A DNA stretch of 64,000 nt from Dimorphilus gyrociliatus (taxonomy: Eukaryota > Animalia > Annelida). Positions 1-64,000 of this stretch are shown here, piece after piece. The stretch covers positions 868,001-932,000 of the forward strand of contig CAJFCJ010000018.1 of assembly GCA_904063045.1 (NCBI GenBank), read 5' to 3'. Below the pieces are notes generated by a model. It searched no databases. It saw nothing but the letters and a program-made list of their open reading frames with translations, and was not told where the DNA came from. Made by a program: the position numbers and the translations under genes. How positions within the stretch are numbered: position 1 is the first letter of the stretch; the number at the start of each line of letters is the position of its first letter.

Positions 1-3000
1 ATACTGGAGACGGAATCTGAATTGTACCACTTGCTACATAAGGTTCTCCTCGATTTGGAATTAAAAGAACTTGAACACTTCCAGATAAAATTAAAAATAA
101 ATAAGGCTGACTATAGGCTACCATCACCGGTTGTTCGCCAGGCCAGTTCAAATCTTCTTCACGAGTACGTTTTCCTGAAGGGTCAACGAATATTCCAAAA
201 TCAGAGAAACATACCAATAACTCATTAGGGCTTATTTGGACCACACTGAGAGGAAAGGATAAAAAGGTAGAGGCTCCAAAAATTGCAAATGCCAACGTTG
301 AATCCTTTTCATTTAAGAATTCTCGAAATTTAAAGCTTTGCAAATCCAGAGTGTAGAATTTGTCAGAACCAACAATTAGGCGATCGTCTGAAAACATCAT
401 ACATCCAGCTGGTTTTGGAATTAAAAGAGTTCTTATCAAAGTAAATGAGTCAAGCTTGGGTGACCAGCCATATAACATCAAATTTTCAGCAGTTGCAACA
501 GCTAAGTACACGTTTCTACGATACATTCCCACTTCAATGGTCGTACAATTTACGGCATCATCTAAATATGCAAGAGGCAGGTTTGTGGAAGACTTTTTGT
601 TGGATGTGATATTTAAAACGTCATTGTACGTTGTAATGGCCACTCGCCGAGATGCACCAACCACTAAAACAATAGTGTTCAATTGACTTATGTATCTAAC
701 TGCTGATACTTGTCCAAAAGCAGTCAATGTACTATTCAACATGTCACTGTGAACGTGAAGTCCTTTATCGGTAGCCATTAAACAGTCAGAATTATTAATA
801 CAACAAGCTTCATGAATATAGTTCGGATGTTGCGAAACCAAGAGACTTGAGAAAATTGTTGTATCTGATTTCTCATTCAACATAATAGCATCAAGATATG
901 CAACCCAATGATGTTTGTCAGTTACACTTCCAGGATTGATATACAATGTTTTGTTTCTCCTGATAGAAAATACGAGTGGTAGGTCCGTTAAGCACACATT
1001 TGGCAATTCGACAGGGTTAACTGCAGCTCTCATTAACGTTTTACCATCCCGAAGAGGAATATCTTCACAATATGGTTCAACAACAGTGTCCGAGTTGTAT
1101 ATAAACACTACGTTGTCCTTAAGAACCATCCATTTCTTTTCCCAAACATTTTTACGCTGACGATAAATTGTTATCCAACCAGATTTCACTTTTTTCAATT
1201 TAGCAACATTTCGAACTTTACGTTCTGTAACTTCTTTGAAGAGATCATCAAAAACCCGTCTGTATTCGGTCTTCATTCCACAATTCGGTGGCATTTTTGG
1301 CGAGCAAAGTGGATGACAGACGGACAAACATTCCTCACACTTTGTAGCTTCCCTCACAAACTCCACATTACCTAAACATAAAACACATTTGTCTGGTCTT
1401 GAATTGAGACCAGTTACAAAGCGATGGGGACGACCCATCGTATTAGCTCGTGGTGCTCCTGGTGTTTCGCTCGTTTGTTTTGATCTATTTTGACATCTTG
1501 GTGTTTTTGGAGTTTTTGGTGTTGACATTTCGGTTGTTCCAAAGCAATTCGTTGTTTTAACGGTCGTTACTTGTGGAACTGATCGACTTAAATTTCGAAT
1601 TTTTTGTTCCAACTCTACTTTATCTCTGGAAAGCCGAGCATTTTCGTCAAGGGCAACGCGCAATGTCTTTTGCAGTTGTTCTTCCCGTGAAAAGAGTTCT
1701 GTTTTTTTCTTTTTCTTTTTTGGTGCATCCAATTGTTGTTGTAGAAGATCAATTACATTCATTTGCTGTCGCTTTGTTACTTCCATTTTATGTTTTTCGA
1801 ATTTTTCATTTTCGACAGTGGTTTTGAATGTTTGTCTAGCTTTTTCTAATTCGTATTCATAAGACGATATTTCGTCGCGTAACTCATTTCTCTCAACTTC
1901 AAGATTTCGTAGTTCTTCGGTTAGTTGTATTTGAATTTCACGAGCCTCAGCCAGCTTTGTTCTATGTTTTGTCGATTCCTCTTTAATGTTCACTACTTCT
2001 CTTTCAAGAGCTTCATTCGACTGCAATAGACTACCACGTTCTTTTTCTATTTCATGAAGATTTTGCTCAGTGGTGAAAAGTTGTTCTGTTAATTTTTCTT
2101 TTCCTTCTGTTAAAGAAAGTTTGGACGAAAGTATGGTCTCAAATTGTTGTCGTGTTTGCTGAAGTTCTTCTTCTGTACATACTCGGCTTTCTTCTAATTG
2201 CTTTCTGTGAAGAGAAAATGACTGTGATATAAGCTTGTTGATTGCTCATAATGTTATTTTGTGTGTTCTGTATACTTACACTTTTCTTTTGTGAGATTCA
2301 AGATCGTTTTCTAGTTGCTTATTTCGTCTAAAAATTTCATCTTCTTGTGTAAGTTTTTGATCAAGAATTTGTTTTAGATGATTTCGCTCCTCTTCGATTC
2401 TAATGATTGCTTTTTTTCCATCTTGTTCAAGCACTTTATTTATTCTTTCGAGATCTGTAATTTGTTTTTCTTGTTCTTTTAAGGCCCATTTCAAGTTTTC
2501 TAATTCTCCGGTATGCTTTTGTTGGTCTTCTATAGTCTTTTGTCTTTTTCGACGTTCGAAGTCTATTTCAGACACAATTTGCCTATTTTCTTCTTCAAGC
2601 TGATAGCTCCTGCGTCTATATTCAATAACTTGATGTTCTAATTCTTTTAGTCGGTTTGTTTTTATACCCAATTCAACCCTGACGTCGCCTAGCATCTGAA
2701 ATATTTTTTTAATTCATTTATTATGGATTGAAAATATGTGGAAGTTTTTTCAATGTAATTTTTTTGATACTTACAGATTCTTTATTCTTTAACGTATTTA
2801 TTTCACTTTGAAGCATTTGCTTGTCTTCCTTTTTGTGTTAGGTAAAGTAGAAAAAGTTGAGTTTGAGTATTTAAGGCTTACTTTGAGACTTTGGATTTGT
2901 GCTCTAGTGTCTAATTTCTTTTCATCAGCATCCTTTTTAACAGTATTGAATCGCCTACGTAGATCATCTAGTTGAGTTTGAGCAGATAGCGTTTGAGATC

Positions 3001-4403
3001 TGAGATTTTCCACTTCTTGTTTTAGTATATCATTCTTAATTATAAAGACAAAAAATAATTGTTACATATTAAAAAAGTTATTTTCGTAAACATTCCAAAC
3101 TTTATTAACGATCTGATAAAAACTTACATTTTTTTCCATAAGTATGATTTTTGCTTGACTTTGTTTTTGATAGTCTTCAAGTTCTTTTTTTGTGTCATGA
3201 AATTTTCCAATATATTCTTCTTTGCGAGATCTTTCTCTTTCCATTAGTTTTCTCTCTTCAGCTATTCTGTAGCGGAATGCCGCACGATCTTCTTCAAACC
3301 TTTTTTTCTGTGGAGTGTGAATGTTATGATTAGTACTAAATTTATGTGAAATAGTAGACCAAATTGATATCCTTCAGCATGAATGTACAATAAGATTGAA
3401 TGAGTAGCTCAGACTTTCATATAAGCATTGACACACAGTGCAGGGGAAAATCATTTTAAAGATTTTGAATGCTAAATTATTATAGCATACTAGTTGTCTA
3501 CGAGAAAAGATAATTTAACTAAAGAATACTGACATCTAAGGCCATTGATTGTTCTTGTGATTGTCTTTTTAAGTTATTTTCTAGGTCTGTTATTTTCATT
3601 TCAAGTTCACCTATTTTTTGACTATCTCTCTTTTTATGAGTCTCAACAAGTCGAAAAGACTCCTCTTCGGAAGCTTTCATTTTCTCCGTCAATTCTTTAT
3701 TAGAACGACATAGATTAGCTATGACATCGTCCTTTTCTTTGACACTTTTTTCCAGTTTGATAATTTGCCTTTCCTTCTCTTCTTCGAAGTTTCTTTGTCT
3801 TTGTATAATACTTTCTATTTCATTCTTTTCATCTATACATTGAGCAAGTTTTCGTTCAAGATCAAGGACACGTCGACTTTCACGTCTTTCTTTACTTTCA
3901 GCATCTCTAGTTTTAGATTGATAACTGCCTAACTGTTCTTGAAGAAGATTGTTCTTTTTGGAATGTTCTTCAAGTGTAATTTCAAGTGATGTGTTTTCTT
4001 TTTGGAGAGATTGATTCCTGTGTCGAATTTCTTTGATTGTATCTGAATCAATTTTAATACTTCTTTTGAGATCATTAACTTCTGTTTGAAGAGACGTACG
4101 TTCGAATTCGGCCTTAGTGAGATCAGCCTTTAATTTGTCGACGACTTCTTCTAAATCGGCATTTTTATTTTGGAAGAAGTTGTTACGTTCCCGGAGTCTA
4201 CGAATTTCTTCGTCATTATCATTTCTGAGTAAATATTAAAATTAAAAAGGTCATTGAATAAAGCTCTAACATGTAAGAGATCAAATTGCTCACGTTAGTT
4301 CTAAACTCTTTTCTTTCACGTATTCATCATTGGCGGAGCTAAGTTCTCGAAGAAGTTGTTTGATTTTATCGCCGGCTTTATCAACGTCATCAACGATGTC
4401 CAT
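1..4403 (-). CDS. CIT: Citron Rho-interacting protein, kinase-less (coiled coil-C1-PH-CNH); 3' end runs off window
   Basis: Exons 4403-4294, 4224-3534, 3307-3128, 3034-2882, 2828-2775, 2695-2280, 2204-<1 join in frame. Contains LDAPKKKKKKQELFSR (cf. citron PAKKKKGLFSR), C1 domain HRFVTGLNSRPDKCVLCLGNVEFVREATKCEECLSVCHPLCSPKMPPNCG, a PH-like WEKKWMVL and a CNH C-terminus (FSDFGIFVDPSGKRTR). Absent from the ORF track because there is no stop inside the window. Confidence 0.88.
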
Positions 4404-4850
4404 CTTGAAAGAAGAATACTGATTTATTACATAAGAAATATTTCTCTAGTTAAATGTTGACCGTTTCTTTTAAGCACTGTGATTGGTTTGAGATTCAGCC
4501 ATATTTAATACATTGCTGCCATCTGTTTCATATGGGATAATTTCAATTTTTTTGTAGTATAGAGCTGACAATTTTTTGTTGATCAGTGTTATTTGGTCAT
4601 TTGATTGGAAATTGGGCTTGTGAACCATTGCCAGTTGCTTTTGATCCCCGATTTCTGACTACTTACGCTCTTTTTTAAATACACTGCTTTCTTATTTTTT
4701 TTGCACTAATTATGTACTGCATTTTATTGAAGAGTAAAGTCAGACTTATATTTTTATGCCTTTTTAGCTACTACTTGTGTATGATTGTTTTTCTTAAGTT
4801 CGTAATTGCATAATGTTTTTTTTTCGACCTTGAACTTGAAGGAGAACAAA

Positions 4851-5224
4851 ATGGCAGACTCGAAAGAAATGCCCCGTGTTGACATGAAAAAAGAATTCCC
4901 GAATTTAAATGAGACAGAGAAACATTTCGTCCGGAAAATAGAAAATATGAATCTTGAGCGAGCAGGTCGTCTCACAAAAATGAGAAGTCGTAACAAACTA
5001 ACTGGAGCTCTTATTGCCGGCGCTGTTTTGGGAATATGTATCCTTTTATCACTCAGCCCGATCGCTGTTTAACAGCGAATTTATATGCTTTCTATGTAAA
5101 AAAAAACTCTATTAGTATTAATACTTTTCCTTAATAATTTTAACTTATAGATTCATATACACTTTTGGCGGTTAAACAAGAAAAATTTTTAGATGATTTC
5201 GACAAAGTTCCGGAGGAAAACTAG
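4851..5224 (+). CDS. COA3: Cytochrome c oxidase assembly factor 3 (CCDC56)
   Basis: Exons 4851-5037 and 5151-5224 give ...RSRNKLTGALIAGAVLGIYSYTLLAVKQEKFLDDFD..., matching the COA3 TM and C-terminal motif. Confidence 0.9.
5038..5150 (+). other. U12-type (minor spliceosome) GT-AG intron in COA3
   Basis: 5' site GTATCCTTTT, branch TTCCTTAAT at 5127-5135, AG about 15 nt downstream; splicing restores the COA3 frame. Confidence 0.9.
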
Positions 5225-5314
5225 TTGTTACAAACTCAGAACTAAACTTGTAGAGTTTTAATATGTACAGTTTCTAAAGTTTTAACATCAATAATTCAAG
5301 ATTAAATAAAAGTT

Positions 5315-6736
5315 TTAAATTATTCCTTTGCTTCTCCAATTAAGACTATTTTCGTCATAATCTTCATCCGATTCTTCGCTGGAATCGTTAAGGTCGTTTT
5401 TGGCAGCTGTGGTACTTCTCTCTTTAGATTGTACTTGTTTTAATACTTCTTCTTTCTTTTTGTATAAATTGTCAACTTTGCCCCATAATTGTCTGATTTG
5501 AAGAGAACGTAAGTATATGTCAAAAAAATGTTTATCTTACGCACATTTCAGTATCAATTTCTTCAATATTTCTCAAGATTGTATTTTCTTCGTGCTCTTC
5601 ATCCATTAGATTTTCAGCTTTCTAGAAAGAAATTAATCTACTTTACGTTTAATATAGACTTTAATACACACATTTGTCTCGTCTTTTATAACTTTTTGAA
5701 ATATTTCCCACTCTTCGTCTATTTTGTTTTTGTATTCCACATTGCGTACCTACAATAAAGAGCATTAAACTTAATATTTAAAGTTTTAAAGCTTGGAAAG
5801 GAAAAGTACTTTAGCATCAATTTTAGGATCATCAAAAAATCCCTCCGGTATCTGTTCAGCAGCAGTGTTTGATATTGGGCCCTCCACTTCAGAATCTACC
5901 TTAGATGTTTGTGGTTTTGGTTCTTTGTCACCAGAATCGAAAAAATCTGTTTTATTTTATGTTTTGTTTAAAAATACAAGTATAGTATTTTTAAAACAAC
6001 TTAATTTTATATTATTACCACTAGGAAGAGAAGAAGACGGAATCTCTGTTGTAACTGTAGGAACTTTAGAGCCAGTTTTTAGAGGTGCATTTTTCAATAT
6101 CGATTTAGCATTTGTCTTCGACGAATTATCAAAAAAGTCGTCAGGTAATCTATATTATATATATATATATATATGTAAAAGTTAATTAATAATTAACTAT
6201 TTTCATGAGAGAGAATAACCTCGATTTTTTAGTTTTCGAATTATCTAAAAAAAAATCAAAAGTTATTCATAATATTCAGGTTTAGAATTACTTTACAAAC
6301 CATCCTTGATTTCTTCTTCCGTCTTTCTCTTCAATGTTTGAGAAATTGGCTTTTCTTGAACTAGCCGATTTGATTTCAGTAGTTCTACATTCTATATTTT
6401 AGTTTAATTAAACGTTATGTTTAAACTTTAATTTTTATTTACCTCTTTATGTCCTCGGCTTTTAAGGTGAGTATCCCAAAGAATTTCACTCCTTACTTGA
6501 GAATTACATACTACACATGTTAAATTTCCTAGGGCGTTATATGTATGATTAAGTTAAGGATAATAAACAGATAAAAGAGCGATAAAATGGAAAAAAAATC
6601 GCAATTGAGAAATCTACAACAAATTAAAAAAAGGATATTTTGCTAGTGGATGATTGATTTTATTCTTTGAAGCAGCTTTGTGCATTAGTCGTTTTAAATC
6701 ATCCTTTGCAAGAGATTTTGAAGCTTTTGAGGACAT
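5315..6736 (-). CDS. ZNF830: Zinc finger protein 830 (CCDC16)
   Basis: MSSKASKSLAKDDLKRLMHK...INHPLAKYNALGNLTCVVCNSQVRSEILWDTHLKSRGH (C2H2 finger), middle LPDDFFD/LPEGFFDDP motifs, C-terminus DYDENSLNWRSKGII*. Confidence 0.9.
6543..6638 (-). other. U12-type AT-AC intron in ZNF830
   Basis: Minus strand: GCA AA|ATATCCTTTT...TCCTTAAC(6560-6553)TTAATCATAC|A TAT AAC; removal gives in-frame ...LAKYNALG. Confidence 0.92.
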
Positions 6737-6884
6737 TTTCTTACGGGTGGGAAAATATTACCAAAAATGATTCCCAAATCTGTATTGATACATTGTCCTG
6801 TTGACGTTCCTATTCTGAAAAGGCCATAAAAAAAGTACACATGACAAGGAGCCACACACTTTATTGTATTTCCTGTCTACAATC

Positions 6885-9800
6885 ATGGAGGCAGTTCCAA
6901 GATTGCCTATGATGTCTTTTGAATCAAAACAATGCTCAGACAGTGTAGAATTTACTCCAGTTTTGCGCTCGGTTTGTAATAAATTTTATTCTATTTGTAA
7001 TATACCACTGTAGAAACATCTAAATAACATATTTTTCTTGTATTTTTACGATTTGTAATTCCTGTCAGAGTCAAACGACGATGAATCATCTTGCATCTTA
7101 AATCAGTTAATAAAGTTTAAACTATTTACAGTATATTTTAAATCACTACGGGGAAAATCCGTCAAAATATGAAAAAGCATTGGAAGAACTAGAAAACTTA
7201 CGAACGGTAAGTTGTCAGGGAGCAATACAACTTTATCTGTATATTTTACTTTAAAAACTCAGACCGCAACCAAATGTTCAAAAGATTTAACAAGATGTAG
7301 TATATTAAAAAAATACTATGCTCAGTTACATATGCTTCATAATCGTTTTCCAATGGGAGAAGCAGACCCAGTGGCTGTTGCATTTACATGGTTTGTTGTG
7401 CTTTTTATTATGTATTCTATGTGCATTAATCTTGTACGTAGGGATGATGCTTTTGGAGGATCAACAGTCGTGCATGCCGATATTAAATTCGAACAAGCTT
7501 GTATTCTATATAACATTGGCTGTTTATACTCTAGCCTTGGTGCTTCAGATACTAGAAACACACAAGAAGTAAGGACCGAATTCGTTAACTTATATAATCT
7601 AATTATGTATTTATAACTATCAGAGCTTGAAAGCATCTTGCACTCATTTCCAAATAGCAGCTGGAGCCTTTGAAACTGTTAGAGACTCCTTTAATCCTTC
7701 ATACTCTTCGGATTTTGACAGCGACGTACTAACATTCCAGAGCAATTTGCTACTGGTAGGTCTACAACATTTAATATTTTCGTTATTCATTTTCAATGTT
7801 CCGTAGGCTCAAGCTCAAGAATGTATTTTAGAAAAGTCTATGTCGGAGAATAGGAAAAGTACTATCACTACAAAAATTGCCGCTCGTATTCGCCAATTTT
7901 ATACAGAATGCCAAAAAATCTTGGAGTTAAAACATACAGCAAAAATATTAGGGGCCAAAAAGCATAAGGTAATTAATAGATTATGGGCTAACATTCAAAC
8001 TTTTCAATATTTGTATATAAAAAGGAATGGAAAAAAAGGATAGATTTGAGAATTATTTATCATCATTGTTTGACATACTTTTATTCTGGTATGCAAGCAG
8101 AAGAAACAGAAAAGTGGGGAGAAAGGTTGATGTATTTTGAAGCAGCGTTGGAACAGATGCAATCCTGTTTGAAATTGGCGAAGGTAGAATTAATCCTTCA
8201 TTTTAATAATGTATAAGTTTATTAATGACTAAAAAAAATTTGGTATGTAGGATTCAATTCAAATGGAAGAAACTGTGCGGTTTGTTAACGATGTTGTTAC
8301 TGGGAAGTAAGTAAATGCCATTCATACAAATAAAGCAATTGTTTATTTAAATCTTTGGATATAAAGGTTCAATTCCGCTAAGAAAGATAATGATTTCGTT
8401 TATCATGCAAAAGTACCAAAACTTGAAGATTTTACACCTGTAGAAGGAGCTACATTAGTAAAAGGAATAATTTTTGATCATACTGATGTTGAAATATCTG
8501 GCCTTGACATCTTTAGGTATTAAATTTTTATTAGTAGCATAAATTAATCATGCAATTATATTATTATTTCATTAGAGAGTTAGTTCCATTGGAAGCTCAT
8601 GAAGCCTCTTCCATTTATAGTGAAGAGAAGGCCAAACTATTAAGAGTTATTGGAACAGAAGTTTCTGATGCTGACGAAGAGCTTACGTAAGACTATTTTA
8701 TAATTATTTGGTTGACTACTGAATTATTCATTTTTTTATTATTCTTCCTTTTTATAGACAACGAATGAATCAGTTAGCTTTTGATAAAGAATTTTTAAAT
8801 ATCGATAAGCAAGTATTGCCTGATTCGGTATTGGAGAAATGTGCTGCTATTAGCGCTATGCCTAATTCTACATCCGACTTACGTCAGTGTCTACATTGTG
8901 AGTAATTGAGATATGCTTTTAGACAATAACTTATTAACAAATCTATATATACAAATAAGCTTTATCTGGAGCTGCTTCGAAAATTGAAGAAAAAATTACA
9001 AAGATTCATAATATAATAGCAAAGGAGAAACGAAATGAAGATACATTTCAAAAAACTTTCGGTAAAAGGCAGGTTGATTCTCGCCTAATCGAGTTGGGAA
9101 ATAATGCAGAAGAAAGTGCTGAATTAGTAGACAAAGCAGCCCAAACTACACAGGTTCTTTGTCAAGCTATGGACGATCATATAGCTAATTTGAAATTGTT
9201 GTGTGATCCACAAGAATTAAATCGAAATTTACCAAATAGAAGTATATTGACTGGTATGTTAAAATTAGTCAATCGCTATTTTAAAGCGATTAATAAATTC
9301 AGTATGTTTATACGGTAATTATTACTTCTATAGAAAATGAAGAGGACGTTAAAATCATAAAACAAATGATAAAATTGATGGAAAAGATTGATGAAATGGT
9401 TAAACAAAGAAAATTATTAGAAACTTCATTGAGAGATGCAATCCATTCTGATGATATAACAAAAGTTATTGCTGGCAAAGGCGGAACCCAAGATCAAGAG
9501 GTAATTTAACCTTACTTTTAACTATGTTTTTAAAAAAATTAATGAATTATTCATCATCAGGAATACTTTAGGACAGAATTAAAAAAGCACGATGAAAACT
9601 TGAACCTATTAAGACAGAATATAGGCGCACAAACAAATATTTTGAAAGCATTGGCTGAATGTTATGTGAAATTTGCTCCAATTCGCAGAGAATTATCTGA
9701 AATTGACCAAAAGTAATAATAAAAAAATTTAACGTATTTTCATAGGCACAACTTTATATTTATTTTTTAGGCGAAATAAAAAAATTGAGTCCTTGATTGA

Positions 9801-12800
9801 ATCTTTCGATGTTTATACTGATTTGATCAACAAATGGAAAAATGGAATGGAATTTTATGACAAACGAGATGCAATTATAACAAATATACTAGCTGAAGTA
9901 GAAAAAAGACATGCTGAACAGGAAGCAGGGCGAAAAAGAATTATGGAAAAATATGGAATCAAAGAAGCTGTAAAACCGGATAGTAAGTAATTTAACGCAG
10001 TATATTTTTATGAATTGTACAAAAATGTATTTGTCTTTAAGTACCTACCGGTCCAAAGTCAGTAGACATGCAACCAAACTATATACCAAATGCATCTGAT
10101 TTATGCGGGGAAACGGGAATGACCCATTCGGAAATGAAGGCACTTGGAATGCAGATACCACAGAATCCGAGTTTAGAAGATCCATCAAAAAAGAAAACTC
10201 TTAAGGATCATATGCCTTATATGCAAAAGAGAAGTGAAAGAACGAAGGGAAAGAAAAACGTAACTAATGCTAAACCAGAAAATATTGATATCGATGATCA
10301 AGAAGCATTGGCTGCAATAGCAAGTTTGGAGTCTGCTGAAAAGTATTTAACATCAAACTTTCAAAATATACCTTCTTTACCTGGAAAGACACAAGCTACT
10401 CTTGCGAATAGTTCTGAAAATAGTTCAAACGCACCTTTAAATTCTTTGAACTATACTCCCACCCACCAACCCCCGTCTGCTCCATCTAATCTAACTAAAA
10501 ATTTTATTTCTACACCTACTATTCCACCACCTCAGGGTCAAAAAGGTCAATCAGCGTATAAAATGTCTTACGAAGAACAAGAAATGGCTGCAGCAGCGGT
10601 TGCTATGTTTGATCAAGCTATTGGAAAACAAGGAAATATACTGGCGAACGTTCCAGCGAGTGGATACGCACCACCTTACGTTCCGGCTCCTAATACATTA
10701 GCTGAACCTGCACCTTACGGAGTAGGAACAGCCAGTGTCAATTCATCAGTGTACGCTAGCTCTCAGTCCTATCAGCAACCACAGGCTCAGCAGATCTCTA
10801 ATTCAGCCCAACTAAGAAATAATCAACCTGATGCCAAATATCAAGCATATACTCAATACCAACCGGCAAATGAAAAAAACAAAAATATACAGTCTCAATA
10901 TCAGTCTACTACAGCTATGGCCTCAAATCTTCAAAATTCATTCCCGAATCAGCAAAATACCTCACATTCTTCCCTTCCAAAGGAATATCAACCACCGATT
11001 TCAAATAGTCCGCAACTTTCTATGAACACGCCGACAACAAATATCTATACAAATATGTCACTTTATAATCCTCACTATCAACCACAAAGTACCATTTCTT
11101 CATTTCCATCCCAGCAACAACATCAGCCAACGCAGCCCCAGCCACAACAATTCCAACCTCAACCAACGCAACCCCATCAGCAGCAGCTTCATCCCCAGCC
11201 AATGCAACCCCATCAGCAACAGCTTCAGCCCAGGCCAACGCAGCCCCATCAGCAACAGCTTCAGCCCGAGCCAACGCAACCCCAGCAACAACATCTCCAG
11301 CCCCGGCCAACGCAGCCCCATCAGCAACAACTTCAGCCCCAGCCAACGCAGCCCCATCAGCAACAACTTCAGCCCCAGCCAACGCAACCCCAGCAACAAC
11401 ATCTCCAGCCCCGGCCAACGCAGCCCCATCAGCAACAACTTCAGCCCCAGCCATCGCAACCCCAGCAGCAACAGCTCCAGCCTCAGCCAATGCAACCCCA
11501 GCAACAACAGCTCCAACCTCAACCATCGAGACAATCACAGCATCAGCAACCCTATATCAGCTGCGAGCAGATCAATCCACAGCATTCGCTTACAAACAAT
11601 ACTTTACAATCACCTGCCAATATTTCTCTACCATATTCTCAGCAAAATCCAAATAGCAGTAATTTAACTCCTCATCAACAGAATCTACAAAATCCACCTT
11701 TGCTTCAGCCCAATGTTGCACCCTCCAATTTAAAAGACCCTTCGATTGATTTTCACATTAATTCGCAACAGAATATTCCAAATCAGACGAATCCTATATA
11801 CCAACCTCAACAGGCGCAGACGGCGACCATGAATATGGATTATCATAATCAGTTTCCTCAACAACCATCAAACACACAGGTTTACGTACAACCGACTAAT
11901 CAGCATGTTATAGCAAATCCTTCTACTTCAATGAATCCAGTACAACAAATCCCTCAAAATTATTCTCAACAAAATCCAATGGGTTTTAATCAGACGACGT
12001 CTTTTCAAAATATAAATTATCCGAATGTGACACCTCAAGCATCTTTACCGTCGAAACATGAGAACATGAACATGGAAACAACAACTACTCAAGCAATCGT
12101 AAGATCTGTAACTTCAACCTCGTCAACACATTCTCAACAATTGCCTACGAAGATTGCTCAGAATGTGACTAGCAAAGAAGGTCAACTGTCTAATTACACA
12201 AATATGGAATTTGGATCTATTTCCAAACAATTAGCGCAAGAATTTGCTGGGGGTGTTAATTTAAGTCAGTCTATGTATGAATACCGTCAAACGTATGATC
12301 AACATCTGTATTCTCAAGCCCTACCAAATCAAAATCCTCTGCATCAGACATCAAGTCAAGGAACAATTCAATCCAATATTATTCCATCGGCTGGAACAAT
12401 AGCACCAATCACCACTCCCCAAACTCACAATCTTCAACAACAACAACAGCCTCTTGCATCCAAACCAACAGCATTAGAACAGCAAGAGAACAAAAAATCT
12501 TTTACTCCTGTTTTTGAACCTCTTCCTCTAAGAGAGAGAGGATCGTCAGAGCCCAGAGAAATTCCTACACCAACTATTACACCTTCGGTACAAACTCCTA
12601 GTTTTGAGAGAAGACTTTCAACAGCTTCATCCTTGGACGATATACTTTCAGCTAGTCCTACAAATGAAATAGAGAAAATTCTAAAGCCATATTGCATAAC
12701 GGAGGAAGAACGAGAAAAGTAGGGTGTAAATTACTTTATAAAGATTAAACCACATAAGAAGTTAATCTCGTTTGCAAACATAAAGACATAAGACTTAGTT

Positions 12801-14714
12801 ATAAGAACAAAATAAAACGTAACTTAATCTAGGATGAGGAAAATTTTCTTACTGATTTCTTTCAAAGTTAATCTGAAAACTATCAGTGATTTGTCATATA
12901 TTTTTAACGATTCTAAAGGTGATTTATAAGTCAGATTAATCTGTATTGGTTCATTATAATACTAATGATATACTGTAACAATAATTGATGACAACGAAAC
13001 AAGAACTCTTGTATAAAATTTACATAAGAAAAGTGTTTTTTCTATATTTTTTTTTAAACTATTCAAAAATTTTTGTTAGACAAAGAGAAGAAGAAGCTCG
13101 CAAGCAGGAATTACCAAAGTTGGATCCATATGTTGATAAATCACTTGTTCAGAAGTTGGCAAGTGACGTTGAATCCCTCGAAAAATTTTATGAATCTTTA
13201 GAAACTCCGACGTTAAGTGGATCGACTGTTTTAGATAGGGAATGGAAAGAGTTAATGGATAGTCAAGAACGAACAGCTAAAGAATTTAAAATGGCTGTAG
13301 CAAGATGCTATCCATTGAAAAATCGTTTTCAAGACATTATGCCATGTAAGCGATTGTAATAAAAATTGATTAGATTGTCTAAAAGTAATTTTTCATCTTC
13401 AGACGATGAGACAAGATTCGTTATCAAAAACGCTCTGGACGATTACATAAATGCGAGTAATCTGGGAGCCATAGGTATTGGATGCCCTAGAATTGTAGCA
13501 ACTCAAGCACCACTTAATGCTACTATTAAGGATTTCTGGACAATGGTACTAGAATGTGGATGCGAGGTTATCGTTCAATTGAACACTAACGGAATAGAAA
13601 GTGGTCAAAAAAATCCCTTATATTTACCTGAATCAAAAGGTCAAAAAATAAACTTTGGCTCAATTCTAATAACTGTTCATGCTGTGGTAATATATTTAAT
13701 TTGCTTCTATATTATCTATACTCGAGACTACAAACTTCTTTGTTTATTTTATAGGCTGAAATGGAAAATGCAACGTGGGTTCGAAGAGTATTGAATGTTT
13801 GTAATACAGAAACGAGACAAAGCCTTTCTATCACTCATTTTCATTTTACTAACTGGCCGGCAGGTGGCCAGCCATCTTCTAGCTCCTCTCTTATAAACTT
13901 TATTCAAAATGTTCACGAGTTCTACATGCAGCAAAGGAGCCTCCTAAAGCCTATAATTGTTCATTGTAGTACAGGATGCGGTCGAACTGGAGTTTTTTGT
14001 ACTATCTACTCAGCAATTATACAATTAAATAAGGGCAATGGGTTGTTGAATGTTAACGAATTTGTAACTAATTTAAGATCAAAGAGGAAGTATATGGTTG
14101 AAAAGAGGGAACATTTGAAGTTTATTTACAAAGTAATCTTGGAATTTTCAACGGACATTTTAAAAAAGAGTACGTTTGAAAATATATAATTTCTTCCATT
14201 TATTATCTTCCTTTTTGATAAATTTTTTCCAGATGGAATACTGTTACATCATTCCTTTAAGAAGTTATCAGCTGCGAATGCTAGATGCCCATCAAAATCA
14301 TTGGATGAAACAATTGAAACGGCTATCGGTCAATCAACTTCGCAATTTATTCCTCAACAGCCGACTGCAACCCTAGTAGAAACTGTGACACAAACAAAAA
14401 GTCAATCAACTCCAGGACAGATGACTGAAAATTTTGAAAATAAAAATGGTGAAACAACTGTAACCAACCCTCAACCGGAAAACAATACAATGAAAACAAC
14501 GTTTGCAACAGCTTCAACACAACCAGCAGAATTTAACAAGCTAACAGATTTGGAAAATCCAGATAATTTCTCATTGAACAGTCAAAATCAGAAGAGAATA
14601 ACAAAAAAGAATTTTATTTCCTCTAAAGGAACTTTAAACGAACCTGCCCATTCTAACCCTGAGGATCCGTTAAATTCATTAGATCCTTTATGGACTCTGA
14701 AAGGCTCTAAGTGA
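6885..14714 (+). CDS. PTPN23: HD-PTP / PTPN23 (Bro1-V-proline-rich-PTP pseudophosphatase), multi-exon
   Basis: Starts MEAVPRLPM; Bro1 motifs (FEQACILYNIG, AQAQECILEKS); large P/Q-rich exon ~10042-12718; PTP domain (KNRFQD, DDYINAS, ATQAPL, HCSTGCGRTG); ends DPLNSLDPLWTLKGSK*. Confidence 0.95.
11124..11530 (+). repeat. Coding tandem repeat, ~36-nt period (QPQPTQPHQQQL-like), ~11 copies
   Basis: Repeated cagccc-agccaacgcagccccatcagcaacaactt units within the large PTPN23 exon. Confidence 0.9.
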
Positions 14715-15119
14715 ATAAACACTGATTTACTCATGTATAACTATAGTCAATAATATATATATATATATATATACATTTATGTATTTTTAAATAGAAATTT
14801 ATTCGTTTTAACAATTTTTTAAGGCTTTTAAATATATGAATAATAAAAGCAGCTTAATTACATTCGATAAACTAAATAATCCTGAATCAACGAAAAGGCT
14901 AAAAGCAGTCGATTTGTTTTTGCAGCCATTTCGCATATGGACAATCTGATGCCGCATTAATGTTTTAAAAAAAATATAGGCCTTTACAGACAATATTGAC
15001 AGAAGAGCAACAAAGCATGAAACCTATTCAAAAGTAACACCTGTTTACAGAAACGATTGTTATGGGCACAAATGTATAAAATCGTATTTAAAAAATCATC
15101 TAAATTATTATTTCTGAAT

Positions 15120-16827
15120 ATGACTTGGTGTAGATCAATCCGTTTTTTAATTGTTCTTATGGGATCACTAGCTATCTTCAATCTTCATGTTAGCAGGAAT
15201 ATACTCAGCTTCACAATAGTTTATATGGTTCGAGAGAAAGTAAGCAACATTCATGAAGGACTTTCTTGTTCAAATCAGACTAGTTTCAACGGCACGAACT
15301 ATAGAGGAGAGTTTGATTGGCCAAAGAATATTCAAGGATTAGTAATGGGATCATTTTTCTGGGGATATTGCATACTTCAATTTCCAAGCGGAATTATTGC
15401 TTCAAAATATGGTAGTCGTAATGTTATGGGAATACCTTTGTTCATAACATCAATTCTTACTTTATTCATTCCTGTTCTCACAAGAGCTTATGGCTACAAG
15501 ATACTTATTAGTCTAAGATTCTTCATAGGACTCCTCCTTGGCGTAACTCATCCGGCTGTGCAAGCTCTGTTCGGATATTGGGTTCTGCCTGATGAAAGAT
15601 CAAAATCAATCGGTATTAGCTATTCGTTTGCGGCATTGGGAAATTTATTGACTGTCGCAGTTGCTGCACCGCTCTGTCAGGTCAGCTACGACAATGGATG
15701 GCCTTTAGTATATTATGTTTACGGTTTGAAAGAAATATTTTTAACCTAAGGTACAAATTAGTGTACTCTATTCCATTAGGCTTTTTTGGAATGTTTATTT
15801 CGTGTCTTTGGGTATGCCTGGTTACCGATACACCGAATAATAACAAATTCATATCAATTGAAGAAATTGAATATATTAAGATAAGACTTGAAGGCCAAGT
15901 TGATGACAGCAAAATTAGAAAAGTTCTTTTTAAATAATTCAATTTGCAAACATATTTTACTTTTATTCAAATGATCTATTTTAGATACTTATTGTGCCAT
16001 GGAAATCTATACTTTCTTCCTTTCCATTCTGGGCGATATTAATACTAATAGTCTCCTCTGATTGGGTCAAATATCTTTTTGAGCTTACTATACCAACCTT
16101 TCTTGCCAACGAAACCAACCTCGATACACTTGCGGTTTGTTAAGACAGCTTTTATACGTAAACATTTTAATTCTATTTCATATTAGCACAGCGTTGTTTC
16201 GTCCCTACCCTTTGTATCAGAGTTTATAATTGTCTTAGTATTCTCCTTCTTGGGAGACTTGCTAGGATCAGAAATTAGCACAACGAGTTCCAGAAAACTT
16301 ATCAGTGGATCAGGTTTTCTTTTTAAAAATTAACGCCTTTTTGCAGAGACACATTATTTGCTTTTGTCTTTCAAAGGTTTATTCATCTCTGCGGCAACAT
16401 GTATTGGTATAACTTTCATTACATGCACTACTCCAAACTACGTAATCGGATTTATTATAATCGGTGCTGGTTCGATTGGGTTAGGAGTCAGTACAAATTT
16501 CATCAATGCAGTAGATATTGCTCCTTCATACGCCGGAGTTATTTCGGGTATAACTAACACAATCAGCACTCTTGTTGCAGGACTTGGAATGCCTCTGCTA
16601 GTAGGATATGAGACGGTTGGATATATCACTAAATTCTATTTTAAGTTTTGTATAAACACGATTATTTTCAGGCATCTTTGGAAGAATGGAAAATTATCTT
16701 TTTTCTTGGAGCGTCTATCGCCTTATTCGGAATGATTTTTTACTGTATATTTTCCAAAGCTACTATACAAGAGTGGGCGAAAAAGTCTTGTGAAGCTAAT
16801 GAAACGACAGCCTTAACACCGAAATGA
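15120..16827 (+). CDS. SLC17/sialin-like MFS anion transporter
   Basis: EFDWPKNIQGLVMGSFFWGY, LRFFIGLLLGVTHPAV, WVLPDERS, GWPLVYY, DIAPSYAGVISGITNT across spliced exons; start codon uncertain. Confidence 0.85.
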
Positions 16828-17007
16828 CTACAACCCACCTTAATGATTGCTTTAGATATTGTCAAATGCAATACTCTCACGTTGTCAATTGAAATACCAA
16901 CAAACACAAGTTTTACATAATTATTACTGTTTATTCGAATGAAGTTATCAGGATACGAAAATAAACAAGAAGTATCAAGGTTTATTTGAATTCTTTTTCT
17001 ATTAAAG

Positions 17008-19495
<2,488 letters not shown>

Positions 19496-19892
19496 TTTTT
19501 TATATATTTTATTTTGGTTCACCTCCCCAACAAAGAATTAAATGAATTTTTACGTCTTGCTCAAATCTTACACCACATGCACTACTTCGTCAAAGGTCAA
19601 GGCTAGTTCTATGAAAACTGGTAAAATTATAGTTGGTTCAGAAATAATTTACCAACTGTCAAAACTGAATTGTAGTTGATTTTTGTTCTTACTTGGAATT
19701 AAAAACACGATTAGACATTTGTTTTCAACTTTTTGAATTGAATATTATTATTAGAACTTTTGAAAAGTAACACTATTTCAACAACCAACCAGTTTATACT
19801 GCTACTGGTAAAATATGCGACAGCTATAAACATCGCAAAAAAGATTTTTGCTAGGAAATTACAAAAAAACGTATAGTATTTAGGAAGTAGCG

Positions 19893-20725
19893 ATGGCTTT
19901 CTGTCTGAGTTCGAAAAAGTCAACAAGATTATTGTTACTGTTTTGCCGCAATACCGCTTATAGCCATCCTCTTGGAACATCCCATCGCCATCTATATAGA
20001 ATACAAATACCCAAACCAAATTTCGAAATGTTCATAAAACCTAAAAAACAAACCTTAAAAGCTAAAACTTTGGAGTATTCAGAACGTAAAACTCTTGAGT
20101 AAGTATTAACTAATTGATTGTTCATTAAATGTGTACTAATATTTTTAAAAAATCCTTGAACCAGTTATTCAATGGAACAGCTATACAGCGTTGTGGCTGA
20201 TGTTGAAAATTATAAACATTTTGTTCCTTGGTGCTCAGAATCTAAAATAACTAAACGATCGGGCAACTCTTACAAATGCTTACTATCTGTCGGCTTTTAT
20301 CCATTGAGGGAAAGATACACATCAATTGTAACTGTTGCAGAGCCCCACTTAGTCAAGGTTAGCTTTACTTTTTGCTAAATAATTACAGATTACCTTACTA
20401 TATGATGTTTTTTTTTGCTTAAACAGTCAGAATGTACTGATGGTAAATTGTTCAATCATCTATTAACAATATGGCGATTTACACCATATCCAAATGAAGA
20501 GAATAAGTGCATTTTAGATTTTTGGGTAACTATATATTTTATGAGTCATTAATCCTTAAATTATTAATTATTTATAAACAGGTTACATTTGAATTTCGTA
20601 ATAACATACACTCAAACTTGGCTTATTTATTTTTCGATGAAGTTGTTAAGAAAATGGTAAAAGCTTTTACAAATAGAGCAGAAATGTTATATTCTTCAAA
20701 ATCAAACAAACAAACGATAAATTAA
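19893..20725 (+). CDS. COQ10: Coenzyme Q-binding protein COQ10 (START domain)
   Basis: Mitochondrial-type leader, then YSERKTL..YSMEQLYSVVADVENYKHFVPWC, LSVGFYPLRERYTS, LFNHLLTIWRF, FDEVVKKMVKAF. Confidence 0.92.
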
Positions 20726-21369
20726 CTATTATCATTGACTGAAACAATTCAAATAAGAAGAAAATTAAAGAGAAATTAGGAAGTTCTAGAGTTTACGTTA
20801 CGTAATATTTATGTAGCAATATTTTGTTATATGTTTGGAATTTAATAAAGGGTCACCTCGGATTATAAGAAAAATATTTATATGTTGTAATATATAATCT
20901 ATATAATAATAGTGAAGCTGATAACTAAGTGATATATCAGTATCTTTATCTTTCATATAGAAGATTACGTTTTTCAGTAAATATTGTTTAAAAATGCTCA
21001 ATCTATATCATAGGTCAAACGACATGTATTCGAAAACTTTTCTTACATCCTCGCTGTCCACAGAATCGTTACTTGCTCCGTTTCTAACGGTAATACATCA
21101 GTTTATTAAAGGAACACGAACCTTGCTGTTCAACCTTGGCATTTCTCGTTCATAAGGAGTTTTATTTTGCAGCATCCCACTTTTTTGTAATTTTTATCAA
21201 GTGAGAACAGTTGATTGATTTTTTTTGTAAATCTGATAGAAATAGATGATTAAAGATATCGATTAAAGTTTTCTCATTGGATAGATCGTAATTACTCAAA
21301 TAAGAGGCTGATTTAGTTTTTGAATAAGTTACTTAATGATATTTCTTATAAAATTTATTTCAGGCAAAT

Positions 21370-22841
21370 ATGTGGATATGGGAAAATTCTGATTGGCTTT
21401 ACAAAGGTGTCAATAATACAATAGCTGGAAATGGTGGAATAGAATGCATCAACTTTATTCCACATCGGCAGAAAGTTATTGAAACGTGTATTGTAACGGT
21501 TTTAAGTTTGGGAGAATTATTATATGCTTGCAAGAATGTGTCCCTACCCAAACATATTCCACCGGTCACGAAACCGGATTCAGCAGCCAAACGACTTATG
21601 TTAGTTTGTATGTGCGTTGTTTTCGGTATGGAGTTAGGTTTCAAGTTTGCTACCAGACAAATGCTTTGGATTTTAAATCCTTGTCACTTAATTACAATGT
21701 CTCAAATCTGGCTACTAGCTGCACCACAAAATAGGATATCAATGGCTATATTCCGGTATGTCTATACATATAATTATCAGCACTTAATTTATACTTTTAA
21801 AAGGAGCGAGTACGAGTAGTTCTCTTTCCAATAATCTTTGTAATAATAGTAATTAAAACAATGGAGAGAGAGAGAGAGAGTCCTAACATTAACTTGCTCT
21901 TCATCCCACATTAAAAAGAATTGTTTATTCCTAAAAGTGATAACATAAAATAGTAATTGAATCACACAGCGTAACAAATACTATAAACGAAATGAATAGA
22001 GTTTAATTGACACCTCTCTTTCTATTTCCTTTTTACACAGACTTCATATGCATGGTTTAAGTGGAGCGCTCATAGCCTTTTTATTTCCCCTTGTTGATTC
22101 AAGAATGGTAATTATGTGCTATTAATAAGATAATTCTAATAGATAAATATATCAGCCATTTAACGACATTATGTAATTGATACAACCAAAAAGTGATGTT
22201 ATCTATTAATATTATTCCAAAAATTATATTACGTAAATTTATTAATATTAATTAGTGATTGAACTATAATTATTTATATTTATATTGATAATTAAAAAAT
22301 CTTATGAATATTTAAATTAACAGCTTCCCTTCGAAAAGGAGGTTTATTATATTCAACATGGATTGATGCTTCTGGTTCCATTTTATCTTATGAGAACAGG
22401 AGGTAACTTGCTTATGTAATAAATAATATTCTTTATCTTATCTTTAATTAAATACAAATAGGCATTTATATGCCGGAGCCGCTATCTGACTTCTCGTGGG
22501 CTTTTGGCACAAAAAGCTTTCTCTACCTATATCACTGGTTATTGATGCAACCTCTATCAATTGTAAACATTCCTTTAAGTTTATAAGAATGATAAAGATT
22601 TTACTTTCTTTTTTTTTTTCAGGTATCTCTTGTAAATTTAAATAATCTAATGTGTCCAGCTCCTAGCGATCCGTTTTACGGTAAAGGTTACAGAATGTGT
22701 GCTGTTCTCCATCAGACAGCTGTTGTTCTTCTCCATGGCAAAATTTATACTTTCGTAGCTAAGAAATTATTGCCCAAAGCAGCCAAACAAGTCAATTTAG
22801 ATTCCCATAATGGCAATAACAATAACACTAAGACTGATTGA
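21370..22841 (+). CDS. TMEM164: Transmembrane protein 164
   Basis: WLYKGVNNTIAGNGGIECINF, GMELGFKFATRQMLWILNPCHL, RLHMHGLSGALIAFLFP, NLNNLMCPAPSDPFYGKGYR. Confidence 0.92.
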
Positions 22842-23610
22842 TTAAAAATCGCATCATAAATGACCAATAAGAATCCTATTATTAACTAACTCAAATATAT
22901 AAATCAATAATTGTCTTAGCTCTTTATATTCCATTTCAACAATATATGTTAATGAAAAAAGTAGTAGTCTCAATCTCTTTAGACAATTTTTTCTTTTAAT
23001 TGTGATCTAGTCTAACAACTTTTAAAGTCTATTTGCTTATACATTCAATAATCCAATATACAAAATTGATGAAATATAGGTTTAATATGCTGTATACATA
23101 TATACTATATATTTAGTACTGTGTTTAACGGTTCAAACGATGTAAAGACTGTTGTTTTTTTAAAGATATATTTTTCCGTTATCGCTTTAAGCCATTCTAG
23201 TCTTTAGAGCATTTAATTTAGCTACAAACCAAAAACAAACACTGAGTTTGGTGAATTTTGATTATGACTGCTTAATATTGTTGATTTATGGCTAATATAA
23301 AATTAATAAATGATTTTCTATCGCAATCTATTGATACATTTATTCATTGTTTATAGTTCACACCCTGCAAAAATACCTAACTCATTTGTGGGTGATCTGT
23401 AAAGAGATATCTAAATCTGCATTTATTTTTTAGCATAGAATGTAAGTGATTATCCGCTTGAAGTGGAAAAATTATTTCTTTTTTTAATAAAAAAAAGACA
23501 CTCTAATTTCATCTCTTTAAATCTTTATCTCTCTTTATAAAGTATATTGCTTAAATAATATAAATTCTGTAAATTGTATATTATATTAATATATAGATTG
23601 CTCTTATAAT

Positions 23611-25324
23611 CTACTTTTTTCGACGTCTTCTACTGGCAGCAGCAGACTTTCCCTCTATTTTCATAGCCTTTGGCCTTAGATAATTAAATCCTGCATACTT
23701 TTCTTCACTTTTAGGTAATATTTTGCTTATGATTCCTGTTAAGGCTGTAATTGTCCCTTCCCTGATGAAGAATCTTTGGCCAGGCTAAAGAACAAGTTAA
23801 AATGTTATAGCTGTGATGAAAAAAAACGGCATAACAATCTTTACTTTACCTCTAAAACCATCGGTAATCTGAGTATCATCTTACAGAGAGCAGTATCGCC
23901 CGGCATAATCATTGGAACATTTTCGGCCAATTTGACCATGCAAGCAATATCCCAATTTTCCATATATATTTGATTGACATAATTGTTCATTAAAGGTACC
24001 TTTCTTCCACCTTCCTCTTTTGTTTGTACATATATTTGAGCTTCAAAAGTATCTGTTTGAGAAAGAGAATCATCTTGGGAGAGAAACATTCCTCTTTGTA
24101 CTATATCTTTCCTGAGACCTCTCAACAGAACGCCAACATTTTCCCCAGCAGTTGCTTTTGACACAGACTGATGAAAGACTTGAATGTCTGAGGCTATAGT
24201 TTTTATATCCACTCCTCGTCCCATCAGTCTAACTTCTTGTGATTTTTTCAAATTTCCTTTTGATATAGTTCCAATCGCAACTGTTCCCCTTCCCGGTACA
24301 GTTACAGCCTTTTCAATAGGTAGACGAAAGGGGCCTTTAGTGTCTCTTGTAGGAATTTTACATCTATCCAGGGCATCAATCAATTTCATAATCGATTTTG
24401 TCCCCCATTCAGAATCTTTTTCGTTAAGAACATCAAGAGCCGAACCAGGAATAATTGGTATAGCTTCACTGTCATATCCAAAATTATCAAGCAATTCTCT
24501 AACTTCTAATTCAACTAACTCAAGAGTATCTTCATCCACAATATCAACTTTATTTAAATAAACAATGATGTTTTTTATACCTAAAAGCATATAAAAGAAA
24601 AACGATATAGTTCTTGTGAAAAATAAGCACAATGATTCTCACCTATTTGCTTTGCCAGCAAAATATGTTCTGTTGTTTGTGGCATAACTCCTTCAGACGC
24701 TGCTACAACAAGAACAGCTACATCCATTTGAGCAGCACCAGTTATCATATTTTTTATATAATCTATATGACCAGGACAATCTGTATGAGCATAATGCCGA
24801 CCAGAACTATAATAATCTACATGACATGCATTTATCGTTATTCCTCTTGCTCTTTCCTCTTCAGCTCGATCAATTTCATCATACTTCATAAATTTCGTTT
24901 TTCCGTTACCCGAAAAAACTTTAGTTATGGCGGAAGTTAACATTGTTTTGCCATGATCTATATGTCCTATTGTCCCAACATTCAAATGCTCCAGTTCTGT
25001 TTAGAGGGTAGACATGCTTACAAAATAGTTGCATATAACTCACACGAGTTATTCTTAAATCTAGTTGGCAATATTTAATTCTATAACTCTTTGAAATATT
25101 TATAAAGATTAAATTAAATTAATGAAGTCTTAATCTACATTTCTTAAGCTTTAAAGTATGTAATTTTGTTTACTTGCATTATCGCTCATATATCTGATAG
25201 AGCTTGAGCTAATCTTTTTTGAACATTGCGCAAAACTACTCGAAAATGTTATAATATTATCCAAAAGTTTTCTCTGTGTGATTATCGCTTTGTTTAAATA
25301 CTGGAGTTTCCGAAAAATTAACAT
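23611..25324 (-). CDS. TUFM: Mitochondrial elongation factor Tu, divergent (EF-Tu2-like) with basic C-terminal extension
   Basis: Exon 1 25324-25174 (basic, Ser-rich presequence [10 protein letters not shown]...) splices in phase to 24996 ([36 protein letters not shown]); ends GQRFFIREG...ASRRRRKK*. Confidence 0.92.
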
Positions 25325-26151
25325 TGTGTACTACAAAGCGGCATGGAAAAGTCATAAATATAATCTTTTAAAAGTAAAGGACATAGAACGCATTTAGCGC
25401 CATCTTTCCTTTTTATGCAACAAACTTTAACAACACTTAATAAAAGTTAAATAATATAACATACTGAAACATAAAAGAACCCTGAAACTAAGAATCGATA
25501 AAACTAATTTGCTTACGAGTTTTTAAAAGGAGAATATGCTTCTTTGGTGAAGTCCTCTTGAATCTTTAAAGTGTTAACGCAAATAATCCATTAAATTTAT
25601 ATATAACAATTAAAAAAATTAAATTAATTTAGATAGTTCAAAGAATTTTTCTCATAATTTAATCTGCTAAACAAAAATCACTAAATTGAACTTGTTGTGC
25701 TCCTCATTGACTCTCTGCTGCTATATAAAGTGTAAGTAATCACCTTAATATTTAGATTTATTGCAATAGATAAATGCATATAGTGAGAGGCTATAGATTT
25801 AGCTGAAAATTTTGCGATCTAAGAAGTACTTTTTAGCCAATTTGAAATTGTTAAAATTCATCTGTATTTCAAAAACCAGGTGGCGCTTTGGTTCATATAT
25901 AATAGTGGTAAATGCCACATCCGATTAATCTCACTCTGAAAACCTCTTCTCGAGAGTGGCAAGGTGGTTGACTGTCACTTAAAAGAAGATTACAAACTGT
26001 TCTGATTTTTTCACAGATATATTCACGTGAATACGATCAGGCAATTTCATTTTAGGTATTTTCAGTTAATGTTTAAAAAACTACAATGAAATAATCGGCA
26101 GTCTGTATTTTCAGCAAATAATTCTTTTGAGTAGACTATTTCGCGCCAAAA

Positions 26152-27963
26152 ATGAAAGGTATTGCATTACTTTTTTCATATTATATTTATTCTGCTTGGG
26201 AAGAACTAAATTTTATTTATGAATTTCATTGGCCTAAGATGCTATATCTAAAAACCAAATGTTTCATGAATAGAAGGACAACCCAAGGAAAATTTTATGA
26301 GCGATAATTAAAGATAAAATTATTATTATGTTTAAGGCACAACATCAGAAAAGTTTCAAGGCTATAAATCAGATGCCAATGAGGCCATTCGTTTTAAACT
26401 AGGTTTACAAATTTTTTCAACTCTGCCTTGTATAAAGTAATGAAATAATGAAATTATCAAAACAGTTCGAACAGAAAAGGATATTGACAGTGATGATTAT
26501 TTTCATCCCGATATGACCCACCAGCTCTTTGGAGAAAAAGAGACAATTTTCGGATATAAGGATCTCAAAATTGATATATTTTGTACAGCTGCCAATCTCT
26601 ACACTTACATTCGGGTTAAATACTCTGAAAAGATTGATCCAGCTAAAGCTGACGGAGTCGAGGTTCGAAAAATTCTGATATTCTCTTCCCTAAGCTTATC
26701 AAGTCTTTCTAGGCTGACAACGTGCTTAAGATGCTGTCTCAAGAGTACACGGACGGTTTAATAACGAACGTCGATGATTTTTCAATGAAATTGATGAAGG
26801 ATGAAAATTTTAAACCTTTTGGAAAGAAGATACACTCTTACACTAGGTTGCATGAGAGCAAGGAGAAGACGTTCTCAATTTATCAGTCTTCGATAGAAGA
26901 TGATGGATTTCGGTCATTTCATTCAAGAATGCAACCTTTTTTGCTCTTTTTCGTTGATGCTGGAAGTTACATCGATACTGATGATGAAAAATGGAATTAT
27001 TACGTCTTGTAACTATGACAAACTGCTTTTATATAGTTTCAATATCATTCTATGATTAATATTTTCATGTACATAGATACGAAGAGTATAAGAGTGCTGA
27101 AGGGAAACTTTTATATGCTTTTGTTGGCTACATGACAATTTACAATTATTACGCTTATCCAGAGCACATACGGCCTCGTATTAGGTAATGGCTATAATAT
27201 TTATATAGCATGTTGCTCATAAACTATGTTATTCTTTGATCTTTCTAGCCAAGTTATTGTCCTCCCACCTTATCAAAGAATGGGGCATTGTGTTCAGCTG
27301 GTTGAGACGTTCTATAATTTATCTTCTGGTGACAAAATGATCAAAGATATAACGGGTATTATATTTATCGTAGAGTCAAAACATTTAACCTAAGAACTAT
27401 TCAAATTTTAGTTGAAGATCCCTCGGAAAACTTTCAAAGGGTTAGAGATTTTATTGACGCCCGCAACTGCGAGAAACTTGAATCTTACCAACCTTGCTTT
27501 TTAAAAGCTTGTTTTACTGAAGACATGTACGAAGAGGCTAATAAGAAATTCAAACTATGCAGAGTATGTGGCTTCTAGGTTAATTCTAACATCTGGGTTT
27601 TATATTTAAAATTTTTACAGAGACAAGCTCGCAGGATCTATGAAATTCTCCGTCTAGCTTGCACTGATCGTGGAAATAAAGAAGAATATAAAGCATACAG
27701 ATTGGATATTAAAAAAAGGCTTTATGCGCCCTATCACGTAATTATCGTTGGATATCAAAATTATTTAATCTAATTCAATTTATTTCTTGTAGAAAAGCGT
27801 CCGCGATTTTGCAAAGCTTAAGAGGGCACTCTGTTACACTGAATTTGCTAATGCCTTGCATAATTCGACTAATGACCAAAAAAAAGAGTACCTATCCAAA
27901 GCTTACGAAGAGTTAGAGATTGAATATTTGAAGGTTATTAGCAGATTAGTCATTGGACAATAA
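26152..27963 (+). CDS. HAT1: Histone acetyltransferase type B catalytic subunit
   Basis: DANEAIRFKL, FHPDMTHQLFGEKETIFGYKDLKI, YIDTDDEKWNYY, YAYPEHIRPRISQVIVLPPYQRMGH, ITVEDPSENFQRVRDF. Confidence 0.95.
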
Positions 27964-28004
27964 GTTTTCATTTTGTGTATCAGGATATACTTATAGATAT
28001 ATAT

Positions 28005-28008
<4 letters not shown>

Positions 28009-28041
<33 letters not shown>
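28009..28041. repeat. (AT)n microsatellite between convergent HAT1 and ARPC3 3' ends
   Basis: About 16 uninterrupted AT units. Confidence 0.95.
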
Positions 28042-28042
<1 letters not shown>

Positions 28043-28254
28043 TATATTATTAGTACGTTAAATTCCTTTATATTTGTTTGTACTTATGCTACATTTGGGA
28101 ATCCGATATCGACCCTAATTCTTACTGAGCATCAACATAAGTCTGTAGGAATAGCGTCAATGTCGTATGTCGTTCGCTTTTATGTTTACGTTTTATAGTT
28201 GGATAAATGTATTCGGAAAAGAAAGCTTAAAATAAAAGCAGGCAATTACATCGT

Positions 28255-28788
28255 CTATTGTCCAGGAGCAGATAGAGAAACATCCATAAACTTTCTGCGG
28301 ACGAAACAAATCCACCATTTGCTGGGCTTTCCTGCGTCATTATCAAAAACTCTTTCGCAAACCCTAAGACCAGTTTCTTGTCTTAACTGAAGAAAGTAAG
28401 CTCTCATTGTATCAGCTTCATTCCTGTTAGCTGGAGCGCTGTAATAAGCATTTAGACAAAATCCTCTATCGCCAGGGCAAGGGAACTCTTTTAAGGCCAA
28501 AGTATGCATCTCCTTCATTCCTTCATTTTTACTGCCACATCTTTGTAACTTCTTCAGACATTCCGTAATATACAATGTAATGTAAATAAGAGTTCTATCC
28601 GAAGGGCTCTTTATTTCGTAGTTTTTGAAAAGTACATTAGCTTTAAAGTACTGTAGTGCCTCGTCTATTATATCTAATCCTTCGCCGCTCCACATTGGCG
28701 CTGGTCCTCGATGATTAGTTTTAACTGGTAGCAAAGCAACATTTCCGATCATATTAGAGGATTGAATTTGGGAATGATAGGCAGGCAT
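28255..28788 (-). CDS. ARPC3: Arp2/3 complex subunit 3 (p21-Arc), intronless CDS
   Basis: 177-aa ORF MPAYHS...[35 protein letters not shown]...[15 protein letters not shown]. Confidence 0.98.
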
Positions 28789-29661
28789 AATGTAGAGGCG
28801 TTGGCTTTAGGAGAAATACAGATAAATCCTTACATGTATTGTAAATTTTAATATCTGACATACATAGAGTTTATGTTTAAAATTTTAACGTAGACGTTTT
28901 CCAAGCAAGTAATATATTAAAATAAAAAAGAAAGAGAAAAAACATATTTACCTTTCCTGTTTCCTCCTTATAAGCAAAAAATACCGGCTAGCCACCAGTT
29001 TTCGTTAAGGCGTAAGTACAGCGGGAAAAATCTGAAACATGAACTTCGATTATTTTCAATTGAATTGTAGGCTATGCTATCTCATATCACTAGACTGTAT
29101 TGATTATCTTTGTAGAGTAATTCTAGACCAAAATATTTAGCGTTGTGGGAAGAAGGAGTAAATTCATTAGAAAAAGCTAAGGTTTGTTTGCAATAATCAT
29201 AAGCTTTTTTGTGAAATTTATATTATAGTTATTAGAGCTGTCGTAGAGCACGTGTTAACACGTATGATAACTACTCAGAGCTTGTAATAGTTTTTCGAAA
29301 GTTCTTTGGTCACTATTGCCAAAGAATCTGATGAATCATTCTAAAACTTGGTCGTAAAGTTAATCGAAAGATCCTTTTTGACGAATCAGAGAATAGTACG
29401 AAGAGATTTTATATAGTTCGACCCTGTATTAGAAATAATTACTCGCCCAAAAGACAGAATTTCAACGCCATCTGCCTAGCGGTTCTTGCTATTTTTAGAA
29501 GCAGTTGCAACTTGGTGGGACTGATTCTCACACAATATAAGTGAAGATTTTAGACTACAGAAACATCATTTTGGATTGTACGTAGGATTATAGGTAAGTT
29601 ATACATCTATAGAAACGTAACATCACTGATAAGATCTACAAGCAGCTTTGAAAATCGATAA

Positions 29662-32067
29662 ATGATCACTGAAAAAATCGAAAATTCACTAGAGCCATCT
29701 TCAGGATCGGCTGATATGGATAAGGATGTCAAAGTGGAGCTTATTGGCTATGAAGAAATTGATGAATCAAATCACCGACGCTGTTGTATACTGAACGTAA
29801 TGGCTCCTAGGTACTTATCCAAACAAGTGTTAGCTGGATTTGATAAGTATAAAGTAAGTAACTTTTTGCTACTATCTTCTTCCGAAAATTACATCAGAAA
29901 ATTAATTAACTTTTTTATAAAAGCATGACAAAATTTCTATTGTATTACTAGCAGTTAAAGTTAAATGCACCCATATTAATGAGGTTCAATTAATTCGTGC
30001 AATTTTGTAGTACAGCTCGGTCGATAATAGTCCACTTAGTAATTATGTCACTCACCCATTTTGGAACTGGCTAGTAGAGGTAAGTTATAAGACTACTCCT
30101 ACTAAAAATTTTACCTTTTTCTCAATCTGAATCTCTTACTTTCAGTTTTTCCCCCGATGGATTGCGCCGAACCTTCTCACTTTTCTCGGGTTTATGTTTC
30201 TGATCCTTCATTTTGTCATAGTATCGATATATGATTGGGATTTTTATGCAGCTTCGGATACTCACCCAGAATATCCTCCGATACCTCGATGGGTCTGGAT
30301 AGTCTCTTCAATATGTATTTTTGTAGCTCATCAATTAGGTAATCATTTAGTACATGATATTTTAACTCAATATAAAAGTTCCTTCTCTTAAAAGTAATGA
30401 TAAATTCGATCGTTAACATGAGAAATTAGTGTAAAAGAATTACCACGTGGCTTTCCTGTATCCCTTCAACGTAGTAAAATATAGTTTACAGGCCTAAGGC
30501 AGCCAATGTGTTATAGATATACAATTCATGTTTTAAAAAATTAAATATTTACCAATTACTCTTTTGGAATGAGTTTTTAATTAATGAACAAGAAGTCATA
30601 ATCTTATAAAAAAAAGATATTTAACGGCTTATTTTATATATCTAAGACAGCATAAAATGAATATAAATCGCACAGCTGTTGCCAATTGATCATATTTCTC
30701 TACAATTATTATTTTTAGATGGAATTGATGGAAAGCAAGCAAGAAGGACAAAATCAAGTACACCTTTGGGTGAACTCTTCGATCATGGATTGGATAGTTG
30801 GGCTACAACTTTTTTTACACTTGGACTTTATTCAGTTTTTGGTAGAGCTGATTATTCAGTTGACGTTCATAGATTCTTTTTTGTAATGGTTACTGTAAGT
30901 AATATTGACCATAAGTATCAATTGTCTCAATTGTTTTTCTGAATAGGTTCAAGCTACTTTTATTTTCTCACATTGGGAAAAATATAACACAGGAGTATTA
31001 TTTTTACCTTGGACATACGACTTAAGTCAAATAGTACGTTCTTTGACATTGCTATCATTTTTTAACAGTTCAAGCTATACTGATAATAAAATACAATTAC
31101 ATAATATCATTTTTGATAAGATATGGATTTATTTTACAGGCTATAACCGTTGTATACTTTATAACTTTTTTGGGGAGTTATAAAATATGGAAACAAAATG
31201 TGCCATATATCGATTTGGGTTATGGCTATGTTTTCGAATTTATTATGTACTGTAAGTTAATTTATATATACTCAATTTATAAATATTATCCAGTTATCTA
31301 TTAAATTATTCTACTAAGATAACTAATCTTTCTATGTTTTGTAGCCTCCTTTTTTCTACTATCTTGTCCGATGACCTTTTATAATTTATACAAGTAAGAA
31401 GCAATTTTCCAAACTCATAGGATATAAATAAAATGAAATTTAATTTTCAATTCTTTCTTCAAGGTCATATAAAGAAGGCACTGGTTACAAAAGAGGTTTT
31501 TACGAGGGTATGCGACCACTGTTTGATAATACTATTATGCTTATCCTCTTTTGCTTTTGGTCGTGGACGTCATCAAATCACATACTTCATGCATGTCCTA
31601 GAGTATTTTTAGTCGCCATGGGTACAGTCTTTTCGAATATTACTGTAAGATTATAGTTTACTTATTTTAAAAAAAAATTGATTAATTTAGAGAAAAGGAG
31701 AAAAAAATTAATTGATTTATCACTTACAGAGTCGACTTATCATAGCTCAAATGTCACAGACAAGATGTGAGACTGGAAATTGGTTATTATACCCCTTAGC
31801 AGCTTTGGTAATTTTGCAATTCTTTGTGAAATTATCGAGTAGCGTAGAAAACATATTACTTTATGCTTACTGCATTATTGTTTTAATATCTCACATTCAC
31901 TTTGGAGTTGGAGTTGTTAGTATTAGAATAATTAAATAAGACGCTTACAATCTAAACGAAATATTTCTTTAATTTTATAGGTTAGACAAATGGCAGAACA
32001 TTTAGAAATTGACGTTTTCTCTCTTCAGAGGAAACCTAAACAGAAGAAGCAAGTCAATTCATCATAA
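29662..32067 (+). CDS. EPT1: Ethanolaminephosphotransferase 1 (SELENOI orthologue without Sec)
   Basis: [71 protein letters not shown] (CDP-alcohol phosphotransferase motif), HWEKYNTG; ends ...KQVNSS*(TAA). Confidence 0.93.
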
Positions 32068-32425
32068 ACCTAGAAAATTATTTTGCATTTTTTTTTAAAA
32101 ATTTAATTATTAACGCATTGTGCTGAACATTCCACGTGCATTTTTGTTGACATCTGTTCGATTATGCAATGAACAAATTTATGACAAATGTTGTTGGATG
32201 TAGCTTTTAAAATAGTAAAATGAAATGCACTTTTAATAAATAACCTTTATTTAAAATATTGCTAATTGAAAATTATAGGATCTTCAGTCTGAAATTAAAT
32301 TTGAATCATAGACCAAATTCACAAATTTTCATCAACGAATACTTTACAATTTTGTTTCACCAAACCCTCCAGGAACACTGACTAGACACGAACATGAATA
32401 TTACACTGAATAAAACAGATAAGAC

Positions 32426-32712
32426 TGTTTAGTATTTATACACGCAAGCATAGACACTAAAGAATTATTTGGAATGTAATTTATAAGACGCAAGGAAGCA
32501 TCTGGATTTGTGGAAAAGACATTACATTACATGAAAATTGTCTATACAAATGTAGATGAATTCGCTCGCGTGTTTAGTATTTATACATGCAAGCATAGAC
32601 ACAGAAAGAAATATTTTGGAATATGACGTATGAGATACAATGAAGCATCTGAACTTGTAGAAGAGATACTATATGAAAATTGTCTATAAAAATGCAGATG
32701 GATTCGCTCGCG
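32426..32712. repeat. Diverged tandem duplication, ~145-nt period (end of TSPAN distal exon plus 3' UTR)
   Basis: Units 32426-32570 and 32571-32712 both begin tgtttagtatttatac..gcaagcatagacac and end atgaaaattgtctata..aatg.agatg.attcgctcgcg. Confidence 0.9.
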
Positions 32713-34433
32713 GATCCTTCTGATTTCGAAATCGAACGGCTAGCCAAACTCCTATAATCTGAAACGAGGAATAATAGTTGCGTTATTAAAGTATTACAGG
32801 AGATTTTCATTAAGCCAAAGCAATTTCTACATGCAAATAAATAACTAAGAGGAACACACCTATACAGAATATATATATGTTCTGCATAGGTATATAAAAA
32901 TTAGTGTTTCTCCTTCAGAATAGATAAAGAGCGTTTCTGCTGTCATTTCTGTTTTTATATATAAAATCCATAATTATTTAAAACTATAAGAAAAAAATGA
33001 TAGATGAAGAAATTCAGATATTGAACCGTCACAATTACAACATGATGCATCACAACATATCGTAAAAGAAAGAGGTGTACCTATAAAATTATACTATTCT
33101 ATAAAAAGGAGCTAGGATTTGCGCGTGGATCTTTCTGATTGCGATATCGGACTGTTAGCCAAACTCCGAAAATCTGCGAACGGGTCAACAAATAACTTTT
33201 AACTAAATTTTTTTTTCTAGCATCCTAAACCTCTCAAATAGGTAAAAAAAAATTTAGATGAATAAACAAGAGTTTTACGAAATTGAGCTAAATTTGTAAG
33301 AGAAAGAGACAAACCTCTGTGAAACTAAAGAACAATCCAACTCCACCTGAAATTTTTACCCATTTGCTCATTACGGGTCCCACAACATTCAAGCAAGTCT
33401 GTTTGCACGGACATGTACCCTTTTCTCTCAAGGTACTATTAGTTTCTGCATCCTTTATGCAGCAAGCGTCGTTAGAATCTTTACAACAATCTAGTCCTCC
33501 GCAACTAGGATAACCTAGCGGATCGTTGATAAGTTTTGTCTGATCTTTAAAGCCACAGCATTGAAAGTTACGTTGAACGTCATTTCTGGTATCGTTGCTT
33601 GACTATAAATTAGAAAAAAATTGTTTTTCAATGATATGAGAAAAATATGTAAACATGTTTATCAGATTAAATTATAATAAATTTAATAGATTAAATCGTA
33701 AACAAAATTTGAAATTAGTAACATACCTTTCTCCATCCCATCTCGAACATGGTTTGTTGTTGCGAGGTATTCGAAGCCAAACAGGCGCAAGCAATAGCGA
33801 ATTGGATGAGAAACAATAGAAATAAAATAAGCATATACTGAACTTTAAGTTAAGGATCAATTCGATATTATATCACTAAAATTTTTAATAGTCTTTTCTT
33901 ACGTAATACTATATATGTAAACATATTTATAAAAGGATACAAAAAATAATAAGACTTGATGATGTTTAACTGCTCCAATCAAGCCTATGATGGATATAAT
34001 AAGCAGGAATGTGCCACAAGCTATTATACCGCCAACAATCGGTACACTAGAGACAATCGCAACTGCTTTAGCATATCCCGCTAAGGAAATTAGGACAATG
34101 GCAACAATCTGAAAGATATTATCATTTTACTATTAATAATCAGTTAAAGCTAAAAGAACGTAAATAAAGATATTATTTTCAAGCTAAGAATTATTTCGAC
34201 GGTGAAAATGTATCATTTCACTAGAAAAGGGTTCTAAGGATATCGTAGAATAAGTTTTCACTCAAAACTGAATCTGGAGATTATTTTATGAATATCGACT
34301 AGCGAAACATCTGCGTTTGATTCATGGACAATCGACTTGATCATGATATATATCTTAACAACCAACTTACCAGATACAATACATTTAAGATAGCTAGAGA
34401 ATATTTCGAGCAGGCAAAACCACCACAAGCCAT
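32684..34433 (-). CDS. TSPAN13/31: Tetraspanin 13/31 with two alternative terminal coding exons (33099-33173 and 32684-32758)
   Basis: [13 protein letters not shown]..., [21 protein letters not shown]|, then either [24 protein letters not shown] or [24 protein letters not shown]. Confidence 0.93.
33838..33940 (-). other. U12-type GT-AG intron in TSPAN13/31
   Basis: TTT TTT|GTATCCTTTT...GATCCTTAAC(33856-33849)TTAAAGTTCAG|TAT ATG restores LLFFYM. Confidence 0.9.
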
Positions 34434-34860
34434 AGTAGATTGAAAAAATTCTTTCACTAAAATCTGTTTCGAAAACGGCAACACGCGTAATAGGGCTTCC
34501 CCGGCCTCGTTTTCGTTTATGACAATTTAATATTGGCTGGATACCAGTTCCCACTAGTTTTTTTTCAAAATTTTATTCGATTTAAAAAAAATCCACGTGT
34601 TCAACATATGCAAATATTTCCTGGTTATTCTTATATTTAAATAGAAAAAATATTTTATTGAATAAAGAGGACGTTGATGCGAATATGAACGATTAAGAGT
34701 TATTATTCTTTAACTCTTACGCAACGAATTAGTAAAAGCATATTAGGCCTAAAATTTCACTCATAGCCGTATGACAGCTAATGTCTACAATCCGGGTGTA
34801 CACGTGTCTGTTTATTGCTTAATATAAATCTAGACTAACCAACAAATTAATACTAATAAT

Positions 34861-37667
34861 TTAAAAGTTATTTTGTATATCTTTCAAAATCTCATCCTCA
34901 TGACAACGGGTTCTATTTGAAAATTTTGGTGTTTTTGGTTCAGTTAGCGGCTTAGGAGAGAAAGGATGAACAGGCTTATAAGTGCGGATGGGATTTGCCT
35001 TAAGAATAGTCTTCTTTCTTGCTTCTTCGGCAAGACTTCTCTCCATTTCTTCTTTTTCTCTTTTTCTAGCTGCCTGTAAAGCAGCTTTTTCCTCTTCAGC
35101 TTGTCGCTTCCATGATTCGTAATCCTCTCTTTCCATTGCCCTCTTTTCAGTTGCAAATTGAAAACCTTCAGGATGTGTGATTGGTTTTTTATCAATTTTA
35201 GGAGCAAATGGTTTCGATTTTAGGATGACCGGGTCCTTAGCTTTAAATTCCGCTTCTTTTCTAAGCTTTTCTTCTTCTTCTGAAATTAGATGAGCCAGTT
35301 TTTCTTTATACTTTTCGCCTCTCTCGTCAACAAGGAAATCAAATGGTTTGGGCTTTGTAATAGGAATTTCTTTTGGGGCTGGTAAATTATGTGGATTCTC
35401 AACAGAATAGGGTAAAAGTGTTGCCTCAAAGTGTCTCATCTCTTTCTCTTTTTTCAACTCTTTTTCAACAAACTTATCCCGATGTTCAAGCATTGCTTTC
35501 GAACGTTTATAAACAATGGGTGTAGATGCCTCCGCGGAAACTTTATGGTTGGTCGCAGATTTCGGTATGAAAGGCACACCGTGATGTACTTTAGTTTTAT
35601 GCTCATTATTATTTTTGGGCTTCTCCACAGTGACCGGTTTTTGGGGACGTGACCTCTGTCTAGTTTGAAAAGCAGGAGATTCAGGAACGGTTATCGGAGC
35701 AGTTTCAACGGTTGGAATACCAATAGCATGTTTTAATATATGTTTAGGAGCTGGTTTCGCATGAAAATGGACTATTGATTCATCCATATTTTCATGCTCC
35801 TTTCGAGGTCGATGACTACTTTCAAAATCGAAAGGTTCAATAACAGTCGCGGGTTTTGCATCAGGCTTTTTTAGTTTTGGAACCTCCATAACTTTCTTAT
35901 TAACAGAGTGGGCTTTAAACTGATGCCTAAAAAACGATAATTATTTAACCTAATTGCAACATTTAAATAAAAATTTGCTCATACTTATTCATATCTTCTA
36001 TTTCCAACTCTTCCTTTTCTCTTGCTGAGAGAATGGTTGTATGTCTTCTTGGATGTTTGGAAAAGTTAGGTGTTTTAGGGACAGTGACGGTCAGTCTCGT
36101 TTTCTTCGGAAGGTCGGGTCCTGTAATAAACGGTTTCAAGTTTATATTATGAAATATCAAGATATTTAATTACTGTACCTGCATTTCGTTTTGAAGTTCG
36201 AAAACGATCTGGAGTTTTGCTGGAGAAGGCATTAACTTTTTCAGCGTCAGTTTTATACGTTTCAACATTTTTTTTTGCATGCATTTCATGAAAATGAAAT
36301 GGTTGAGGTATTGTAGGACCTATTTTATGAGGTTTGGAAATATGTCGAGATCGAAGACCGTTTGCAAACTCATTATCAATCTGATCTTGTTTATGATTAC
36401 TACGAAGACGAGAGTCCGAGGCGAAATGAAACTCTTCCGGCCTTGTCGGAGATTTGGGTGTTGGTTTTTGGACTCGAGAGGTTGCTGTTTTATTCTTTAT
36501 TAAGTTAGCTTTATTTTTAATAGAAGCTTTTCTCATTTCTTCTTTTTTTCGATTAATTTCTTGCAATTGCTGATCTTCTGTGGATTTCGGCTTTGCATTT
36601 CTATTCCTCCTATAAATACTTCTTTTGCGACTGTTTTAATCAGAAAATTAAAATTACGAACCTCATAAATTCCGGAGTTGTTGGTATTGTTGGCAATTTT
36701 ATACTGGATGAAGAAGATGAAGCTGTAGAAACGCTGGAAGCATTTCTGGTTCTTGTATGAGGTGAACTAACAAAGAATTAAGATAAATTCTATAATATAA
36801 GTGTTAATTTAGATATTGTATTTAAATCTTACGTTTCGTTCTTTAGTTTTTGTATAGATTTATCTACAATTTTCTTTCTTGTTGGATGTGGATGTCTACA
36901 ATTGCAAAGCACACAGTTAATGATAGACTAGAAATTTAAAATCTAACTTACGCTGATGAATTGTTAGCAACTTTACATTTAGCTTTCATTTTATCCCACT
37001 CTTCAAAGTTAGTACAAAGATTTCTTGGTGGTCTTCTTGAATTATTCTTATTTTCACTCGTATCTTCATTGGAAATATCTAATAGTTTTTTTTATAGATT
37101 AATACAAAAGCGGTAAACTGGCATTTCATTATATAACTTTCTCAGGAAACGAGAACGTTAAATAACTTTCACTGATTGTAATAGCAAGAGTACCTTTTAC
37201 TTGTTCCTCAGGTTGGGTTTGCTCTTCATTTGCCTCCTTATTTACTTCCTCAGTTTCTTCTTCTCTTTCTTCTTCTTTTTCAACTTCGTTCTCTTCTTCA
37301 TTTTCGTCTTCATTTTCTTCTTCATTATGTACTTCGCTGACTTCCTCATGTAATCCTTCCTCCTCAACTTCTTCATGGTCTGAACTACCTGCCGTCTCGT
37401 AATCATCAATAGCTGAATCCGACTGACTGTCATGCTTCTGAGAGCCTAGTTTCTCGTGATCAACTCCTGTAATACATTAGAGAATAAAAATATAGTGAAG
37501 TTTAGCTCAAAGTAAACACAACTAAAACTTCACTTACCAAAGTATTGGTCGGCATCTTCTCTATTAGAAAATGGATTCTGGCCAAGCCTAACATCCTCAA
37601 AGTCATGATAATACTTTGGCCCATCCAATTTATCCAACCAGTCCTCGTTTGGAGTTGAATCAACCAT
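34861..37667 (-). CDS. TPX2: Targeting protein for Xklp2
   Basis: N-terminal DGPKYYDF...DADQYF (Aurora-A-binding-like), PEEFHFASDSR, TIPQPFHF, TVPKTPNFS, TVPESPAFQTR, C-terminal KANPIRTYKP...LTEPKTPKFSNR. Confidence 0.9.
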
Positions 37668-37949
37668 ATTCGTCTCACGAATTAAAAAAAAGTGTTAAAA
37701 ACAGACTCAAATTTAACCGACCGAAGATGGCGATTTGAATGAACCAATGAGCTCTCTCTAAAAATTTTCGTATAAATTCAAAACAAACACATTTAATAGC
37801 GTTTTCTTAAAATAAATAATTTATTTTATTTGAAAATATTATTACATAATAATGAAATAGTAAAATTAATTTACGAAAATATCCGACTATTCAAGATGGC
37901 GCTTGATTGAACATTAGTACTTTGATAAACAAAGTTTATAAGTCATAAC

Positions 37950-40176
37950 ATGAGCGTCAAGATTGAGGACAAGGATAAAGTTCATCGTGGAAATGCCGAG
38001 GTTTGGAAGTGGATCAAACGAACTGAATCAGAAGCGTCATTGGCCGTTAATTTAGGTTAGAAAATATTCGTTCAATAAATTTGTGATGAATAATTCATTA
38101 AACTAATTTTGTTTAGGCGATGAATTTCAAGTTGGTCTGACTGATCTAGCCGAGGATAAGGAAATAGCAACTAAAGCAGTTGCTTTTGTTGTTAATGCAT
38201 CGAGAAAAGGGATTGTCAAACTTTGTTCTGAAGTTGGATCTATCATGAAAGAAAGGCAAAAGTAAGTTTGTTGCTTTTACAATTTTTCATTCATCGCTAT
38301 CCTCAGCTGATCTTAAATTTCATAAGATTGTAGAATTTAGTGGGTACTAATGTTGTTTTGTATGCAAAACAGCGTAAATCCATTCATTTAAGTTGTTCTT
38401 GAACACTCGGTTTTCTTTTCATTCACAAAAACTGTCAAAAGAGCCGTGAGAGTTTTATTGAAAAGAATCCTTTTTATTTATGAAGAGGGTAGTTGACAAA
38501 AAATGTTGCATAAGATACGACTTTACACCAAATGATTGCGCCAAGGAATGTGAAACTTGCGGTTTTAATGATAGATTTATAAGCTGGAGAAATGCCCAAT
38601 TACGTATGCACAGAAATTCGATCTGTAAACGCATTTATAATTTTGTTTTTGTTATTGGCTTTTTTTTGAATGTTCATATTTACACAGGTTTTTACACAAG
38701 TAAAACTAGTACGAATAAACTTGATATGCTCGTTTAGAGACGTTAAATTATTTTTTTTTCAGATTGGAAAAGAAAATACGATGTCTAAAAATACAAAACT
38801 CTTCCCTACGGCGAGTTCTAGACAATTCTGTTGCCTCAAGTGATTCTTCTAGTCCTGCCCCTCAAAGGTTTATATTTTCAATTGATTTTATGGTCATGTA
38901 GTTTATACAATCGTTATTCGCCTACGCAGTTGCCATACAGATTCAAGATCTAGCCTATGCTGTAATAGATCAGACAGCGGATTTCTTGTCGATTCTCCGT
39001 CTCCCTCGTCTTCATTTAACAGATCACATAGTGTTCCGTCTCCCGTTGACGACAAATCTGTCAGGCCTAATCTACTCACTGTTGAAAATGAGGAAAATCA
39101 TACCAGGGTACACAAAAAGTCATTACCGGAGATTGTATCTTCTCCCGACCAAAATGTTGTTCGAGTAAATGCTAGAAATTTATTAGAAGAAAATTTGGAG
39201 CTTAAGAAAATGTTACATAGAGCCAACCTCGAAATAGAACGCCTTAAAAAATTGTCGAGACGTCGACCATCTAATCAAGAAATCTTTTTCGAAGACGAGT
39301 GTCAGCGTTCTTCTGATTTGGATAGGTAAATAACAAATCTCATTAGGTTACTGTACACATTTTAACTTGTATCTACACCTTCTCCATTCAGTCCGAGAAG
39401 TGACAATAGCTTTGGGGCTGTAGCCAAGCCATTCTCAACAACATATCCCCTCCAACAAACTGGAGCAATATCGACCTGCATTTGCTCTAGTTGTGCTAAA
39501 TTGAAAAATAAGAGTAATAGCTCAATAAGGTAATAATAGATAAATTTGATAAAGTGTTTATTCTATAAGATTTTACCCCTATCATTGTACAGAGATGGAC
39601 CAGTAAAAGTCGGCCAAAGAGTTACACTCAAAGATCAAAGATGGGGCATAGTTAAATACGTTGGCCACTTAGAGGATACCGGTGAGCCAAATCTATTGTT
39701 TATTGGTGTTGAACTAAAAACCACTAGCGGAAAAAATGATGGCACGTTTAAAAATAAACGCTATTTTGATTGTGAACCTGGAACTGGAATATTTGTTTCT
39801 GTTAGCGACATTATTGAAGTAGGAGATGCGACCGCTCAAGCGATACCAATTATACGGCGCTATTCAGCAGACTATGATGATCCTACGGATAGTCCATTTA
39901 AGAATCCTTCTCGGAAGGGCTACTCATTACCAATGGAATCTTCAAAATCCCATCAATTAAAAGTTGAACCTAAGCCTTCGGAGAGCTCACTTAGATTATG
40001 TCAGAGCGATGGCTTAACAAGATCAAAGTCACCTGTTCCCGAAATGCATATTATTGATATGGACCTAAGGTAACTTGCATCTGAAAGTTATCCAATTAAA
40101 GATGTTTAACACTTAATTATGACAAAATTTTACTCAGAAATTCTTTAGAAATGTAGACAACTCTTATCACTATTAG
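37950..40176 (+). CDS. Uncharacterised coiled-coil + CAP-Gly domain protein
   Basis: Six in-phase exons; CAP-Gly VGQRVTLKDQRWGIVKYVG...FIGVEL...GKNDGTFKNKRYFDCEPGTGIFV; coiled coils LEKKIRCLKIQNSSLRR and LEENLELKKMLHRANLEIERLKK. Confidence 0.75.
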
Positions 40177-40996
40177 AAAATGACAATAGCAGTTTTTGCT
40201 TAATCTGATAAAAAATGAAATCAAATTAGATTTACGTTTAGTAAGGTTGTCTTCTATTCTGAAGGAAATTAAAAATCTGTGCTAAAAATTTGATTAACCA
40301 AACACGAATGTGATATTTCTCGCTGTGATCTTTTGTTATTTAATTTAGTTTTAGAATCTCACAATTTTTTTTTTGCTATCTGTTCTGTTCTACAAGAAAA
40401 CAAATGTTGAAACTCAAATAATAAAATTGTTATAATAAAAAACGAATTAAAAGTTTTGGTTTATTTTATTTTTCTTTTAGTTAAGTAAACTGGTATCTTC
40501 CAAGAATTCTTTTTTTATAAAGAATGTATTTCCTTATATAAATATTTCGATTGTTAGGCTGTTAAAATAAGATTGTAACAAACATAAGATAGAAGAAGAA
40601 AAAGATTGTTAATGGTCAAACATTTCTATCTTTTAACGAGATAGACCGTAAATCTATATATCATTCAAGATTTTCAATACTTCGGTAAATAGTCTAACGA
40701 ATTTTCAAGTGTTCAATAAAAAATCTATAGTACAGCCAAACAAAGCGATTCAGACTACTTTATTTTATCTATAAGTCTTACATTTTTCATTATTTCCTAT
40801 TTATATCAAGTATGTTTTTTTTTTTATTAAAAATGGTAGCCAAATTGCTGTTGATTTACTTTTAAGCCTATATCATAAATGTGATATATGTATAAGGGTA
40901 TATTGATCGTGTTTATTTATCTACTTAACGAGTTGTCTACTAATTAGAATATTGGTTCATTTATAATGTTTTATAATCAGTAGAAATGTTCACGTA

Positions 40997-41011
40997 AGGT
41001 CATTGTGACCT
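40997..41011. promoter_or_regulatory. Perfect IR3 nuclear-receptor palindrome (ERE consensus)
   Basis: AGGTCA-TTG-TGACCT, flanked to give AAGGTCATTGTGACCTT. Confidence 0.55.
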
Positions 41012-41415
41012 TAAAATTTTTTTTAAGTTGGCGTTCATCTTAAGTAATCTTAAAATTTTTCTTTCAGCCTAGCTATTTACTATTAGTCAGGCTGAAGCAA
41101 CCTGTCTTATAACAATTTGTATTATTTAGAACAAGTTGTCGTCAAAATTGAAGAAGTATGTGAGAATTCTTTATAGGACAAAAACATGACAAGTGTGTGG
41201 TTTTTGCTTTTTGAAATTGTTTTGCTATTTTATTATGAATAATATTTTGATGAATGATTGAACAATTGGGTTTAAAATCGTAAGATAAAGGATGATTTTT
41301 TCCTATCATATTCTTTATAATATAGAATTCTTAAGAAAATCGTTGTCCAAAAAATAAGTCAACCATTGAGCACATTAAAGGAGTTACACAATTTGAAAAA
41401 CAATTTGAATATTAG

Positions 41416-41533
41416 CCAATAAGAAACCAAGAAACCAATTAATTTAAAAGTTGATTGGATAAAAATGGAAAAAATACTTTTTTATGAGCGCGAGAAGAGT
41501 ATAAAAGGGGGTCTAAATTTCTTACAAATTAGT
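41416..41533 (+). promoter_or_regulatory. Focused Pol II promoter: CCAAT x3, TATA, Inr
   Basis: CCAAT 41416 and 41435, ATTGG 41454, TATAAAA 41500-41506, TTAGT Inr with A at 41531 (31 nt from the TATA T). Confidence 0.65.
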
Positions 41534-41757
41534 GCTGGTAGAGGATCGTAGCCTTCCGCGCAATTTTCGGTATGGACAACAACTTCAGAAGATTAGCCAC
41601 CTTCTCAAAAGGCCTGTTGGGGTCGACGCCGATACAGCAAGACCACTTGACGCAACCAACATGGACATCAAGATACAGTTTTTTCAAGTGACTTCCTACG
41701 ATACCTCATCCTCCGTACCAGCACTCATCGTCCTACCTTAATCAATCTGCACGCGCG
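41531..41757 (+). other. GC-rich, self-complementary transcribed unit: structured 5' leader exon with uORFs, or a small ncRNA/smORF gene
   Basis: ~50% GC island in AT-rich flanks; 41531-41551 complementary to 41696-41725; ATG ORFs 41572-41691 (39 aa) and 41661-41741 (26 aa); possible donor GTAATC at 41758 and AATAAA at 41769. Confidence 0.45.
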
Positions 41758-42069
41758 GTAATCGTAATAAATAACCTTCGGAGTGGTTTCAAAAAAAGCA
41801 AAAATGAATACGGGAACAAAAACAAACAAGGCCAATATTTTTTCATTATCATTATAAGAGCCTTTAACATTTGCCATAAACTTATTAGTTCTTCAATTGT
41901 GTACTTAACTATGTATTTTGTGAATATTTCTGTCAGTTGTTATTTAAATTAAATACAAAAAAAGCATAAAAAAATAAATAATTTAAAATTCAAGTTTGTT
42001 GTAATTTTTAATTTTTTAAAAGAGTTGAATTTTTATTTCTTTAAGCCAAATCAACTTGTTGAATAAATA

Positions 42070-45000
42070 ATGTGGCGTGAATTTCGCATAATTTTTAAGC
42101 TTAAATTAAAGGAAAGACAACGAAGTTGGAAGAAAGGCACAAATTATATTTTAATTACGTCGGAAATAATTGTCCTTTTTCTGTTTTTGTAAGGAAAAAC
42201 TGCAATAGGAATGGATGTTATCTATTTTAATGCTGCTGTTTTTTTTTTCCATAATCGTTTAGTTTAAGAGTTAGATTTGGAGATAATTGGTCAGAAACTA
42301 GAGTTGAGAAAGTTGTAGACGAAGCTATTGAAACATCGTGCTATAGGGCACAATCTTTTGGTTCCTCAAAGCATGTTATATTTTATTCACCGTTGAGTAA
42401 TTCTATAACAAAGTCGATGTCTAATTTAAAATCTCGCTTAGAAGAGTTTGAATGCTTGAATAAAAATTCCTTATTAATCAAGGGTCTCATTAGCTCTAGC
42501 GAGGTAACGAAGAAATTGCAAACTGATGGGAATAGTGAATATCAGACGATTGCCGCAATAACCTTCCCTGATAACTACTCACTTCAAGAAAACTTTCCCG
42601 ACCATATTGTTTATGAACTTCGCCTACCAACAGATCCACTAGGACGTTATGGAGAAAGAAACTGGAATAACAGTTTTATAACACTTCATTCAAAATTTAT
42701 ATCGAGTATCCGTGAGTTATTAAAGAAACGGCTATGGAACGTTTCTTTGCCGAAAGTTAAAAAAATACCTTTTCCTTCAGATAAACAGCAAACATTCGTT
42801 AACTACTTTGCGGAACTGCAAAGATTAATCGATATTTCTCTAATAGAAACAATTTCGGGTAGAAAAAATGCTACAAAAGTTGAATATGAGCTAAAAGTTT
42901 AACAATAGTTATTTTCGTAGCTAAATTCTTAATATTAAAGCTTTTTCCCTTTTTGTTTCTCTCTTCAAGATAACTCAACTTAACAATGGAACAGAGCAGA
43001 ATGATCTGAAATACTTTTATATAATAAGAATTACCTATTATGTAATATTCATATTTTTTATCCTCAAAGAGTATGGAGATAAATATGATGTTACGGAATC
43101 CTTATGTCCACTCTTTATAAGAAGTGGACCATTTTATATCTTTATGGAACATTTCGCCTGCATATTTATCAATTTTGTATCATTATTTTTAACTTTCTTT
43201 TCCGAGATAGTTTTCAATTATGTTTTGAATGATGGAAACTGGTTAATTTTTCATTGTCTCTTCCTATCAGCAATTGTAATGTTTTGCAAGATAGTCGCTT
43301 TGTATTACGTTCAATCTTGTTGTTCATCTGTAATCATTCAATCATCATTTGACCTTTACTGGGCTGGATTTTTCTCATTTTTTTTTACGATTCCATTCCT
43401 TCTTCAATGTTATCCTAATCTAGTATATCTATCTTGTTTTCTATTTCCAAATCAAAATTGGATAATATACAACTCAAAATACTATCAATTCTTATTATTC
43501 AGTAACTATAAATATGCATAAGGAGTTAAGCTCTACGCTGAATATTCATTTCATTTTTTTCGTAGGTAAACTAGACGCAACATTATGGAAAGGTCCATAC
43601 TTCTCTCTAAGTCCTATCATAGTTGTTAATATCATCTTTGGAATTATTATAGTATTGATTATAATATTTAAAAAACCACCCAAAGGTTTAGGAGTGAACC
43701 CTCTGCGTTTATTTCAGGTTTTAAAAGATTTATTATGTATATATAATAATAATAATAAAAAACATATAGAAATCAGCATGGATAAGAGTATTTAAATCAG
43801 TTAATATCTTCTCAAGAAGAAGGATTAAGGTTGATCCTCATAGAAAATTTCTATCCAGTGGTTCATTTTTTAATGAAACAAGAAAGAAAGTAGAAAAATG
43901 CCGAGTTGAATTAATTAACATCAGCCACCAGGATGAAAGCAACGGTACATTAACAAAACATTTGGTTTGTAAACATTTTTATATAAAATAAATCGTTAAC
44001 CTTTAGAGACTTTTTAATTTTAGAACGATGTTAGTTGTATATTTTATCCTAATTTAATTACTTGCATATTAAGCGATTCACCGACTAGTCGATCTCATTT
44101 ATTATTAATTATTTACGGGGTTGTTGCTCACACTTCGGGTACTTGTTTAATTGGAGATTTTCAAATGGGAAGTATAGAAGCCAAAGAATTAGTTGGCTGG
44201 GCTCCTACTTCTCTTAGATCTTGGGAGAAAATGACTATAAAAGAGGCAACTGTTGTATGGTTAACTTGTAGGAATTTAGCTCCATCCAAAATTAATGATA
44301 AAAGACTCGGATTTTATTTCAGATTATTTAAGTAAATAAGATAATCCATTCAACGAGAAATTAACAATCATAAATTCTATTATTTTAGCTTCTTTCCCGA
44401 TGATTATGTAGGATCGTTATCTCCGTCGAGAAGGAGGATGTTACAAACTATGATGGCCTTTTGTACCGATTGTAAAGTAATCTGTTTAGAACAGCCTCAT
44501 ACAAGTTTGACTGTTAGCGATCAGGAAGATTTAACAACAATATTGGATTATTTATCAAAGGGAAGAACAATATTAATTAGCATGGAACCAGATAGCTTAA
44601 TAGAAGAGATAGCTCATAAAGTATTATTATTATATAGGGGAAAAGTTCTTTTCTATGATTCTGTCTATAATTTAAAAATGATGTTGGCTAAATATTTATG
44701 CGTATACATTCATAAGGAAGGAGAGGATTTATTAATTGAAGCCCCTCTTGACGATATAATCCAGGTTAAAATATTCTTTCCTGAAGAAGAAAAAAACACT
44801 GTTTAATATCATCTTATAATACAGACAGATTCCCTAACCGATATAAATACTTCAGTTGAACAAGAACAACCTTTAATAGCTAATTTAACAAAAATTCACG
44901 ATAATATGAATATTATTGGCTACTCTTTAATGTTTTCAGAAAGTAATTTTAAAGAATAAGTTTATTACAAATAAATATTTGTGTTTTTTTTAAAAAAACA

Positions 45001-47923
45001 AATCTTTCAGATGGAAGACAATACATTCCAACATTTTGGAAGATATTTGAAGAGAAATATAAAAATTGTCATATAGAAGTTACTACTGTTAGCTTGGAAC
45101 AGTATTTTACATAGTAATATATACTTTCTTTTACAAAAGTTAACTGTTTTAAATATACCAATAATTTATCAATACTTTTATATTAGTTTATCTTATTGGG
45201 GAACAGAAGTGAATCCATATGTTTCCCTAAGAGAGTTTAAAAGAGATGAAAATGAATTTACTGTAATATTATTTCATTAATTATTGATAATCAATCAATT
45301 TTATATTATCTTTAAAAATATAAAGCTTTTGGGCAAATACGATAAAAATACTAAAAGAAAAATGACATTATTCAAGAAAACTGTTATAAAAATTGGTAGA
45401 ATGAATAACTTAGCTTACAGAAAACCGTTTAAATTGTTATTAATATTCTTTCTATTACCAATTTGTATGGTTATAAGACTAATACCTTTATATAAAGATG
45501 CTAATAAAGTTTCTAGTATTCAATCAATTGTCTATAATATAGATACTTTAAAACTAGGTTGGTTTACTATTTTTTTCCATTTATTGTAACTATATGAACT
45601 TTTAAATAATATATAACAGAATCTTCTATTATACCTCTCTTTTGCTATTCAAACTGTACAAATGGCATTTTAAATAAGACAGCTGAAATTGCCATTGAAT
45701 TATTGAATGAAAATGGTTTATTTTTTGACAATCCAGTATTAGAAAAAGAGATTGATAGTAATATAACTAAAAGTAATGAATCTGTTGTAAGGAAATGCTT
45801 AGACAAAGATTTATATTCAGACTTTAGTTTAACACTTCAAAAAGGTTTTAACAATGACAATACTTTTAAATTCTCATTTCATTATTGCTACCAGTTTTTA
45901 CATGGTAAAAATATTGGAATAAATATTATATCTAACATCCTATTAAGGTTGTTAAGTAAAGATAACAAAAGTATAACAACTATCAATAATCCTTTACCTT
46001 CAAAACAAGTTCAATTTAGATATAATAGCGGCTATATTTTTGATGGATATGTCAATGCCTTTTTCTATTCCGTTGGATTCTCTTCAATATTTTTTATTGT
46101 TAAACGTCCAACTCGTAATTTTTTAAATTTCATCTGAAATTTTAACTTATTCGTTCACTTTTGTCTATTTTTTACAATCAGATATCCTTTCATTGATGGG
46201 TGGTATTTTTATGAGTAATAGAATTGCGGCTGTTGTATTGATACCGAATGTTAGAACGCCTAAATACGAAGCTTTAAATTCACTTATCGCATGGGAAGGA
46301 TTTCTTGAAGCAGTCTCTTGTTTTCCTACTCTTTTCTTTTGTACAGGACTTAAGAAACTTAAATTGAAAATTGAAGTTAGAAGGCAACTTTTGTTAATTT
46401 GGTTATTGTTACCTATTGGGGCTATCCACTCTATTCATCTTATAAGTAGACGTGTTGCCTATCAACTCATATATGTATTGAAATTTATCAGTCCTGTTGC
46501 ATTGGTCCATAATAATTTTGCCTTTTCTAGTCAATTAATAAGAGATATTCTCAATCAATCAGTGGAATGGGAGAGTGCAATCTTAGTTTACAGAGAAATG
46601 ATAATCTCTGATTTGTTCATCTCTCTCTATCAATCTGCGATTTGTTTTATAATATATTTGGTAGTAATTGATTGGGCAATAATAAAAATGAAACTATCAA
46701 AGCTTGGACCAGCACGATTCAACAGTGCTCAATTGTTTAGACGACGCCGTTGGGTCTTGAAAAATTCTGCAGTTCAATTATTGGGAGTAATAGATCAACA
46801 GAAATATTACGACAGTGACTCTGTCCGCCCATTCTTAGATACTGCTGTAAAGTGGGAAAAATTAAAGATTTACTCAAAATTTAATTGGGCAACTGTAAAA
46901 TTAGGCAATGTTTCCATAAATACCACTCCGAGGGTAGACTTGAATTTGAAAGAGGGTGAGAGCATCCTGATCTTCGGTGTTGGAGAAAATTCGGGAAAAT
47001 ATGAACTTTTTGAGACCATAGTTGGTCAACGACGGCTGGCGGGCGAGTCTATTGTCAGAGTTTTCCGAAAGTCAATGTACGATATGGGATTTGATATCTT
47101 TTCATCGATTGGCTATTTACCAGACTCTTCGGAAGGTTGGAATATGGATAAACTATTAACAACTGCTGAAGCTCTATACTGGACTGCAAGACTTCGAAAT
47201 GTTAAAGCAAATGAGACAGATTTCTATTTGTTAAGCCTAATAAATATATTTGGTATATCCAACTGTTTTCATACTTTACTTGTTGAACTTCCAATTGAAC
47301 AAATGCGTCTTGTTCAGATAGCCTGTGCTATTGTCGGTTTACCCAAGATAATTGTTCTAAATGAACCTTTTCTGGGTTTAGGATTAGGAGCCAAGCAAAG
47401 GGTTTTAAGAATTCTCACAGATCTTAAAGAATTAAATCATACAATCATCATAGGATCAACCAGCACTGATGAAGCTGAACAACTTTGCGACCGACTCATA
47501 GTTATGTACGAAGGGACAAATTTAATAACCGGTAAAATAAGGGACGTAAGAAATACTTTTTTACCTGGTCACCACATAACTATTCGATTTAGTACTGAAA
47601 AGTATATTTCTCACATAGCGAAACTGTGGAGTTATCCTTTTGAAGTTATTCGAAAGGGTAAGAATTTGATAGAGCTATATGCTGATAATACGATTCAATT
47701 ATCAGAGATATATGAAAATGTTCAAGTAGGTATTCAGAGCTTCCCGGCAGTTGATATTTATCACTTAGTAACCAGGTATTTAATATCCTATTCAATCGAC
47801 AATTGTTAACTATTACCTTCCTTCAGACCAAGTTTAAGCATGGTAATAGAAGCAGCCGTTGCAATCCTTAGTCAAAATGCAACTAATCAAAATCAGGAAA
47901 TAGAAACTATTCAAAGACGATAA
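42070..47923 (+). CDS. Highly divergent full-length ABCA-like protein with degenerate nucleotide-binding domains
   Basis: ABCA-like N-terminus (MWREFRIIFKLKLKERQR; IFYSPLSNSITK), TMD-NBD-TMD-NBD layout; NBD2 IGYLPD...LLTTAEALYWTARLRNV...DEAEQLCDRLIVMYEG; in-phase splicing where checked and a 538-codon open 3' frame. Confidence 0.8.
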
Positions 47924-48028
47924 TTTTTTGATTTTTCACAAGTTTTTGTTTTTTTATGATATTTTTCATCGATTTATTGTGAAAAAAGTTCCTTATTTAT
48001 ACTGTTTTATTTGATGCGTTATTTTCTC

Positions 48029-49143
48029 TTATTCGTACCCTCTGTAGAAAGATTCACGTTAGTAAATAAGAATAGTACTATAACACAACGACTTACCGAA
48101 CCATCGGTGCAATTGACCAATCATCATTGACCCTCTTGTCAGATAGTATTCTACATCCATCCTTTGTGACAATAGCCACTTGGTACTATAGTTATAGATT
48201 GACCGCTATTATTTCTAAACATGAAAAGCGTTAAAAACAGTATACCTTGTTTAGAGATCTGGCATCTCTGTAATACAATACACGAAAGCATTTTTCCATC
48301 AAATCCAATGCTTGTTGCTCAGTCAAAGGTGGCTTGTGATCAGTAGCTTCTCTCAATAAAGGCTAAAAATGAAAAGCTTATATTCGGCTAATCTCAAAAA
48401 GTTAACTATTTACCAAAGCTATATAGGCACCATAACCGGTCCCGACGGCAGTAGATTCATATGCTGTTCCAATCTTATCAACATATCCGAGAAAACTAAA
48501 ATAAAAATAAATACTACTTCATAATTCTTCAATGAGTACCAAAACTTACGGTTCGTTGTTTTCTAATCCTCCTATAATTGTAGTGTTCCACAATGGATCA
48601 AAGTTGGAACGTTTGCTGTACATGAGCATCCTGAGCCAACTAAATAAACTCTTTGGGGTTAAATTAAAACCATCATCCAAGCATTCTTCAGTAACACTTT
48701 AAAAAAGTAATAAATATCAAAATGAAGCAAAGATGGTTAAATAATAATATCTTACACTTTCTGCTCGATTATTCCCTTAAGATGTTGATAATCTGCGTAA
48801 TCTCCACTGGCCCCCAAAATTGTTGTATCGTTCACTTTCATAACTCGCTCACAACCCCTAAATCTGGCGAGAGAGCCGTATGAACCGAGGTTATCCGCAC
48901 CGATTATCACACCACCGTCAAATTTTACTCCCAAGACAGACGTTCCTGTTACAGTTGGATATCTGAAAAAAAGTTGTGTCACCGATGAGCGATATTACAG
49001 AATATTTGTATTCATCCAAATTTATTAAAGAAGAATTGACAAACTCACAGTGTTCTATTCTTCGCACTTATATTGACGGATACTGTCTTCTGAGGAAAAT
49101 CATGATAGTCCGCTTTGTTAAGGTTTCCTTGAAAATAATTCAT
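48029..49143 (-). CDS. PSMB4: Proteasome subunit beta type-4
   Basis: [66 protein letters not shown]; ends [11 protein letters not shown]. Confidence 0.96.
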
Positions 49144-50052
49144 TTCTTGACTGTTTAGACCGACTAACACGAAACGAAAATTGTTCTATGTATGGACATC
49201 GAAGTAATAGCGGGAACCTCTAGTAGTCCATCATTCTCCAGTTCACTTAAAAGAGTCAACAAATATTATCTTTTAAAGAAAAATATTTCTAGTAAAATGA
49301 AATAAACTTCAATTACTCTTCACAAATGTCTAACCGAAAAAGAACAAACTCACTGCGCTGGTTTAATGACTGAAAATAAGATTGTAAAATCACATCAAGC
49401 TAATGTGTAATCTATATTTTCTTAATTAACTATAATCACAAGATAATGTAAAAAAAAACAAAGAATTATGTACGAAAAGTAAGCGAGATTGTCAATTGTC
49501 ACGAAAGAGAATCGTGCGGGGAAAAGAATTTAATGATATAATGTTAATCTGAAGAGCGTTTACCTGTTAAATTCCTGAAATTGACTCCAGTAAATGTACA
49601 AAATCTCATTTAAAACTACTTATTAGATTTTTTTTCGAACTAATTGTAAATCTTGTTATAAGGATCTATATAGATATTTTAACAAAATTTAATATACATA
49701 AATATAAATATAGTCGTCGAGCATGTATTTGGTATATAATATCTTTAATGCTGAATGTGTCTGTTATAGGCTGTAATTTGTTAATAAATCATAAATTAGT
49801 TCAGTATCTGACAGAAAACACCTTTAACTCTGTTAGTTTTAATGACAAAAGTGACATCTTCAGGACTTTTACATCTACTTTATTGTCAGAAAAAATATTC
49901 GCCGAGATCACAATTTCATGTCTAATAAACTTCCGGTAGGGAAATAACAGAAATTCTATAGCCTCTATGGCAAAGAATTAATACAAACCTGAACATAAAC
50001 AAACTAACGCATCAAATTTTTTACTTGAAGAGAAATTTGAAAGAAAATTGAA

Positions 50053-50837
50053 ATGCCTTTACTCGAGAGATTACAATTTACATGTGCTATTTGTCGGATT
50101 GCGGCATATACGGTAAATTTCAATTAACGAAGAGTTATTAAAGAATAATTTAAAATCTAATTATTTCAGTTATATCGTCGATTATGCTGTAAGGGCAATC
50201 CTATTCCCAAGAGAGAATTTAATATCACATGCATTGGCTTAGACAATTCAGGAAAAAGTAGTTTATTGACCTTACTATGCGGTGAAGATGATATATCTGA
50301 CATATCGCCAACTACGGGTTTGTTCTATATACAATTAAAGAGTTTAACTTATTTAGTCTTTCAATAGGATTCAATATCAGATGCATTCAAGTTAAGAATT
50401 GCATCTTAAACATTAAAGAAATTGGTGGTGGAGAGAAAGTTAGAGAATTCTGGTCTCATTATTATCAAGGAGCCGAAGGAGTGATCTATTTCGTTGATAG
50501 TAGCGAAACTCAAGAAAATTTGCTACTGTCAAGAGAATATTTAAGAAAGGCTTTGGAGAACAATCATCTAAACTCTTTACCTTGGCTGATTATGTGTAAT
50601 TGCCAAGACAAGCCTGGAGCAAAATCAGTGGAAGAGGTTTTTCCTTGATTTAGTACAAATATGTGACACATTTAATTAATTTTTCAGATCCAACAAATAA
50701 TGGCTCTAGATAAATCGTGTCTGTTTGGAGCTTGCAGTATTAAGAGTGTGCAGGATGCGAGAGAAGCATGCGAACGCCTTATAGAAGAAATGTACAGAAA
50801 TTCTTCGCCTGAAGAAACTGCTCTCAATCAAGTTTAA
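50053..50837 (+). CDS. ARL15: ADP-ribosylation factor-like 15
   Basis: RLCCKG, CIGLDNSGKSS, TTGFNI, ILNIKEIGG, FWSHYYQGAEGVIY, CNCQDKPGA (ARL15-type KExGG and NxQD variants). Confidence 0.9.
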
Positions 50838-51039
50838 GAAGTACACTTAATAATGAAACAACCAACAAAATTTAAAAGTCCGTCCTTTCGATAAAATTGT
50901 TCTCATTTTTTTTTACAGTATGCGTGTTCTATCAAAATAAGTAAAATAAATAAAAGGAAATAAAACCGTTCTGCTGAGAAAAGCATAATTTAATATCCTT
51001 AGAGAATGACAAGAGAGCTTGTTTTATAGAAGGGGAATT

Positions 51040-52308
51040 TTATAAAAAATATGGTGTAGTTGTTCGCTCCGGAATGATTCTTTCTTCGTCTGGAACGGCT
51101 TTAAATAGCTTCGCGTCTTTAGTTTCTGAATCAGTGAATGACATCACCGCCGCAATATTACCACAACGATAACAATAATTAGGGGCTGACCAAACAGTCA
51201 CTAACATTTCATCAAACATATACTTGTAACCTTCATTAACCAATTGGTGGGCTCTGCATATTAGTTTTATGTTGTTTGCGTGAATAAATTCGTTGGTAAT
51301 TTTTCGACCAAATAGCCATCCGGCACCACGAGGACTGGTCCCCCACATGTCAATATCTTCAGGATCTGACCATACTAGATCGCAAAATGCTCCCTTATGT
51401 GGAATTTCCTGGTTTCGTTCAATCAAGCGAATCTGATCTACAGTCTTCACATCTGGTGAAAGGCCTCCGTGTACACAAAATATTCGTTCGTCTATGATCG
51501 CGGCGACCGTTAACAAGTCAAAAACCTTACAGCAACTTCGCCAAGCACTAGCATTTCCATACTTGTTCTGGCATTCGTCTGAAAAAAAAGATCTCATGTC
51601 AAAAACCTTTACAAACTCTTTAAACATTTCCTTTACCATAAAATCCATATACTTGAGTGATTTGCCTACTTTCATGATTACCTCTTATCAAAGTAATTCT
51701 TTCTGGCCATCTAAGTGATGTACTCTTTATAATAAAATACATATAAATTTAAAATGAATTTAGCTACCTGGCCTTTAAGCAGAGTAGAAGGGTAAAAGTT
51801 TCAAGACTATAATATCCCCTGTCAACGAAGTCTCCCATGAAAATATAATTCGTTTCAGGGAGTTCGCCTCCAGTACGAAATAATTCTTTCAAATCGTAAA
51901 ACTGTTTGATTGAAAATATATACATTTAAGTACATGTACATAATATACGTCTAATTCATGAAATTAAAATATATCAATAAATATTTACCTGTCCATGAAT
52001 ATCTCCACATACAGTAACAGGAGTGGACACGGGCTGTACGTTAGATTCCTCTAAAAGAAGTTCGCAAACGAAATCGCAAAGTTTCTGTCATCAGAAGAAC
52101 AGTAGAGTACATTTTAAAAATGCCAATATCGCTCAAATAGAAAGGATTTATCTCAATAACACTCAATAATTAAGCTACAGTTAAGGGATTTTGACGTTGA
52201 TTAAATATCCCTTAACATTTTACAATGAAAATTTCTTACTTTTAAGTCATTTTCTGGAAGATATTTGCATTCTTTTGAAATTTCTAACCATTTGTTAACA
52301 TCAGCCAT
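51040..52308 (-). CDS. PPP6C: Serine/threonine protein phosphatase 6 catalytic subunit
   Basis: [55 protein letters not shown]; ends TTTPYFL*. Confidence 0.97.
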
Positions 52309-52478
52309 TTTGGAAACGTTCAACTACTCCCTCTAGTTTAAAATTTAATATACTACTCTATTGTGACTCCATCTAGTGTGCAATATGATTTAAAAGTTGA
52401 AAAATTGAAACTAAAAGATATTTTACAGAATTTATTCACAAATATGTGAAAAAGGTTGATATATTAAAATCAAATTAT

Positions 52479-53141
52479 TTATTTAGGCAACTGCTCTTTT
52501 GGAACGATAGCGACCGCTTCTCCTTTCATTACTTCCTGTAATTGAAAAAGATGGTATGCACGCTTTGGCATAAAAACTATTTGTTCCATAAGTATACAGT
52601 ACCTTATTATTGTCGGTAACATATCTGTAGGATACCGTTACTCTATTCTTTTTAATATTAGCTATAGTTGCTTCAACGGTAACGTTTTCATCAATGAATA
52701 CTGAAAAATTATAAAAATATTATTATTATTAATATAAAAGTTGTAATGTAAGTGTTAAACTGTACATGGAGCTGTAAATTGAACTTGTTGTGAGACGTAG
52801 ATAGCACCTGGTTTAAAGATTCTTGAACCCATTAGACCGCTTAAAAGTCTGCAATAAAGCTGGAAAAGTAGAATGTGCAAATTAAATGACAAAATTACTT
52901 ACGAGCTTGTTAAAGCGCCATGGACTATTCGTTGACCAAATCTGGAAGTTTTAGCAAATTCAGCATCTAAATGCAAGGGATTGCGATCTTCACTCAAATT
53001 TGAAAAGTCTATTACATCCTTCTCGCTAAAAGCTTTACTTAAAGTATATTTGCTGCCTATTTCCAAAGTGCAGCTTCTTCTGCCGTCTACTACGAACTGT
53101 TTCCATGTCCGTTTGACGGGCTTCGTCAGTACTCTAAACAT
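52479..53141 (-). CDS. HTD2: Mitochondrial 3-hydroxyacyl-thioester dehydratase 2 (MaoC-like)
   Basis: FSEKDVIDFSNLSEDRNPLHLDAEFAKTSRFGQRIVHGAL, PGAIYVSQQVQFTAP, VMKGEAVAIVP. Confidence 0.85.
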
Positions 53142-53495
53142 TTTTAGCTACCAGTTTGATTTTCTAATTAAATTGAAGGTTACTTCTTATAAACTTTGAC
53201 CAGTTAGAAATTATAAACAACAAAGAGTAGTAACTCTGTCAGCTATTTTATATTGAAAATACTCAAAATGGCCGACTTTTTTCAAATAAAAACTATTTCA
53301 ACTGAGAATGTTTGTTTTTACTGAGAACTTATCTCTTTGTCCGATAACGTGGACGACGGTTATGAATACTCTAATTTAAAATAATTCAGCAAATTTTGGA
53401 AATCTTTACAGGAAACTTTTTTAATTAAATAAATTAATTGTTGTTTGCTTTAACAATTATTTGTTATAAGAAAAGGGTAACGGTAAAGCTAAGAA

Positions 53496-54790
53496 ATGAA
53501 TGCTGAATTGTTGAGAGAACGTCAAAGATTTTTAAGTAAAGCAAAAAGTTTACCAGTTGTTGAAAAACGACAAAAAAGATCAAAACCTGATGAGAATCTT
53601 AATAAAACGAAAAAAAAAATCAAATCTGAGAAAGGTTAGTGAACTAATAATCATTAAATATGAATATCTTAAAAGAAGAATTCATATGTAGAAAATAGTC
53701 AGATGTATGCTTCCTTCAGCGTTGTTTTATGCTCTAAATTTAGCCTTGTTATCATTTTAGGCCTAAATATATAATTTAAATATCTGCTTTGTGTAGCGAC
53801 CCCTCAATTTGACTATAAAACATCAACTGGAGGCTCACAATTAAAATTTAGTATTTTATCAAAAATTGTTAGATACATGAGAGTGAGTACTTAAATATAT
53901 TGTGACATTTACGCCTGCGATTTTTATAATTTTCAAGGATCGGCATTTACAAGGAGACAGTCATGCATTGAATATTGAAGATATCCTTGAAGAAACCCAT
54001 CAGACTGGGATAAGTCAAAAAATAACTCATTGGCTTGAAAATGAAGCACTTCCAAATAATCCAAAGATTGATACTGAAGAAGGAAAGTTGTTTAAATTTA
54101 GACCAAAGTATCCTGCTAAAGACAAAAAATCTCTTCGCAAACTAATGGAAAAATATGACAGAGAGGGTTGATTATTTATACATAGGTGAAAGTATAAAAT
54201 TTTATCCTTATTACTTAAAAAAAAACAGGTATGGGTGGAATTCTTGAGGATGATATTAAAGAGAGTGTACCGAACTCCGAAAAAGTTTTAAAGGTTAGTT
54301 GTAAAAAGAAAAAAAATTCATTTTCTTTAATTTCATTTATTTCTTAATTAGAGTTTAGGTGATCTGATTATTTGTGTTAAAAGGCCTCATGACAAACAGA
54401 AAGTCCTATTTTACAATGACAAATCAGTTGACTTCAAGCTAGACGAAAGTTTGTTATGATATACAAATCTATCAACATTTACTTAAAAACTATTCTATAT
54501 TAAGATTTCCAAAAACTCTGGAGATCTGTACCTTTAGAAGGAATGGATGAAAAGAAAATTGACGAATTCCTTACTAAACAGGGAATCCAGGCTATGATGG
54601 AAATGGATGGTCCAAATGTAAGTTGTTAATGTTTAATTGCTTTAAAATCTAAATATCTTCTTTTAAGCAGAATTCAGCTTTTAAAAGAAAACAGAAAAAG
54701 AAAGGAGGTAACAAAAGGAAAAAAACTAATTATAAATCGCATAATGAACACATGGGAGATATTCTAAAAGATTTCAGTTCAAACAACTAA
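53496..54790 (+). CDS. GTF2E2: General transcription factor IIE subunit beta
   Basis: MNAELLRERQRF, KFSILSKIVRYMR, LNIEDILEET, WLENEALPNNPKI, VLFYNDKS, FQKLWRSVP, HNEHMGDILKDF. Confidence 0.95.
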
Positions 54791-55003
54791 GATTATCTAA
54801 AACTGTTCTTATACCTAATTGTAATGGTTATAAGAATTTTTCAAAATATCTTAGCTTTTAGGATATTGTTTTTTTACAAAAAAGATAAAAATCATTATTT
54901 GATTATGCAATAGTTTTTCACACGTTAATCATGAATAACAGCTATTAATTTCTGTTCTTTTTATCTACTTTAATAAAGATATTTATTTAAAAAAAATAAG
55001 AAT

Positions 55004-55760
55004 TTATACTTTTAAATTTCTTTGAAGACCAATAACATAATCAAACAATTCGGTATTATGAAATTTTCCATCTCGATTGTCCAATAAATAGTAGAACCAT
55101 TTATTCTTTACTTTCATTGACAACTGGGGTGCACCAGATGATCGTGCTCTCATTAAACTGAGATTTTCCAATGGAATAATCATTTCCTTCGTTGACCCCA
55201 AATAGGAATATGTTGCTAATTTTACCTTTTCTCCTCTCTTTAAAAGTGTAAGAGACTTTACACTTCTTTGAGGATATACCAGAGTGAAAAATAAAATCAA
55301 TCCTCCTAAATAAGCGCGAAAATAAGGTTACAAAATATTTTACTTTTAGAATAGCAATAACAAAATACTTACCAACAACTATGGAGCCAAATGTTAATGT
55401 ATTACTGTACTTTGATTGCAAATGGGATACCATTGATAACCAAGCGGTCTCATTATCTCTCTTTTCAAGTTTTTTTGAACTAGAAACAAATAATGCCAAA
55501 TTTCCCCAGAATATAAACTGCACCATTCCAAAAATACTTATCATTCTATAGAGATTATCATTTTCATAAGTATAAATGTGGACATCCTTTGGCACGTTAG
55601 TAAGTTTTTCAAAGTTTATTTTAGAGTTGTTTTGCCTCGTAGAAAATAATCTTTTAAAGTTACAGTCTTTTAAGGCATTTTTCAATGCATGCTCATTTCT
55701 TAAAAGTGAACTAATCCGAGCGATACTACAAGACCGAATGAGTTTGAAAGCTTGAAACAT
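55004..55760 (-). CDS. TMEM223: Transmembrane protein 223 (mitochondrial)
   Basis: Two exons; KDVHIYTYENDNLYRMISIFGMVQFIFWGNLA, YPQRSVKSLTL, KVKNKWFYYLLDNRDGKF...LFDYVIG. Confidence 0.88.
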
Positions 55761-56284
55761 AGTTTTCCGGAAAAATCAGTCGATTTACTTCGAAATAAAG
55801 TATTAAGGGTTACAATATATTTTCAGACAAAGTTTCAATTCTTATTTTTAGAATGATATATGGCTTTGAATAGCTTTTAAAAATTCCCAAGAACAAATTA
55901 TAACCGCTAGATGGGGCCAATGCCGCTTCATGTTTTTTCGTATTTTTTCTTTAATGGAAATAAAAATTTATAATGTTTTTCGTATCGTTTAAACAAGTGT
56001 TAAATAATTCTTTCTAAATCAAAGATGGGAAAATTATTTTTCTTTTAGTTTCAACTTTTAAAATTATTTTGGTAAAAAAAAAGAATTTTTTGAAAATTAA
56101 TAACCAATCAAAAAATTATAAAAAATTTTAAAAGGAATGTTCCTCCTACTTATTATACGTTGTTTATATAATTCTCCGATTTTTCCATTATCATTTTAAA
56201 GCCAAAAAGGTTGGATCTCGAAAGCAATTCCCGACGGATTTTAGTAATACCGCATTCCGATTTTAAAAATTTCAACACTAAAGA

Positions 56285-58118
56285 ATGTCTGAAAAACCGC
56301 CAATTCCCGCTGAAGCTAAATCGACAGGTCCTCCGGCTATGCCTCCTAATCGACCTAGAAAAGCGCCTGAGCTACCTGCTTTCGAAAGACGAAATTGGTT
56401 GATCCATTTGCATTATATTAGACGAGAATATGATCGTTGTAAAATTCTAATAAAAGAACAACTAGCTGAATCTAGTGATATGTGTGAATATGCTTATTAT
56501 GTTCAAGCCCTGATAAAAAGGCAGGAAGGATCTATTCAAGAGGCATTAGAACTGTTTCAAACGTGTGCTTTGTTAAATTCGGGCAATGCGAACAATTTAA
56601 AACAAGTAGCTAGATGTTTATTCCTCCTTGCCAGACACAAGGCAGCAATCGATGTTTATCACGAAGCAGCGAAGCTAAATGATAGTGACTGGGAAATTTT
56701 ACATAACATAGGAGTTTGTCATATGTACATGCAGAATTTTACTAAAGCTAAGGAAAGTTTAGAGCAGGCTCTAACAATAAGAAAAAATGACTTGAGTTAT
56801 ATAATGCTAGCAAAAATTTATTTAATGGAAAAAAATGTTGATAAAGCTCTTGATGTTCTTAATGATGCCTTGAAAATTAGTCCAGAAAATATTGAAATTC
56901 TAACCACTCTAGGCCTACTTTATTTGAGGTAAGCTTTCAAATTTTCTACCGAAATTGAAGTTTAAATTTATATCTCTTATAATATTAGAGTTGGCGATTA
57001 TCACAAGAGTTTCGAGCATTTGGGAAATTCCATGACTTTTGATTCGTCGAATGTTAAAGCTATTTTAGCTTCGGGTTCTATGATGCAGCAGCATCAGGAT
57101 TTTGATGTAGCTCTCTCCAAGTATCGTATCGCTTCTGATAAGCACCCAGAATCTCCTGCTTTGTGGAATAATATTGGTATGTGTTTTTTTGGGAAAAAGA
57201 AATTTGTAGCCGCTATTAGTTGTCTGAAAAGAGCAAGTTATTTTGCACCGTTTGAATGGAAGATTCTCCATAATTTGGGACTGGTTCATTTGACAATGGA
57301 GCAGTATGCCTCCGCTTTTCATTTTCTTTCAGCTGCAATCAATTTTAAACCTAAATATGGACCATTGTTTTCTCTTTTAGCAGTAGCTCTGTCAAATTTA
57401 AACGATAATGACAACGCCATAGAAGCTTACAAACAGGTATATATTCTGTACAATAAACATTTTTTTGATTTAAATATCCTAATTTGAATTTTCAGGCGAT
57501 AAAGTACGATTCTAACAACTTGTTCACTCAGTTGAATTATGCTATTTTTCTGTATAAAATTGATGATAAAAGAGGAGCAGCCAACGCCTTTAAAGCTGCT
57601 GAGGCTTTACGCGATTCCATGGATGCCTCAAAAATATCACGAGATGTTCTAGATACCTTTAAGACCTTTGGTGCAATCTTACAAACCGGTCAGAGTTACA
57701 AAAAGAGTGAACCGCCTGTTCAAAATCAGGAACCAGCTCGCCCGCAACACCCAATAAGGCAAACAATTCAGAGTCCTGCTCCAGATTTGCCTACTCCTCC
57801 AAGTCATCCTGTTGGTGAACAACCACCAAGTTATGATATGGTATGTTCTTTTGTAAAAACTCTAATACTCAGTCCAACCTGATTTTTCAATCTTTCGAAT
57901 GTTCATAGTTTTTAGAGATATAGGTGAAGAATAAGGTAAAAAGCAAAATGCTTTCACCGTTTTAAAATTATCATATATAACTCTAGATCACCCATTCAAG
58001 CAACGTATTCGCAATTACCTATGACTATTTCTTCCAGGTTATGAAACAATCTGTATTAGATTCTAGAAAGGATGTAATGGAAAAGAGAGGTCGTCAGGGC
58101 GCTCTGCCCCCAATATAA
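56285..58118 (+). CDS. BBS4: Bardet-Biedl syndrome 4 protein (TPR, BBSome)
   Basis: [61 protein letters not shown]; last exon 58038-58118 (...GALPPI*). An alternative tiny last exon ending at 57927 is possible. Confidence 0.93.
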
Positions 58119-58584
58119 ACACCGAATATTATCTTGAAATTTTTATCATTCATATTCGAATTTTGTCACTCTGTAATCAGTATTTTGCTTCAATGTTATT
58201 TTGTATTAAAATTATTTAATTTAAAAATTGAATTGTTTATTCTAATGAAGCTATATATATATTAAGCAATTTATGCACCTTAATGAATTTTACTAAAAAA
58301 GTAATTTCTATTTTCTGTAAAGATCAACATTTATATTTCTCGAGATAATTAATGAGAATTTTTCACGTAACATACGGAATATCATAGTTGAATGTTCATA
58401 TTTAAGTTTGAAACTTTTAAAAAAAAGAGATTTTTAATGCAAGAACTCTTCAGTCTTTAATATCTTAGCTTTGTTTTAAAATCATACACATTTAGACAAT
58501 ATATACTGTAGATACATATTTACAAGTACGTATACATGTTTATATATTTTATATTCGACGTTTGCAGTATATTCTTTTAGAGTG

Positions 58585-59228
58585 CTAAAACCCGTGGACC
58601 TGTAATAATAATAATAGTAAAAAATATAATAAAATATGAGGCAAAATAATATAAATGAATGAAAATATTACTTTAATCTGCTCCGGCTTTGCTAGTCCAA
58701 TCTTTACCAGGAAGTCATGAATATTTTGCCTTTGATCTCCTTGAAATTGAATTACTTCCCCATATTCAGAATGTTCAACAACGGTCCCGTTACAGGCAAA
58801 TTCCTGAATTGTAATAACAATGATTAATAATTATTACGCAAAACAGTGCAACTTTTCTCTCAAAACATATTTTGACATGTCAAGCTAAATAAATTAAACA
58901 AAATCTTTTAACATTGACAGTTTGGTAATTACTGGTTGTAATAAATATTAGAACATGCCTTTTTGCAAACTTTTACTATCTTTTTCAAGTCGAATTCGTC
59001 TTTAATTCCTTGAACTGTAGTCAGAGTTTTTCTACCGTTTCGTTGTTGGATTCGAATATGAATTACTCCTCCTTGACTAGACCCAGACACAGCATTATCA
59101 CTGAAAGGATCTGAAAGTGAGAAACCATATATTCAAACTCTTGCTTGATTCTTAAACATTTTGCAATTTGGTAAATAAAAAATACCGTTTTGTTGAAGGT
59201 TAACGAATGTTTTTCCAGCGTTGCTCAT
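58585..59228 (-). CDS. EIF1: Eukaryotic translation initiation factor 1 (SUI1)
   Basis: Four exons: ...IHIRIQQRNGRKTLTTVQG...FACNGTVVEHSEYGEVIQFQGDQR...IKVHGF*. Confidence 0.97.
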
Positions 59229-59802
59229 AAGAGGTGATTGTGATTAATCAATGAATAAAGTTTTCAAGAAAGATCACGATATCAGCAATTGGATATATGC
59301 AGATAGCACAAGAACGTTTCTGGAATCGAAGCAGTACTGTCTTTATTTCCGGTTAGAGGGTGAATGTTTTGCTTCAATTGTAAACTACCCCGCGCATGCT
59401 CGATAAAAAGAGAGTGACTAAAAACCATCGAATAGTTCACTACAAATTAGTTTTGCTTAAAAGTAATATATTTTAATAAAAATTCATTTGTGGGATTCTA
59501 CCTTGCTAAAATAAATGAATTGGAAATTTATTTATTAAGATATATTTCAGAAGTCACTGTGTATTTTTAACAATTTATTGTTTTGTAAATTTTTTACAAA
59601 TAAAATCTATAAAAAATCTGTCAGATTCCCGCAAATTGTCATGTTTCTTTTTAAATTTTGTCTGCTCAACACATCAATAATATATGTTGGTATTTTTATA
59701 AATTTGGGAGCAGACGTGACAATCGTAAATTAGTCATATCCGTAATAAACTGGTTCTTGTTAATAAATTCGGAGAAATTTCTTTCAATTTACCAAGATAG
59801 AA

Positions 59803-61987
59803 ATGGCTCAAATTAGAGAAACAGTTGAATTATTATGTAAAATCTTAAAGGAAAATGGAACTAGTCCAGTCAAAGCAGAAGTATTTCGCTTGTCAAAATT
59901 TGACAATCCTGCTGTGGTAAGCAGAAAATTAAGAGAAAAAATGTTCCAAGGCCTACTAATTTTAATAATCCTTTTTTTTAAAAGACAGCAGATATGTGGA
60001 AGATGTTATTTGAAGTTATTTACTTTTGTAATTATGGGGAAAATGATACAGTCTGTTTTTCGGCGGAGAAAGAATTTACTAAAGGTAAATTATTGTTAGG
60101 CAATCCTAGAAATATTTGATTTGTCTAGTTTATTCTGGTTGTTACTGGTAATTTACTTACACACACACACATATATATATTATTATTACTTTAATATATT
60201 TTCCCTTTAAAGTTTTTTTATTTGAGAGAAACTTTTAAGCAAATTAATTTAGAGGATATTTTTTAATTAGAGGAACTGGTTGTTTATACGAAGAAAGAAG
60301 TGATCAAACGCGGGCATATCTGTACCGAGTTTGCTGGGTTACCAACGGATATGTCAAAGGGTAGTAGAGCTATTTTGCTTGCTTTTGGTTTCATTTTATG
60401 GAAAGAGTCGGTAATATTAAAGTATATGGCAAGAATGACTTCCATGTTTTCCACGTTACTTCTAAAAACCCAGGTAGGTCTTAAAGAATCGAAACTAATC
60501 ATATTGACAATAATATATTGATTTTATTTAATCTTCTTCTGACCAATTAACTTAAGGAACAGATTCTATTTAATTTTCACCCTTAGGCAATACCTGAAGA
60601 ATTCTCAGATCTACTGCTAAGGGATACGGATAACATTGATGAAAAAGTTCAACAACTATTGTGCTTAAACAACAAATTACGATATAATCTAAGGTCGTTG
60701 TTGACTTTGCAAAAAGAGTGTACATCTATGCAAAATAGGGTAAAATACTTGCTGCACTTAAAGAAATTTGTTTACCATTTGTATATTAAAATTTGAAACA
60801 GATGCACAGAGCCACTACAAATTCAGGGGGTATTCCCTCAAGTACAGATCGACCGCATCTATCTACACTAGAAATATATATGCTTAACAATCCAGATTTA
60901 ATGAAAACAGTATGTATTTTCTTTTTTGTATTCTTGATGAGGCATTATTATTATTTTTTTAGAGTGTTAATCTATTGGATAAAGACAATAAGAGATTACA
61001 GCACCTAATAGAATGGAAATCTCATCACGAAACTTTTTTTTTGTGGATGGTATGTCGACAAGTTAAATGCCTGTATAAACCACTAAAAATGTTTTGCTTA
61101 TAGGATAGTGTATTGCAAGAGAAATTGAAATCTTACTCTAAACAAACACCAGATGAACTGTCAACTGATTCCGAAACTGAGGTAAATACCAAACTCAAAC
61201 ATGCATAATTAAATTACATTTGGATTTCAAAAGTTAAGAGTTTTATTTTTTGACAGAAGTTTATACATTTTCTCAATCAAGATTATGAAGAAAAAATGAA
61301 AACTGCTCATGATAATTTGCATGAAGTAATCTCAAAATATCAGCATATTGTTGATCATCTAGAAGAGAACATTCTTATTAAGGTAAATTATCTGCAAGAT
61401 AATTCGGACAACTATATTAATAAAATGTGCTAATCAAATAGGATGCAGAATTAACAGAGGAACATTTAGATAATATTTTACAAGATATCAGTTTTGAAGT
61501 TGCTGTTCAAAAAGTTAATATTGCTTTGAAACGTTGTGATACCGCATCTAATGGAGATAATTATTCACCTGTATTTAATTCAGGGGTAAAGATAATTTAC
61601 ATTGAAATCGTTAAATCAATTATACTTATTCTAAACTAATGATTCTCAGTTTGCAAAGTCTGGTGAGGATTCAGAATATGACTTTTTAAACCCTCCTGCT
61701 TTGTTTGATGTACCCGCTCTTCAATTGAATACTGAGAGTGGCTGCAGTACCTCGGTTTGTTCAGACTTGGATTTTGAAATGTCCTCGTTAAAGGTAGGAA
61801 ATTTTTGCAATAATAATGATATGATTATTAAATTGACTCTATGTTGTAGAGAGATCTGCAAGCACTCCAAACGAAGTTAATGGTACAGTCTAACAAAATA
61901 ACAACTGATCTGGAGGATTTAAGTTCTCAATTTTCTGAGACAATACTAACTCCTCCAATTTCAGCTCGTCCAACTCAATTTATGTGA
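59803..61987 (+). CDS. TEDC1: Tubulin epsilon and delta complex protein 1 (C14orf80-like)
   Basis: EVFRLSKFDNPAV|TADMWKMLF and GSRAILLAFGFILWK resemble TEDC1 FRRAKFD / GSRELLLAL motifs; multi-exon. Confidence 0.7.
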
Positions 61988-62593
61988 TCTCAAATTTTTG
62001 AACAACATATTGCGTAGAAGTTTTCCAATGATAATGTGTTCACTTGACAATTTATCGTGATATATCAATATTGATTTCATCTTTTAGGTTGTGCCATTTT
62101 TATTTCTTAGTCGAACATTTTTTCACGAAAATCCTTTCCAAGGCCTGTTAGATTTAGATATTTATTAACATATATTTGTTTATTTTTCCTTATTTTTGTA
62201 TAATGCAGACAAATATTTTCTTGCATTATCTTTAATCTGTGCACAAATGGATGAGATTGAAATTTTCTACACTTTAATTTTGATGGAAGATATTTTTCAC
62301 TGATTTGTTATGAGCAATATATTAAATGTTACCTGAATTAAGGATTTGCGGTGTTTTAAATGTACAATTTCACGGTTTGAAAGCCGTGATTTGACTGCTT
62401 AAAAAGATGCAATGTATCACTTTGAATTTTTGCAAATTGTAGAAGTGTTTTTTTTTGTATACTTTGAAGTTTGAGATCGAAGTTAACAATGTTTTTAATA
62501 AATCATGAAGAATAAGAAATTAGAGTCTCTTGTTTGTTTTGACTTCAGTTTTAGCCTGGATCGTGGTTTATATCTTTAGCTCCAGCAGGCAAA

Positions 62594-62652
62594 AATACGA
62601 ATAATAAGAACCTGATTATTTCTGCTTCGTTTAGGTTCTTTATATTCGTATT
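62594..62652 (+). ncRNA. Candidate pre-miRNA-like hairpin
   Basis: 22-nt arms AATACGAATAATAAGAACCTGA / TTAGGTTCTTTATATTCGTATT pair at 20 of 22 positions (one G-U) with a 15-nt loop. Confidence 0.35.
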
Positions 62653-62729
62653 CTGAATGGGACTTTTTAAAGTTAAATTAGGTTGGAATGTATTTTTAAA
62701 ATTGTCAAAACTAGATTCGACGTTATAGA

Positions 62730-63694
62730 ATGAATGGTATGTAAAGTATTATATTGCAACTTATCATCTGTATGGATAAAATTTGATATCAATCATGTTT
62801 TTTTAAATAAATACTTTTTACGATCATTTTGAATTTTTGTTTTTTTTAATATTTTTTAGGGGAAACTTTACAAAGAACTCCACTAAATTTTAACGATTTT
62901 ACTGAAAATATATTGGAAGTATTGGAAGTAATTGTTCACAGTTTGCTCTATACAACAGGAATTTATCCCGATGGCACGTTTAGGGAAAGTAGCAAGTATC
63001 TGATACCTATTCCGGTTAGTTATTTTCTCATCTTTTTTCTCTTTAAAGGTTCATTTGTTTAATTTAAATTTGTTGTAGATTTGCAAGGAAAGGCTTGTGT
63101 TTTCGTATATTCACAATGCTGTGCTTTCTTTAAAGTCGTTATTGAAAGAGCAGTCCATTAGCACCTTTAACTTATTGATAACAGATGGAAATGCTAAAAC
63201 GGTTTGTCAATTTGTCATAGAATTCAATTTTGGGAATAATTTCATTCAAAATTTAAGGTGAGCAGTTGTCAATAGGCCTAAATTTAATACTAAAAATAAT
63301 TTAAATTATTCTTATTAGTGATAGTCAGAAAGATGACCTAGTGGGAGCATTTCGTGCCTTGCTAAGTGTAATTAAATCGTGTAGCATTTTACAAAACATA
63401 AGATCACTGGAAAAGAAATCATGGCTAATAGAAGTTATTGGGAAGAATTCTGATTTAAAAATAGTTACAAATAATTCAGATTTGATGAATTGGAAGAAGA
63501 CTAATATGAATTCGTTATCAACCGACTTTTCAATTATACCATTGAAATCAATATGGTGTGATACTTTTTCAGTAAGTATAATATGCAAATTTTTCAATAT
63601 ATGGATATATACAGTATATATATATATATATACATATTATACTATTATTCAAATAAAATAGATGCAGTGCTTTCTAAAGGAACGTAATTCTTAG
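62730..63694 (+). CDS. MAD2L2: HORMA-domain protein MAD2L2/REV7-like (divergent)
   Basis: ILEVLEVIVHSLLYTTGIYPDGTFRESSKYLIPIP, VCQFVIEF, AFRALL, IIPLKSI...FSMQCFLKER*. Confidence 0.72.
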
Positions 63695-64000
63695 CATACA
63701 ACTAAAAAAGAAACTTGTCCCCTCACTATTATCATCTTTTATTACTACTGATTACATATTCTTTGAAAATATCATTCAAACTATTTTATTCGTTTATCTA
63801 TTAATATATAAATATTTTTAATACTCATTTATGTTTTAAAAGCATTGTTTTCATATTAAAATAATATAATAAAAATACTTTAAGTAAACAAGTAATTACA
63901 AGATTAATATCTATATTATTATGCAAAATAGAAATATGATTAATTGATATTATACAAATATTAAAATGAAGGAAGTTCAATATATGAATAGATGACTCAA

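What the first reader, a model, noticed from the sequence alone, without database searches (positions are those of the whole stretch)
42070..47923. Full-length ABCA-like protein with both ATPase cassettes apparently dead
Seen in NBD1: Walker A replaced by SDSPTSRSH (~44070), signature LSPS, Walker B VICLEQP (D->E, catalytic E->Q), H-loop SME. Seen in NBD2: GVGENSGKY (~46975), signature LPIE, Walker B IIVLNEP (D->N), H-loop GST. Yet the splice sites are in phase and the frames long and open. Known: ABCA needs GxxGxGK[ST], LSGG, hhhhDE and the switch His; asymmetric ABCs lose only one site. Inference: a pseudo-ATPase ABCA acting as a lipid sensor, receptor or scaffold. With the upstream ERE, promoter and structured leader, it could form a steroid-linked regulatory module.
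Basis: partly seen in the sequence, partly recalled or inferred. Interest (0 to 1): 0.75.

Follow-up and report, generated by a model that had tools for sequence, protein, structure and literature searches.

The report
Conserved ABCA protein with dead ATPase sites
This small marine worm keeps, expresses and has long conserved a full-length lipid-pump-type (ABCA) gene in which every residue needed to burn ATP has been lost in both engine domains, so the protein must now do something other than ATP-driven pumping.

Summary
Window 42070-47923 (+) holds an intact 14-exon (perhaps 15-exon) ABCA-type gene: 1676 codons, no internal stop, all introns GT..AG and 51-74 nt.

- **Dead motifs.** Against 97 canonical ABCA relatives, both nucleotide-binding domains score 0 of 6 canonical elements (Walker A, Q-loop, signature, Walker B Asp-Glu, D-loop, switch His). 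Only the NBD2 Walker A Lys and catalytic Glu remain.
- **Not a pseudogene.** A syntenic orthologue in a related species keeps all exons open and carries the same dead motifs. Pooled pN is 0.157 against a saturated pS of 0.735 (omega about 0.06). The two dead domains are among the best conserved parts (81-84% amino-acid identity).
- **Expression.** RNA-derived contigs confirm six sense splice junctions.
- **Origin.** A tree shows a very long stem followed by short tips.
- **Reading.** This is a selected pseudo-ATPase. What it does without ATP is inferred, not shown.
- **Upstream element.** The estrogen-response-type palindrome is real and conserved in the orthologue. The "structured leader" region does not align between the two species.
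- **Other loci.** First readers flagged four other "dead ABCA" loci and one ABCC4-type locus on other DNA of this genome; I did not check them. Milder doubly degenerate ABCA-like proteins exist in a mite, a wasp, a fly, a snail and a protist.

The parts
42070..42188 (+). Exon 1: start codon and TM1 with an ABCA-like N-terminus
   Evidence: ATG at 42070 and GT donor at 42189. 79% aa identity to the orthologue, no gaps.
42263..42896 (+). Exon 2: short extracellular domain 1. A probable extra in-frame intron lies at 42712-42780.
   Evidence: Open frame, 46-59% aa identity to the orthologue, with indels. A GTGAGT..CAG 69-nt segment is homologous to an obligatory 55-nt intron in L001 at 6380-6434.
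42970..43501 (+). Exon 3: TMD1 helices, the most constrained membrane part
   Evidence: 79% aa identity overall and 90% mean column identity in the protein alignment. pN 0.109, pS 0.695. Hydrophobic stretches are present. No sequence hit in PDB or Pfam.
43566..43717 (+). Exon 4: TM6
   Evidence: The junction 43501>43566 is seen in RNA contigs. It holds the strongest hydrophobic stretch.
43770..43964 (+). Exon 5: linker and the start of NBD1 (first strand, A-loop region)
   Evidence: The frame and acceptor are shared with the orthologue. The junction to exon 6 was not seen in RNA.
44024..44331 (+). Exon 6: N-terminal half of NBD1, with Walker A remnant SDSPTSRSH (44072-44098) and Q-loop Gln replaced by Thr
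   Evidence: Aligns to ABCA4 residues 971-1044. 84% aa identity to the orthologue, with the motif identical.
44389..44764 (+). Exon 7: C-terminal half of NBD1, with signature LSPS, Walker B VICLEQP, D-loop TSLT and H-loop SMEP
   Evidence: Aligns to ABCA1 residues 1032-1136, whole-sequence E=6e-8. 82% aa identity, pN 0.105. Both flanking junctions are seen in RNA.
44825..45262 (+). Exons 8-10 (44825-44942, 45011-45113, 45187-45262): R1 regulatory domain and linker
   Evidence: The junctions 44764>44825 and 44942>45011 are seen in RNA. Exon 9 is 94% identical in aa.
45326..46114 (+). Exons 11-12 (45326-45557, 45620-46114): TM7, short extracellular domain 2, start of TM8
   Evidence: The frames are open and the splice phases fit. 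aa identity is 68% for exon 11 and 41% for exon 12, with indels. There is no RNA coverage over 45206-45597.
46182..47775 (+). Exon 13: TMD2, NBD2 and R2. Motifs: GVGENSGKY (46976-47002), LPIEQ (47288-47302), IIVLNEP (47348-47368), LGLG (47372-47383), GSTST (47453-47467).
   Evidence: ABCA4 NBD2 E=3.6e-25. AF2 model pLDDT 72.8 overall, about 85-95 over the best-modelled part of NBD2; Foldseek top hits are ABCA4/1/7/3. 1594 nt without a single gap against the orthologue. The NBD2 core is 81% identical in aa.
47827..47923 (+). Exon 14: C-terminal tail and stop codon
   Evidence: The junction 47775>47827 is seen in RNA. The tail matches the ABCA end-of-R2 pattern. The orthologue has the same exon.
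40996..41012 (.). Perfect 17-nt palindrome AAGGTCAttgTGACCTT (estrogen-response-element type, IR3), 1.06 kb upstream of the ATG
   Evidence: It is the only zero-mismatch match in the 64-kb window. The same palindrome sits at L001 4837-4853, 0.9 kb upstream of the orthologous ATG, and is the only zero-mismatch match in that locus. The flanking DNA does not align.
44781..47564 (-). Spliced antisense RNA overlapping exons 8-13. Minus-strand introns: 45997>44781, 46283>46230, 46412>46358, 46923>46845, 47279>47224, 47564>47423.
   Evidence: CT..AC joints in RNA contigs, which are GT..AG on the minus strand. No open frame exceeds 49 codons. Only 2 of the 5 testable introns keep both splice sites in the orthologue.

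Best explanation
The locus is a real, expressed, protein-coding gene descended from an ABCA-type full ABC transporter (TMD1-NBD1-R1-TMD2-NBD2-R2, about 1650-1676 aa, with short extracellular domains). Both composite ATP sites have lost every element needed to bind Mg-ATP productively and to hydrolyse it.

- NBD1 has no P-loop glycines, and its Walker A Lys is Arg. Its Q-loop Gln, signature SGG, Walker B Asp, catalytic Glu, D-loop Asp and switch His are all replaced.
- NBD2 keeps only the Walker A Lys and the catalytic Glu.

The loss happened before the split from a related species. It followed or accompanied a burst of sequence change. Since then the whole protein, and the dead NBDs in particular, has been held by purifying selection.

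Shown here: the gene is intact, it is of ABCA origin, the motifs are lost, the protein is under constraint, and sense splicing occurs.

Inferred: the NBDs survive as structural or interaction modules that clamp the cytoplasmic side. The protein would then work without an ATP cycle. The most likely form is a static, apo-like lipid-binding or scaffolding membrane protein, or a regulatory partner of another protein. A conserved ER-type palindrome upstream may place it under a nuclear receptor.
For: - Intact model: 14 exons, no stop in 1676 codons of a 30%-GC sequence, all introns GT..AG.
- ABCA homology: both NBD halves and the TMD2-NBD2-R2 exon match ABCA structures. The predicted fold of exon 13 matches ABCA4/1/7/3 over about 540 columns.
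- Motif loss: 0/6 canonical elements in each NBD, against mostly 6/6 in 150 relatives. Replaced positions include ones that are 95-100% invariant among relatives.
- Orthologue: locus L001 is syntenic over 21.6 kb. All 14 exons are found in open frames and the dead motifs are nearly letter-identical.
- Selection: pooled pN 0.157 against pS 0.735, Fisher p about 1e-206. Exons show 68% nt identity and 1.8% gap columns; introns show 42% and 26%. The NBD1 exons are 84% and 82% identical in aa and the NBD2 core is 81%, higher than TMD2 (55%) or the extracellular domains (41-59%). The gene's dN of 0.176 lies inside the neighbour-gene range of 0.014-0.235.
- History: the stem branch is about 4.5-5 changes per site and the tips are 0.21-0.23.
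- Expression: sense GT..AG junctions are seen in RNA-derived contigs at six introns.
Against: - No biochemical evidence exists. NBD2 keeps its Walker A Lys and catalytic Glu, so some nucleotide binding cannot be excluded from sequence alone.
- Only two species are available, and synonymous sites are saturated. Omega is therefore an upper-bound style estimate, not a precise value.
- The exon 5 to exon 6 junction was not seen in RNA. The two isoforms observed there (intron 5 retained, exon 6 skipped) both break the frame.
- RNA depth over the 3' half is confounded by a spliced antisense RNA.
- TMD1 has no detectable similarity to any solved ABCA, and its model was unusable.
- NBD1 could not be folded whole, because it is split over exons and the joined step was left out.
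Confidence: 0.8

Rival explanations
1. The locus is a decaying unitary pseudogene of an ABCA transporter. Its catalytic motifs rotted because the gene is no longer used.
For: Every catalytic motif is lost. Pfam no longer recognises the NBDs above threshold. Two frame-breaking splice isoforms are seen.
Against: - There is no stop in 1676 codons of AT-rich sequence, and all splice sites and phases are intact in two species.
- pN/pS is about 0.2 with pS saturated.
- The exons are almost free of indels while the introns are full of them.
- The dead motifs themselves are conserved.
- Spliced sense RNA exists.
Confidence: 0.02
2. The protein is a non-hydrolytic nucleotide sensor. Site 2 (NBD2 Walker A Lys and Glu) would still bind ATP or ADP without turnover, and nucleotide occupancy would gate a conformational switch, as at the degenerate site of CFTR or SUR.
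For: NBD2 retains the GK dipeptide and the catalytic Glu. Degenerate sites of ABCC proteins are known to hold ATP for minutes (PMC7756269).
Against: - The NBD2 P-loop has a one-residue insertion, and Tyr or Asn replaces the Mg-coordinating Ser/Thr.
- The Walker B Asp is Asn, and the Q-loop Gln, the H-loop His and the A-loop aromatic residue are gone.
- The partner signature in NBD1 is LSPS.
- Known degenerate sites keep an intact Walker A. This one does not.
Confidence: 0.12
3. The protein-coding conservation is a by-product, and the functional product of the locus is the spliced antisense RNA or the regulatory DNA.
For: A multi-intron antisense RNA covers exons 8-13. The contigs that carry its joints are at least as deep as those that carry the sense joints.
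Against: - Conservation is codon-structured on the + strand (pN far below pS).
- It extends over the 5' half, where no antisense RNA is seen.
- The antisense exons have no open frame above 49 codons.
- Only 2 of 5 antisense introns keep both splice sites in the orthologue.
- The antisense RNA is most simply read-through from the convergent PSMB4-like gene. That origin is inferred, not shown.
Confidence: 0.03

Closest known systems
Vertebrate ABCA lipid transporters (ABCA4, ABCA1, ABCA7, ABCA3)
   Same: The domain order is the same. NBD1, NBD2 and the R domains align. The predicted fold of TMD2-NBD2-R2 matches them best. The short extracellular domains resemble ABCA3-sized proteins.
   Different: All catalytic motifs of both NBDs are replaced. 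Identity is only about 16-21% in the C-terminal half. Pfam ABC_tran scores below its cut-off and ABC2_membrane_3 is not detected. TMD1 is unrecognisable by sequence.
ABC proteins with one degenerate nucleotide-binding site (CFTR/ABCC7, SUR, MRP1, TAP1/2, TM287/288, Pdr5, ABCG5/G8)
   Same: Non-consensus residues appear in the Walker B Glu, the H-loop and the signature, and selection tolerates them. The degenerate site takes on a structural or regulatory role (PMC7756269).
   Different: Those proteins always keep one fully competent site. Their degenerate site still has an intact Walker A and binds ATP. Here both sites are degenerate and the Walker A motifs themselves are destroyed.
Doubly degenerate ABCA-like proteins in databases: Dinothrombium RWS09651.1, Trichogramma KAL7306042.1, Teleopsis XP_037933948.1, Littorina XP_070208976.1, and a Rhodelphis transcript
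   Same: They are full-length ABCA-like proteins in which the signature and H-loop, and sometimes the Q-loop or Walker B Glu, are non-canonical in both NBDs.
   Different: They mostly keep GxxxxGK[ST] and the Walker B Asp-Glu, scoring 1-4 of 6 per NBD. Two similarly degenerate unnamed hits (P0007, P0009) are still recognised by Pfam; Pfam was not checked for the named proteins. Those included in the tree do not group with this gene. As far as I found, none has been studied.
Pseudoenzymes in general (pseudokinases, pseudo-GTPases, pseudo-ATPases)
   Same: A catalytic fold is kept under purifying selection after catalytic residues are lost. The pattern is a long stem followed by constrained tips.
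   Different: I found no described example in which a whole two-engine membrane transporter has become a pseudoenzyme. That is absence in one held library, not proof.

Membership tests
ABCA subfamily of ABC transporters | Full-transporter order TMD1-NBD1-TMD2-NBD2, with an extracellular domain after TM1 and after TM7 | tested here: met
   The exon order gives an N-terminal TM, ECD1, a hydrophobic block, NBD1, R1, TM7, ECD2, a hydrophobic block, NBD2 and R2. The C-terminal half is confirmed by fold. TMD1 rests on hydropathy only.
ABCA subfamily of ABC transporters | Best sequence and structure matches are ABCA members rather than other ABC subfamilies | tested here: met
   The top 13 PDB sequence hits are ABCA4/3/1/7. 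Foldseek's top hits are ABCA4/1/7/3. The hits of the exhaustive search whose source names I looked up are annotated ABCA-like.
ABCA subfamily of ABC transporters | NBDs recognised by Pfam ABC_tran above the gathering score | tested here: not met
   NBD2 scores 16.5 bits against a cut-off of 25. NBD1 has no hit. The orthologue scores 17.2 bits.
ABCA subfamily of ABC transporters | Catalytic motifs present: Walker A GxxGxGK[ST], Q-loop Gln, signature LSGG, Walker B hhhhDE, D-loop Asp, switch His | tested here: not met
   0/6 in NBD1 and 0/6 in NBD2, in both species. By descent it is an ABCA. By catalytic definition it is not an ABC ATPase.
ABCA subfamily of ABC transporters | ATP-dependent lipid translocation | not testable with these tools
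   This needs purified protein and ATPase and flippase assays.
Pseudoenzyme (pseudo-ATPase) | Catalytic residues lost while the fold is retained | tested here: met
   Motif loss is shown. The NBD2 fold is modelled at a pLDDT of about 85-95 over its best-modelled part and matches solved NBDs. The NBD1 fold is inferred only from alignment to ABCA4 and ABCA1.
Pseudoenzyme (pseudo-ATPase) | Purifying selection after the loss, including on the dead domain | tested here: met
   pN 0.10-0.11 in both NBDs against pS above 0.74. The motif residues are identical or conservative between the species.
Pseudoenzyme (pseudo-ATPase) | Expressed as a spliced mRNA or protein | tested here: inconclusive
   Six sense junctions are seen in RNA-derived contigs of one run. 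However, the exon 5 to 6 junction is unseen, no full-length transcript is available, and there are no protein data.
Nuclear-receptor (ER-type) target gene | Palindromic AGGTCAnnnTGACCT element near the promoter, conserved between species | tested here: met
   Zero-mismatch elements sit at syntenic positions in both species. Each is the only perfect match in its sequence. By base composition, the expected count in the 1.45-kb orthologous spacer is about 3e-5 (my calculation).
Nuclear-receptor (ER-type) target gene | A receptor with an ER-type DNA-binding domain binds the element and changes transcription | not testable with these tools
   Earlier scan notes report an ER gene in this genome, which I did not check. 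Binding and regulation need ChIP or reporter assays.

The most novel reading that the evidence does not exclude
A complete two-engine ABC transporter has been converted into an ATP-independent membrane protein. The two dead NBDs would form a permanent cytoplasmic clamp, and the conserved TMD1 would provide a lipid or sterol-binding groove. Transcription would be driven by an ER-type nuclear receptor through the conserved upstream palindrome. Together with the other 'dead' ABCA and ABCC loci flagged in this genome, and the milder cases in arthropods, a mollusc and a protist, it would define an unrecognised, recurrent class of pseudo-transporters.
Probability: 0.3. Interest if true: 0.8.

Novelty: new variant of a known kind. 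Interest (0 to 1): 0.62.

Why it matters
ABC transporters are the textbook case of ATP-driven membrane machines. Accepted asymmetric members always keep one working site.

A full-length ABCA that has lost both sites completely, yet is kept by strong selection with its dead engines as the best-conserved parts, poses a question. What does the ABC scaffold do when it cannot cycle?

It offers a natural "apo-locked" ABCA for structural and lipid-binding studies. It also warns annotators on two counts:
- Domain-based pipelines miss it, because Pfam scores fall below threshold.
- "ABCA-like" labels in several animal genomes may hide non-pumps.

The conserved ER-type element gives a concrete, testable regulatory link in an annelid.

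Tried and rejected
- **Pfam scans.** I scanned all exon translations. Only ABC_tran appeared, below its cut-off, and only for NBD2.
- **TMD1 profile.** A two-species profile of the TMD1 exon found nothing in PDB. The protein-atlas feature search gave no usable hit.
- **TMD1 fold.** AlphaFold2 on the TMD1 exon with two sequences gave pLDDT 45.6, so I did not use it.
- **Word-index protein search.** It added no relative beyond P0001.
- **Cluster look-up.** P0001 has no name and is the only member of its cluster.
- **Rfam.** A scan over 40000-49500 found nothing.
- **Tree.** I asked whether this gene belongs with other doubly degenerate ABCA-like proteins. It does not, though long branches make placement unsafe.
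- **P0007 and P0009.** I checked whether these unnamed degenerate ABCAs come from the same study as the orthologue. They come from other runs.
- **Literature.** Searches for a described ABC or ABCA with two dead sites found only single-site cases.
- **Pseudogene reading.** Rejected on the selection data.
- **Antisense-gene reading.** Rejected on frame structure.
- **Findings index.** A look-up by sequence was blank.
- **Organism.** The name Dimorphilus gyrociliatus comes from earlier scan notes only. I did not verify it, and I could not name the species behind L001 (Logan assembly of SRR23372228).

Full report
**What is in the sequence**

The window is AT-rich (about 30% GC near the locus) and has short spliceosomal introns. 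Earlier notes of this scan name the genome as the annelid Dimorphilus gyrociliatus. I did not verify that.

Between 42070 and 47923 on the + strand, open frames in alternating phases can be joined by GT..AG introns of 51-74 nt into 14 exons. They total 5031 nt, which is 1676 codons plus a stop, with no internal stop codon. The exons are:

| Exon | Coordinates | Exon | Coordinates |
|---|---|---|---|
| 1 | 42070-42188 | 8 | 44825-44942 |
| 2 | 42263-42896 | 9 | 45011-45113 |
| 3 | 42970-43501 | 10 | 45187-45262 |
| 4 | 43566-43717 | 11 | 45326-45557 |
| 5 | 43770-43964 | 12 | 45620-46114 |
| 6 | 44024-44331 | 13 | 46182-47775 |
| 7 | 44389-44764 | 14 | 47827-47923 |

Exon 2 probably contains one more intron, at 42712-42780. 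It is in frame, 69 nt long and bounded by GTGAGT..CAG. The homologous 55-nt segment of the orthologue is out of frame and must be spliced. With that intron removed the protein would be 1653 residues.

**It is ABCA-derived**

- The long exon 13 hits NBD2 of human ABCA4 at E=3.6e-25, followed by ABCA3, ABCA1 and ABCA7.
- The two NBD1 exons align to NBD1 of ABCA4 (residues 971-1044) and ABCA1 (residues 1032-1136).
- An AlphaFold2 model of exon 13 was built with 35 aligned sequences. Its mean pLDDT is 72.8, and about 85-95 over the best-modelled part of NBD2.
- Foldseek matches that model best to ABCA4, ABCA1, ABCA7 and ABCA3, over about 540 columns covering TMD2, NBD2 and R2.
- Pfam barely sees the gene. 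ABC_tran scores 16.5 bits for NBD2 against a cut-off of 25, and there is nothing for NBD1 or for either membrane domain.

**The motifs are dead in both cassettes**

I aligned the NBD pieces to 97 canonical full-length hits, then to all 150 hits with an HMM.

| Element | NBD1 | NBD2 |
|---|---|---|
| Walker A | G.NGAGK.T becomes S.SPTSR.H | GVgENSGKY: Lys kept, one-residue insertion, Mg-binding Ser/Thr replaced |
| Q-loop Gln | Thr | Asp |
| Signature | LSGG becomes LSPS | SGG becomes PIE |
| Walker B Asp | Glu | Asn |
| Catalytic Glu | Gln | kept |
| D-loop Asp | Thr | Gly |
| Switch His | Glu | Thr |

The K-x-aromatic A-loop segment of NBD2 is also missing.

Each ATP site of an ABC dimer combines the Walker A, Walker B and H-loop of one NBD with the signature of the other. 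This is established ABC knowledge, reviewed in PMC7756269. Both composite sites here are therefore degenerate in all their parts. The gene scores 0/6 in each NBD, while most relatives score 6/6.

**It is not a pseudogene**

An exhaustive HMMER search of 1.84 billion representatives with exon 13 found one close relative, P0001, at 68% identity. Every other hit was 32% identical or less, most of them 22-29%. The word-index search added nothing.

P0001 lies on a 29.5-kb contig assembled from SRR23372228. The locus, L001, is syntenic with the window over 21.6 kb. All 14 exons are found there in open frames.

The dead motifs in the orthologue are the same or nearly so:
- SDSPTSRSH, LSPSRRR, VICLEQP and ILISMEP are identical.
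- The NBD2 motifs read GVGENSGKN, LPLEQ, IIILNEP and GSTTT.

The contrast between exons and introns is sharp:

| | nt identity | gap columns |
|---|---|---|
| Exons | 68% | 1.8%, nearly all in the two extracellular-domain exons |
| Introns | 42% | 26% |

Nei-Gojobori counts over the gap-free blocks give pN 0.157 and pS 0.735. Synonymous sites are saturated. Omega is about 0.06, and Fisher p is about 1e-206.

Amino-acid identity to the orthologue by region:

| Region | aa identity |
|---|---|
| R1 (exon 9) | 94% |
| NBD1 exons | 84% and 82% |
| NBD2 core | 81% |
| TMD1 exon | 79% |
| TMD2 | 55% |
| Extracellular domains | 41-59% |

The gene's dN of 0.176 falls inside the range of its syntenic neighbours, 0.014-0.235. 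In a maximum-likelihood tree of C-terminal halves, the two species sit together on a stem of about 4.5-5 changes per site. Their tips are only 0.21-0.23. That pattern is a burst of change followed by constraint.

**Expression**

Only one public run holds the stretch. Its contigs are 99% or more identical to the window and skip introns, so it behaves as RNA.

Sense GT..AG junctions were seen at six introns:
- 43501>43566
- 44331>44389
- 44764>44825
- 44942>45011
- 46114>46182
- 47775>47827

Two caveats apply:
- The exon 5 to 6 junction (43964>44024) was not seen. Instead, one contig runs through intron 5 and one joint skips exon 6 (43964>44389). Both break the frame. Contigs drop rare variants, so this is not evidence of absence, and the 84% conservation of exon 6 in frame argues that it is translated.
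- Six CT..AC joints lie inside exons 8-13. On the minus strand these are GT..AG introns of 54-142 nt and one of 1217 nt. A spliced antisense RNA therefore overlaps the 3' half. It has no open frame above 49 codons, and only 2 of the 5 testable introns keep both splice sites in the orthologue.

I read the antisense RNA as non-coding. It is plausibly read-through from the convergent PSMB4-like gene at about 48.0-49.0 kb, but that origin is inferred. The antisense RNA also means that RNA depth over the 3' half cannot be credited to the sense mRNA.

**Upstream element**

AAGGTCAttgTGACCTT at 40996-41012 is the only zero-mismatch match in the window. The orthologue has AAGGTCAtgaTGACCTT at 4837-4853, the only perfect match in that locus. 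It sits at a similar distance from the upstream gene's conserved end (565 vs 541 nt) and from the ATG (about 1.06 vs 0.9 kb).

The surrounding 1.5 kb does not align. By base composition I estimate about 3e-5 chance matches in the orthologous spacer.

Earlier scan notes report an ER-type receptor gene in this genome (unchecked). So a conserved nuclear-receptor site is likely, but its target gene and its ligand are untested. The 41500-42070 'structured leader' does not align between the species and has no Rfam match.

**Mechanism**

Shown:
- ABCA descent.
- Complete loss of the catalytic apparatus at both sites.
- Purifying selection concentrated on the dead NBDs, R1 and TMD1.
- Sense splicing.

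Inferred:
- The protein cannot run an ATP cycle.
- The NBDs and R domains persist as a cytoplasmic clamp or as interaction surfaces.
- The membrane part, probably fixed in one conformation, binds or presents lipid, or regulates a partner.

A residual non-hydrolytic nucleotide-binding role for NBD2 is the main rival, at about 0.1.

**Comparison and novelty**

Known degenerate ABC proteins keep one competent site. In human full-length members the degenerate site is always site 1, and it retains its Walker A (PMC7756269). My literature searches found no described ABC transporter with two dead sites.

The databases, however, hold full-length ABCA-like proteins with milder degeneration of both NBDs:
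- a mite (RWS09651.1)
- Trichogramma (KAL7306042.1)
- Teleopsis (XP_037933948.1)
- Littorina (XP_070208976.1)
- Rhodelphis

Those included in the tree do not group with this gene. First readers of this scan also flagged four other 'dead ABCA' loci and one ABCC4-type locus elsewhere in this genome. I did not check them.

I therefore class this as a new, extreme variant of a known kind, not a categorically new system.

**Left out**

By the operators' binding note I searched and folded exon by exon, by reference only. The joined full-length protein was neither searched nor folded. NBD1 is split over exons 5-7 and so could not be modelled as a domain.

Noticed in passing
window 40996-41012; L001 4837-4853: A perfect 17-nt ER-type palindrome (AAGGTCAnnnTGACCTT) is conserved at the syntenic intergenic position in both species. 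It stands as an island in otherwise unalignable DNA.
   Followed up: partly
window 44781-47564, minus strand: A multi-intron antisense RNA overlaps exons 8-13 of the ABCA-like gene: six minus-strand GT..AG introns and no ORF above 49 codons. The contigs that carry its joints are at least as deep as those that carry the sense joints. It is possibly read-through from the convergent PSMB4-like gene.
   Followed up: partly
window 43964>44389 joint; contig over 43935-44331: Two frame-breaking isoforms appear around the Walker-A exon: one skips exon 6 and one retains intron 5. The productive 43964>44024 junction was not seen in the one available run.
   Followed up: partly
window 42712-42780; L001 6380-6434: A candidate in-frame 69-nt intron lies inside exon 2. 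Its homologue in the related species is 55 nt and must be spliced. The segment could be an exonised or optional intron.
   Followed up: partly
window ~48000-49000, minus strand: A proteasome beta-subunit gene, recalled from memory as PSMB4-like, is convergent with the ABCA-like gene. One exon is 94% identical in aa to the related species.
   Followed up: no
proteins P0004, P0007, P0009, P0022, P0023, P0037, P0039, P0041: Full-length ABCA-like proteins from a mite, a parasitoid wasp, a stalk-eyed fly, a periwinkle, a protist and unnamed transcriptomes have non-canonical signature and H-loop motifs in both NBDs. Some also lack the catalytic Glu. The named ones are annotated as ordinary ABCA1- or ABCA3-like or as a hypothetical protein.
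   Followed up: partly
window 45558-45619 vs L001 ~9378-9440: The intron between exons 11 and 12 in the window has no counterpart in the related species, where the TM7-ECD2-TM8 region is one continuous 294-codon open frame. This is an intron gain or loss inside the fast-evolving ECD2.
   Followed up: no
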